A model generated the notes under the pieces. It worked only from the letters and a program-made list of their open reading frames with translations. It was not told the origin of the DNA and made no database searches. DNA of 64,000 bases, taken from positions 37,271,180 through 37,335,179 of the forward strand of contig NC_068997.1 of assembly GCF_001194135.2 (NCBI RefSeq), given 5' to 3'. This DNA is from Octopus bimaculoides. Taxonomy: Eukaryota. Shown one piece after another: positions 1 through 64,000 of the stretch (its first letter is position 1; each line of letters opens with the position of its first letter). The position numbers and the translations under genes were made by a program.

Positions 1-286
1 AACCTGGCAATCTTATATCTTCTTTTCCAGTGAAATTCTTCACTGATATCGAAAAGGTGAAAACAAGCAATGTTAATTCTCTAAATGAAGTATTAACAGT
101 ATATACACACACATGTGCATATGCAGACACACATATATATACATATACACATACATGTACATACACACACATATAAATATGTTTGTTTGCAATGTCCTGT
201 ACCCAGATATGCACCTATACATACAGGTGGATGTCGGTATGCACATACCTGTACGTATATATACATATACTCATTTACTATTTGTT

Positions 287-288
<2 letters not shown>

Positions 289-340
<52 letters not shown>
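289..340. repeat. (TACA)n microsatellite
   Basis: Direct tandem repeat. It explains the HTYI-type ORFs in the track. Confidence 0.95.
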
Positions 341-346
<6 letters not shown>

Positions 347-371
347 CACACACATACATGTGCATACATAC

Positions 372-726
372 ATAGAATAAAGACCCCCTTTCGGTCATGA
401 ATGACCATGAGATTGCACCTAGAAAGTTCGGGCAAGGTTGTTTATGGACGACCAGCAGTTGCCCATGCATACCGGCCTCCCCTCCAACGCCACCAGTATT
501 ATCCAAGGGAAAGGCAAAGGCCGATACAGCTTGGCATCATAGACGTCGCAACTCATTTCTACAGCTGAGTGAACTGGAGCAATATAAAATAAAGTGACTT
601 GCTCATGAACACAACACACAGCCCGGTCTAGGAATCGAACTCACTACCTCATGATTGTGAGCCCGATGCTCTAACCACTGAGCCATGCATATATATTGTG
701 AGCCCGATGCTTTAACCACTCAACCA
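372..726 (-). mobile_element. tRNA-derived SINE (CORE-like body) with a partial tandem duplication of its head
   Basis: The reverse complement reads GCATGGCTCAGTGGTTAGAGCATCGGGCTC...GAGTTCGATTCC (A/B boxes), then a GAGCAAGTCACTT CORE-like body. The head segment TGTGAGCCCGATGCT(C/T)TAACCACT occurs twice. Confidence 0.8.
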
Positions 727-1133
727 TATATATATATATATTACGGATATGTACTTGCATTGCAAGTGACCTGATCTGAGATCGTGTGCTGGAACGAAAA
801 CAATTGCAGCGTGGAAGAAACACACAAAAACCGTTAGATTCACTTCAACATTTAAATTTAATTTGCCAAAATATTTTCGTCGCTTTGAGACCGCGACCTG
901 TTCACTGACAAATTTCCGTGCTGCATATATATATATATATATATATATANNNNNNNNNNNNNNNNNNNNNNNNNNNNNNNNNNNNNNNNNNNNNNNNNNN
1001 NNNNNNNNNNNNNNNNNNNNNNNNNNNNNNNNNNNNNNNNNNNNNNNNNNNNNNNNNNNNNNNNNNNNNNNNNNNNNNNNNNNNNNNNNNNNNNNNNNNN
1101 NNNNNNNNNNNNNNNNNNNNNNNNNNNNNNNNN

Positions 1134-1239
<106 letters not shown>

Positions 1240-1306
1240 ATATAAATTAACAGAATGAGATAAAAAATCTAAAGCTGTGAATAGTTTTCAGAACATTTAT
1301 AAAGAG

Positions 1307-1354
1307 GTCTTACAGCTGTTTCCGGGATATTTTATATATCCCTTCATCAGAGAC
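1307..1354 (-). ncRNA. Minimal type I hammerhead ribozyme motif
   Basis: Minus strand: GTCT-CTGATGA-AGGGATAT ATAAA ATATCCCG-GAAAC-AGCT-GTA-AGAC. Stem I is GTCT/AGAC, stem II is GGGATAT/ATATCCC, stem III is palindromic, and the cleavage triplet is GUA. Confidence 0.75.
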
Positions 1355-1649
1355 GGTGCGAGAAAATGTTTAAGTAATAGTTATTATAGAGAAGATATGA
1401 AATACAGAGTGAAGTGGAGGATGGAAAACAAACGTGAGATACGTAAGGATATTGTGTTTGCAGTCCCATTATTTAAGCAGAATGGTGTATATACAAGATA
1501 CAGAAAACTTATATATGCGCCATTCTGCTTAAATAATGGAACTGCAAATATAATATTCTTATGTATCTCGCGTTTGCTTTCCATCCTCCACTTCACTCTG
1601 TATTTCATATCTTCTCTATAATAACTATTACCTAACATTTTGTCGCACC

Positions 1650-1697
1650 GTCTCTGATGAAGGGATATATAAAATATCCCTGAAACAGCTGTGAGAC
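1650..1697 (+). ncRNA. Minimal type I hammerhead motif with a non-canonical GUG triplet (probably inactive)
   Basis: GTCT-CTGATGA-AGGGATAT ATAAA ATATCCCT-GAAAC-AGCT-GTG-AGAC. Confidence 0.65.
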
Positions 1698-2592
1698 CTC
1701 TTTATAAATGTCTTGAAAACTATTCACAGCCTTGGATTTTTTTAATCTCATTCTGTTAATTTTTATATATATATGCATGCTAATACACGACCTACGTTAG
1801 ACTCCACATTCGTATCATTATCGAACCTGGAGCTTAACTATATTCTGTCCATAACACTTACTCAGCATTACCTGACACCTTTGGGTCTTCTTGACACCAA
1901 TACCTCTCATACCCTATATATATTATATAGTTAAAAAAAGATTAAAAATCTATACACATTAAATTTTTATATATAACAGATTGAGGTGGAAATAGCTCAG
2001 AAATAAGACTAAGACATTTCACTTTAAGAGGGAATTTAATAAAAGTGATTTTAAAAATTATATAAAGAAAATATTACCGGTTTTAATGAATCTCATCTTA
2101 TCAAATATCAGTAAAAATTTATAAAAATTTGAAGTAAAAACAGTTTATCTTCTGTCTGGGAGTCAAGAACATGTTATATATATATTGTGTTTATTAAATA
2201 ATATTATCTCTCACCAGATGGAATACTTTCTGTTGACCTTACTATCACGAAACAGTACACCAAATATATNNNNNNNNNNNNNNNNNNNNNNNNNNNNNNN
2301 NNNNNNNNNNNNNNNNNNNNNNNNNNNNNNNNNNNNNNNNNNNNNNNNNNNNNNNNNNNNNNNNNNNNNNNNNNNNNNNNNNNNNNNNNNNNNNNNNNNN
2401 NNNNNNNNNNNNNNNNNNNNNNNNNNNNNNNNNNNNNNNNNNNNNNNNNNNNNNNNNNNNNNNNNNNNNNNNNNNNNNNNNNNNNNNNNNNNNNNNNNNN
2501 NNNNNNNNNNNNNNNNNNNNNNNNNNNNNNNNNNNNNNNNNNNNNNNNNNNNNNNNNNNNNNNNNNNNNNNNNNNNNNNNNNNNNNNNNNNN

Positions 2593-2633
<41 letters not shown>

Positions 2634-3050
2634 TATACACATATATACGACAGTCTTCTTTCTGTTTCCGTGTACGAAATCCATTCACAAGGCTTCGGTC
2701 GACCTGAGGCTATAATATTACTCTTTTATTGTTTTACTTGTTTCAGAACGTCACTACACACGTTTTAAAGGCGTGATCATTATTTATTACCAATAGAAAA
2801 TATATTGCATATTACATACCATTACGTATGAACCTTATTTGTTCAGGTGATATTCAACTGTTGTTCAGCGAAATAGACATTCAGTCTATAAGGATAAAGA
2901 TATTTATAAACACACTGAATGAAATAGGGATTTTTCAAACTGGGATGGAGATATTAAAGCTTGCAACCAAAGATCACGATTACAAAGGCAATGCGTGTGT
3001 CTATACACATACATATATACACATACATATTCATATATGAATATGTATGT

Positions 3051-3120
<70 letters not shown>

Positions 3121-3122
<2 letters not shown>

Positions 3123-3272
3123 TGATACAGGTATGGAGCCTTACATACAGGACTTTAAATTTCTGCCTCAACAATTCGATGACCGTTGCATCGATGAAGA
3201 CGTGCGACGATCATCAAATTGTTGACAGAGAAACTTAATGCCCTGTATGTAAATCTCCATACTTGTATCAAT
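3121..3272. repeat. About 150-bp imperfect hairpin (MITE-like or Penelope-tail foldback)
   Basis: ATTGATACAGGTATGGAG pairs with CTCCATACTTGTATCAAT, TTACATACAGG with CCTGTATGTAA, and TCAACAATT with AATTGTTGA. Confidence 0.7.
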
Positions 3273-3368
3273 CAATAAATATATAGTCCTCTATTTGCAA
3301 CGATACTGAGGTCTACCTCTTTTGTTGTCACACTTGGTTTGTCGATGTATGTATGTATGTATGTATGC

Positions 3369-3411
<43 letters not shown>

Positions 3412-3419
3412 CCGTAATG

Positions 3420-4200
3420 AGATGTCATGTTCTGGGCTTCTGGATGAGTATATCTAGGATAACAGTTGATCAACGTACATGATATCTGCGACCTACGTCA
3501 TACTTCTGTATCTGCTACCTGTGTTCTAATTGTGGTTGGTAAGATAACATTTCATTTCGGAGGGCTTTTATTAACTAACTTGGTATCCCGTTAGAATATC
3601 GGTTATTTTAATTTAAATCTTGGTTGGCGAATTATTGCATTGCTTATTGGGTCATTAATAAGTATGTGCATGTGGTAGTTTAGTGCAGTTACTAGTCGCT
3701 GTGTTGTTAGGAAATTAGCTTTGCACTTGTCGACAGGGAAATATTTTGAAATCTAGTTTAGAACATATTTCATTATATGTGAGTTTACTTTGAGATTGAA
3801 TATTGGTTGAACCAGATAGTATTTTGGTCATTGTTATGATTCCTTTTCTTTTTTTCATGAGTTTCTTTTCACTCGTAGACTGCACCTCCTTGGGTATGAA
3901 ACTGTTTTTTCTTTGAAATCACAATTCTCCGAAGGCCCTCTATAGTTCATAACTGCTCTGTCAAATGTGGTTTTGTCTTATACATATTTAGAAATTCATT
4001 CACTTATAATTCAAACTAAATTCTTAACAGAGGTAGGGATGATTAAATACTATGGCTAGTATTATGTCTTAGTTCTTATGAAGTACTGGACAGATCTCTG
4101 TTAATTGTGTGCTCTTCTGTACGTTAATATTTTCTGAAATAGTCAAGCTGATGTATTTAGACAATAATGTTTTGACTATATAAATTGACGAATTCGTAAG
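3420..4200 (-). mobile_element. Highly decayed Penelope-like ORF remnant (tentative)
   Basis: The minus strand near 3800-3830 translates TIWFNQYS, resembling the IIWFNPPYS motif between RT and GIY-YIG in Penelope-like elements. Many stop codons. Confidence 0.35.
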
Positions 4201-4441
4201 CATTTGCGCCATTCAGAAACCAATAAGGACATAAAAAATATATTCGCTATCCTTCACCAATGATATACCTTTGCTAAAAAGCAAAGATTTTTTTGGCATG
4301 GACAATGGTATTAATATATTCTTGTAATATATTCTTGGTATTAATATATTCTATGTAATATATTCTTCCAAATTCCAGTGCTACGAAAAGAAGATTTGTG
4401 TGTGTATATATATATATATACATATAAGATATTTTAATATC

Positions 4442-4612
4442 CACAAAAATCAGAACTTAACTGTAGTTCTTGGTGGTCCAAATCAAATATGCAATCTATG
4501 TGGGCGTCTTTCCAATACATTGTCTGGTTTAAAAAGCCACATCAGACGCCATGATGGATTTAAGGTGTAAGTACAAGAAGTGGTCAGACTCTATATACGG
4601 AATAGACAACTA

Positions 4613-4615
<3 letters not shown>
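4442..4615 (+). mobile_element. 3' end of an RTE-type LINE with its terminal C2H2 finger
   Basis: 4490-4552 encodes CNLCGRLSNTLSGLKSHIRRH (C-x2-C-x12-H-x3-H), with a stop at 4568-4570, a short tail and (TA)n. This resembles the CxxCGR..S..GL.SH.R.H end of RTE ORFs. Confidence 0.5.
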
Positions 4616-4647
<32 letters not shown>

Positions 4648-5950
4648 TGTGTGTGCGTTACTCAAGAAAACACGCTACCCGGTCTGGGAATCGAACCCAT
4701 GATCTAGCGATCGTGAATGCAGCAGTCTTCATATATATATATATACATATATATTCTGAGTTGTACATGCTAGACAATTATTTTATTTGATTGCACATAT
4801 TGAAACTGAAATATCGTGGAGGATCCATTTTAAATATTTAAGAAAAGAGCAACTTGCTCACTGACACAGTTATATATAACGAAACTTCTTTACACATAAT
4901 AAACGTTTCTTAAATATTTCTAAATTGCCAAATAACTTTTTCCCAATTTATGTATGTATGTGTATGTATGTATGTGTATGTATATGTGTTATGAAACACA
5001 TGCGTACAGATTGACGGGGACTATTAGTTTCGCCTATCGGCTTGTTCAGTCGGTGAAGTAGTTCTTGCCTTCCTCCTTTTTTCAATAGAGCTAGATAGGC
5101 TTCAGCAAAAGAAAGGAGAGTGTAGGGTGAATTTTACAAATTTTTAAGAATATCCATAAAAGGAAAGTTTTAAAATTAAATAAATGTTTAAAGGTTAATA
5201 TAGTGTTAAAAAGTTTGATTTTTCCATGAGCCTGTCATTATACATATCATACTTTCGCCCTTTTCTCTTAGGTATGCCGTAACGGCATGCATCATTAGCT
5301 AGTCTGAAATCCACTATACGTAATACCTTCTTTTCTTTTTTAATTAATTACGTTGAAATAAATTAATTCTGGAAACAAATTCACATCACCGATTCAAGAA
5401 ACATCTGCTGACATTCAGTAATCCATTTTTTCTCATAGAATACTTATACTTTCCATTTATATTCCATACATTCCAACTTGTAATTCTCATATACAATAAC
5501 CATAAATCAAAATGGTATGGTGAATTTTAAAATATGTTCTTATAGATATCCTATCCTATTAGATATAGCTACACAAATATATTAGAAACGGTAACTAAAC
5601 AAATACTTATTTAGAAAGTTAAATATTTCCCGTACATAAATTCTCAGATGACACTCACTCTTTTGCAATAAAATTTTTTTAAAAGCCAATCAGTTTAGAA
5701 GATACCCTCAACTCCTAGCGACCTGTATTCCACGAACTTATTCGCTCCTATTGTTTTCTCCTGCCTTCTCCATTCCAACTTAACCTTCCTTCAACCAGCC
5801 GCCAACAATTCCAATGAACATAACAACAAAATAGAACAATAAACTCAAGAAAAGCAATTTCTGGAAAGGAAAGAAAGCAAGATAGAAAGTCACGGAGCTT
5901 CAAACACATGTTCAGCTTCGGCGACAAATAGCAGTAACAACAATAATAGC

Positions 5951-5956
<6 letters not shown>

Positions 5957-6034
<78 letters not shown>

Positions 6035-6037
6035 AAT
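5957..6037. repeat. (AAT)n(GAT)n compound microsatellite
   Basis: Direct tandem repeat. Confidence 0.95.
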
Positions 6038-6039
6038 AC

Positions 6040-6580
6040 GTCGGAGTCACTAGGCAGTGACTTTCATAGCTTCTCATCTTAATTGATTGGAAGTGTTATC
6101 ATGTACATTGTTTTGTCTTTGTACAAAAGATGGTCTACAGAAAATATTTTGCTCAATACCACAGATTTACTTGTCAGTTATTTCACCTTGACCAGTTGAG
6201 CATGTCCCTTGGTAGCTGACGATATGTGCATCTCTGATCACGAGCAGAAGTAGTAGGAGAGCATCATAGCCACATGTTGAGAGGAATTATTTGGGGTTTG
6301 GATAATTCACCTCTGGAAACATTGGGTGTTTCATTCAACATCCTTAAACAACCCTTATCCAAGGACCATTTGAGCGGGATGGGCTACTCGACCCGAAGAA
6401 AATTCTAACTGGACCCCACATGCAAGGTCATGTACGCTTAATCTTTATATGAGATCACCATGTAGCGCACATATAGTTGTGATGCATGTGCCTGGTGTAT
6501 CCTTATCAGACGAGTAGTCATGATGGATATACTGGGCTTCTTATATTTTATCCCAGTATCATTTTGATGGCATGTACTGC
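6040..6580. repeat. Interspersed repeat of unclear class, flanked by AAT arrays
   Basis: It resembles, from memory, a common octopus repeat. No coding capacity is visible and it is bounded by microsatellites on both sides. Confidence 0.4.
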
Positions 6581-6598
6581 TCTCTCTCTCTCTCTCTC

Positions 6599-6669
<71 letters not shown>

Positions 6670-6685
6670 TGATAATAATAATAAT
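6599..6685. repeat. (AAT)n microsatellite, the apparent target of the adjacent R4/Dong-like LINE
   Basis: Direct tandem repeat abutting the 5' junction of the LINE. Confidence 0.95.
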
Positions 6686-9452
6686 GAAATTCTGAAATAC
6701 ATCAGAACAAAAAACATCACAGAAACAAATAATTTGATCAAGGCAACAAGTAGCAGAAAATGTGGGTGTGGATGTCAAGGAAAAGCAATATAATGGGAAT
6801 GAAAAAGGCAAAGATCCATGGTGGAATAGAAGAATACAGGTGGAGTTAGATATGCTCTCGAAGGACATTTCTATGTTAGACCGAAAAGAGAAGGGGGAGT
6901 TTAAAAACGAACAAAAAATTAGGCACTGAACAGGAAGTATGATATTGAAAGAATGGGCCTGAAAGTGGTAATGGAGGAACTGAAACAGCGCCCCGTTGCA
7001 AAGAAAGCAAAGATGGTCAGATACGATTGAAAAATGAAGAGGTACCAGTAGATGAGAAGAGATTCTACAAAGAAATAAATGGAGAGTGTACAGATGAAAA
7101 GTTGATACCAGATAACATTGAAAGTCAAAGGTTTTGGAGTGACATCTGGAGCAAAGACGAGGAACGTAAGAAGGATGTTGAATGATTGCAAGAACTGAAA
7201 CAAACAGTAGTTTGTCCAAAACAGGCAGAACTAATCATTTCAGTTAGGGAAGTGAAGGAAATCAGCAATAAATGGGCAACTGGAAGGCCCGGGACCAGAT
7301 GGAGTTCAAGGCTACTGGATCAAAAGATTTGGTGAATGTCATGCACGAATAGTTGCGCAACGCAATACCTTGTTAAATGCCGACCAAATAACACCAGAGT
7401 GGCTGACATTGGGTAGGACAGTGCTGTGCTTGAAAAACATCGATAAAGTCAATACGGTAGACAATTACAGGCCGATATCCTGCTTGCCACTTATGTGGAA
7501 ATTATTGACTGGAATCGTCGCAGAGTCAATGTACGGGCGTCTGGAAAAAATGGAGTCCTGCCACATGAGCAGACGGGTTGCAAGCGTAAGTGCAGAGGTA
7601 CCAAGGATCAACTCCCGGTAGACAAAACTGTACTTAGAGACTGCAAGAGGAGGAAAACTAACTTAGCCATGTCATGGATCGATTATCGTAAGAGTACGAT
7701 ATGATCCCACATTCTTGGATTATGGAATTTATGAACCTATTTGGGATTGCATCGAATGTTGAGCGATTGCTTGGAAAAAGTATGGCGAAGTGGAGGATCG
7801 AACTGATGGCATATGGAAGAAGTTTAGGGACAATAGAAATCATGAGATGCATCTTCCAAGGAGATTGCCTGTCCCCACTGATCTTTGTACGGTGCATGAT
7901 ACCACTAACACTGATTCTGGGGAAAGCAAAGGCTGGGTATGTATTTAAGAGCCGCCAACAAAAAGTCAACCACTTGTTATTCATGGTTGACTTCAAACTT
8001 TATGGTAAAGATAAAGCCCAAGTCAGTCCCCTCGTTGATACGGTGTATACTTTCAGTGCTGATATCAGAATGGAGTTCTGACTGAAAAAGTGTGGTGTGG
8101 TAGTCTTGAAGAGAAGCAAAATCAAATATATGAACGGGCTAGCGATACCGTCGGAGGAGGTTATGAAGCAGATAGAAGAGACGGGCTATAAGTACTTGGG
8201 GATTTTGGAAATGGATGAATTGATGGAGGAAAAAATGAAAGAAGAATTTAAGGTGGAATAATTGCACAGACTGAGACTGATCCTTAAGTCGAAATTAAAC
8301 GGACGGAATAAGATTGAAGCTATCAATACCTGGGCGGTTTCACTCCTTAGATACGGAGTAGGAGTAATCGCATGGACAGTAGACGAACTAAACAGCTAAG
8401 GCAAAAAGACAAGGAAGTTGCTGACTAGATATGGGATACTCCACCCAAAAAGTGACACAGACAGACTGTATGTACCAAGAAAAAGAGGGGGAAAAGGACT
8501 GATTGGATGCGAACACAGCATTAGAGAAGAAAACAACATAGCATGGTATGTAAAAGATGCCACATAACCGCTATTATTGGAAGTAAGAAGGTCAAGCTTG
8601 TGTAGGATGGAAGATTGCAAAGATAAAGCACTGTACAAGCACTTGAGAATGAATGAAATTGAAAATATGTGGATAAAGAAAAGAATGCATAGAAAATTTC
8701 ATAGGGATGTTAAAGATAAGCAGACAGAGAAAAAAGATGGCTATGGATGACTAACAGTGATTTAAAACAGGAAACGGAGGCTATAGTCTGTGCTGCCCAA
8801 GAGCAAGCATTGAGAACGAATTACAACAAATACAGAAGAGATAACACATCAGAAAGTGATAGTGATAAGTGCAGAATTTGTAGACAAAATGGTGAAACCG
8901 TATGCCACTAGTCCAGAAAGAATATAAAGAAACGTCATGACAATATAGCAAGGATTGTCCATTGGACACTTTGCAACAAAGTGCGAACATAAGCCCGAAG
9001 GCATCATCGAAAATGATAATGCAAAGGTCCAATGGGATTTTATGATTCAGTGCGACCATGAGATAGAGAATAAGAAACCAGACATAGTATTAATTGAGAA
9101 AGAAAGCAAACGTTGCTGGATCTTACATATAGCATGCCCAGCTGACAACAAGGTATGCGATAAGGAAGAAAGAAAAGTCAATAGATATAAAAGGTTAGCT
9201 TGGGAGGTAAAGCAGTTGTGGTCGCTGAAAAATGTGGTAGTAGTACCAATAATTGTTGGAGCTCTGGGAACAGTGACTAAAAACTTTGAGAAGTACATGG
9301 AACAAATAGGGGCTGCATTAAGAGTGAAGCACATGCAAAAAACAGCACTGCTTAGAACTGCTCGAAAAATAAGGGTTGTTACCTTAGTTCACTGGTAGTG
9401 AACAGCTGACACCGTTGTACATCTCCAGCGTCAGAAGCTGTGGAAAGACAGT
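6686..9452 (+). mobile_element. 5'-truncated, frameshifted R4/Dong-clade non-LTR retrotransposon (RT, CCHC finger, restriction-like endonuclease)
   Basis: RT motifs [38 protein letters not shown] and VNHLLFMVDFKLYGK. C-terminal motifs RHDNIARIVHW, WDFMIQCDHEIENKKPDIVLIEK and VVPIIVGALGTV. The 3' end is followed by AATAAT. Confidence 0.88.
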
Positions 9453-9750
9453 AAAATAATTGTTTCAAATTTTGTCACAAGGGCAGCAGTTTTGGGGGCG
9501 GGAATAAGCCGTTTACATCGATGCCCTCTTCCAGTTTCGTTCCTCCCGTTTAGAAAAGCATATTCAGAGCAGATCCATTCAGTCTCACCAGTCTTGCCAC
9601 TGTCGACCACCTTTTGATAAACACATTAGAAGGCAGCACGTCCCTCTTTATCCTCACCGTCCTCTTCAAATGATATTTGAAGAAATTGATGTTAAATTGT
9701 CGTATGTCCAAATTTGACCAAATGCATTTTTTCAATATTTATTTTTGCTT

Positions 9751-9965
9751 AAGGTGGCGTGCTGGCAGAAACGTTAGCACGCCGGACGAAATGCTTAGCG
9801 GTATTTCGTCTGCCTCTACGTTCTAAGTTCAAATTCCGCCGAGGTCGACTTTACCTTTCATCCTTTCGGGGTCGATAAATTAAGTACCAGTTGCATACTG
9901 GAGGTCGATCTAATCAACTGTCCCGTCTCCCCAAAAAGTTCGGGCCTTGAACGTACAGTATAAAA
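9751..9965 (+). mobile_element. tRNA-derived SINE with a Meta-domain-like core; CpGs retained
   Basis: Head GGTGGCGTGCTGGCAGAAACGTTAGC...GTTCAAATTCC, core CCTTTCATCCTTTCGGGGTCGATAAATTAAGTACCAG. Many homologous copies occur in the window. Confidence 0.85.
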
Positions 9966-11362
9966 AACTATTTTTGCTTGCAAAGCCGGTTCTTTTGGTC
10001 AAACTATCGTACATCCAGCTGCTTCAGATGCCAAAATATCAAAAATTGTCAAAGTGTAGTACAACGGTTTTGCTATGGAATGGTGAAACTATTTTTCCGT
10101 TTACTGAAAAAGCAACGTCTTGGACTTACGACACTTTTGCATAATAGTAACGATATGTATGCAATGTATGTATGTATGTATGTATGTATGTATGTCACTA
10201 TTCAGTTTTATTTCAAAATGTCTTGTCAAGAGCCGGTTTCTAACTTAGATCCAAGACTTCTTCATTGGAATTTCAACATCAACAACCAAACTCACTTCTG
10301 TCATCTTCTTTACCTCATCAGAAGAGCTGTTATTCTGTACAAAGATAATTTTTCTCTAATAGCAGTCGGTTTGATTTTAGAAGGACGGTGAACCTCAGTT
10401 GTTCATCGTCTTCATCGTCTTCATCCGTATTCTGAGGAGGGGTATCATTTTTGTTTTGAGGAGCATATAAGTAAATAAAAGAATATAAATAAAACACAAA
10501 GCAAATAAAAGCAACTCACCTATACGCATGCGAGGTGCCGACACCTAGGTTTCATCAAGGTACCTTACAGTCATGATCCCCTCAGTTTCCATGTACTCCG
10601 TAACCATATATTCTGTTTTTGAAGTCCCAAAGGTGCTAGTGAGCAAAACCACATAGTCAAAGCCCATTTCTTCCTATATCTGTACTTTATCTTTTCGTTC
10701 TTCTTGCCGTTCGATCAAGTCGTTCATCTCGTTGGGCAATTTGAAAGCTGGTTATTCGAGGAACTGTGAACCTCAACCAATTCTTGGAAATGGTGGATTC
10801 ATCCTCGCATGCCTCACTTTCTTCTTGGGTTCACTTTTTAGAGGGAAAGGTCCTTTCTTTCTTTTCTATTTTTCTATTGCTCTTGATAGTTTTTTTACCT
10901 TTGGGGCAGAAGTATGGATAACAAACCACATTAAATTGTGAACATGTTATCCGTATCTAAAGTTCGGTTCCCTTTCCTTCTCCCTCTCCCTCCTTCTTAT
11001 AAACTAGTGATAAAGATTCGTATTCTCTGTGTTTTTTTTCTACCTAGATTACCAAGAAAAAATTTCGATAAAAGTAAAAAATTAAGAAATTGGGGTAGGA
11101 AGGAAGAGAATAAAAATATTGAGAACGTGTTTTTGGGTGAAATTCTAATCTTCTGTATTGGAAGAAATTTAGGAAAAATCAGGGAAGAGGGACACAAATG
11201 TCAACTCGGATATGTTAGAAACAACAGGTAAAGGACAGGATTTCTGGGAGGACTTTTAAGTTTATATCGAAGATCAGGTTTTTAAATACAGTCATCAGGA
11301 AAGTTGTCAACTCGATCATATGGTCGACCATATGAGATCATGATTGTTCGTTAATTTCCGTA

Positions 11363-11401
<39 letters not shown>

Positions 11402-11855
11402 CGTGTGCGTGTGTGTGTACACGTGTGTGTGTACGTGTGTGCATGTGCGTGAGAGAGAGGGAGAGAGAGAGAGACTGAGTGAGGGAGTGAGTGAAGGTAT
11501 GTGCTGTCATATATGTATTTTTTGCATGTATATGTAAGTGGCATTCACTCGGTCTCTCTCTGTCTCTCACACATACACGTTATCTTTCATATACACGTAC
11601 ATAAATATATATGCATACGTCTTTTTTGCATATATGTGTGNNNNNNNNNNNNNNNNNNNNNNNNNNNNNNNNNNNNNNNNNNNNNNNNNNNNNNNNNNNN
11701 NNNNNNNNNNNNNNNNNNNNNNNNNNNNNNNNNNNNNNNNNNNNNNNNNNNNNNNNNNNNNNNNNNNNNNNNNNNNNNNNNNNNNNNNNNNNNNNNNNNN
11801 NNNNNNNNNNNNNNNNNNNNNNNNNNNNNNNNNNNNNNNNNNNNNNNNNNNNNNN

Positions 11856-11916
<61 letters not shown>

Positions 11917-12611
11917 CTCTTAATATATATAGATAATAAAAACTCAAGTATTGTCGGATTTCTCTGTGGTGTGTTAACGAATTTCTAAATTTCATAGTGC
12001 TCCTGCTTCTTATAAAGATAAGTCTACACCACCTTGCAGTTAAGTTATCAAATCAAAGGAATAAAATGTAACAGAAAATAGTAATTGAAAAACAGTAAAT
12101 GTCCCATTTGATGTTTTTTTAAAGGTTTTGAATAACTCGTGATTTCTTTTCACATACTTGTAATGCCGCTATATATATTATCATCGTGTACAAGTCACGC
12201 ATTGTCAGTTTATTAGGACTTTAAATATTTGTTTAATTAATTTCTCATATTTATGTTATTTAAATGAAAAATTTTTCCTTGTAATTTAACTTATTCCGTA
12301 ACGACGTACTGATGTAGTTTTGTGTGCTTTTTATGGAAATTAAATTCATTTTTGCCATAAATTAAATAAAAAGTTAATAGCTTTTAAAGTTTGCAAATTT
12401 TGCGTAATTTTAGCCAATCGAAAGCCACAGACATGTTAGTGTCTGTTTCTATAGTAATAAACCATATAGTCTGCTTAAACTACTACAACCACGCGTATTA
12501 TCTTTTCCTATTTTCTTAACTTTTGTACAACCTCATTTTTGTGGTTTTGTGTTGAAGAACTAGGAATGAGCCACTGCACAGCTGTTGATTCCAACTACTA
12601 TATTTGTGAAT

Positions 12612-13040
12612 ATAGGGCCACCTTGGAAGATTGTTGAGATAGACAAAACAGTCTTAAGACATAGATACAACCGAGGAAGGGTTTCTGTCTGAACAGTAGT
12701 TTTTCGGAGGAGTGTGTCGCAAGATCCGACATGTTCTTAATGCGGTGCTATGTCGGAATCACGACACACTAGAGTAATACATACGTCAGTCGATTCTTCC
12801 AGGAACCACAATTTTCAGTGACTTGTGCAGAGCCTACTCTCACATTCCTAAAACTGGTGGTTATAATTTTCGGTACAGAACAGTGAACCACAACGTTGAG
12901 TGTATTAACTCCAAAGATGGTACCCATACGCAACAATGGAAAACAGCACATAGGCCAGTGTAAAAGGAGCGAATAAACAACGCTGTGGGACCCACCGTCC
13001 TATGGTTAATTTGTATCTCTGTGAGTTTATGTGGTGCAGG
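12612..13040 (+). mobile_element. Merlin (IS1595/ISXO2-like) DDE transposase relic
   Basis: With one frameshift and stops it reads IGPPWKIVEIDKTVLRHRYNRGR / FFGGVCRK / ILPGTTIFSDLCRAY / YRTVNHNVE...DGTHTQ. This matches the VEIDE-YNRGR-W.FGG-SD.W.AY-VNH-G.HTQ motif order of this family. Confidence 0.8.
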
Positions 13041-13784
13041 AAATATGAAATTTGTAATATGTTTGAGGAGAAACTCTTAGTGTATCTCAAACTTTCGTTT
13101 TTGAATTTTCACTATAAAAAAAAAATGCATTAATTGTTTACATGAACTGAACTACAATAGTATAACGTACAGTTTGAGTTTAATTGTAATTTAACGTAGT
13201 TTGTTTCTTCTTATTGTAATTTTTCGCCATAAAAAAAAGAAAAATTCATTGGGGATTTTTCCTTTTTATATTATCTATTCCAACGTTTTACATGATTATC
13301 TTTTTAGACTTATCAAAACATACTTTCGTCCTGGTAATACATTGCTTTCAATGTTTAATAAAAGTTTGTTGTCGTACTGTTGTGCTAGACAGCTATCACG
13401 CACAAAACGTCAACTTCCAAATCTTGTTTTCTATAGGGTAAAAATGATCAAACTTTAAATATCAAACATTTTCCTAAAATTTTTCTGGAACTAGCAAATA
13501 ACATTTGATTCAACGTGAAAAATAACATCAATATATCAAATTTGAAAATTTTCACTTAATTTTTGAGTTTCAAGATCTGTAACAGCAACAAAAAAGATCC
13601 GGTTTGTCTGTTATTTTTTCTAATTATGTTTTCTGTTAGATTCTGAAAAGAGGGCTTTGGAAGAGATTTTGGGATTTTATCGTTTGATTTGCGGAGCCCA
13701 AATTTTATCTCTAAATTTTTTACACGAATGTGGTTTTGTGTGCTAATAATGAAAAGTATATTTGGGGAGAAATTAATAATAATT

Positions 13785-13997
13785 ATTTCAAATTTTTGTC
13801 ACAAGGGCAGCTTGGGGGAGGTGGTGATGAGTCGATTATGTAGATCCCAGTGTTCAACTGGTACTTATTTTATCGACTCCGAAAGGATGAAAGGCAAAGT
13901 CGACCTCTGCGAAATTTGGACTCAGAACGTTGCGACTGGCGAAATACCGCTAAGCATTTCGTCCAGTGTGCTAACGATTCTGTCAGCACGCTGCCTT
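13785..13997 (-). mobile_element. Meta-domain-like SINE
   Basis: Reverse-complement homolog of 9751-9965. Confidence 0.85.
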
Positions 13998-15070
13998 AAA
14001 AGAAATGTTGTTAAGCATTTTGTCTAGCATGTTAATGATTCAGCCGGCTTACAGCCTTAGGTGAAATTAATAATAATAAAGTTACAAATGTTCGAAGATT
14101 GAAATGTTTGGTAATTTTAGCTAATCAGATCCACCCGCTCTCTACAACGTCGTCACTATGTTATGGAAGGCTATGTTTTTGATTTTACTTTCGATATGCA
14201 TGTAAGGAAACTTAGTACTTATATTTTTGAGAAATTAATTATAGCAGAATTACAAAGCATTTATAAATGAAAAAAAAAAAAAATTAACTTTGTAATGAAA
14301 TTTTGCAATGCACTAAAGTTCCTAACCCTAATTTCTAAGCTAAGCCCTAAACTTAACCCTAACCCTAATGTTCTCGTTTTTTTTCATGAAATTTTTTCTT
14401 ACACACACACACACACTCACACACGTTTATATTGATTTAATTCACTGTACGTATATCATCGTGTAAATTTGTACGAGCGCCATAGAAAATAAGCGAGGGC
14501 ATTCATATCTGCTGACAGTTACATTTAATACTTTTTCCGCTGTGTTATGTATTTGTTTCTTTTTGCATTTCTTTTTTTTTTTCGCATCTGATTGTTATTG
14601 ATCTTCTATAATAATGAAGCTATATCCCTTAATTTGCTGCTTTTCTATACACATACCGAGAAGAAAACTTGCGGAACAGACGTTGTTTTATGAGATACAT
14701 TTTATAATCACTTGAAGAGGAACATCTACAATGACAGATACTCCTAAACCAGTTGTTCAATATACCACCCGTGAGGGATTGATGCTAGATGGGTCGAAAC
14801 AATTGTAGTGATCAATAAACATTGTTGTATTTTCCATCTTCTATCTCTCTCATTAATCAAATATATATAATTGTTTGTGCAGTTTTTCAGTATTTACAAA
14901 TAATACGGAAAAAAAAAAATAGTTACCAGGGTAGCAAAAATTCACATAAGTACCAAGGATGTAACAGCCTACTTATAAAGGTAGAAGTTCCAGGGTTTAG
15001 GGAAATGTTTTTGTATCATATAGATAAATAAATAAATGGAGTTAAACACAGTGTTATTCAAATATTTATG

Positions 15071-15157
15071 CTTCCGACATATGTTTCAAAGAAAACATTG
15101 ATATTATTCCAGAAGGAATAAAATAATGTAAAACAATGCGATCTTCTCATCAGCGAA
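15071..15157 (-). ncRNA. Type I hammerhead motif with a GUC cleavage triplet
   Basis: Minus strand: TTCG-CTGATGA-GAAGA...TCTTT-GAAAC-ATAT-GTC-GGAAG. The first stem I pair is a G.G mismatch. Confidence 0.7.
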
Positions 15158-16090
15158 ACAAGAGAAACAAAATGCATCAATAAGACATTTTAACTGAATG
15201 TGATTACTGCATATATAATGAAGGGAACGCTGGTAAGTTATTTTAAAAAAAACACTGTTGATAGATATAACGTCTTCACGTAACAATAAGTTGTTAAATA
15301 CAAATCCACTTAATGAAAATAATAACATTGATATTATTAACACTAGCCATTCTTTGAACAATAATAGCAACAATATTAGTATTTCTGATATAAATTAAAT
15401 TCCAATCGTATTCGTTTCCTTAGCAGCAATTCTAAGGCTAGAAACTATATTTATCAATGTAAAATTACTTCCGATTCTGACGTCTTTTTTGTATAGGTAG
15501 TTCTTCATCTCAGTTGCCCAAAAGAATAACCATTATTCTACGTTTAGACATATCAATAAACACAACAATACTGGGCTTAGTAAATCAATTTGGTCTCCAA
15601 AGGAACATAATAAACAATTTGATTTGGAATGGAATATTGTATTTAGGTCCTTTCCTAATGATAAAGATAAATATTTTTGTTTACTCTGTAATGATGAACT
15701 GTATTTCATCCTGTTTCTCTTGTAAACATGTTTCAAGAACGCGTTTATCATTGCAAATATTGGCAAAAAGCATACCCTTAGTTCCTATAAGTAATTTCTA
15801 CTATCTATAAAATTTGACCTTTAAATGTCTTCTTACATTTCACTTCCACTAAATACATCTATTTCCACACCTTTAACCATTATTCCTATTCACCTATCGC
15901 ACTATATTTCTCCACTTTTAGTTTTCTGCTAATTTCTTTCTTCCTCCTCCTTCTCTTTCTATAAATTGCCTTTGACATTATATCTATTAGTGTTTTTTTT
16001 CTTTAAATAACTTACCAGCGTTCCCTTTATCATATAGGTGGTAATTACATTCGGTTAAAATGTCTTATTGATGTGTTTTGCTTCTCTTTT

Positions 16091-16176
16091 TTCCCTGATG
16101 AGAAGATTGCATTGTTTTACATCATTTTATTCCTTCTGGAATAATGCCAATGTTTTCATTGAAACATATGTTGGAA
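16091..16176 (+). ncRNA. Type I hammerhead motif with a GUU triplet
   Basis: TTCC-CTGATGA-GAAGA...TCATT-GAAAC-ATAT-GTT-GGAA. Stem I TTCC/GGAA is perfect. Confidence 0.7.
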
Positions 16177-17334
16177 GTATTAAGATTTGAATAACACCTG
16201 TGTTTAACTCTATTTATTTATTCATTTATTTATTTATCTATCTATCTATATATCTATATCTATGTGTGTGTATGTGTGTGTGTTCCTTATAACATGACAT
16301 TGCCAACACATAGCAATTGCAATTTCTGTTATGTCAGTAATAGAAAATCTGATTTTAATTCATTAACATTCGTAGCTATCTTATTATTATTTTCGCCTGC
16401 AAATGAATGTGATATTTGTAACAAGCATGCACTATTTTTAAAGTAATAAACGAGCTCTGTAAGTCTAATAGAAAAGACCTGCTTTCAGTTTTACAAAAGC
16501 TTTCATGTTTGCTGAGGTAGAAGTTGTTGGTGGTGGTGTAAAAGCTTTAATTTTCTCAAATGCTTTCACTGTCGGTTGTGTTTAAATTCCTGAGGACTTC
16601 GTTAGTGACATTAGAACTCAGAATGTAGAGATTCGAAACTAAATGTTATAACATATAAATATGCCTGTCATTCTGCTACTTCTCTTATGTAATACAATGA
16701 AATTAATTTTGTTATAAAGTATTATTTACTCATTCAATATTACTAATTGAAATACTTGAGTTGCTCGCTAGTACTTTTATCCACTCTCTATTCAGATATT
16801 TATTAAATGTCTTCCATTGAAATATTTCAGATTTCTATGGTTATAATGCAATACATTTCTTAATAATTTTCTACTTAAAGATAACGATGGTAATGTCTTT
16901 AAAAAGTTTGATAGCTTGTAATTTCAACGATTCTTCAATTTTCCTATAATTAAAAATTGTAATTTTTAAGTTAATTTCTGTTTTATTAGAGTAATATAAT
17001 AAAAAAAGGACAGTTTTCATATGTTGCTGTTTACTTCTCTTCATATTTACAGTATGAGGTTTTGTAGTAACTTTTTCCTTTTTTCACCTTTTACTAGTCT
17101 CAATCATTAGACTGGGGCCACACTGAAGTGCTGCCTTGAAGAACTTTAGTTGAACCAATTGACCCCAGTACTTATGTATCTTTTAAAGCCTGATACTTAT
17201 TCTAATGGGCTCTTTTGCCAAACCACTAAGTTACAGTTGTCAGGCAGTAGGGGAGGAGGACAAACAAAGACACACACTTATATATATATCAGACAGGCTG
17301 CCCCTGGGAGCTCCTCTATACTGATAACCTTACT

Positions 17335-18668
17335 CTAATAGCTGAGTCACTACCAGAATTAGAGATGAAGTTTCAGGTGTGGAAGCAAGGTCTAGAATTG
17401 AAGGGCCTTAGAGTTAATCTAGCAAAATCAAAGTCCTAGTAAGTAGGAAGGTAGACAAATCACAAACCCATTCAGGTGGATGGCCCTGCTCGATCTGTAG
17501 AAAAGGTATAGGTAGAAACTCCATAAGATGTACCTGGAGTAAGCTATGGTCACATAAAAGGTGCAGCAATATCAAAGGAAGGTTAACCAGGGAGATAATT
17601 TTGTGTGTGGCAGATGCACAGGGGCAATAAATACCGAAGATGTACAGAAAACAGATTCCATCACATGCCAGGAGGAAAAACTAGAAGTAGTTGATAGCTT
17701 CTGCTACCTAGGTGACCAAATCTGTAGTGGGAGTGGATGCTCTGAGAGCATAGCTGCTAGAATAAGGATAGCCTGGGCAAAGTTAAGAAAGCTCCTACCT
17801 CTGCTGGCAACAAGGGGCCTCTTGCTCAGAGTGAAAGGTAAACGGTATGATGCATGTGTACGAACTGCCATGCTACACTGCAGTGAAACATGGCCCATGA
17901 CTGCTGAGGAGATGCGTAGGCCTGAAAGAAATGAAGCTAGTATGATCCACTGGATGTGTAATGTCAGTATGCATACACAACAAAGTGTAAGCACCCTGGG
18001 AGAAAAGTTGGATATAAGAAGCATCAGATGTGGTGTGCAAGAAAGATGGCTGCACTGGTATGGTCATGTGCTAAGTATGGATGAGGACAGCTGTGTGAAG
18101 AAGTGTCACACCTTAACAATGGAAGGAATGCGTGGAAAAGGTAGACCCAGGAAGATATGGGATGAGGTGGTGAAGCATGACTTTCAAATGTTGGGCCTCA
18201 CAGAGGTAATGACAAGAGACCGGGAACTTTGGAGGTATGCTGTGATTGAGAAAACCTGACAAGTAAAGTGAGATTACAGCTGTGGCCAATGCTAGTGTTG
18301 CATAACTGACCCATTTAAAAGTTCTCTTGAAGCATCAGGTGATATGATCTGCTTTAGAAGACCTGTTAGAGTCAAATGCGCCTGACTGGCACCCATGCTG
18401 GTGGCATGTAAAAGGTACCATGCAAATGTGGTCGATGCCAGTTCCTCCTGACTGGTTCCTGTGCCAGTGACACATAAAAGGCACCATCCAAACATGGTTG
18501 GTGCCAGTGTCCCCTGACTGGCTCCCATACTGGTGGCACATAAAAAGCACCCACTACACTCTCGTAGTGGTTGACATTAGGAAGGGCATCCAGCTGTAGA
18601 AACCTTGCCAGATCAGATTGGAGCCTGGTGCAGCCTACTGGCTTGCCAGTCCTCTGTCAAACCTTCCA
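17335..18668 (+). mobile_element. 5'-truncated RTE-clade LINE (post-RT C-terminus and structured 3' UTR)
   Basis: ORF 17561-18259 contains LEVVDSFCYLGD, CVRTAMLHCSETW, LHWYGHV and GKGRPRKIWDEVV. The 3' UTR has tandem GGTGGCACATAAAAAGCACC units. Confidence 0.88.
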
Positions 18669-18689
18669 ACTCATGCCAGCATGGATATA

Positions 18690-18972
18690 TATCATCATCA
18701 TCATCATCATCATCATCATCGTTTAACGTCCGCCTTCCATGCTAGCATGGGTTGGACGATTTGACTGAGGACTGGTGAAACCGGATGGCAACACTAGGCT
18801 CCAATCTAATTTGGCAGAGTTTCTACAGCTGGATGCCCTTCCTAACGCCAACCATTCAGAGAGTGTAGTGGGTGCTTTTACGCATCACCCGCATGAAGGC
18901 CAGTCAGGCGGCACCGGCAACGGCCACGCTCGAAATGGTGTCTTTTATGTGCCACCTGCACAAAAGCCAGTC
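18690..18972 (-). mobile_element. RTE 3' tail or RTE-tail SINE ending in (GAT)n
   Basis: Reverse-complement homolog of the 18500-18668 tail, with a (CAT)n run on the + strand. Confidence 0.8.
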
Positions 18973-19001
18973 CACACACACACACACACACACATATATA
19001 C

Positions 19002-19157
19002 ATATATGATAGGCTTCTTTCAGTTTCTCTCCCAAACCCACTCATGTGCCTTCAGTTGGCCTGAGGCTGTAGTAGAAGACACTTGACCAAGGTGCCATGC
19101 AGTGGAACTGAACCCGGAACCATGTGGTTGGAAAGCAAGCTTCTTACCACACTGCCA
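19002..19157 (-). mobile_element. tRNA/CORE-like SINE head fragment
   Basis: Homologous to the heads at 24550-24708 and 40308-40460. Confidence 0.75.
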
Positions 19158-19244
19158 TAAGAATTTTCTACTAAAAGTTGTGAAATTTAAAAAAGATTTT
19201 TACTACATTCCTCCATTGTTTTAAATCTAATACACCAGAATGGA

Positions 19245-19790
19245 TTAATTTTAGCACCCTTTGACTTGGGGAAAACCTTTGACAATGTGCATTGCTCTAT
19301 AATCTGATGGTTTCTAAGGAAACTAGGTGTATATGAATGGCTAGTGAGGGTTGTATGAAAGTGCAGTCTGTAAAGTGGGAGTCAGTGATGAATTCAGTAG
19401 GAAGATAAGAGTCTATCAAGGCTTAATCCTTAACCTCCTCATTTTCATCATTCTTCTATCCGTCGTCATAAAGTTGTTTTAAAACTGGCTTCCAATGGAA
19501 ACTCTTATATGCTAATGATCTTATACTTAAAGCTGAATCTATAGCAGAATTAGGGAAGAAATTACGTGATATGGAATCAAAACCAAGAAGTGAGAGGCCT
19601 TGTGGTAAACTTGGCAAATACTAAAGTGTTAGTAAGTAGGAAAGAAGACAGGACCCTGAATTCATCAGAGAAATGGCCTTGCTCAGTGTGCAGGCATCAA
19701 TCACTAAGAGCACAGAGGAAATAAGTTCACTAGAAGTTGATAGCTTGTGTTAAACTAGGTGACATAGTTAGCATGGAGGCAATTGTTCTG
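19245..19790 (+). mobile_element. Decayed RTE reverse-transcriptase fragment
   Basis: Degenerate DLGKTFD, LRKLGV.EWLVRVV, V.QG...L and LLYANDLIL motifs. Confidence 0.7.
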
Positions 19791-20809
19791 AAAGTAAGTA
19801 TAGTATGTTTGGTGATAATTCAACTAAATTCATATTTTCTATTCAAAGACGATGCTGAAAATTGGAGAAGTTGATTATGAATGCCAGAGAGAATGAAGAA
19901 AAGCCAGTTGCTGGCTGGTTGGCAAAATGATTCCTATCCTTAAATGGCTGGTATCAAAGTAAATTTTTCCCACAAATTTTTCCTGTCCTGTAAGATAGGG
20001 TGCAACTAAATTGTGATGTTTCTCAGTTTGTAATGATATGATATATGTGGCCACATGGGTGATAGAATGCCAACTATTAAACATGTGTCCTATCATGTGT
20101 TGTCTACATAATATTTCACTTTAACATGAGATGGTTACTACAAGTACTTTTTTTATTATTATTTCTAAGCACACGTAGTTATACGCACTTATGCAGATGA
20201 TACCACTCTTTATGTTTCAATAACATTTTGTACATATGATTCCTTCACGTACAAAAGAGGTATTGCATACTAAACATACAAAAGTTTTATAATTATAAAC
20301 CTCAAAATATTACTTCAAATATTCTTTCAGCAGCCAGTACATTTATAAAGGACATTTTTATGTTCTATACTTTACCACTCAAATTTGTAACAAGCTTAGA
20401 TTCACAGTATCTGAGGTCTCTAAAATCCCATATAATAAAAGAAAGTTTAAGCTGACCAAAATAGTAATTTAGTATAAGTAACTTATGAATTTGTAAAATT
20501 AAAGATTCCTTCTTTGTCTTAGCAAAATGCACTCCTACAGGTTCTTATGTAATTTTTAACCTTTGTATTAATAAAAGGTTCCCCTACCCTAAACATAGAT
20601 GGGTCTTCTCTTTTATTTTTGGTGGAAGGCACATCATGCCTTTCAGTTTAATACACACTCCTGGTTCACGGTTCCTTTTACTGAAAATTGCAAGCTAGGA
20701 GTGTTTATTAGATCAGGCTTCTGGATAGGGACTATCATAATCTAACAGCCTGCAGATGCCCCTTGAACTTTCCTTGATGTCAAAAACTAATATTACATCC
20801 ACTTGAAAT

Positions 20810-21200
20810 CATAGTCGCGGCTGATGCCAGTGCCGTCTAACTAGCATCCATGCTGATGGCACATAAAAAGCACCATTTTAGCATTGGGCCTCACGGAGGC
20901 AGCAACAGGTGTCCAAGACCTTTGGTGATATATTGTGCTTGAGACGACCTGTCAAACCAAGTGAGATTGTAGTCATGGCTGATGCCGGTGTCATGTCAAT
21001 GGCACCCATGCTGGTGGCATGTAAAAAGCATCTGCTACACTCTTGGAGTGGTTGACATTAGGAAGAACATCCAGCTGTAGAAACCATGTCAAATTAGATT
21101 GGAACCTGGTGCAACTCCCAGCTTACCAGTTTTCAGTCAAACTGTCTAGCCCATGCCAGCATGGAATGTGGACATTAAATGATGAAGATGATGATGGTGA
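20810..21200 (+). mobile_element. RTE 3' tail copy
   Basis: Homologous to 18260-18668 and ends in (GAT)n. Confidence 0.75.
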
Positions 21201-21249
21201 TGATCACTGAACAATTCCCCCTTACTTTCTTCGGTATCCATGAACTCTG

Positions 21250-22700
21250 ATTCAAACTAGACTTCATACATCACTTCTTACTGACATGCAAATCACATGC
21301 TTTATTTCTCTCTAAGACAACAATCTCTCACTCTTTATCTATAATCCAGTGGTGTCACCTCTTTCTTGCCTGGATGTCAATAACAAAGACTTCCAGTTAC
21401 TGTGGATCAAATCTCTCTTGCCAACTTCTCTGTATACCTGTTACCTCTACTATTCCTCAGACTCTCCAACCACTAATAATTCTTTGACCCTGTTTCTACA
21501 TTGAAGATGTCCATTTCACTTCACTTCTTTCTCAAGTCATTATCTTTGCTAACTGTAATGTTTACAACCCTTCTTATCTCTCTCACATACACCATTACTG
21601 ATGCTATTGATAAAGAAATGAAAATTTTCTCTATCCTGAACTTTATAAGTCACCTATTTTTTCCCATCACATGCATCTTTTATTATCACACTGGTACCTC
21701 AAACACCTTTGGTCTCTTTCTCACTCCTAAACCCACGAGTAAATTATCTCTGTCTCTGCACCTATTGGATTGCTTGACTATTGCCTGATCATGTCTAACC
21801 ATGGTATGTCACTCTGCTCCCCACTCTTCCTAGGCTCCATAGCAATTCAAGCCAGTTAAATGATCAGCATTCAGATCATCTAATTGGCTTGAGTTGCTAT
21901 GGGTCAGGAATATGATTCACTCCCAATCCATCAGAATCAGTTAGGTAGGTCACTGAAGTTATCCTCTTAAGCATCTCCTACTTTCCTCTCATAAACAAAC
22001 CTCAAAGCTGCTAGTCCTCTAAATGGTTAACTCATACTTGTATTGTAGGTCAGTGAAAGAATATAACCTACAATTCTTGGGAAAATATCCCTTTCCCACC
22101 TCTTGTAAGATTATCATCTGAAATATGAAGGATACCTCCACACATTGTAGAACCCTAACGCCTTTCTATGCCCCATAACACTTCCAGTTAACTTACTGGT
22201 TTGAACCTTGTCAGTTCTATGCTAACGATCCCTGAAAGTACATGTGCTGGTTAGAACACAGCCAGTGATATCCTCTTTTCCTTTACTATACAAATATGAT
22301 GACTTGATAAACTGTTGTAAACATGCTAAATAAACCTCCTCCAAAAACTATTCTTTTCCTTTCCAACAGTATCATCACCCTACACATACATGCCAGGTGT
22401 GATAGCACCTTCGATCACTTTAAATCAACAAGGTCACTAATCTTGGCAATGTTCCTCTTATTATCCTCAAATAACATACCCCATAACTATTCCTATTCTC
22501 AATAAACTCCTCAACTTCTCTCCTTCTACAGAGATATATCCTTACCTTTGAAAACACTCTATAGTGTGTCTCATTTCTTAGGATGAATAACTCCTCTGAT
22601 TCTGCCCACTAACATCCTATTTCACTCATTTCTAATATCCCAAAGGTTGTGAAAACAACATTAACACCAACCTTCTCCATCATCTTGAATCCTTCTTCTT
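21250..22700 (+). mobile_element. Decayed CR1/L2-group LINE (APE endonuclease region)
   Basis: ORF 21501 contains NTFGLFLT...LLDCLTI, resembling the NTLDLFLT...PLG.SDH motif of apurinic endonucleases. Heavily mutated. Confidence 0.5.
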
Positions 22701-24301
22701 AGTGACTACCAGTAAGGCACTACTAAAGCCAGAATTATGGAAGATTTCACTTGTGCCTCGCACCAGTGGGCCCTTGTCTTTGAAATATTTTGTGAAAACA
22801 GTGTTATCATGGTCAGTATCAGCAAAGCAATTAAGCATTTATAAGTGAATCTTCTGGCAAAACTGTCCCCCTCTGGGCTCTGTCTAGCTCTTTTCTCTTG
22901 GATTGATGGCTTCCTATGTGAACAAAACACTTTCTGCCCCACTTTATCATGTTTTTGACAAGGAAACTTTGAATGAACAGTGCATCTCACAATAAACACA
23001 TGAGCTGATTAGGGAAATGTTTTATGGTCAGTTGACTGGCTAAATATAATAAACTAATCTCCGTCAAGTAAATACCTACTATATTAAATAAACAAAAGAT
23101 ACTTTAGACAATGTAGTCCTAGATATACTAAAAGAACATCTTTGATTATAGATCAACTAAAAGCTAACTTGTGGTTAAACAACAACAACGTCAACATAAA
23201 TACATGACCATGGAAAGCAGGCAGAACCAATGATTGTTTTGTTCAGCCAATTGTATCATATGTCAACAACAACAATAATAATAACAATTTCAAGAGTAGC
23301 ACAACATCATATAAAGCTTCTATTGATATATACTATTTCAACAATTGCACCTTCTTTCTCTCACCTTATATCAAAACTATATATTTTTATAATAATTAAA
23401 TAAGATATTTTGAAAAAGTGGTATCTGAGTGATTAAGAAGTTTGCTTTCTAAACATGTGGTTCTGAGTTCAATTCTATTGAGGAGCACCTTTAGCAAGTG
23501 TCGTCTATAGTACCAGGCTGACCAAAACCTTTTGAGTAGATTTTGTAGACAGGAACTGAACGAAGTTCATTGTACAAATGTGTTTGTGCTGGCTGTAAAC
23601 AAGCATTACACTCATAAAAGTAATGCTGTTTGTGAAAAATGTGAAGAATCTTGTGAAAAATGTGTCTGGCCATGGGGAAATATGACCTTGTTTGGAAACA
23701 AGTGAGGGTTGGTGATAGGAAGGACATCTGGCCATAGAACATGTTTCTACACATTCTGTCAAATCCATGAAGGCATGAAAAAGTGAATGCTAAAACGAGG
23801 GTTTATTTCCATTACACTCACTTTCACTTTAGATAATAGTTAATAATTGATAAGAGTTTTAGTGGTCTGTGTAATTTGTTGAATTATTTTAGACCTGAGA
23901 TGCTGCAGTAAAATCTATACAGGTCTTATTTTCAGTCTTTTCTTTTCTTTCTCTAAATTTTGATGGTCAGACTTCTGCAGAAATTATATGAATCTCACAG
24001 CTTCCAATTTATTTTCCTTTGGAATTCTAAAAGTTTTCTGAAAATTATTAATTTTCATTAACAACTTTCAAATGTTTTTTTTAGTTCAATATTCACTTTC
24101 AGAATGGTTTTATGCATTTTCCTACAAACTTTCATTTGGGTGAAATTTCCCTGGATTGGAGGGATCACAGCCATAATTTCACTCGTGAAAACCATGCAGG
24201 CTGGTTTCTTTGTATTGTCATCAGATTCTGATCCTCTAGATTGCTTTCTTCCCACCTCTTGTAGTAGGCTGGTGGCTGCCATGAACAAAGTTATGGATAT
24301 T

Positions 24302-24708
24302 ACTCTTTTACTCTTTTACTTGTTTCAGTCAAATGACTGTGGCCATGTTGGAGCACCACCTTTAGTCGAGCAAATCGACCCTAGGACTTATTCTTTGTAA
24401 GCCTGGTACTTATTCTATCGGTCTCTTTTGCCAAACCGCTAAGTTACGGTGACGTAAACACACCAACATCGGGTGGGGGGGGGACAAACACAGACACACA
24501 AACATATACACACACATACATATATATATATATATACATATATATGAATGGCTTCTTTCAGTTTCCGTTTACCAAATCCACTCACATGGCTTTGGTTGGC
24601 CCGAGGCTATAGTAGAAGACACTTACTCAAGGTGCCACACAGTGGGACTGAACCCAGAACCATGTGGCTGGTAAGCAAGCTACTTAACACACAGCCACTC
24701 CTGCACCT
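24302..24708 (-). mobile_element. Full-length tRNA/CORE-like SINE
   Basis: Head GGTGCAGGAGTGGCTGTG...GGGTTCAGTCCC, CORE-like TTGAGTAAGTGTCTT, an internal TA/TG microsatellite and a GTAAAAGA-repeat tail. Confidence 0.88.
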
Positions 24709-24721
24709 ATAGGATGGAGAG

Positions 24722-24840
24722 ACGTTTACAGCACCTAGGCTTCCCAAGCGGTCACCCATCTAAGTACTAACTAGGCTCGACGTTGCTTAACTTTGGTGAT
24801 CAGATGAGAACCGATGTTTTCAAAGTGATATGGCCGTAAA
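24722..24840 (-). pseudogene. 5S rRNA pseudogene, essentially full length
   Basis: The reverse complement reads TTTACGGCCATATCACTTTGAAAACATCGGTTCTCATCTGATCACCAAAGTTAAGCAACGTCGAGCCTAGTTAGTACTTAGATGGGTGACCGCTTGGGAAGCCTAGGTGCTGTAAAC. It aligns end to end with metazoan 5S. Several differences are CpG-type transitions and no oligo-T terminator follows. Confidence 0.93.
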
Positions 24841-26429
24841 ATATTGTGCACTCTGCCATAATATCTTTTTCATTATCACAGGATGAACTGCCATTTGGTG
24901 GTGAAATTTTCTATAATCTCATTTTTAGTGAATCCATGTTTGACAACTTGAATTTGACTATGGCTGCTAGCACTTGATAGTATTCCAATGGACTTTGGAT
25001 TAGCTGGTAGGATACATTTGAGGAGGCTTTAGTGTGATACAATCATGTTACTGACAGTGTGTAGTTTTTCCCTTTGCCTTCTTTATGATGTGGCCGATAC
25101 TCTGTTGAGTATCCTGGAACTCACTCTTTTCATCAATGTACTCATTGGTAGTAGATATGTTATCAATTCTTTGGCAATGATGGACCAAAAGATTTTTCCT
25201 TTGACATTTAACAAAGAGATCTCTAGAAACTGGTCAAGTCCTGTTGAGTTTTCTCATTTAAGAAGATAATTCCTTCGGACGTGTCCAGAGCTGGGGTACC
25301 TGTTTCTGTTTCTAGATCATTCATAAAAGTTTTGATAACCTCTTCAGCAGCAGTGGGTAATCTTCCATCTAAATTCTAATTCCTTTTCATTTTGCACATT
25401 TTCGCTTTCATTCGACCTAGTGTTGTTTCCTATAATTATTCTAATTATAGTTTTATCTTTTTTATATATAACAAGCATTTAAGCATAGCTCCTGTATCTA
25501 ATTACAACATTTCTTTTACCCTTCTTAATTAAATGAGCTTTCCATCACTGTAATTATAACCATTTTGTCTTGTGAGAAGCTTGATAATGTAAGCCTTAAT
25601 TTTTGTAGTGACTACTCTTTTACTGCTCTGTTTCTCTCTTTCTCTACTACCATTCTTTTGCAACTTTGTAATTCATAACAATAGGGTTGTAGTTCTTCTC
25701 ATTATGTTTACTCTCCCTCATTTCCCTGTCTAGAATTATTGCTCACTCTGTTTTTTATTCTCCTTCAGTTATAGGAGCCACTTTAAGCCCTTAACTTTGC
25801 AAGTTACAAGGTAATCTTCACTAGCGCTGGTGCCTCAAAAGACAAGTACTCAATTCATCCTATAAAGTGTTTGGCACTGGGAGCAGCATACTAAAGACAT
25901 TCAAGCATGACACAGTCCTCTAACTTGTCAAACTCTGTTACACCATTTGGCCCATGCCTACATAGGAGCTAGATCTTAAATGACTGGAAATTTTAATAGA
26001 AACTTGTGCAATTGGTAATGTCTTATGATTTTATAAATCAAATATCTTACCTATTTCAATGGAAAATAACTGATGAATGAAACCTCTTAGGCAAGATACC
26101 AAAGCTGAGATTCTTCAAGTTCTCTAACCTTGTCCAACACAAGCTTAGTTCAGTTATACATAAATTAAAAATCTGAATTGAAGTTTGCTGTTCTCTGATA
26201 GGACTAAAAATTTATATAGGGTAGAAAATGAGATATATAAATGACTATTAAAAAATATTATCACACAGAGTAACAGAAGGTAGTTCTAGGCACCAATGAT
26301 AAGATAGAGATTTTAATTAGGAAGAATGTCTTTACCAACCACAAATGTTATTTGATAAACCCCACTAAATCAGAGATAGTTTAGTGAACTAATATTTGCT
26401 AAGGAAGATTAACAATGAAAGCTTCCATC

Positions 26430-27200
26430 CTCTCACTGTATGCAATACCACTGTGAGTTGTCTTGTGGTTCTCTTGATATGCCAATGGGACCTTTGACAA
26501 TACTGACATCTGTTATCTTATAGACTCTCTGTTTTAGATTTCTTTGGTAGAAATTCCTCTAAACCACCAATGGTCTATATAGAGATGATATCTTCACTAT
26601 ATCTAGAGGTATGAACAGGCATACCCTTGATAGGTTCAGAGAAAATCTGATCGATATCCTCAATTTCTTTGGACATTTCTATATTAAGTTGTTTGTATTA
26701 TATTATCATATTATTGGTTTCAAATTTTGGTACAAGACCAATAATTGTGGGGTAGGTAGTAAATCGATTATATCAACCCCAGTGCTCAGCTGGTAATTGT
26801 TTTATTGATCTTGAAAGGATGAAAGGCAAAGTCAACCTCAGCAGAATTTAAACTCAGAACATGAAGAAAAACGAAATACCACTAAGCATCTTGCTCAGTG
26901 TGCTAACGATTCTTCCAGCTCACCACCTTCACTGTATCATATTATTGTGTTGATATGAATTTTTGCTCATGACAAATATGTGAAGATCTTAACTGATTTC
27001 CTTGTCATATAAATCTTTTATATTTGTGTCTCTATCAGTAATATCATCCCCATTGGCATTACTAGTATACAAGATATTGTTGTTATGAATAAGTGTTATT
27101 CAGTGTTAGAAATGGTAGAGTAATCAAGAAAATTCTTTGCAGTGTTTAGTTATGTCTTTTTATTTTCTATGTCCATTGTCTGCTAGAATGAATTTTTGCC
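26430..27200 (+). mobile_element. Decayed Penelope-like RT relic interrupted by a SINE
   Basis: GLYRDDIF...LDRFRENLIDI.NFFG at about 26572-26672, preceded by a D.PMG..D motif. Confidence 0.6.
26705..26930 (-). mobile_element. Meta-domain-like SINE
   Basis: Homolog of 13785-13997. Confidence 0.8.
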
Positions 27201-27519
27201 TTACATCTTTCTAAGGGTGAGATAAAAACTTAATTAAAATAAATACTAGTATAGTACTGGTGTCAATATAATTGACACTTATCTTCCCCAAAATATGGCT
27301 GGTGGATTGAGAGAACTGTTTGGGCATTGGACAAAATCCTAGCAGTATTTCCTCCAACTCTTTATGTTCAAATCACATTGAAGCCATCTTTGCATTTCAT
27401 CCTTTGGAGGTTGACAAAATAAGTGCCAGTCAAGTACTGGAGTTAGTTATGTACTTACTCTATCCCTCAAAATTGCTGGCCTTGTGCCAAACTTGCTGTT
27501 GTTATTGTTATTATCATCT

Positions 27520-29290
27520 TGACTCAGGATTGGTCTTATTCCTGGTAGAATTTATGTGGGTAGTGAGTTACAACCTGTATCTTTAGATATTCACATGAAT
27601 TCAAAAGGCCTTTAAGTGCTCAAAATCCTTCTCACACTCTTTCTTGTTTCTAAGAGGCAAACTTTCTGTAGAAGCTCTGCAGGTGGACAATGTGCCCCTA
27701 GAAATGAATATCTATTGGTTGGTAGTGGCTGCAGAAAGGGAAGGAGCTATTGATTCAAGTGGATCAAAAGGCACCCTGGAGCAGATCAATCTGCCAGGTA
27801 GCTAATAACTGTTTGTGGTGGTTGAGAGCAGAGAGACAAGTGTCACTTGCATGGTGACATGAACCATCTGAAGGTCTTCTGTCTACAGCAAAAGAGTGGA
27901 GAAGAGAGACCGCTCCCCACTGCTGCCAACACTATTACCACAACAACAACAAAAACAGCAACAGCACCAGTAGCAGTGTGCAGTCACAACAACAAGAACA
28001 GCTACAACAGCAGCAGAAACAACAGCACCAATAGTAGGAACATCAGCAATGAAAGAAACACCACCCTCAAGAGCTACCATGTCACTAATGACAGCAACAA
28101 AAATCTCTCAAACAACTACAGTAGAACAAAAAAACTAACCCCCAAGACAATTGATCCTCCTCATTTGGGACTTTTCAGGCATGATATGTGGCAAAGGTGA
28201 TGAGGAAGAAACTAGATGGCTGAAAGTGATCAATGAAAGAAGAAAAAAGGAAAGCTGGGTGTTTCAAACAGGGAGAGGAAACATATCCAAACAACACATC
28301 AACACTATCTCCAACAACAACACCAACTCTACCAATACCATTGTCACCATCACCAGCACCATCATCATCACCACAGACATGACCAACATCGCAAACACTA
28401 CCACAATCCAATCCACACCCAAACCAGCAGCAAGAACAACACCCTCAAAAGAATATGATAAATTACTCCATGATTTCATCACAACCAACAAATAGCTTAC
28501 TAATGCATATACAAATTCTAAAAGATAAACCAAGACACTTACAAGTAACTCAAAACAAAATACTCTGCAATGGGAAACTTTCAGGGAATGTCAATAGTGA
28601 AAATATCTATGAGCTCTAAGAGCAGAACACCTGTCTCACTCCTGCAATAAGTTAAGAGGACCTTTTGCACATCCCTCATTCTGTCTAATATGGCCTTAGA
28701 ATAGGAAGTGTAGATGCACTTGGCCTAAATCACCTTGGAAGAAGGGTACCTGCTTAATGACTTTTGGTTACTAGATACAGATATGATAATCTTCAGCTAG
28801 ACAAGAATTTCTGATCACAAACCTTAACGGCCATTTTCAGTGGATATAAGACCTACTCATCTTCAAATCAACAGCAATTGGGAGGCAGGGTTGCTGTGTT
28901 GTTTTGGAAGGGCCTGGATCTCATGATACGAATCACCATCTTAGACCCAGTCGGTAAGCTGGTGGTACCAGACCTGACCAGAAGTGAAGTAGTCAAATAG
29001 GAGCAGGGCAACCAAATTTCACGTGGGGTCTAGTATGTTTTCTAAGAATATCCCACTCTTTAGTGCTAGTGAGAGATTGGAATAGCTTCTTAGATTTATG
29101 CTTGAACAGTGTTGGATGTAAATGCCTTACAAATGTAAGGGATGCAAATACCTTACAAACTTGCTCAGGAGTTTCTATCTGTGTCTGACAACTACCAATT
29201 GGATTTCCCAAATGTACCAATGCAGATAGGATGAACCATATTGGATCATCCAGATCATATCTCGACAAAATATTCTGCAGATTGGAACAG
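27520..29290 (+). mobile_element. L1/Tx1-like LINE relic (Thr-rich ORF1 end and APE endonuclease)
   Basis: APE motifs GLRIGSVDALGL, GGRVAVLFWKGLDL..I.ILDPVGKLVV.DL, LVLVRDWNSFLD and IGSSRSYLDKI. A low-complexity Thr/Asn-rich segment lies at 27900-28500. Confidence 0.6.
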
Positions 29291-29404
29291 CATAGATTGT
29301 CAACAATTTAAAATTGACATCTATACAGCTACACAATCCACAAATTCATGATCTTTATGGTTGACCTAGATAGGCTCCATGATTATAATGTTGATATGTA
29401 TTGT

Positions 29405-29760
29405 GGCACTCCATTGGTTGTGACGACAAGGATTCCAGGTGATCCGATCAATTGAACAGCCTGCTCATGAAATTAATGCGCAAGTGGCTGAGCACTCCAC
29501 AGACATGTGTACCCTTAATGTAGTTCTTGGGGAGATTCAGCATAACACAGAGTGTGACAAGGCTGACCCTTTGAAATACAGGTACAACAGAAACAGGAAG
29601 AAAGAGTGAGAGAAAGTTATGGTGAAAGAGTACAGCCAGAGCCTTGTGGAGCTTTAGGTATTTTCACTCAATAAACACCCACAATGCCCGGTCTGGGAAT
29701 TGAAACCATGATCCTATTACCACGAGTCTGCTGCCCTAACCACTGGGCCATTGCACCTCC
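29405..29760 (-). mobile_element. tRNA-derived SINE (family of 35911 and 54606)
   Basis: Reverse-complement homolog with head GGAGGTGCAATGGCCCAGTGGTTAGGGCAGC. Confidence 0.85.
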
Positions 29761-30904
29761 ACACACACACATATATATATATATATACATACACACACAT
29801 ACACACATATATGTGCATGTGAGTGAAAAGATTTCATTACATGGTCTTCAGTTAGCCTCATAGCAGTTGAACCTGTTGTGCTGGTTTACTTACCTTCAGC
29901 TAAGCTGAGCAAATTAATTGAATTTCATTTTCTTGAGCCTCTCTGCCAATGTTGCTGGTTCTAATACGTATGACTGCCTCATTACCTTAAAAATTTTTTT
30001 CAGTTCTTCACAGTCTCCCCCTCCCCACCTCATTCAAATTTTTCAGTCAGAATTGAATAGCTCCTGCTACCAAAATCACCTGAAAGCAGAATAGGCATGT
30101 ACTACCCCACCTCTCTTTTGTACCTTCCTCTATTCTCCCCTACCTCAGAACACGCCCATTCCTCATTATTTTCCTCCAGCCATGTTGTCTCCCATCTGCC
30201 AGACTCGTCCTTAGAACCACTTCCATTCCTCATTATCTTCCAGTTATGCTCTCTCTCCCCTCTGCTATACACTATCATTAACACCTCTTTCATCCCTATC
30301 ACTCCCAATATCTTCACATACCTAGCATAACCCCCCCCCATCCTTTCCCTGAGTCACTCCTATATCTTTTACCTTCAGTTACTACAGTCACCTCTATCCT
30401 CACTCACATTCTTATGAAATTTTCCCCTCTGTCTCCCCTGCCCATTCACCCAGTTCAATCCTCTTTATCACTTCACCTATATTCACCCCACCTTCACATG
30501 CATTGTACCTTGATGGTATGTTCTGACACATATCTATTGCTATCTCTCCCACTCCCTCCATTTCTATCTTTTTCTCTAAGTCCCCTTCTCTGCCTTTTTC
30601 TCCAACTGGGGTATCCTTGTATCTCTTCAAAGAGAGACACCTAGCTCCATTTCTCTGTTATTCGTTACTCTCTCATCAATTGACCATCTCCCTCAATACT
30701 ACTCACCCACCCCATTCAAGGGGACTTTGTCTTGCAAGTTCACCCTGTAAAGTGGCTAGCATCAGGAAGGGCATCCAGCTGTAGAAACCATGCCAAAGTA
30801 GACAATAGATCTTGACAGCTCTCCAGAGTGCCAGATCTTGGCAAACTGTCCAACACATGTCAATATGGGGAATGGACATTAAATAATGATGGTATACATA
30901 CATA

Positions 30905-32116
30905 CAAAGGGTGTTCATTAAAGATTTCCCCTGAACATGTCTCTACATGTCACATTGTAAATTGCAGCTTTCCACTAGTATTCGTTTGTCTTTTACAGCT
31001 GCTGAAGTGGACTAAGGTGTTATAATGGAGGCAGTTGAATGCAGATCAGTGATCAGGTTCTTATACTTGAAAGGTCGTACACCAAAAGGGACTTTCAATG
31101 AGATGAAAGAAGTTTACGGTGATGATGCACTATCATACAACATAGTCAAGCACTGGCATTGCCTGTTCAAATGTGGTTGAACATTGGTGGAAACTGCTCC
31201 TATTCTTGGTCGACCATGTTCTACCATTGATGACGACACTAACCATAAAGTGGAAGCCACCATTTTGGAGGATCACCACATAACTATTTGGCAACTAGCC
31301 CAAGAAGTGCAGATAAGTGTAGGGTCCATGGAAAAAATCATTCATAACCATTTGCACATGCAGAAGTTGTGTACATGATGGATTCCCCACACCTTTTCAG
31401 ATGCAGGAGCAAGTCAATTGCTTCCAGGTTCTTTGGGCAATGTGCTAAGGAAATGAGAAGAACTTTTTCAGCAGACTTATCACACAGGATGAAACATGGG
31501 TCCATCACTATGATCCTGAGACTAAAGTCCAATTGAAGCAATGGAAGCATGATAACTCACTACCTCCAAAGAAGGCTCATGACCATCCCTCAGCAGGCAA
31601 CATGATGCTTACAGTTTTCTGGAACCAGCATGGAGTACTGATGATGGATTTTCTGGCAAAAGGCATCACAATTAATGGGGCATATTATACTTCTCTGTTG
31701 CTGAAATTGTAGGATGCCATCAAAGCAGAGAGGTTTGGCATGCTGACCAAAGGAGTCAGCCTCTTCCAAGACAACGCCCAGTTCACAATGTGCATGTTGC
31801 TCAGATGAAAGCACACTCTTGCAGCTATGAATTCCTTCCTCACCCACCTAACTCTACTGACCTTGTACCATCTAGCTTCCACCTCTTTCCTGCCACAAAG
31901 TCATTTTTGAAGGGGAAGCACTTTTTGGATTATGATGAACTTATTTCTGAGGTTAAGTCTTGGATCCAGATGCAACCTACTGACTTCTACAGACGAGGTC
32001 TTCACAGCTGTATAAAGCGATGGGAGAAGTGTGTCACCATTGGTGGTGGCTATGTAGAGAAGGACTAATAATAATTGCAAGTTTTGTTTATTCCAGTCTT
32101 TAATGAACACTCTTTG
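30905..32116 (+). mobile_element. Complete but inactivated mariner transposon
   Basis: TIRs CAAAGGGTGTTCATTAAAGATT and AGTCTTTAATGAACACTCTTTG, each flanked by TA. The transposase pseudogene runs from ATG 31025 to TAA 32068 (MEAVECRSVIRFLYLKG, QDETWVHHYDPETK, HPPNSTDLVPS, KRWEKCV...GGYVEKD) with stops and frameshifts. Confidence 0.93.
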
Positions 32117-32302
32117 TACCTACATATATATATGTGTATAAATATAGCTATATATAAATATATATATATATATATAATCTTCATACACACACACACACAT
32201 GAACACACACATAAATACATACATACATGCATACAAATGTATGTATATATATATATAGCAATGTATATGCATCTGCATGTGTACACACACACAAACACAA
32301 TA

Positions 32303-33054
32303 CAGGGTGATTGGGCTAATTTTTCTTCTTTATGAATCCTTTTTTCAGGGACATCTTGATGTAAATGGTGAACAGTCAGTGTTTTTGGAGAGAATAAAGG
32401 TTAAAGTTTTAGTTGAGTAAAAAGTAAGCTGACATAAGGACTGAAAGTCATCTGAACATTGCAAAAGAGTTACCTGTACCATGATGATTCATACCAGGTG
32501 TCAAAATGCCAACATCATGACTGCTGCTCAATGCTCTGAGAACATTGTAAATGCTGTAAGATGTGACATGGACATCTGCAACAGAGACTTTGAAGCTGTG
32601 GCCAGCAAGAAGGGAGAAAATAGGTGTTCTAACTGTGTCTGCACTCTGGAATTCATACTCACATTTTTGAACAGAGCCTTAGGCTCAGTTCAGACAGCTA
32701 TGTGAAGCTGCTGGAAACTGATCAATCTCTGGCTGGGAAATGCTGCTTCTGGAAGGTTCATGTGTGGCAGCAGGATTTGGCTCCTTGCCTTCTTTGGAAA
32801 GCGTCTTAAGTGGTCAGAGAATTTCTATGACTTTACTAGCTCCAATTTCCAGTTTCATAATTCCCTCAGTTGTAATCCCTTAGATTACTATGTGTAGGGT
32901 GCACTCTGCCTGCAACAAGCTGGTCATTAAGATCAAGGAGGTGTTCGAAAATTTATTGTAAGGAATGCATGCACCAGGTTCTGGAGCCATCTTGTAAACC
33001 ATAATAAAAACAATTTTGCATTAAACTGAAGAACTACTCAAAACATTTTGTAGA
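32303..33054 (+). mobile_element. Decayed Tc1/mariner-family remnant
   Basis: Starts TA-CAGGGTG. A degenerate SP..NPLDYYVWG-like motif lies near 32865-32900. Confidence 0.5.
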
Positions 33055-33113
33055 TCTACAAAATGTTTTGAGTAGTTCTTCAGTTTAATGCAAAATTGTT
33101 TTTATTATGGTTT
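32996..33113. repeat. Perfect 118-bp palindrome with no spacer
   Basis: The 59-nt arm AAACCATAAT...TTTTGTAGA is followed directly by its exact reverse complement. Confidence 0.95.
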
Positions 33114-33139
33114 GACATAAAAAGAAACATGTGTGTATA

Positions 33140-33352
33140 GAGGGTGGCGAGCTGGCAGAATTGTTAGCATGCCTGGTGAAATGCCTAGTGGTATTTCATA
33201 AGTCTTCATGTTCTGAGTTCAAATTCTGCCAAAGTCCACTTTGCCTTTCATTCTTTTGGGATTGATAAAATAAATACCAGTTGAGTGCTGGAGTCAATGT
33301 AATTGACTTAACCTCTCCCCCGAAATTGTTGGCCTTGTGCCAAAATTGGAAA
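33140..33352 (+). mobile_element. Meta-domain-like SINE, CpG-decayed
   Basis: Homolog of 9751-9965 with TG/CA at many CpG positions. Confidence 0.8.
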
Positions 33353-35910
33353 TCAGCACATGTGTGTGTGTGTGTTTGTATTATATAACATTCTTTGATA
33401 CAGAATTTATGTACACACTCACCCACATTTATATATCAAATTACCAATGTCACTTGCATTATATTGCTCTCACCATCATCCATCATCATACCTGTTTTTT
33501 GTTTCTTCTCACAATTGTATGCTTTCTCCAAATAATAAGAATATTAATACATCATCATCTATCCTCAACATTTAGTGACTATTTTCTAAGCAGGCTTAAC
33601 AGGAACTGTCAAAGTCAGGGACTGCAACAGGTTCCATATCTCAGGCCTAATAAAAACATATTAGTTTGATTTTTATTTTTCTGGAAAATGGTTGGGTATT
33701 ATTTGTGCACTACTGACACTCTCTTCATCCAACATAATCAACCACCAAAATATATAGTGTATTTGTACTTATCTTGTCTGTTTGTTGCTGATTGTCTGAG
33801 TTTTTATTCATATTCTCTCAGAAATTGTTACTGGTGAAGAGTTTAAATTTTCTATTGTGAAAATTGTGTTCTGCTTTATTGTTTATTAAGCTTTTTTAGC
33901 AAGTTATTTGGATATTAAGTGCATAGCCCAATTCTATAAATATGTCATATCCTGGATGATTGCTAGTACTGCAAAATATATGCTGAAAAGTATTGCATAT
34001 AATGAATATTAGAAAATAATTTTCTTTCATTTCATTTGTTTAACTTGGGTCAATTATTCTTCTGATTATGTAACAGGGTGGTAGTGGGCAGGTGGGGGCA
34101 TTGAACAAGGTCATACTTGTTCAGGCATAAGTTCAGGCTGCATTGAAAATGTTGGTTTGGAAATTTGAATTTTTAGTGCTATTAACAATTCATATGATTT
34201 TTAGTCAAAAAATGTAAGCACTTCTCTAATGAGGATTTCTCATCCTATTGCTTTTAAATTTATTTTTATGATGCCTGGAGCAAAACCATCATCAGTTTGA
34301 GAAATGACAGAACCATGTATGAAAGCTGAAAAACAAAGCCAGCCGCTGCCATGTACAAGAGATATAAGCTTACCTTTACGAAACTAAGTGAGATGTGATG
34401 ATGCCAAAAAGGAAAGCAGAAGATGTCAGCAAGTAAATTAATGCTCTGTAGTGGACATGAAGATGAAAATACTCTGCACAAGAAAGTGGCATTGCATTAA
34501 ACACACTCTCGGAAGGCCCAGCATAATGTTACCAGGTAGTCCTACAAGAAAAATCCACAAGGTAAAACGAAGGAACTTCTGGCAATGTGAACAATGTGAA
34601 AAAATCTGGACTGAGCTGTGAGTAAATGGAGAAGGGCCTGGACAAGAATGAGAGGAAGAAGGTCATGATGGCTAAGGCCCCAGAAAGCACCAAAGGCCTG
34701 AATAAAATAAATATTTTATTTATCTATCATGACTGAATTGTCAATTTATAATCACTGTTTTATCTACTGGAATTGATTGGATTTTCATACACTCTTCTAC
34801 CCTGAGTTATACTATGAAGTTTGATTCGACTACTTATTTGAAAACATCTCTCCCCACTCTCAATGCATCTGAATGCTTATTTAACTCATTTACATTTATT
34901 CTGTCTTTCTTGAAAGTTGCAAACATGTGTACTAGAGTAGATAAAACAGTTAACATGTTTATAGTTCTTAGCTCTTCTAAAGTTTTATTCTAAAGTGGTG
35001 ATTATATCCACTCATTTATAAAATGTATTACATTTATGATAGTGTGATTTGATGTTTTAAACGTTTTATGGCATCATCACTTTTTAGAAAATAAAAGGAT
35101 TTACAAAATATTCTTCTTGCAATTATGTATTTAAACTTCTTAATATTCTTTTTTCTACTTTATTTCTAGTTTGCAACAATGCTTAGGATACAAGTTATTA
35201 GAGCACTGCTAATGACTAGATGAATCCTTCTTCATTAATGTACACCTAATTATTGTTACAGGTAAGTGTATCTTAAAATTGTTTATTGAATGATGTAATT
35301 GTTCTGGATATATTGTATTGACATATGAATATGCTTGAATTGAGAATTTCAAAACTCATTATTATATAAAGTTGCATCCATGGAATATTTGGCATCACTG
35401 GTCCAACCTCTCAATTAATACATAATTTAGGTTCTATTTAGAAGTGTACAGTAGTGTTCTTGATTAAGTAAGGATCATTTCATTTAGGTTCCAATCTTGA
35501 CAGATATTTTCAGAAGTATTAGCATTGTTGTTCTTGCAGCTTAAACTTTCTTAAGACAGAATAGAAAAGTTGGTTCTATCAAATAATACCTGTAACTATT
35601 TCTGCTTCATTCAACTTCAGGATTTTCACTGCATGCATAAAATGTCATTTCACCAAGGATCTACTAAAATTATTTTCTCACACAACCATAGCATTCTTAA
35701 TTCTTGAATAAAATAGTTTTAATATATTGTAGCTGTTCTGTGGATTATCTGTAAATCTTACTATTTGAGATAATGAATAAATTTAGCTTATGCTATCTGA
35801 ATATCTTTATATATTGGCTTTTATGCATGCCCCTTTAGGTAATTTGACACTGTACATTAGGATAAACTTTTATTATTTTAGCCTTCTGTAATGTATTTAA
35901 CTGGCGCAAT

Positions 35911-36292
35911 GGAGGCGCAATGGCCCAGTGGTTAAGAAAACGGACTCACGGTTGTAGGATCGTGGTTTTGATTCTCAGACTGGGCATTCTGAGTGTTTAT
36001 TGAGCGAAAACCCCTAAAGCTCCAAGAGGCTCCGGCAGGGGGTGGTGGCGAAGCCTGCTGTACTCTTTCACCACAAATTTCTCTCACTCTATCTTCCTGT
36101 TTCTGTTGTACCTGTATTTCAAAGGGCCAGCCTTGTCACACTCTGTGTCACGTTGCATTTCCCCCGAGAACAATGTTACGGGTACATGTGTCTTTGGAGT
36201 GCTCAGCCACTTGCATGTTAATTTCACAAGCAGGCTGTTCCGTTGTTTGGATCAACTGGAACCCTCATCATTATAACTGACGGAGTGCCAAC
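35911..36292 (+). mobile_element. tRNA-derived SINE
   Basis: A/B-box head, body shared with 29405-29760 and 54606-54991. Confidence 0.88.
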
Positions 36293-36658
36293 CAACTAAC
36301 AACCAGCATATTTAACTAATACTTGCAATGTGTTACCTATTATGTTATGGTGAAGCATGTGTTTTTTCAACTGAGAATATATTAACTGTAAATACTAATT
36401 GTAACTACAAAAAACGTGGCTGTTTTTCTAGATGGTACTTTATACAGTGATGTAAGAGTGATAAGCTCTTCCTAATTAACATTATGTAGTTTTTGCAGTG
36501 ATTTTATCTGGTGGCATATTTCCTGATTTCAACATTTAAGATTCTAAGAATGTTTTCAAGATTTTTTCAATAAAGGCTTCAAATACATGTCTTTGATTAG
36601 ATAAAGCAGTCTTGGTTTAGAATATTATCCCTAACAATTTTATCTGGAGTAGGGTGAA

Positions 36659-36706
<48 letters not shown>

Positions 36707-36719
36707 ATANNNNNNNNNN

Positions 36720-36776
<57 letters not shown>

Positions 36777-36956
36777 GGGAAGAGAAATTAACTTTACAAA
36801 TGTTAAAGTTTTCTAAAATTTCATGAGCATTGTACGTGATTCTTCATTTGTTTGTTACTTAAAAGATATTGCAATTGTTATATAATTGGTTGTTTATATA
36901 TTTTTTGATGTTATGTACCAGAACTTGCTAGCTTGTCATAAGAGATGTTGTTGAAA

Positions 36957-37013
36957 ATGGATAGCATGTGCGAGAGGAGTGGTGCTGGTAGCAACAAAGA
37001 AACAAAGAATCAG
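36957..37013 (+). CDS. Candidate first coding exon of an unidentified gene (MDSMCERSGAGSNKETKNQ)
   Basis: Possible acceptor GTACCAG at 36921, ATG at 36957, 19 open codons, then a CAG|GTCTGT donor. No homolog recognised. Confidence 0.22.
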
Positions 37014-37179
37014 GTCTGTTTCCTAAAGAGAGAAGAGGGAGAATCATCATCATCATCATCGTCGTTTAACGTCTGCTTTCCATGCTAGCATAATAGATAT
37101 ATATATATATATATATATANNNNNNNNNNNNNNNNNNNNNNNNNNNNNNNNNNNNNNNNNNNNNNNNNNNNNNNNNNNN

Positions 37180-37212
<33 letters not shown>

Positions 37213-37436
37213 TGAGCTGCAGCAGTCAGAATTTTCATTGGAATAAATGACATAAATACAATAAGAAGAGATTCTAGTTCTTTTCCCTGTTGAAAAGAAA
37301 AGTCTGGTAACTATATGGAGGTCATCATGAGATATACATTTATGTTCTAGAATGCCACATATCTAGAACACAAGAGTTTTGATAATTGTTGCTAGTGAAT
37401 ATTTGCTCAGTTTAGTAATAAGTAATTTTATCAAGA

Positions 37437-38084
37437 GCCACACTGCCATACATGAGCATGTACCACTTGCTGTAAGATTGTGGATACAAATCCTTCTAAT
37501 GTTTCTAGCAATCTATTGCCTCCAGAGATAAAAATAATAAGTGCAATTTGAACAGATTTACGGCTACATATCTCTTAGCTGTAATAAGCAACTATCAATA
37601 TACTATAGACTAAGATGGTGAGTGGGCAGAATCATTGAGTAATGACTGAAGAAATATCTACATGCATTCAGTGAACTTAGTCCATAATATATTGGTTTCA
37701 AATTTTGGCACAGGGCCAGTAATTTTGTGGGAGGTCGGTAAGTCAATTACATTGACCACAGTGCTTCACTGGTACTTATTTTATTGAATCTGAAAGAATG
37801 AAAGACAAAATCGACCTCAGCAGAATTTGAACTCAGAATGTAAGGATAGAAAAAATGCTGTTAAGCATTTAGCATCCTGTGCTAATGATTCTATCTGCTT
37901 GCCATCTTAGTCTGTAGTATATTGATAGTTGCTTATTACAGCTAAGAGATATGTAGCTATAAATCTGTTCAAATACACTTATTATTTCTATATCTGGAGG
38001 CAATAGATTGCTAGAAAAATTTAAATAATTTGTCCACAATCTTAGAGCAAGTGGTACATACTTATGTATGGCAGTGTATATGGC
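37437..38084. repeat. Inverted duplication (arms about 37441-37637 and 37884-38076) enclosing a minus-strand SINE
   Basis: CACTGCCATACATGAGCATGTACCACTTGCTGTAAGATTGTGGA pairs with TCCACAATCTTAGAGCAAGTGGTACATACTTATGTATGGCAGTG, and similarity continues inward into the SINE head. Confidence 0.85.
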
Positions 38085-38169
38085 ACAAAGCACTTTTACT
38101 ATAATGCATTTGGGTACAAATCCCACATCCTCCATCATCATCATCATCATTTAATGACCGTCTTCCATG

Positions 38170-39850
38170 CTAGCATGCTCTGCTTCCTCCCCTATGAACA
38201 GGGTATATTATACTTTCTTTTAACAATTTAGGAAGTTTACCACATGCAAAGAAACTCTGAAAAAGAATCTGCAGTAATTTTATGAGAGCTTTCTTGCATA
38301 TCTTTGAAAGAACAGTTGGAAATCCATGTGGGCTTTTTGCTGAGTTCAAGTTCATCTCATCAATAGCTGGTATCACATTTCCCTCTTTTTATGTCAATGT
38401 AAACGATGGTTAACTCTTTCCTATATAAATCTGCAAGGTTGAAAAACTCACAAGCTTGCTTATTTGCATGTTTCCCAGTAGAACGGTGAAAGCACTTTGG
38501 ACTTGTTTATTTAGCACTGGAGTTTGCACTTAGTGAGCCAACCTCTTCAAACAGTGGCCCTATCTTGTGCACTGAGGCAGATGTTTTCATAAACATGCAG
38601 AAGACTTCAGGATGCATTTTTATATTTTCTACTGCCCTGGTTTCTCTTTCTACCCTTTCCATTTCATAGGAGATTTGAGTTTATTTTCTTTCTCTGAAAG
38701 TACTTCTTTGAGGAGGGATTTCTTGCTATCATTAAGTCATTTAAGTTATTCATCTAATTGATTTGAGATCTTTATTCTCTGTCTCATAAGGACTCTCTTG
38801 TCTTGAGGAATGATGTTTTTGTATGCAATTGTTCTCTTCTCTGCAACAAATTTAATGCACTTGGCTCACATTATTGACATAAATTTTTTTAGGTTTATTT
38901 CAGTTTATTGCATAGAGGGACTTTTAAGCCAATTTTACTGGATTATCTGTCTTTCAATTGACTTCCTGTCAACCTTATAGAAGTTCAGATTAGATAGACT
39001 TTGGGTACCATCTGTGTGGAATACATCATTAATTAGTTTTGGACCATACATCATCAGTTCTATCATGTTGTGGTGGGTCTGAGAAGATTGTTGGTAGTTA
39101 AGTTACACATTTTTAATGAAGCAGAGGTCTAATATGTTATTCTTTTTGGTTGGAGAGAATTTGTTTGTTCCATGAACAATGTTTATGGAGGATCAAGTAG
39201 AGATTCTGTTTGACTGCACTTTTTTCATGTCATTCCTGAGATGTATTACATTCTGACCATTGGGGATGTTGAAGTCACCCATCAGAACTACATTAGCACA
39301 TTGAACTAATTTTGTAAGTATTTATTTTATCATTGTAAGGCTTTCCTCAAATTTACTGTCATGATTTTTCAGTATCAGGTGTACTTATTACTATATTGAG
39401 TTCCTTTAAAAGCAGGATGAATGTGTCACAGACGAAGTTTAAATGTGACAACAGGGTTAGTGGTGTGACATCTTCATGGATGTACAACAACTCTACCAAG
39501 ACTTCTTTCTCTTCTGTCTATAAGAAGTACAGTATACATTGGTATGAATATTTCTGCATCATTTATGTCTGCAGATTGATGTCTCTCCATAAGTGCGATG
39601 GATATTGTTTGATTGCATGCAGGAAGATTCCTCAGGTATGCAATTTTATGCTAGCTGGTGTTTTGTAGGAGGCCTCTGATATTTATTAGAATTGATATGA
39701 TTGTTGGCTTTGCATCAAAATGGCTTCTAGGTGTTTAGGCTTCCATTGATTATTTGTGGTCAAGAGGCTGTAATGCTATCAAAGGGCCATCAATTACTTT
39801 CTTCATTTTTAGGGCAATATGTTGCAGACTAACTGTTGGCAGGATGCTTG
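38170..39850 (-). mobile_element. CR1-like LINE relic (APE and pre-RT region)
   Basis: NVVLMGDFNIP near 39270-39300, and SAKSPHGFPTVLSKICKKALIKLLQILFQS...GKLPKLLKESIIYPVHRGGSR in ORF 38170-38376. Confidence 0.75.
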
Positions 39851-40307
39851 CACCTCTTTGACAGCAGAGTACAACATCTGTTAGGGGCTAATGCTTTTTA
39901 AATATATCTAACTTATGATTATGGAAACATTAATGTCAAAATTGCAGTAACTCTAATTATTAGGTTATGGTACAAAAAATTAATTCCTTATATAGAATTA
40001 CCTTGTTATCTTTCCCTTACCAAATTGGCTGATATTAAAATTTTTCAAGAACAAGGATATCCAGTTAAAAACTACTGGCACATCAAAATTTTATGTTCAG
40101 GATGTTCAAATTCTACCAGAATCTGACATTAAAACTGCATTAGAGTTAATGTGACCACATGGTCAAATAATGGGAAAAGAAATTAGGATTCAAACTAAGC
40201 AAATTATTATTGATAATTTTTTTAAAAAATCAGATGAATATAAAATAAAATAAATGTAACTCATTGGATTAAAAAAAGTTTCCTTTGATTATGTATCAGG
40301 TGCAGGC

Positions 40308-40715
40308 ATGGCTGTGTTCTAAGAAGTTTGCTTCCCAACCACATGGTTCTGGATTCAGTTCTACTTTATGGCACCTTGGGAAAGTGTCTTCCACTATGCC
40401 CTTGGGCCAACTGAAGCCATGTGAGTGGATTTGGTAGATAGAAACTGAAAAAAGCCCATTGTATATGTGTGTGTGTGTGCATGCATGCATATGTGTGTGT
40501 GCACGCATGTGTGTGCATGCATGTGTGTGTTGTGTGTGTGTGTGTGTGTATCTGCATGCGCATGCACACGTGTGTGAGTGTATGTGTGTGTCTGTGTGTA
40601 CCAGGCTTAAATTAAAAATAAGGATTGGTGTCAATTTGTTTACCCCAGTCCTTGTTTCTTTGAAGCAGAGCCCCACTGTGGCAACAGTCTGATAACTGAA
40701 ACAAGTAAAAGAAAG
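40308..40715 (+). mobile_element. tRNA/CORE-like SINE with an internal (TG)n
   Basis: Same family as 24302-24708. Confidence 0.82.
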
Positions 40716-41160
40716 AGAACATATTTTAAAAAGTATCAGATGTTCTATTTCTTTTCAGTAACATATCAGAAATGTATCCTGAACCATACTCATGACCATT
40801 ATTCAGGCTTTGACATTATTTTAATTTTCTCTTTGAAATTAAATGTAGAAAGAAATTTGGTTGTTGTTTTATGTGGATAGTATATTCTATTTAAAGAGGC
40901 AACTTTTCAGTGTTTGTAATACAGCTCATATCAGTTATGATACAAAAGTCCAAAGGTTATATGATTGGATAAGTTGTAAACAGTATAACCACTTGAAATG
41001 TCTTATCAGTGACCTCATATTAAATACTAGAAAGGCATGAGTTTCAGCATGAAAAGCAACATTGATCTTTACTATATGATGGGGGAGTGGAAATGTAATA
41101 AAGACAAATATTGCTATCTAAACTAGGTAAAATGAAATTTATCAAATAAACCAGATATAT

Positions 41161-41230
41161 ACTTCAGCTGACTAATTATTTATTCTGTTTAAAAGAGAGA
41201 GTTCTATTAAATGTATAGACAATAATAATG

Positions 41231-41295
<65 letters not shown>
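41161..41295. repeat. (AAT)n microsatellite (the run lies inside this interval)
   Basis: Direct tandem repeat at about 41221-41295. Confidence 0.85.
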
Positions 41296-42986
41296 TATGG
41301 TCACTAATACAACCATCCCCTCATTGACAAGGTGGGATTAGAAATTTGAATTTGAAATTAAAGAATACAAGGAAGAAGATGCATAGAGTTCACATATTGA
41401 ATTTTTTCATCTGTTCTAAAATTCTTACATTCTTTAGTTGGTAGTAATCATGTATAAAACTATTTCATTCTTTTCCGAAATCTTCATCATGATTTAACCA
41501 GTAACATTATTAAGATATGTTTCAAAGAGAGACATTTCATAAAATTAAGGATGAAAAGAATTAAGTTAATTATAATCTGGAGGAGATTCAGAGATTTTTG
41601 TTTTTACCATTTATAGAAGAATGTTGGTAGTTTTAGAAAGTGGAATTCTGCTTTATGAATAGTTTCAACACCAGCTGCAAACAATTTCTCAAGCCTTTTT
41701 CAGTAAAGAATATTAAGTGTTAAAGGGATTTTCTTCACAAACTGCTTCATGATATTTTGAGGTAGAAATATTAATAGCAACATTTTGAATTCTTGAAGTG
41801 ACACTTGGGAAGATCTTAGATGTATAAATAAACTCAGGGAATGTTTACTGCTATAAGAAATATTCAAATCAACAGACTGGTTCAAAGATGAACTCAGTCA
41901 ACTTTAATTGGCACATTTTAGATAAATGATCTCCATCAGTTTTGTTGAGTGTTCATTTGTTTGATCAATTCACTTACTTGATCATTGAATTAGCATGGAA
42001 CATCCTTAATGTAGTTCTTAAATGAAATCAGTATGACACAGTGTAACAAGGCACAACCTTAAAATTACAGGTACAATCCATGCGATGGACTTCCACATCA
42101 TTCCTATCTGCCATATTTCATCTGCAAGACTTGTATTGATCCAGTGCTATGGTAAAAGACATTTGCCAGAATACTTACAGTGGAAGCAAATCTGGGACTT
42201 CGTGACTGTGAAGCAAACTTCTTCACCATCTATTTGGGCATATCTATTTTGCAATGCTTAGAAATAAACATGAGATATTGAAGTGAATTCAAGGACCATG
42301 TTTTCATGAATTACTAAGGAACATATAAAAGGACAAATAAAGAAAAGTAGAAAAAGAAAACTCAGAAAATTAGTGGTTTTTGCCATTTGGTGATTGATAA
42401 AATATTATTTTAAGTTTCCTTGTTCACATGTAGCAAAAATAACAGTTAAATTGTAATTCATTAGAGGATGATTCTCAATGCAAATTCCTATAAATTTGAC
42501 TTGATTTCAATAAATCTTAAAAATTAAATTTTGCAAACCAAATATATTTATTCTTTCTGGAAAACTGATATATATGCTGAGAAAATCTTTGACCAGTCTT
42601 ATTCTGTAAACTTTATCTTTTACAATTCAGAATCAGAAAATAGTCACCAAATATCTCAAACATGATGAGGATAAAAGAGGATAGGAAAGTACTTTGATAT
42701 GAACACAATTATTGGCTATTGGAAATTTATGAAAAACAAACAAAAGCACTGATCAATCAAAATCAGTAAAAAGAATAACAGAAAATGTTATTTTGCAGGA
42801 CACATAACAGTATACTATTAACATTAAAAATAAATATCAGAGTCTGTAAATGAAACATTTCAAGAATGTTGGACATATTTAATCACAAGATCAATGGTAC
42901 AGTTCAAGATTATGGGGCCATCTTCCTTAATACAATATGCATAAATAAATTATAAAAAAGAAATATTGTACATATGATTTCATATA

Positions 42987-44567
42987 TAGACATACCTTAA
43001 CCCTACATCATTAATTAGACCCAGGAGGCACAACTCAGGTTGAAAAACGACTTAAGTTACATTAAATTGTCTCTAGGCAAGGCTAGGCTGAATTCACTTG
43101 TCTCTAAGCTAAACCAATAATAACCATTCCCAGTCCTGTACTTTATTTATGAATACATTTTCACTAATACAGGGTTAATAAAAACCTATTTTAAGCTTAC
43201 AAATAAATAATTTTTATTTTATAATACGGTACAGTAAAAAACAAATAATCTAAATTTATGAATACAATTTGGCAGTGTTTACTGTATATCGTGAACGCTT
43301 AATTTATGAATGCAGTTTGCAAGAAGACATGGTAAAATAAAAGCCTTTATTAAACTTAAAAAACAAATTCAGTAATTATTATTATTTTGCAATAGTAAAA
43401 AAAAAACTAAATTATTTTAAATTTACCAATATGTACATACAATTTAGTGGTTTACATTGCAGATGTAGAAGCTGTGGATTGTTAACATCAACAGCTGATT
43501 CTGGTTGTTTTTGTTGTTCGATGCACTTAAAAAACTGGTTGAGAGTTCCTTGAACTGTCTTCTTTTCCTCAAGGATTATATTATAAGAAGCAAAACCTTC
43601 CATAATCTTGGAAAAGCATTGAGCATTTGGATCCATATCCTCTAACACAGAAAGAACGTTTTTGATATATGCAAATGCATGCTGCATTTTCTTAATGGTA
43701 AAATGATGTGGCTGTCAGGTTCGATTTCCTCTTCTTTATTTTGCTGCTCGTGAAGTTCTATCAAATCCTCGTTAATCAGGGGCTGCTTGTCTTTTTCAAA
43801 TACATCTTTGCAATCCTCTTCCACCAAATTAATAATCTAAAGAGAAAGAAGACTTTCCATTTCTTCAAAGATTTTACCTCTATTCTTATTGATGACAGTA
43901 TTCTTCATCCCTTAGGCTTCAGATTTGAAATGTGCTAAAAGCTTGTGCTTATTATGTACAACCATTGATACAATTGTCTGACTCATCCCAAAAGATCATG
44001 CAATTACTACCACTTTTTTCACCTTTTTCAAGATAACCAGTTTATCTTCCAGTATTATAGCACTTTCACTATGAATTTTCTTCAGAGTCATGGGGCAAAA
44101 AATAAAGTCACAAATGAATGAGAATGAGAAAGTAGCTGATAAACTGAGGTAAAGAAATCTGAATTCAAAACAATCAAGGAGAATCATGAGTGACAACAAT
44201 GACTAATAGTAGATATTGGAACTACAGTGCAATATGAGCTCCGAAAGACCAATAAATAAGACAACACTGCTGATTTCATAATTTCGTTCACTAAGCTACA
44301 CTACTTTATGGTGTGTATCTTAACATTTACTGTATGTATTTTAATATGATTTTAAATGCTTTTATTCTTATTTATTGTACAGTAACATGAATTTTATGTG
44401 CTTTTAACAGTTTTCTAGTGGTTTTATGAATCCAATACTTGTGGCGGACAGACGTAAAGTTGAGTAAAATGTCTTGACTTGAATTTTATTTTTCCATGTA
44501 TTATTGTTGAAAACGAATGTATAACTGAGAATGACTTAAGTCGAAACACCTTAAGCTGAAGTATGTC
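42987..44567 (-). mobile_element. Internally deleted Tigger/pogo-like DNA transposon
   Basis: Reverse-complement homolog of 52382-55330 with a shared C-terminus (MDPNAQCFSKIMEGF...QFFKCIEQQKQ). Most of the DDE domain is missing. Confidence 0.82.
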
Positions 44568-46796
44568 TGTATATAGAAATATATGATTAAAAGGGCCAAA
44601 ACTCCATCAAAAGAATTTTCTCATTTTAAGAGATTGACTGTTTGCTGCAAATAAATTCTGAAATGACAAACAAAATGTCACTTTTATTTATAAACAATCA
44701 ACAATGTTATTTTTTAGGAAATGGTTGAAATACTTTGAAATAGAAAGTCATCGAATAAACAGATAGTGATATTTATTGAATGTTGCCATAATTTATTTTC
44801 TTCTTATATCAGCACATAGTTGTTAATTCATACAATGTTCGCAAGATTAGTCACCTAAGTAAAAGAATTCATCGATTACTTTTGCTAAACCATATGAGAA
44901 CTTTACAATCTTTACCTCAACATATCTTGTGGAAACGTTTTTTGGGGCGGGAATATCACTGACTGTCAATATTCTTCCTTTTATCATCATATTCCTTGTT
45001 TTTCCAGTTGTTTTTCTTGTTAAAGCTATCATCAATTGCAAGTTTTATAACATTCTCTGCTAGTTTAATATGACATTTAAAGTCCCTTCCTTGTCAGCAC
45101 AAAACCTCAATATAACATATATACTTTGAATTACATTATTATTTTTCCTGATGCTTTTTTATTTGTGCTGGTACCATGTAAAGAGTACTCTTTGCCATGT
45201 AAAATGCATACACTACACTCTGTAAATCGGTTGATGTTAGGAAGGGTATCCAACTCTAGCAACCATGCCAAAAAGATAATGGAACCTGGTGTGGTTCCTG
45301 TCAAACCTTCCAACTCACACCAGCATAGAAAACAGGCATTAAATGATGATGTATGTATGTGTAACTGTGAGTTTAGAAGGATGTATTATCTGGGTATATA
45401 CTGTATTGGCTCTCTGTTAAACTTCATCTTGTAATGTTTACTTTCATATTATGATAAACAGCTATTATGCACAAATACTATTTTCTGACTGGATAAAAAG
45501 GATCAGACTTTAAACCTCTGTAACATTTTTCTAAAACTTTCCTGGAATAAATGAAAAACAAAATTGAATTGAGTGTGAAAATTTTTACTGAAAATGTGTG
45601 ACAGCAACAAAAAAGATCTTTTACTCTTCCTCTATTTGTCTATCTCTTTCATTTTTCTCTTTACTCATTGCAAATTTCCCCCCTCTCTATAGATATATTT
45701 ACCACACTCTCACTCTCTATACATGTACATCACTCATGCTGAGTGTGCGGATGTGTGTATGTATGCATGTGTGTAAAGAATTTCATTAGGGTGACAAGAT
45801 AATTTTAAAAAGGTATGTAAAATATAATTTATCTTAATAGCATACTTTTATTGTGAATATGTTTTTCCTTACACACACATGCACATACATGCACACAGAC
45901 ATGCACACACATGCATATACATATGCACACACACACACATGCATGCACACACAGACTTACTTTGTGCAGGGTGGGGGTTAAAAATTTAAATTGCAAATTT
46001 TTTTTGCTGTTGCTTAAATCCCAACAATGGACCACCCCTGTTACTTCTGCATCATCATTCCATAAAATGTGTCTATCAGAAGAAAAATATTGAAAGACAT
46101 CAGTACATATCAGAGTGACAATGAAATGAGGAAAGTATCAGGTGGTCGCGGGATGTGCGAGAAGCAACAGCTAAATCTCCCTTAAATCACACACCTTTCC
46201 ATCTGATAATTATTATGAAATTATAAACAGAAACAAATTGCTGATTCAGACTGTCCATATTTTAAAACAATGATTAAAAGAAATTTCATATAAAAGCCAA
46301 GATGTTAGGATTTATGAGGGATGGGTGGGGTTAATGAAGAAATTAAAACAGATTTAAATATTGTTTTTAAATTACATCCCATAATTTTTAAGTGTGTAGT
46401 GCAAAAAAGATATGGCCCAAACTGGTACTGAGCAGGGAAGCAGGGTTGAAAAAGATGCTGAATTTTCAAAAAAATTTTTTTTTGTCAAAACAATACATCT
46501 AATGTTTTTAAGTACGTAGTGCAGGAAAAAAAACTGGACAAAATTGGTCCAGAAGGTGAGGAGGTGGGATTCATAAATTTTCTGACCAGCCATAACAATT
46601 AACCTTCAATAAATAAATATATATTCCTCCTTTATTCCTCCGTGTATTTGCAAGCTGATTTAATTTCTACCAACAATGACTTCAAGTATGTAATTGCAGC
46701 CAATAACTCGGGCTCCTTTTATTGAGCCTGGTTGCAGTTCATTTATTTTTGTTCAGCATGTGGCTGTCATCATAGAGGTGCCCTGAGTCAAAAAAT

Positions 46797-47510
46797 ATCC
46801 AATGATGCTAAGATGGATAAAGAAATCGAGTCCAGAATTGGGGAGGCTAGTTCCACTTTCAGTAAACTTTACCATAGGCTTTGGAACAGCCATGACATAT
46901 TGTTGAAGGTGAAGGTCAATGTATACAAGTTAGTGGTTTTGGTATCATTGCTTTATGATGCTGCATCTTGGACCCTGTACGAAAAGCACATCAACCAGCT
47001 TGATGCTTTTTATATGCAATGCTTGCATTCTATGTCCAACATAAAACTGAGTGATCATATTCATAACAGTGAGGTGCTAACACAATGCAACATATTGGTG
47101 TTGAAGCCATCATCATCAAAATACGGCTTAATAGTCAGGTCATCTCTCACATACGAGTGATACCAGAATTCCGAAGCAACTTCTTTTTGGCCAATTCCCA
47201 ACAGGAAGGTCAATTGGAAGGCTGCTCTTGTGTTTCAAAGACAAACTAAAAGACAATCTGAAGTGATGCTACATTCCCTTTTCTTCCTGGGGAAACAAAG
47301 CATCAGAATGCAAGAACTGGTGCCAATCCTGCTTCTCCTTTCAATTCAAAGATTGGAGCAAAGTCGACTCCAACATTGGGACCAACTTTGTACAAGCATG
47401 AAGGCATGCTGGCAAAACACTGCTCTTCTAAATGGAAACCTTACCTGTCATTGTGGTTTTGTGGCACAGAACAAAGCAGGCCTTGTTTCCACTCAAGAAA
47501 ATACATAGTA
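46797..47510 (+). mobile_element. RTE-BovB-like LINE 3' fragment
   Basis: SNDAKMDKEIESRIGEASSTFSKL..RLW...KVNVY..VVL.SLLY, ending in a degenerate CHCGF...KAGLVS finger. Confidence 0.82.
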
Positions 47511-47688
47511 AATGATCCAAAATTACTTGAGCAAACTGAGTCCTTAACTTGTTCCATTTGACAAAAAGCTTGCAAGGAACCAGCAGGCCTCAAGAGACAC
47601 ATTCATGACCATAGAACATGATTACTGCCTTATTTTACTGAACCCTCATGACGAGGAATCCATCATGTGTGTGTGTGTGTGTATGTAT

Positions 47689-47734
<46 letters not shown>

Positions 47735-47956
47735 TTTTATTTGTTTCAGTCATTTGACTGCCTTTAGTCGAACAAATCAACCCCAGGACTTATTATTTGT
47801 AAGTCTACTCCTTATTCTATTGGTCTCTTTTGCCGAACCACTAAGTTAGAGAGACATAAACACACCAACATTGGTTGTCAAGCAATGGTGGTGGTGGTGG
47901 TGGTGGTGGGGAAACACAGACACACAAACACACACACACACACACACATATATGTA

Positions 47957-48165
47957 ATGGCAAGTTGGCAGAATCATTAGCCTACTGGACAAAATGCTTA
48001 GCAGCACTTTGTCTGTCTTTAAGTTCTGAGTTCAAATTCCACTGAGATGGAGTTGTGCCTTTCATCTTTTCAGAGTCAATAAGATAAGTACCAGTTACAC
48101 ACTGGGGTCAGTGTAATCGACTTAACCCCTCCCCCAAAATTTCTAGTTTTGTGCCATAATTTGAA
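47957..48165 (+). mobile_element. Meta-domain-like SINE, CpG-decayed
   Basis: Homolog of 9751-9965. Confidence 0.78.
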
Positions 48166-48170
48166 ACCAA

Positions 48171-48171
<1 letters not shown>

Positions 48172-48239
<68 letters not shown>

Positions 48240-48299
48240 CTGTCTGTTTATCTATCTATCTATCTCTGTCTGTTTATCTATCTATCTATCTCTGTCTGT

Positions 48300-48333
<34 letters not shown>

Positions 48334-48390
48334 CTGTCTGTCTGTTTATCTATCTATCTATCTATCTATCTAATATTCTATCTATCTATG
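48172..48390. repeat. (CTAT)n / CTGT compound microsatellite
   Basis: Direct tandem repeat. Confidence 0.95.
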
Positions 48391-49804
48391 AATATATAGA
48401 ATGGATGCTAAGTCAGTGTATATATGAAGTCAATCAATGTGATTATAAGTGACAAGCCTATACAGATACACTTAGAGCTATAACAGGAGAATCGTTGAAT
48501 ATGTAAACAAAAACAGATGGTTGAGTAAGCAATGAATCATTTAGAAACGTGTGGCTGCATATGGTTGGAGAAACTAAATATGTATTTCCATAGATCTGAC
48601 TAATCTGTGTGGTTCAAAAGTGGTCTGCTTAATAATGGTGTGGACCTCAACAATCCAGAGCTCTTCTGCATCTGAGTGTCTGATAAAGGCCTGTTTTTTT
48701 TTTGTTTTTTCACTTCTGTTGGTTATTTCTTTCTGTAGTTCTTTTGCATGTTTGTGTTTGTATAGTGTACTAAATGACATGGGCTTGGGAAATCCTTGTG
48801 CTATTCTCATGTGTGGCTGTGACCTTTGATACTGCAAACACAAAGTTCAGTTTGAATATCAATATCCAAAATCTTGAAATGCTCTATCAGCAGCTATTTG
48901 CAATAAGTGGATGACAACAAAATCATAGCAGTGGTGCATCACCCTCACTACTAATAAAATATCACAGCTACAGATATGAGATATACATCTCGTATGGCAA
49001 TTCTCTTGACCAAAATATAAATAACTATACAGTTCTTCTGAAAGAGGATAATATTTTTATACAGTACTCGTATAAAGCATTTTATTTATGGTAAATTTAT
49101 GTTTTCATACTGTACCATCAAAATATTGTATTTACAAAACTACTAAAAAAATATCTTTCAATGGCTATATCATGTACTAAATTTGTTGTTTTTTTCCCAC
49201 AAAATATTCATGTAAAATAAAGCTGCATCTCATGCAAGAGTGAATTTAAAACACTCACAAATGCAGTATGTATCCATACATGTTTATTGAAAATTGTTAA
49301 CGTTTTTCTTAGGGAAAATATTTTGCACAAGTCAAAAATTAGGGATTGTATCACCATGTTTTTTGTTCTTCCAGGGATATTACAGATGTGATTTGGTGAT
49401 GTTACCCCTTAAGCTGAATGTCCATTGGTTCCAATATATAATTTGAAGTAAATCTATAAAAAACAAAAAAATGGTTCTTCTTTCTATCTTTTACCATATA
49501 CATAGAAAACACACACACACACACGTTTATATTTTTCTTTAGGTTCTGATTGGCCAATCATGTTTTCTCACCTTAAGAACAATTCAAAGAATAACTTCTT
49601 GTATATGAATAATTATATACTAACAAAAGTATACACACCTGAACATTGTCCTGTACATCTTTAAACATAATTTGAATTCTTTATACTCTTTACACATATC
49701 AATGAGGAAATGAAAAAAAAATGAAATATTTTTTAAGGAAATTAAAATGTGCAGGTTTGTTGGTTTGTTCTTCAAATTTGCAACTCAGCTGAAAGATATT
49801 CAGC

Positions 49805-49850
<46 letters not shown>

Positions 49851-50984
49851 TGATGATGATGATGATGATAAATAGCTTATTGTATAAAATGTTCAGGTGC
49901 TCCACAACTTGTTGGAAAAGGGTAAAAAATGGGACAGAAAACGCCAATAAGTCAAGTCAAATAAAAAGACAGTGATGAAAACCAAAAATGCATGCACATT
50001 TCACAGGAGAAAACATAAAAAGAAAGAAAAGTGAACAACAAAAAGAGACCGAAATCTCTTTTTCTTGGAAAAAAATTCTTCAACTTGATTTAAAATTATT
50101 GACTTCCACAATTGACTTTTAATATCAAATAGATTTTGTGCTATTATAAATATGCCTCTAACTCTTTATTCATAAACACACACACACACACACATGCATG
50201 CATCTGTGTCACATATTGTCTTGGATACATCAGATTTCAGTATAACCCTACTGAAATTCTCAGACTCATACGTACTAGTAAATATCTTATTCAAATAAAA
50301 AATGGAATTCTTACACATGAAAAAATTAATAAGAAAATGCTGGCAGGAAAACTTTTGAAATTTTAAAATATTCAAATTCTTATGACTAACACACTAAAAT
50401 CATTTCAACCATGTTTCTTTGTTATATTCCTTTTGTTCATCTGTTGGCTTCTGTCTGTCAGCCTGTCTCTTTGCATAGATTTAGACATAAGGTACTACTG
50501 TGAAGTTAATATGGTGACTATGTATAGATTTAGATGCAGACTCTTTCTTTACTTTAATAAAGAAAGCTACTTATTAATTAGTTATGAATATGTATTTCTT
50601 ACTAAAAGAAAGCAATTATTAAAATTTACAGTCTAGAAAATTCTTATAAATTCCAGTTTTAATATAGTTTTATCAACAAGCATTTTTAAAGAAAATTATC
50701 CTTATTCCTGTGACATACATTTTTAAATGTTTTACATTCATCTCTCTTTAACTGTTTCCTTGCAATTCTCTCTCTCTCTCTCTTCTGTTCCTATTAGTCT
50801 TTCTGTATTCTTATCACTTTTTTCTCTTTCACTCTTGTTTTTATCCTTTTTTGTTGTTTTTTTTCAACATCTTTTACACTTTGCCCTTTGTCTCTTTTCT
50901 TTCTCTCATATTCTGTTTATATCTCTTTCCCAGTTATTTCATTTAATACTTTTTATTTTTCTCCTGCTCATTCTGTTACTTTCA

Positions 50985-51041
<57 letters not shown>

Positions 51042-52239
51042 TCTACCTCTCTCTCCCTCTACCACCTTTATTCAATTGTTTTTGTTAAACTCAAAGAGCC
51101 AGACCCAGTTTCAGCCGGGTTGGTAACGAAAGGGTTTAAAATTATTTCTGTCTCTAGAGGATGTATCATGATTATCAAAAAGCTGCTAAGACCAGTTTCA
51201 CATGAGGAGGGCGAAAATTCTCCAGAGATAATTTTAATAAATCAACAATTTATGTTGTATGGTATTTTGTATACCTCTATTTGTTTGTCATTCAAATACT
51301 TGTCATTGGTCACTTTGGATTATTTTTCTTAGCTCAGTTTTCGCTTAAATTATGCAAATTACTTTGGCCATAAATGTCTTCTATTCCTTTTTGCATAAGT
51401 CTAGTCCTTTGGTTACAAATCTACCTTGGCAGTTGTGTCTGTAATATAGCCATGTGAGTTCTTCAAATGTCTTCTTTCTTATTTCGTTGAACATGGATAC
51501 CATTTTCTGAGAGTATATTGGTTGCTTCTTTATCAATGTTTTTGCTTTTTTTTCTTGTCTTTTGTTCTCAGTTGCCAGATGAGTCTTTTACAGTTTCTGT
51601 TAATGCTTACAGAAAGTCTTCTTTTTGGCGAATGGTTGAAACCTGCTCCACATTTTGAAACTAATTCACACATCGAACTATTCCAAATGAGCAAAACCTT
51701 GTAAATACAAATATTTTCTTTTTTACTCCAAATCTAAAAATTCTGGAAAATTACTAAACTTCTTGTAGACTTAAGAAGGCTTAATCTAAGGCCCAATTAA
51801 TACCACCAACACCACCATCATATAACACATGGGTATTTTTAGAAGAATCCTCTTGACTAAATTCAGTAATTTACCATTAACGATTATCTGTAGGTGTTTA
51901 AAGACAGTAACAAACTCTACCAGACATTAACCTGTAATATGAGTAAAGATGATTAAAATATTATTTCAAATATTCAGTCAAATTAATAAAATATCAAGGC
52001 TTTCCTCTGGTAGTATCTAAATTTCTCAAGTGTTCTACAAATTATATAACGCAAACTGTTTATCAGAATTTTAACATTTTCCCACATGGCCAATATCACA
52101 TGTTATTTGACATATCATTGTTTTAATGGGTACTTTTCCAGGCTTGCATGGGTCAGAAGGAATCCATTGCAGTAGATTTTCTATGGTTGGCTGCTCCTGG
52201 ATTTGGCAGATGGAGGCTGAAATAAGCCCATTGTGCGTG

Positions 52240-52281
<42 letters not shown>

Positions 52282-54605
52282 NNNNNNNNNNNNNNNNNNN
52301 NNNNNNNNNNNNNNNNNNNNNNNNNNNNNNNNNNNNNNNNNNNNNNNNNNNNNNNNNNNNNNNNNNNNNNNNNNNNNNNNNCATGTTACTGTACAATAAA
52401 TAAGAATAAAAGCATTTAAAATCATATTAAAGTATGTACTGTAAATGTTAAGATACACATCATAAAATAGTGTAGCTTAGTAAACAAAATCATGAAACCA
52501 GCTGTGTTGTATTATTTATTGGTCTTTCAAAGCTCATATTGCACTGTAGTTTCAATATTTACTGTTAGGTGTCGTTGTGATGCCTGTGATTGTTTTGAAT
52601 TCAGATTTCTTTACATCTCTTTATCTGCTACTTTCTCATTCTCATTTATTTGTGACTTTATTTTATGTCCTCATGGCTCCTAAGAAAATTCATAGTGAAA
52701 GTGCTAAGAGTCATGCTATAATGCTCGAAGACAAACTGGCTGTGATAAAATGCCATGAAAAAGGTGAAAAAAGTGGTAGTAATTGCATGATCTTTTGGGA
52801 TGAGTTGGACAATTGTATTGACGATTGTAAATAATATGGACAAAATTTTAGCACATATCAAATCTGAAGCCTAAGGGATGAAGAATACTGTCATCAATAA
52901 GAATAGAGGTAAAATCTTTGAAGAAATGGAAAGTCTTCTTTCTCTTTAGATTGTTAGGTTGAATCGTCAGCATGCTACTATTAGTCAAGAAATCATTCAA
53001 GAGAAAGTGTTGTCTTTGGAAGCCTGAAGAAAAAATATCCAGATGAGAAAGATGTAGAGTTCAAGGCAAGTCAAGGATGGTTCATTAGATTTAAGGAGCG
53101 AAGAAGTTATCACTCCATTAAGAAGCAAAGTGAAAGTGCATCAGCTGATGAATAAGCAGCAGCAGAATTTCCTAATGCATTAAAGAAAATCATTAAAAAA
53201 AAAACAGGTTTCTTCTCAAACAGAGTTTTAACATAGATGAAACTGGATTGTACTGGAAAAAAATTGCTCAACCGTTCATACATTTCCAAGGAGGAGAAAA
53301 CTATTCCCAGGCTACAAGGTCTCAAAAGAACGTGTGACAATTATGCTGGGAGGTAATTGTGCAGGAGATTTCAAGTTAATGCCATTGCTTGTGTATCATG
53401 CACACAACTCCCGTGCCCAGAAGAACACACCCAAGGCATCTCTCCCTGTTATTTGGATGGCTAATTCAAAAGCATGGGTTACTGTTGTTGTTTTTGAAGA
53501 TTGGTTCTTCAATCATTTTATCCCAGTAGTAGAGAAGTACTGTAAGGAGAAGGGAATTACTTTTAAGGTTTTACTTATCTTAGATAATGCTCCTGGCCAC
53601 CTGCAAAATATCATAAATTTTGACCCCAACATTACCGTTGTATACCTCCCTCTGAACATAGCGTCTCTCCTGCAGCCAGTGGATCAGGGAATAATTGCTA
53701 TCTTCATGCGTTACTATATGAAGCATATGTTGCAGCAAGCAACAGCTGCAACTGATCTTGATGAGTTCATCACACTTTGTGACTTTTGGAAGAGATATGA
53801 TATCTACAAGGCTAGAACATAACAGCAGCATGGAATGATGTACAGAGTATGGCTATGAATGGTGTATGGAGGATGCTTTGCCCATGTTTCATGAATGATT
53901 TTAAGGGTTTTGGTAATGTTGCCACCAACAAAATGTTTGTGCCTATGAGCAAAGAACTGGAAATGGATTTACAGGATTTATTTGAAAAAGACAAGCAGCC
54001 CCCGATGAAAAAGGATTTGAGAGAGTTTCACAAGCAGCAAAATAAAGAAGAGGAAGTCATGTCACTTTACCATTAAGAAAATGCAGCAAGCATTTGCATA
54101 TATGAAAAAGGTATTTCTAAGTTTGAGGATATGGATCCAAATGCTCAATGCTTTTCCAAGATTATGGAAGGTTTTGCTCCTTATAATATAATCCTTGAGG
54201 AAAAGAAGACAGTTCAAGGAACTCTCAACCAGTTTTTTAAGTGCATCGAACAACAAAAACAACCAGAATCAGCTGTTGATGTTAACAATCCACAGCTTCT
54301 ACATCTGCAATGTAAACCACTAAATTGTATGTACATATTGGTAAATTTAAAATAATTTAGATTTTTTTTTACTATTGTAAAATGATAATAATTACTGAAT
54401 TTGTTTTTTAAGCTTAATAAAGGCTTTTATTTTACCATGTCTTATCGCAAACCGCATTCATAAATAAAGCATCTGCAATGTATAGTAAACACTGCCAAAT
54501 TGTATTCGTAAATTTAGATTATTTGTTTTTTACTGTATTAAAAAATAAAAATAATTCGTAAGCTTAAAATAGGATTTTATTAACCCTGTATTATTGAGAA
54601 TGCAT

Positions 54606-54991
54606 GGAGGTGCAATGGCCCAGTGGTTAGGGCAGTGGACTTGCGGTCATAAGATCACGGTTTCGATTCCCAGACCGGGTGTTGTGAGTGTTTATTGAGT
54701 GAAAACACCTAAAGCTCCATGAGGCTCCGGCAGGGGATGGTGGTGAACCCTGCTGTACTCTTTCACCACAACTTTCTCTCACTCTTACTTCTTGTTTCTG
54801 TTGTGCCTGTAATTCAACGGGTCAGCCTTGTCACACTGTATCACGCTGAATATCCCCCGCGAACTACGTTAAGGGTACACGTGTCTGGGGAGTGCTCAGC
54901 CACTTGCATGTTAATTTCACGAGCAGGCTGTTCCGTTGATCGGATCAACTGGAACCCTCGACGTCGTAAGCGACGGAGTGCCAACAAACAA
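54606..54991 (+). mobile_element. tRNA-derived SINE inserted into Tigger with a 13-bp TSD
   Basis: ATTGAGAATGCAT at 54593-54605 and 54992-55004. The other Tigger copy is uninterrupted at this site. Confidence 0.92.
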
Positions 54992-55074
54992 ATTGAGAAT
55001 GCATTCATAAATAAAGTACAGAACTGGGAATGGTTATTATTGGTTTAGCCTAGAGACAAGTAAATTCATTTCTT

Positions 55075-55284
55075 TTCTACCCTAGGCAGAAGGCCCGAAA
55101 TTTTGGGGATGGGGTCAGTCGATTAGATTGACTCCAGTTTGCAACTGGTACTTAATTTATTAACCCCAAAAGGATGAAAGGAAAGTCAACCTCGGCGGAG
55201 TTTGAACTCAAAATGTTAAGACAGACGAAATACTACTAAGCATTTCACCCTGTGTGCTAACGTTTCTGCCAGCTTGCTGCCTTA
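55075..55284 (-). mobile_element. Meta-domain-like SINE nested near the Tigger 3' end
   Basis: Homolog of 13785-13997. AGACAAGTAAATT occurs on both sides. Confidence 0.82.
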
Positions 55285-56969
55285 AGACAAGTAAATTTGG
55301 CCTATCCTAGAGACAAGTTAATTCAACTTAAGTAATGTCTCCTGGAACCACCAGTGAAGTCGGTCTTTTCCTTTTTCAAATATATATATATTCATATATA
55401 ATATATATTCATTTCAGTGGCGACTCCGGCACTCAGGCTGTTTGGGCTTAGCCCGTGTGTAAATTTAGTAAAGTGAATGTGTATTTGCTAGCTGATCTAA
55501 TTTCTGCCAACACTGACTTCAAGTATGTAATTGCAGCCAATAACTCGAGCTCCTTTTATTGAGTCTGGTCACAGTTCATTTATTTTTGTTCAGTGTCTGG
55601 CAGTCGTCTTATAGGTGCCCTGTGTCAAAAAATATCATTCATAGCAGACTCTCTCTTGACATTGTTCACACATGCCTGACACGGGTTCAGAAGTTACAGC
55701 CTGAATTGTTATCTATAATCGTAAAAATTAAAAATAATTCGAATTCGATGTTTTCTTGAAGCAATAAATATCTATAGCGATTAGGATTTAAATTCCAATT
55801 TAAGAAAAGTTTCCATTCTACAATATACTTAAAGGAAAGAAAAATTATCCACCAAATCAGGTTAATTATGAACAAACCTGGTAGGTGTAAAAGACTAACT
55901 GGCATCTCTTGTCAAGAGTACAAGAGACAGTCAGATCACTGATGTATATATATTTACAGGTGTGTGTGTGGGTGTATGCATGCCTGTGCTTTTGCCCAGC
56001 CCTCCACTTACCACCCAGTGTTGGTTTATTTACGTCCCTGTAATGTAGCAGTTCAGCAATAACAATTAATAGAATAAGGACCAGATGTAAAAATAAGTGC
56101 AGGGTTTGATTTGTCTGATTAAACCCTTCAAGGCATACCCCAGAATGGCTGTACTTGAATAACTGAAACAGGCAAAAAATAATGATATTTTATTCTTTTT
56201 TCTTTGATATATCATAAAATACAAATTTGGATTTTTGTTTTTAATGTAAGTTAATACTGAAACCATTGATGTAATAGGGACATTTTTTATAAAGGTTGGC
56301 CTTGATTTTCAGTTTTGCTTAGTAAATGTTAACTGATATTATCTATAATGAGAAATTTATGTGTGTAATTGTGTGTGTAGGGGGAAGGGTACAAGGGGGA
56401 AGGAAACCTGTATCTGATAAAAAATTAGATATGTATATCTTCTTAATTTATCATGCATTGTTATGAATTTTGAACTCTGTACTATTTGTCTTATCAGTAT
56501 ATTTTCTTTAATTTTCAACACCATTACTCCTTCAGTAATTCATATAGGTAACCTGATATAGTTAAATGCTCTTAATTCAATATTTCATTTAGTGAGGGAA
56601 TATTTACTGCATTGAAGGATAATTTTGGTAAGTAAACTTTCTTTTCGTGTAAAATATTGGCAACAATATATTTGATTTAATTAACTCAAAGCTGTATAGA
56701 GTCACTTGATTCAATGGATGCTTCTATTGTTTGCAGTCGAGGTCACGTAACTGAAAGGTGAAAAGAATGTTAACCAATCTATTATTAAAAGAAACCTTTA
56801 AATATATTCAATATGAATATGCCAATATTTCAATCTCAAAATAATGTCATATGTTTTAAAAGAATTATGTTATGCATAATACTGAAATCATGGTAACAGT
56901 TAATTGCTAAATAAAAGCAACATCCATATTTCATAGAATTCCTGTTAAACTTCAATTTTCTATTTATTA

Positions 56970-57282
56970 TGGCTTAGTGGTAAGGGCATTCGGCTCATGA
57001 CTGTAAGGTTGTGAGTTCAATTCCCAATGGTGTGTTGTATCCTTGTGCAAAACACTTTATTTTACATGGCTCCAGTCCACTCAGCTGGCAAAAATGAGTA
57101 GTACCTGTAATTCAAAGGGGCCAGCCTTGTCACATTCTGTGTCATGCGGAATCTCCCTGAGAACTATGTTAAGGGTATGCGTGTCTGTGGAGTGCTCAGC
57201 CACTTGTATGTTAATTTCATGAGCAGATTGTTCTGTAGTTAGATCAACTGGAACCCTCATCCTTGTAACTGATGGAGTGCTA
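56970..57282 (+). mobile_element. tRNA-derived SINE with a mosaic body
   Basis: Its head and CORE-like part resemble 372-690. Its 3' half resembles 35911 and 54606. Confidence 0.75.
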
Positions 57283-57905
57283 GTTATTTTCTCTGAAGAT
57301 AGTTTTAATAAATGGCTTTAAAAACATGCTTATTGGTTTGGTTTTGTTTAATTCTATATTAGTCGGCCACATAGACACATAACCTCCATCTTCCTTCAGC
57401 TGTTTTGAAACACACAGCCAGAATTTGAAAAAAAAAAATGTGATCTTGACGTAGTATTTGTGTGTATTAAATTTCAACAATTAAAAGAGAACAGAAAAGG
57501 AAAATGTTACTTAGTTGGATTAATAACAATATACAAATTCTTTTTCCTTATCCTGATATAGATAAAAATAGTTTAGAAGTTACATATAATACAAAGACAA
57601 TATTATAAGCTGCATCACATTATGTATAGTAACTAGTGTAACTATACTCATTATGTGTGTACAGATTAAATTTTATTTTATTACTAGCTAACATAGGATC
57701 AAACAGTAAATTCATATCATACTTAGAAAAAACAATGGATGAAAATGAAGTATAATGGTATGAAAGAAGAAAATATGAATAAACATGTTTAAATTTCCAT
57801 TTTCTTTCATATATTTTCAGCTTGCATCCACATGTGTAAAATTATTTAAATATCTATTTATATGTATTTTGTACGTACACACACATGCACATTATATATA
57901 TATTA

Positions 57906-57939
<34 letters not shown>

Positions 57940-58415
57940 ATATATATATATATAATATATATATATATCAATATANNNNNNNNNNNNNNNNNNNNNNNNN
58001 NNNNNNNNNNNNNNNNNNNNNNNNNNNNNNNNNNNNNNNNNNNNNNNNNNNNNNNNNNNNNNNNNNNNNNNNNNNNNNNNNNNNNNNNNNNNNNNNNNNN
58101 NNNNNNNNNNNNNNNNNNNNNNNNNNNNNNNNNNNNNNNNNNNNNNNNNNNNNNNNNNNNNNNNNNNNNNNNNNNNNNNNNNNNNNNNNNNNNNNNNNNN
58201 NNNNNNNNNNNNNNNNNNNNNNNNNNNNNNNNNNNNNNNNNNNNNNNNNNNNNNNNNNNNNNNNNNNNNNNNNNNNNNNNNNNNNNNNNNNNNNNNNNNN
58301 NNNNNNNNNNNNNNNNNNNNNNNNNNNNNNNNNNNNNNNNNNNNNNNNNNNNNNNNNNNNNNNNNNNNNNNNNNNNNNNNNNNNNNNNNNNNNNNNNNNN
58401 NNNNNNNNNNNNNNN

Positions 58416-58760
58416 AACCACTCAGAGAGTGTAGTGGGTGCTTTTACGTGTCACCCGCACGAAGGCCAGTCAGGCAGTACTGGCAATGGCCACGCTCAGA
58501 ATGGTGTATTTTATGTGCCACCTGCACAAGAGCCAGTCCAGGGGCACTGGCAACGATCTCGCTCGAAAATCCTACGAAGGCCAGTCAGGCGATACTGGCA
58601 ACGGCCACGCTCAAAATGGTGTATTTTATGTACCACCTGCACAAGAGCCAGTCCAGGGGCACTGGCAACAATCTCGCTCGAAAATCCTTACACATGTCAC
58701 GGGCACAAGTGCCAGCAAGGCGACGCTGGGCACAGGTGCTATCCCGATTTCGCTAATATA
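58416..58760 (-). mobile_element. RTE 3' tail with tandem structured units
   Basis: Homolog of 18690-18972 with an internal duplication of about 110 bp. Confidence 0.82.
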
Positions 58761-58800
58761 TCTATATATATTACATTATTTTATATCATATTTTATATAT

Positions 58801-59170
58801 ACAGGGTGCGATGAGTAAATTGTTGCCATTTTATATTTTTAATCTTGCACATGCGCATTGTTTGTTTTTGATTTTGTCAACTACTCAGTATAGTAGGGTC
58901 AGTTGGGCACTGTCTGTGGGAAAGAGAGCACCATGATGCAATTCACCCTGCCAAAAATTTGGAAATGACATGCTGTACTGCTTGGCTTTCACACTGGAAG
59001 CTCCAATATGAACATTTCAGAGTGTTTGGGTGTCAATCTGAGGACATATACCGAAAGTGATAAAAATCAAACATCCAGTCAACGTCATGGTGTTTGGAGT
59101 GATCACTAGTGATGACAACGTTATGCCTCCATTCAACTTTTCACACAGCCTCAAACTCAACATGGAGGTT
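58801..59170 (+). mobile_element. Tc1/mariner-family (maT-like) fragment
   Basis: Starts TA-CAGGGTG and encodes KIKHPVNVMVFGVITSDDNVMPPF.FSHSLKLN.EVY. Confidence 0.7.
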
Positions 59171-59432
59171 TACAGTTATTCAACTATCTCTTTCACATTC
59201 ATATATTGACAGTTTAGATCTTAATTATAAAAAAAATACGAAACCATTTTTCTATTCTAATTTAGTTAATTTTGTCAAACTCCCTTTTCAGTTTGTAAAA
59301 TAGAAATTTAAATGTAGTAAAATGTTTTAAAAGATATTTAAAGTACCTATGTGATAACTGTAAACCTACTTTTGGACCACCCTGTATATTATATTACATA
59401 TATAAGTGTATGTGTATGCATGTGTGCATATA

Positions 59433-59478
<46 letters not shown>

Positions 59479-59484
59479 TATATA

Positions 59485-59898
59485 TACAAAAATAAGAGGA
59501 ATGACCAGCGAAAGTGGACTCCTATATGCTAGAAATAGATGCCGAATCATCTAACCACAAAAAATATGTTCTCAGTAAAAATTTAGCGACACAACAGACT
59601 GTAAAAGGGCAAGACAAGTGAAAAAATACTAAATAAAATTTTTTAAAAACCGATTAACCTACATACCATGGTTTCACCTGTTAAAATTTACGTAAGTAAA
59701 TATCTGCAGGATCATCAGCATAGTCTGTCGGTTTATAAAATATAATTTCCAGAACTAGACACAAAACGTCTTGCCCTTTTACAGTCTGTTGTGTCGCTAA
59801 ATTTTTACTGAGAACATATTTTTCGTGGTTAAATGATTCGGCATCTATTTCTAGCATATAGGAGTCCACTTTTGCTGGAGATTCCTCTCATTTTTGTA
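59485..59898. mobile_element. Penelope-like terminal fragment: inverted repeats (59485-59615 and 59768-59898) around a hammerhead
   Basis: The arms of about 130 bp are reverse complements and the spacer holds a full hammerhead core. Confidence 0.7.
59659..59723 (-). ncRNA. Type I hammerhead motif with a GUA triplet
   Basis: Minus strand: CTATG-CTGATGA-TCCTG cagat ATTTAC ttac GTAAAT tttaa CAGGT-GAAAC-CATG-GTA-TGTAG. Stem I CUAUG/UGUAG has two G.U pairs. Confidence 0.72.
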
Positions 59899-60478
59899 TG
59901 TAATATAATTTTAATCTTCGGATTTTTTTAATATGCTAGACCACTGGTTTTAATTGATTAATATCAATTTCTACCCTTATTAATAAATTTTATATATATA
60001 TATATATATATTCATGCGGGTGACACGTAAANNNNNNNNNNNNNNNNNNNNNNNNNNNNNNNNNNNNNNNNNNNNNNNNNNNNNNNNNNNNNNNNNNNNN
60101 NNNNNNNNNNNNNNNNNNNNNNNNNNNNNNNNNNNNNNNNNNNNNNNNNNNNNNNNNNNNNNNNNNNNNNNNNNNNNNNNNNNNNNNNNNNNNNNNNNNN
60201 NNNNNNNNNNNNNNNNNNNNNNNNNNNNNNNNNNNNNNNNNNNNNNNNNNNNNNNNNNNNNNNNNNNNNNNNNNNNNNNNNNNNNNNNNNNNNNNNNNNN
60301 NNNNNNNNNNNNNNNNNNNNNNNNNNNNNNNNNNNNNNNNNNNNNNNNNNNNNNNNNNNNNNNNNNNNNNNNNNNNNNNNNNNNNNNNNNNNNNNNNNNN
60401 NNNNNNNNNNNNNNNNNNNNNNNNNNNNNNNNNNNNNNNNNNNNNNNNNNNNNNNNNNNNNNNNNNNNNNNNNNNNNN

Positions 60479-60523
<45 letters not shown>

Positions 60524-60577
60524 TATATTTCTCTCGTTTATTTACAAAGAATAGAGAAATAATCCAGATACATGCAT

Positions 60578-63500
60578 TGTCTGTGGTTCAATATACTTCA
60601 CTCATTTACTTGCAAAGAAGAAAACACAGTGGTACTCCAGATAGGTGTGAAGTCTGTTTATTCCAACTGTTAAACTCAAGACTGTAATAATAATGTAAAC
60701 CAAAAATCGAGACACCTTGTGAATGTTCTTGCGAGTTCCAGAACTTTGAATTCTATTGGCTAGTGATCTCCACAACACTTCCCCACTGAAACTGATGCTA
60801 CGCTAGAAGAATCAACAACAAAATCCCTTTCTAGGCTTGGGTGGTCCTTTGGATTATCTAGCGTTGTTCAGTTCATACTATGGTACAAATGGTTTAGTTT
60901 TGGATAGAAGTAGTCTAGTCCATCTCTGAGTTTGTGGCACTTCTAGGATTTCCATTGGATGATCTGTTGGAAGCTCAGAAATATTTTCAGTCTCATCGCC
61001 AGATTTGCATTCCTCTGAAGAAGCGTAGCATGGACGTAGTTGCTCCCAGTGTTGTTTCCATACTGGGTCATGAAGAAAAACCTTGACATTGAAACAGTGA
61101 GTACCCAAAGACTTCATGATGACTGCTATGATCCATCTGGCTGCTTGTCACAATGAAGTCCATAGTACAGTGCATATACAGGATTATCAGTCTTGTACTG
61201 TTTGGTTACCTTAGTGACACCTCCTGAGTATGTTGTCATCTCCGTCTTTGATGACACCTTGGATTGCTTGCCCTGAGCTATGTGTGCTGGAGAGGGCAAC
61301 AGATAGTCAATCCAACAGAGAGGGCAAATAGGGATATCAAGAGTTCACTTGGAGAGAGTCCACAGGATGTCGGTGTTCTCCAATAGTGCATCAAAAACTC
61401 TTGAAGAGCTTATTTTGGGGACAGAGAAAACTTTCTCAGTGCTTGCTTGAAAGACTGCACCAAACGTTCAGCTGCTCTGTTAATAGCAGGATGGTATGGT
61501 GCACCTGTCAGGTGTGTGATCCCATGTTCTTTGCACCAGCTCTGAAATTCTTCAGAAAGGAAAGTTGATGCATTATCTGTGACCAGCGTGTGAGGATATC
61601 CGAAGTTAGCAAAGTCCTCTTCTAGCAGATCTAGAGTGGCTCTAGTGGATGTGGATGATGTTGGATGAATACATGGATATCATGAGAAATTGTCTGTGAT
61701 CATCAGCCAGTTTGTACCCATGAAGTTGATGGCATGATCTATGTGTAAGCGGCTCCATGGCTTCTCTGGTAGCATCCATAGTTGAACTGTAGGCTTGGAT
61801 GGCTTATTTTAATATTCACCACACGAATTACATTGTCAACTAGCCATTTCAATAGCTACATCAATATTAGACCAGTAGACAGTGGTTCTTGCTAATTGCT
61901 TCCTATATTCCATGCTGAAGTGTCTGATATGCAGCAGATCTAGGATATTGGACTGTAGGCTCTGTGGAATCACAACATTTGATCTATGGATGTGGCATCC
62001 ATGGTAGATACTGAATAACTTCAACATCTTCCAAAACTTTTCGACTTCATCATTGGTCTTAGTGTGCTTCAGTGACCACTCTTCACAGACAGTGCATCTG
62101 GATCTTTCCCAGATTCTTGATGGAGGATGTTTCCGTCTAAAGGTTTGACTTGAAGATTGAGAACTCTAATGGTGCACACTATGTCAATGTCTTCACCACT
62201 TTCCTCCTTGTTAAAGTCATTTCCAAACAGTAAACGACTAAGAGCCTCTGCATTGCCATGATCTGTTGTTTTCCGGCACTCAATTGTGTAGTCAAACTGG
62301 TTCAGCTACAATGCCCATGGAGCTAGTTGGTTGGCTACAAGAAGTGGTGTCCCTTTCTTCGAGCTGAACAGTGCTGTCAGTGGTTTATGATCAGTCACCA
62401 GTATGAACTGATGTCCATACAGATACTGGTAGATTTTCCGCAAGCAAAAGATAATGGATAGGGCTTCCTTGTGGAATTGGCTGTAGTTTCTTTCTGAAGA
62501 TGTGAGAGTCTTGGACACATTGGCAATTGGGTGCTCACTTTTTTCTGAATAGCAATGAAACAAGTCAGCTCCAATTCTAACGTTGGATGCATCAAAAGCC
62601 AGTCCGAGAGGCTTGTCTGGGTTGAAATGTACAAAGACTTGATCTGAGGATGATCTTTGCTCCCCATCTCTCCACTTCCAAGGAGTTGCCTTTTCAGCTA
62701 AATGGTAAAGTGGCTTGGCCATAGTGGCCAGGTTTGGGATAAACTTTCCATAGAACTGAACTAAACCTAAGAAAGACTTTAAGCTTGAGACGTCTATAGG
62801 GAGTGGCATCTTCATGACTACCTTAACCTTGGATCTCTTCATGATTCCTTTGGCTGATAAGGTGTGGCCAAGATATTCCACACTGGTTTGTGTGAACAAG
62901 CACTTTTCACAATGACATCTGAGTCCTTTGTCGTTCAGATGAGAGAGAGCAGATGCCTCAGGTTGCTCAAGTGGTCATTTGTGTCTTTCCTAATGATGAA
63001 CACATCGTCTTGGAAAACAGAAACTCCAAGCAGATCACTGGTCAGGTTTTCCATGATCTCTGGAAGTAACCAGGCACTGATTTGATTCCGGACCGGAGTC
63101 ATTATTGCAGGAGTACTCCATGGTGAGTGCTGAGGGCTAGCCTTCATCGACTCTCTAGTGCCAGTTTGATCTGGCTGTAGACATCAGCAATGTCAATCTT
63201 TGTATAACTGCATCCACCTCCTAGCTTCTGCATCAGTTCCTCTGGGAGCGGCATTGGATGACAGTGTTCTTCTAGTTGATTGTTGATGCCAACTGAGTAG
63301 TCACCACAAATTCATAACTTGGACTTCAGAGTGCTCGGATTATGTGCTTTGCGAATCGGTACCACTGGCATTCTATATTTGTTGAACTGGACTTGCTTCC
63401 AGATTCCTTTTGCAATACCTTCTTTGTAACCTTTGGCCAGGTCAGCACGAAGAGTGAATGGAACCGGTTGAGTCTGGTAAAAAACTGGCTTCACATCAGA

Positions 63501-64000
63501 CTTGAATTTCACTTCCAGTTTGAAATCCTTAAGACATCCCAATTCTTCTTTGAAAAGATCTGGAAACTCGTCACAGAGATTGTGGCAATGTCATTGCAGG
63601 GAAGCATAAGGCTCGTTAGAGGATTTAGAATGTGATGTTTTTGCACCCCCTTATTCTTGTCTTGAGTCTCTGTGCATTTCAGTTCAAGAGCATTGTTTAC
63701 AGAAATTCCTAGTATCTGGATAGCGTTTCATCCCAGCTAGTTCAGGTCAGGGATCTTGGTGACACTGTAAGGAATTGTGCTTTGTTTACCAGTCATTGGA
63801 TCCTTGGTTTCGACCATGAAAGTTCCCAGCATGGGTAGGTCATGCTTGCTGGCAAACTCGAAGTGATGTCTGACATCATCCAGCTTCAGTTTTCCTAGTT
63901 GTTTCCAGATCAGCAAAGAAACAAAACTTCCAGTAGTTGCAGTGTCAAGTTCCATCATGAATTGTTGGTCCTGAAGTGTGACTGGCACAACTAACTTAAA
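60578..64000 (-). mobile_element. Ty3/Gypsy LTR retrotransposon (degenerate pol and probable 3' LTR), continuing past the window end
   Basis: Protease MELDTAATGS, RT ...VSVFQDDVFI, RNase H LAFDASNVRIGA..SERNYSQFHKEALSIIF, integrase LHIRH...LARTTVYWSNID. A polypurine tract AGTGGGGAAG at 60778-60787 abuts TGTTG, giving an LTR of about 60578-60777. Confidence 0.9.

What the first reader, a model, noticed from the sequence alone, without database searches (positions are those of the whole stretch)
24297..24845. 5S rRNA pseudogene and a full tRNA-SINE inserted as one unit, with a shared ATATT target duplication
On the minus strand the order is ATATT-bounded junction, near-full-length 5S (24840-24722), a spacer of about 13 nt, a complete tRNA/CORE-like SINE (24708-24302) with its tail, then ATATT again (direct repeats at 24297-24301 and 24841-24845). 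Removing the insert and one ATATT restores an in-frame RT segment, gag tgc aca ata tcc ata act ttg ttc (ECTISITLF), in the surrounding HERO-like LINE. This strongly suggests one retrotransposition event of a 5S-SINE chimera. Possible origins are a template switch like the U6-L1 chimeras, read-through from a terminator-less 5S, or a composite 5S-headed SINE family. I do not know of such a family in cephalopods, but cannot confirm that it is undescribed.
Basis: partly seen in the sequence, partly recalled or inferred. Interest (0 to 1): 0.75.

Follow-up and report, generated by a model that had tools for sequence, protein, structure and literature searches.

The report
5S rRNA–SINE chimera, one insertion
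A decayed 5S ribosomal RNA copy and a complete, very abundant SINE entered this cephalopod locus together as a single retrotransposed unit, because two related species have the same site empty with only one ATATT; the fused unit occurs at only about three places per genome, so it is a neat small example of a known kind of event, not a new repeat family.

Summary
Rfam finds a full-length 5S rRNA on the minus strand at 24723-24841 (101 bits). It is followed by a 15-nt spacer and a complete SINE (24707-24302). ATATT flanks the whole unit at 24297-24301 and 24841-24845.

The decisive evidence is an orthologous empty site. In contigs of two related species (coded B and D), the right flank runs straight into the left flank across a single ATATT, and all 539 bp are absent. 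A closer species (C) has the filled site. So this was one insertion with a 5-bp target duplication.

The fusion was not made at this insertion. About two or three other loci per genome carry the same 5S-spacer-SINE junction, including in B and D, which lack this copy. Their upstream flanks differ from 5S position 1 onwards.

The spacer is the native 5S 3' trailer (ATCTCACAC plus a T-run). One older copy keeps T5. The window copy has no run of four or more Ts.

Best reading: a Pol III transcript started at 5S +1 of an older composite locus, read through a lost terminator into the SINE, and was copied through the SINE tail.

It is a low-copy composite, compared with roughly 10^5 solo SINEs. It resembles the postulated first stage of 5S-headed SINEs such as AmnSINE1 and HaSE3. 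The "HERO-like RT" label for the flanks could not be confirmed.

The parts
24841..24845 (-). Upstream copy of the 5-bp target-site duplication (ATATT on the plus strand, AATAT on the minus strand). Base 24841 is also where Rfam places 5S position 1: it is T here and G in genomic 5S genes.
   Evidence: Sequence. The orthologous empty site in organisms B and D has a single ATATT.
24723..24840 (-). 5S rRNA retro-pseudogene, essentially full length (positions 2-120, or 1-120 with G1>T). It has at least 9 differences from the majority genomic 5S letters.
   Evidence: Rfam RF00001 at 101.4 bits, model 1-120. Majority-letter comparison.
24708..24722 (-). Spacer TCTCTCCATCCTATA. It is a degenerate form of the native 5S 3' trailer plus oligo-T terminator (genomic 5S loci read ATC(T/A)CAC(A)+T5-8). 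It contains no run of four or more Ts.
   Evidence: 3'-flank consensus of dispersed 5S loci in seven runs from four species. A sister composite copy reads GTCTCACACTTTTTATA+GGTGCAGG. T-run scan.
24302..24707 (-). Complete copy of the hyper-abundant SINE. Its parts are a head with A- and B-box-like motifs (about 24707-24630), a CORE-like body (about 24630-24553), an internal TA/TG microsatellite and C-run (about 24552-24473), a 3' module (24472-24321) and a (GTAAAAGA)n tail (24320-24302).
   Evidence: Other copies in the window. Depth about 10^5 times the unique flanks, and family ends marked by loose ends at 24709-24711 and 24312.
24297..24301 (-). Downstream copy of the 5-bp target-site duplication (ATATT on the plus strand).
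24058..24296 (-). Host sequence 3' of the insertion. It is a decayed open stretch (...SITLFMAATSLLQEV...) that continues the frame broken by the insert. It may be an old LINE RT remnant, but this is unverified.
   Evidence: No Pfam, homologue or PDB RT hit. Read depth close to single copy.
24846..25273 (-). Host sequence 5' of the insertion, with frameshifted RT-like fragments (...ISLLNVKGKIFWSIIAKELITYLL..., ...DIMAECT). It is orthologous across species A, B, C and D.

Best explanation
The 539 bp at 24302-24840 are one retrocopy of one RNA.

Shown: the RNA began at, or one base after, position 1 of a 5S rRNA gene copy. It ran through the 5S, through its 3' trailer, which no longer carries a usable oligo-T terminator, and through a full-length SINE to the SINE's own (GTAAAAGA)n tail. 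The cDNA was integrated into an AT-rich site (AATAT) in an old, decayed repeat. Integration produced a 5-bp target-site duplication. It happened on the lineage leading to species A and C, after that lineage split from B and D.

Shown: the 5S-trailer-SINE fusion is older than this insertion. It sits at two or three further loci per genome, including in B and D.

Inferred: the template was a Pol III transcript of such an older composite locus. Transcription would have been driven by the internal type 1 promoter of the 5S part and allowed to read through because the T-run had decayed. The reverse transcriptase of the SINE's partner LINE would have recognised the SINE tail.

Undecided: how the very first composite arose. 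Either a SINE landed just behind a 5S terminator, or the RT switched template from a SINE RNA to an untrimmed 5S primary transcript.

The composite never amplified, and the copy in the window is now a dead pseudogene.
For: Single event:
- The empty orthologous site in B and D has one ATATT and both flanks contiguous (compared).
- The site is filled in the closer species C, where a 332-nt contig spans 24783-25111 at 96% identity.
- Flank divergence is about 3.5% for A versus C and about 8% for A versus B or D. The presence/absence pattern therefore fits one insertion.

Pre-existing composite:
- Contigs that span SINE head, spacer and 5S, but whose alignment to the window stops at the 5S 5' end and then continues for hundreds of bases with a different flank: X1 544 nt (24689-24837), X4 138 nt (24675-24800), X18 920 nt (24683-24840), X19 962 nt (24658-24840).
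- Summed contig depth across the junction equals two or three unit-depth contigs in A (X1, X2, X9), two in B and three in D.
- Raw reads crossing the junction number 3-13, against about 1,100 over the 5S and about 125,000 over the SINE.

Spacer is the 5S trailer:
- The 3'-flank consensus of dozens of dispersed 5S loci is GCATC(T/A)CAC(A)T5-8 in seven runs from four species.
- One composite copy reads GTCTCACACTTTTTATA|GGTGCAGG.
- The window copy, one other copy in A (2-nt deletion at 24712-24713) and the 920-nt and 962-nt contigs of B and D carry CC at 24712-24713, where that copy has TT.

No terminator:
- The only run of four or more Ts on the sense strand between 24860 and 24200 is at the 5S start itself.

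Solo behaviour of the SINE:
- The copy at 40298 has its own TSD (GTATCAG) and no 5S.
Against: - No read-through transcript was seen. In three RNA-seq runs of species A the window flank has zero depth. The few reads crossing a 5S-spacer junction come from strongly diverged copies with 10-15 mismatches. These are cDNA libraries that are poor in Pol III products, so the test is weak.
- The window copy is 12-15% different from the other composite copies over about 150 nt. That is more than the 7-8% expected if one of them were the direct source after the A/B split. The true source may be unsampled, or CpG decay may inflate the figure.
- Full sequences and 3' flanks of the other copies could not be retrieved, so it is not shown that they are retrocopies with their own TSDs.
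- Type 1 (5S) promoters are thought to depend on upstream sequence and to be weak after retroposition (discussed in PMC3272025).
- The partner LINE was not identified.
Confidence: 0.6

Rival explanations
1. A fresh template-switch chimera made during this very insertion. The LINE reverse transcriptase copied a SINE RNA to its 5' end and then jumped to the 3' end of an untrimmed 5S primary transcript, as in U6-L1 and 5S-L1/Alu chimeric retrogenes. The other junction-sharing loci would then be independent products of the same process.
For: The architecture is exactly that of chimeric retrogenes: a full small Pol III RNA at the 5' end, a retroelement at the 3' end, and one TSD. Template switching to small RNAs, including 5S, is the published explanation for 5S/tRNA composite SINE heads (PMC4824008, PMC4758252, PMC3272025). 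A primary 5S transcript would carry the trailer and U-run, as the T5-type copy does. Dozens of dispersed 5S-plus-trailer copies show that untrimmed 5S RNA does get copied into this genome.
Against: Independent switches should give different junctions. Here several loci share a full-length SINE start, the same ATA between T-run and SINE, and in part the same degenerate T-run (CC at 24712-24713). These loci include some in species that predate this insertion. The window spacer lacks the U-run on which a terminated 5S transcript would end.
Confidence: 0.2
2. Two separate insertions. A SINE inserted first with an AATA-type duplication. Later a 5S retro-pseudogene landed within 3 bp of the SINE's 5' end, or the two arrived in the reverse order.
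For: A weak ATA lies just before the SINE (24710-24708) and within the upstream AATAT. It could be read as a 3-bp duplication for a second event.
Against: It requires a 5S insertion, of which the genome holds only tens, to hit a 3-bp window. No intermediate state exists in any species sampled: A and C are filled, B and D are empty. The same 5S-spacer-SINE junction recurs at other loci. The spacer is 5S trailer rather than host sequence, because the empty site has nothing between ATATT and the left flank.
Confidence: 0.03
3. The insert is ancestral and was precisely deleted between the two ATATT repeats in the ancestor of species B and D.
For: Short direct repeats can mediate precise deletions. 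Only two lineages were sampled on the empty side.
Against: The boundaries coincide exactly with an RNA 5' end (5S position 1-2) and a SINE tail, which is the signature of insertion. Exact excision that leaves one repeat copy is rare. B and D are nearly identical in the flank and represent one lineage, so a single event is needed either way.
Confidence: 0.02
4. The three or so composite loci arose by DNA-level (segmental) duplication. Only the first was RNA-mediated, and the window copy is a duplicated segment.
For: Copy number is very low. The 3' flanks of the other copies are unknown.
Against: The window copy has a TSD and an exact empty site. The other copies stop matching the window exactly at the 5S 5' end (24837-24840) and continue for 390-760 nt with unrelated flanks.
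Confidence: 0.05

Closest known systems
Chimeric retrogenes of small Pol III/snRNA plus a retroelement (U6-L1, 5S rRNA-L1/Alu; Buzdin et al. 2003, as cited in PMC4758252 and PMC3272025; bioRxiv 10.1101/2025.02.02.635956)
   Same: A full-length small RNA forms the 5' part and a retroelement with its tail forms the 3' part. One target-site duplication surrounds both, and integration is LINE-mediated.
   Different: The 3' part is a full-length SINE rather than a 5'-truncated element. A post-5S trailer is included. The identical junction recurs at several loci of different age, which suggests that the fusion itself was copied rather than re-made each time. The host is a cephalopod, not a mammal.
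5S/tRNA composite SINEs: AmnSINE1 and related Deu-SINEs (Nishihara et al. 2006, as described in PMC4758252 and PMC4824008), and HaSE3 of Helicoverpa (PMC3272025)
   Same: A 5S rRNA sequence is fused to the 5' end of a tRNA-derived SINE and shares that SINE's body and tail. The element here corresponds to the postulated initial stage, before loss of part of the tRNA-related region.
   Different: Those are amplified families with trimmed 5S or tRNA parts. Here the 5S is complete (120 nt) with its trailer, the tRNA-SINE is complete, and there are only about three loci per genome. No evidence shows that the 5S promoter drives it.
SINE3 / 5S-derived SINEs (Kapitonov and Jurka 2003; fruit-bat and springhare families, as cited in PMC3272025)
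   Same: A 5S-derived head with box A, IE and C regions lies upstream of a LINE-dependent tail.
   Different: Copy number is orders of magnitude lower, and the element contains a second complete Pol III (type 2) promoter unit.
Octopus tRNA-derived SINEs OK/OR1/OR2 (Ohshima and Okada 1994; one of OR1/OR2 is listed as a CORE-SINE in PMC4824008 and PMC4758252)
   Same: The 3' partner is an extremely abundant SINE with a tRNA-like head and a CORE-like body, as described for octopus.

Membership tests
Chimeric retrogene (small RNA + retroelement, single TSD) | The 5' part is a full-length small Pol III RNA | tested here: met
   Rfam 5S_rRNA, model positions 1-120, 101 bits.
Chimeric retrogene (small RNA + retroelement, single TSD) | One target-site duplication encloses both parts and there is none between them | tested here: met
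   ATATT lies on both sides. The orthologous empty site has one ATATT and nothing else.
Chimeric retrogene (small RNA + retroelement, single TSD) | The junction is created de novo by RT template switching, so each chimera has its own junction | tested here: not met
   The same 5S-trailer-ATA-SINE junction is present at two or three other loci, some older than this insertion. The origin of the first copy remains open.
5S rRNA-headed SINE (SINE3 / AmnSINE1 / HaSE3 type) | A 5S-derived 5' region covering the internal promoter (boxes A, IE, C) | tested here: met
   The whole 5S is present. Promoter activity was not tested.
5S rRNA-headed SINE (SINE3 / AmnSINE1 / HaSE3 type) | A 3' tail shared with a mobilising LINE or an existing SINE | tested here: met
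   The body and tail are those of the abundant SINE. The partner LINE was not identified.
5S rRNA-headed SINE (SINE3 / AmnSINE1 / HaSE3 type) | Amplified to a dispersed multi-copy family | tested here: not met
   About two or three junction-spanning contigs per genome, and 3-13 junction reads against about 125,000 over the SINE.
5S rRNA-headed SINE (SINE3 / AmnSINE1 / HaSE3 type) | Transcribed by Pol III from the 5S head through the body | tested here: inconclusive
   No run of four or more Ts between the 5S and at least 100 nt beyond the element end. No supporting RNA reads in cDNA libraries.
Functional 5S rRNA gene | Sequence of the expressed/array 5S, the array upstream flank, and an oligo-T terminator | tested here: not met
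   At least 9 differences from the majority letters. The upstream flank is host sequence, not the array flank ...CTTCTCTGATG. The T-run is destroyed.
tRNA-derived / CORE SINE of octopus | A tRNA-related head with A and B boxes | tested here: inconclusive
   ARAGORN and Rfam give no tRNA call. Box-like motifs TGGCTGTGTG(T/G)T and GGTTCAGTCCC are visible, and the majority letter at 24687 brings the A box closer to consensus.
tRNA-derived / CORE SINE of octopus | High copy number, with dispersed copies that have their own TSDs | tested here: met
   Depth about 10^5 times the unique flanks. The copy at 40298-40712 has TSD GTATCAG.
HERO-clade LINE (host sequence) | A recognisable reverse-transcriptase domain | tested here: not met
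   No RVT hit in Pfam at E<=1. No homologue at E<=1e-3. No RT in the PDB search. Only motif-level resemblance, such as ISLLNVKGKIF and GCTIS-type motifs.
HERO-clade LINE (host sequence) | A restriction-like endonuclease C-terminal to the RT, and clade placement by phylogeny | not tested
   The remnant is too decayed and no reference set was available.

The most novel reading that the evidence does not exclude
This may be a 5S-headed SINE lineage caught at its birth in octopods. It consists of a complete 5S gene copy whose terminator has decayed, fused to a complete tRNA/CORE SINE. It has existed since before the species split and retrotransposed as a unit at least once afterwards. If that is correct, it would be direct evidence that 5S-tRNA composite SINEs such as AmnSINE1 and HaSE3 can arise by Pol III read-through from a 5S gene into a neighbouring SINE. 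The mechanism usually assumed is RT template switching.
Probability: 0.3. Interest if true: 0.55.

Novelty: new member of a known kind. Interest (0 to 1): 0.38.

Why it matters
5S-headed and 5S/tRNA composite SINEs are known only as finished, amplified families. Their origin has been inferred as a template switch but never observed. This element still has both parents complete and has a datable presence/absence pattern among related species. Its sister copies differ in exactly the feature that should control read-through, the 5S terminator. That makes it a small but concrete test case for how new SINE heads are acquired.

In practice it is also a clean, homoplasy-free insertion marker that groups species A and C against B and D. 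It also warns annotators that 5S hits next to SINEs in cephalopod assemblies can be retro-chimeras rather than genes.

It has no evident function at this locus.

Tried and rejected
- Host LINE identity. I stitched a 225-aa RT-like conceptual protein from three frames. It gave no RVT hit in Pfam, no homologue among 5.8 billion proteins and only a spurious Pescadillo match in the PDB. An RT consensus that I wrote from memory matched 35 aa at 25253-25149. That is a lead, not evidence, so I do not endorse the HERO label.
- tRNA origin of the SINE head. ARAGORN and Rfam at E<=1 give nothing. The weak miRNA and snoRNA hits at 24479-24593 are artefacts of the internal TA/TG microsatellite.
- Other 5S copies in the window: none.
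- 5S upstream of other SINE copies in the window: none.
- Long-read runs to recover whole sister copies: none are served.
- RNA support for a 5S-SINE co-transcript: none convincing.
- The first attempt to see the empty site used a stretch that started exactly at the flank. It failed because overhanging contig ends are not reported there. Adding 18 nt of 5S exposed them.
- The palindrome AGGTTCGTCCATCGATCGATGGACGAACCT next to SINE and 5S 5' ends is absent from the window. I did not resolve it further.
- Two-step insertion, precise deletion and segmental duplication were considered and rejected; see the rival explanations.
Full report
**What is in the sequence**

Read on the minus strand, the window goes through these parts in order:
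- host sequence ...GCAGAGTGCACAATAT;
- a 5S rRNA, from 24841/24840 to 24723;
- the 15-nt spacer TCTCTCCATCCTATA, 24722-24708;
- a complete SINE that starts GGTGCAGGAGTGGCTGTG at 24707 and ends ...AAGTAAAAGAGTAAAAGAGTA at 24302;
- AATAT again, followed by host sequence CCATAACTTTGTTCATGG.

Rfam matches the 5S over all 120 model positions at 101.4 bits, E = 5e-21. It is the only gathering-level RNA hit in the 64 kb. ARAGORN finds no tRNA anywhere in the window.

The SINE has further copies in the window: 40298-40712, 19157-18973, and fragments at 47956-47761, 17237-17144 and 2717-2593. None of them has a 5S upstream. The copy at 40298 has its own duplication, GTATCAG.

**How common each part is**

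I laid about 0.7x of raw genomic reads from two runs of the same species (coded organism A) on 24000-25150. Combined depth over both read orientations was:
- unique flanks: 0-3 reads;
- the 5S: about 1,000-1,200 reads;
- the SINE: about 60,000-130,000 reads.

The SINE is therefore one of the hyper-abundant elements of this genome. 5S-like sequence is present in several hundred copies. Most of these share one upstream flank (sense ...AAAATTTACTTCTCTGATG), which marks the gene array. Dozens more are dispersed unit-depth loci.

**One event or two: the empty site**

Logan contigs of related species settle this.
- In organisms B and D (runs X18, X19, X20) a contig of about 1 kb aligns to the right flank 24841-25150/25250 at about 92% identity.
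- It then continues on the plus strand, upstream of 24841, with TCTCCTTGGCTGCCATGAACAAGGTTACAG.
- The window's left flank is ...GGCTGCCATGAACAAAGTTATGG followed by ATATT. It matches 20 of the 23 bases next to the junction.
- B and D therefore read left flank, one ATATT, right flank. All 539 bp at 24302-24840 and the second ATATT are missing.
- In organism C a 332-nt contig crosses from the flank into the 5S (24783-25111, 96% identity), so C has the insert.

Flank divergence is about 3.5% for A versus C and about 8% for A versus B or D, and B and D are nearly identical to each other. The pattern is one insertion on the A+C stem.

The empty site reads gag tgc aca ata tct gta acc ttg ttc = ECTISVTLF.

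A two-step history would require a 5S retro-pseudogene to land within 3 bp of a SINE 5' end with no intermediate state surviving. It is also contradicted by the next observation.

**The fusion is older than this insertion**

Several contigs span SINE head, spacer and 5S, yet stop matching the window at the 5S 5' end and carry hundreds of bases of unrelated upstream flank:

| Run (species) | Contig length | Window span |
|---|---|---|
| X1 (A) | 544 nt | 24689-24837 |
| X4 (A) | 138 nt | 24675-24800 |
| X18 (B) | 920 nt | 24683-24840 |
| X19 (D) | 962 nt | 24658-24840 |

On a narrow stretch where SINE-only and 5S-only sequences cannot swamp the result (24696-24792), I compared the summed contig depth over the SINE-head side of the junction with the depth of single-copy contigs. 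It corresponds to:
- three contigs in X1 (203 = 71 + 67 + about 65);
- two in X2;
- three in X9;
- two in X18 (species B);
- three in X19 (species D).

Raw reads crossing the junction number 10-13 in X23, many of them duplicates of one copy, and 3-4 in X24.

So there are about three loci per genome. In B and D none of them is the window locus. This is a very small family and not an amplified SINE.

**What the spacer is**

The 3' flanks of the dispersed 5S loci give the same consensus in seven runs from four species: after ...GCTGTAAGC comes ATC(T/A)CAC(A) and then five to eight Ts (tabulated). This is the native 5S trailer and Pol III terminator.

One composite copy in species A can be reconstructed from its listed differences (24712 G>A, 24713 G>A, 24715 T>A, a T inserted after 24716, 24718 A>T). 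It reads GTCTCACACTTTTTATA|GGTGCAGG, which is trailer plus T5, then ATA, then the SINE.

The window copy reads GTCTCTCCATCCTATA|GGTGCAGG. At 24712-24713 it has CC where the T5 copy has TT. That state is shared by another copy in A, which has a 2-nt deletion at those positions, and by the 920-nt and 962-nt contigs of B and D.

On the sense strand the only run of four or more Ts between 24860 and 24200 is at the very start of the 5S. Nothing would stop Pol III between the 5S and the end of the SINE.

**Mechanism**

Shown:
- the element is bounded by an RNA 5' end (5S position 1-2) and a SINE tail;
- it has a TSD and an empty orthologous site;
- the composite existed before this insertion;
- the spacer is 5S trailer without a terminator.

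Inferred: transcription started at 5S +1 of an older composite locus, read through into the SINE, and the SINE tail recruited the partner LINE's reverse transcriptase.

The first composite could have formed in either of two ways. A SINE could have inserted just behind a 5S terminator. Alternatively, the RT could have switched template from a SINE RNA onto an untrimmed 5S primary transcript. The second route is the published explanation for 5S/tRNA composite heads (PMC4824008, PMC4758252, PMC3272025). I cannot decide between them.

Weak points:
- No read-through RNA was seen in three cDNA libraries or in one RNA contig set.
- The window copy differs by 12-15% from the sampled sister copies, so the direct source may not be among them.
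- The sister copies' 3' ends and TSDs could not be retrieved, and no long-read runs were available.

**Host sequence**

The flanks have broken frames with RT-like motifs (ISLLNVKGKIFWSIIAKELITYLL; DIMAECTIS|ITLFMAATSLL). Pfam, the large protein search and the PDB search all fail to recognise an RT. Read depth is close to single copy. "HERO-like" therefore remains an untested label. It does not affect the main conclusion, because the empty site is orthologous rather than paralogous.

**Comparison with known elements, and verdict**

The element has the architecture of chimeric retrogenes: a small Pol III RNA, a retroelement and a single TSD. It also matches the presumed first stage of 5S/tRNA composite SINEs such as AmnSINE1 and HaSE3.

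It fails the independent-junction criterion of chimeric retrogenes and the amplification criterion of composite SINEs. I file it as a new, low-copy member of a known kind of event, in a group (cephalopods) where I found no description of one.

The species names are coded in the tools, so I cannot name them. It is a well-documented, datable example of moderate specialist interest, with no sign of function.

Noticed in passing
reads laid at window 24709 and at 24758-24838 (not in the window itself): A perfect 30-nt palindrome, AGGTTCGTCCATCGATCGATGGACGAACCT, lies directly 5' of the SINE head in about 5% of SINE-head reads. It also lies 5' of 5S copies truncated at several positions. It was seen only in the two 2026 raw-read runs and is absent from the window. 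It may be a head-to-head ligation artefact at a GATC site in that library type, or a real repeated target or 5' extension.
   Followed up: partly
reads/contigs laid at window 24719-24726: At least 50 dispersed, unit-depth 5S loci per genome carry the same 3' trailer ATC(T/A)CAC(A) plus T5-8 before their flanks diverge, in all four species. Untrimmed 5S primary transcripts or orphon genes appear to be widely dispersed in these genomes.
   Followed up: partly
RNA reads laid at window 24804 and 24831: In three RNA-seq runs, 5'-truncated 5S-like sequence is joined to fixed sequences with 0.97-1.0 agreement: CAGGAACTGGTGCATTCAACATGATACGCC and TCTACACAAACCCCTGTTTTCGACTGCAAA. These are expressed transcripts that contain 5S pseudogene fragments.
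   Followed up: no
window 24724-24862 and beyond: A 303-nt contig from an RNA-labelled run of species A matches the window locus with one mismatch at depth 3. The locus may lie in an intron or lncRNA, or the run may contain genomic DNA.
   Followed up: no
window 40298-40712 (+): A solo copy of the same SINE with its own 7-bp duplication GTATCAG. It has a much longer internal TG/CA microsatellite and a diverged 3' module.
   Followed up: partly
window 18760-19157 (-): A 5'-truncated SINE copy (starting at SINE position 12) whose 3' half is replaced, after the microsatellite, by a different GC-rich repeat ending in (ATG)n. It may be a nested or composite element.
   Followed up: no
window 24473-24480 versus family consensus: Most genomic SINE copies carry about 15-20 extra bases (sense ...CCCCCCAACATCGCTTGACAA) between the C-run and CCGATGTTGG. 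The window copy lacks them (loose end at 24472, about 19,500 reads).
   Followed up: no
window 950-1133, 2270-2592, 11641-11855, 36710-36719, 37120-37179, 52282-52381, 57976-58415, 60032-60478: Eight runs of N (assembly gaps) totalling 1,779 bases. Several sit next to TA/TG microsatellites of SINE copies.
   Followed up: no
window 24479-24593 (-): Weak sub-threshold Rfam hits (mir-1277, mir-297, mir-3149, snoRNA) fall on the SINE's internal TA/TG microsatellite and are spurious.
   Followed up: yes
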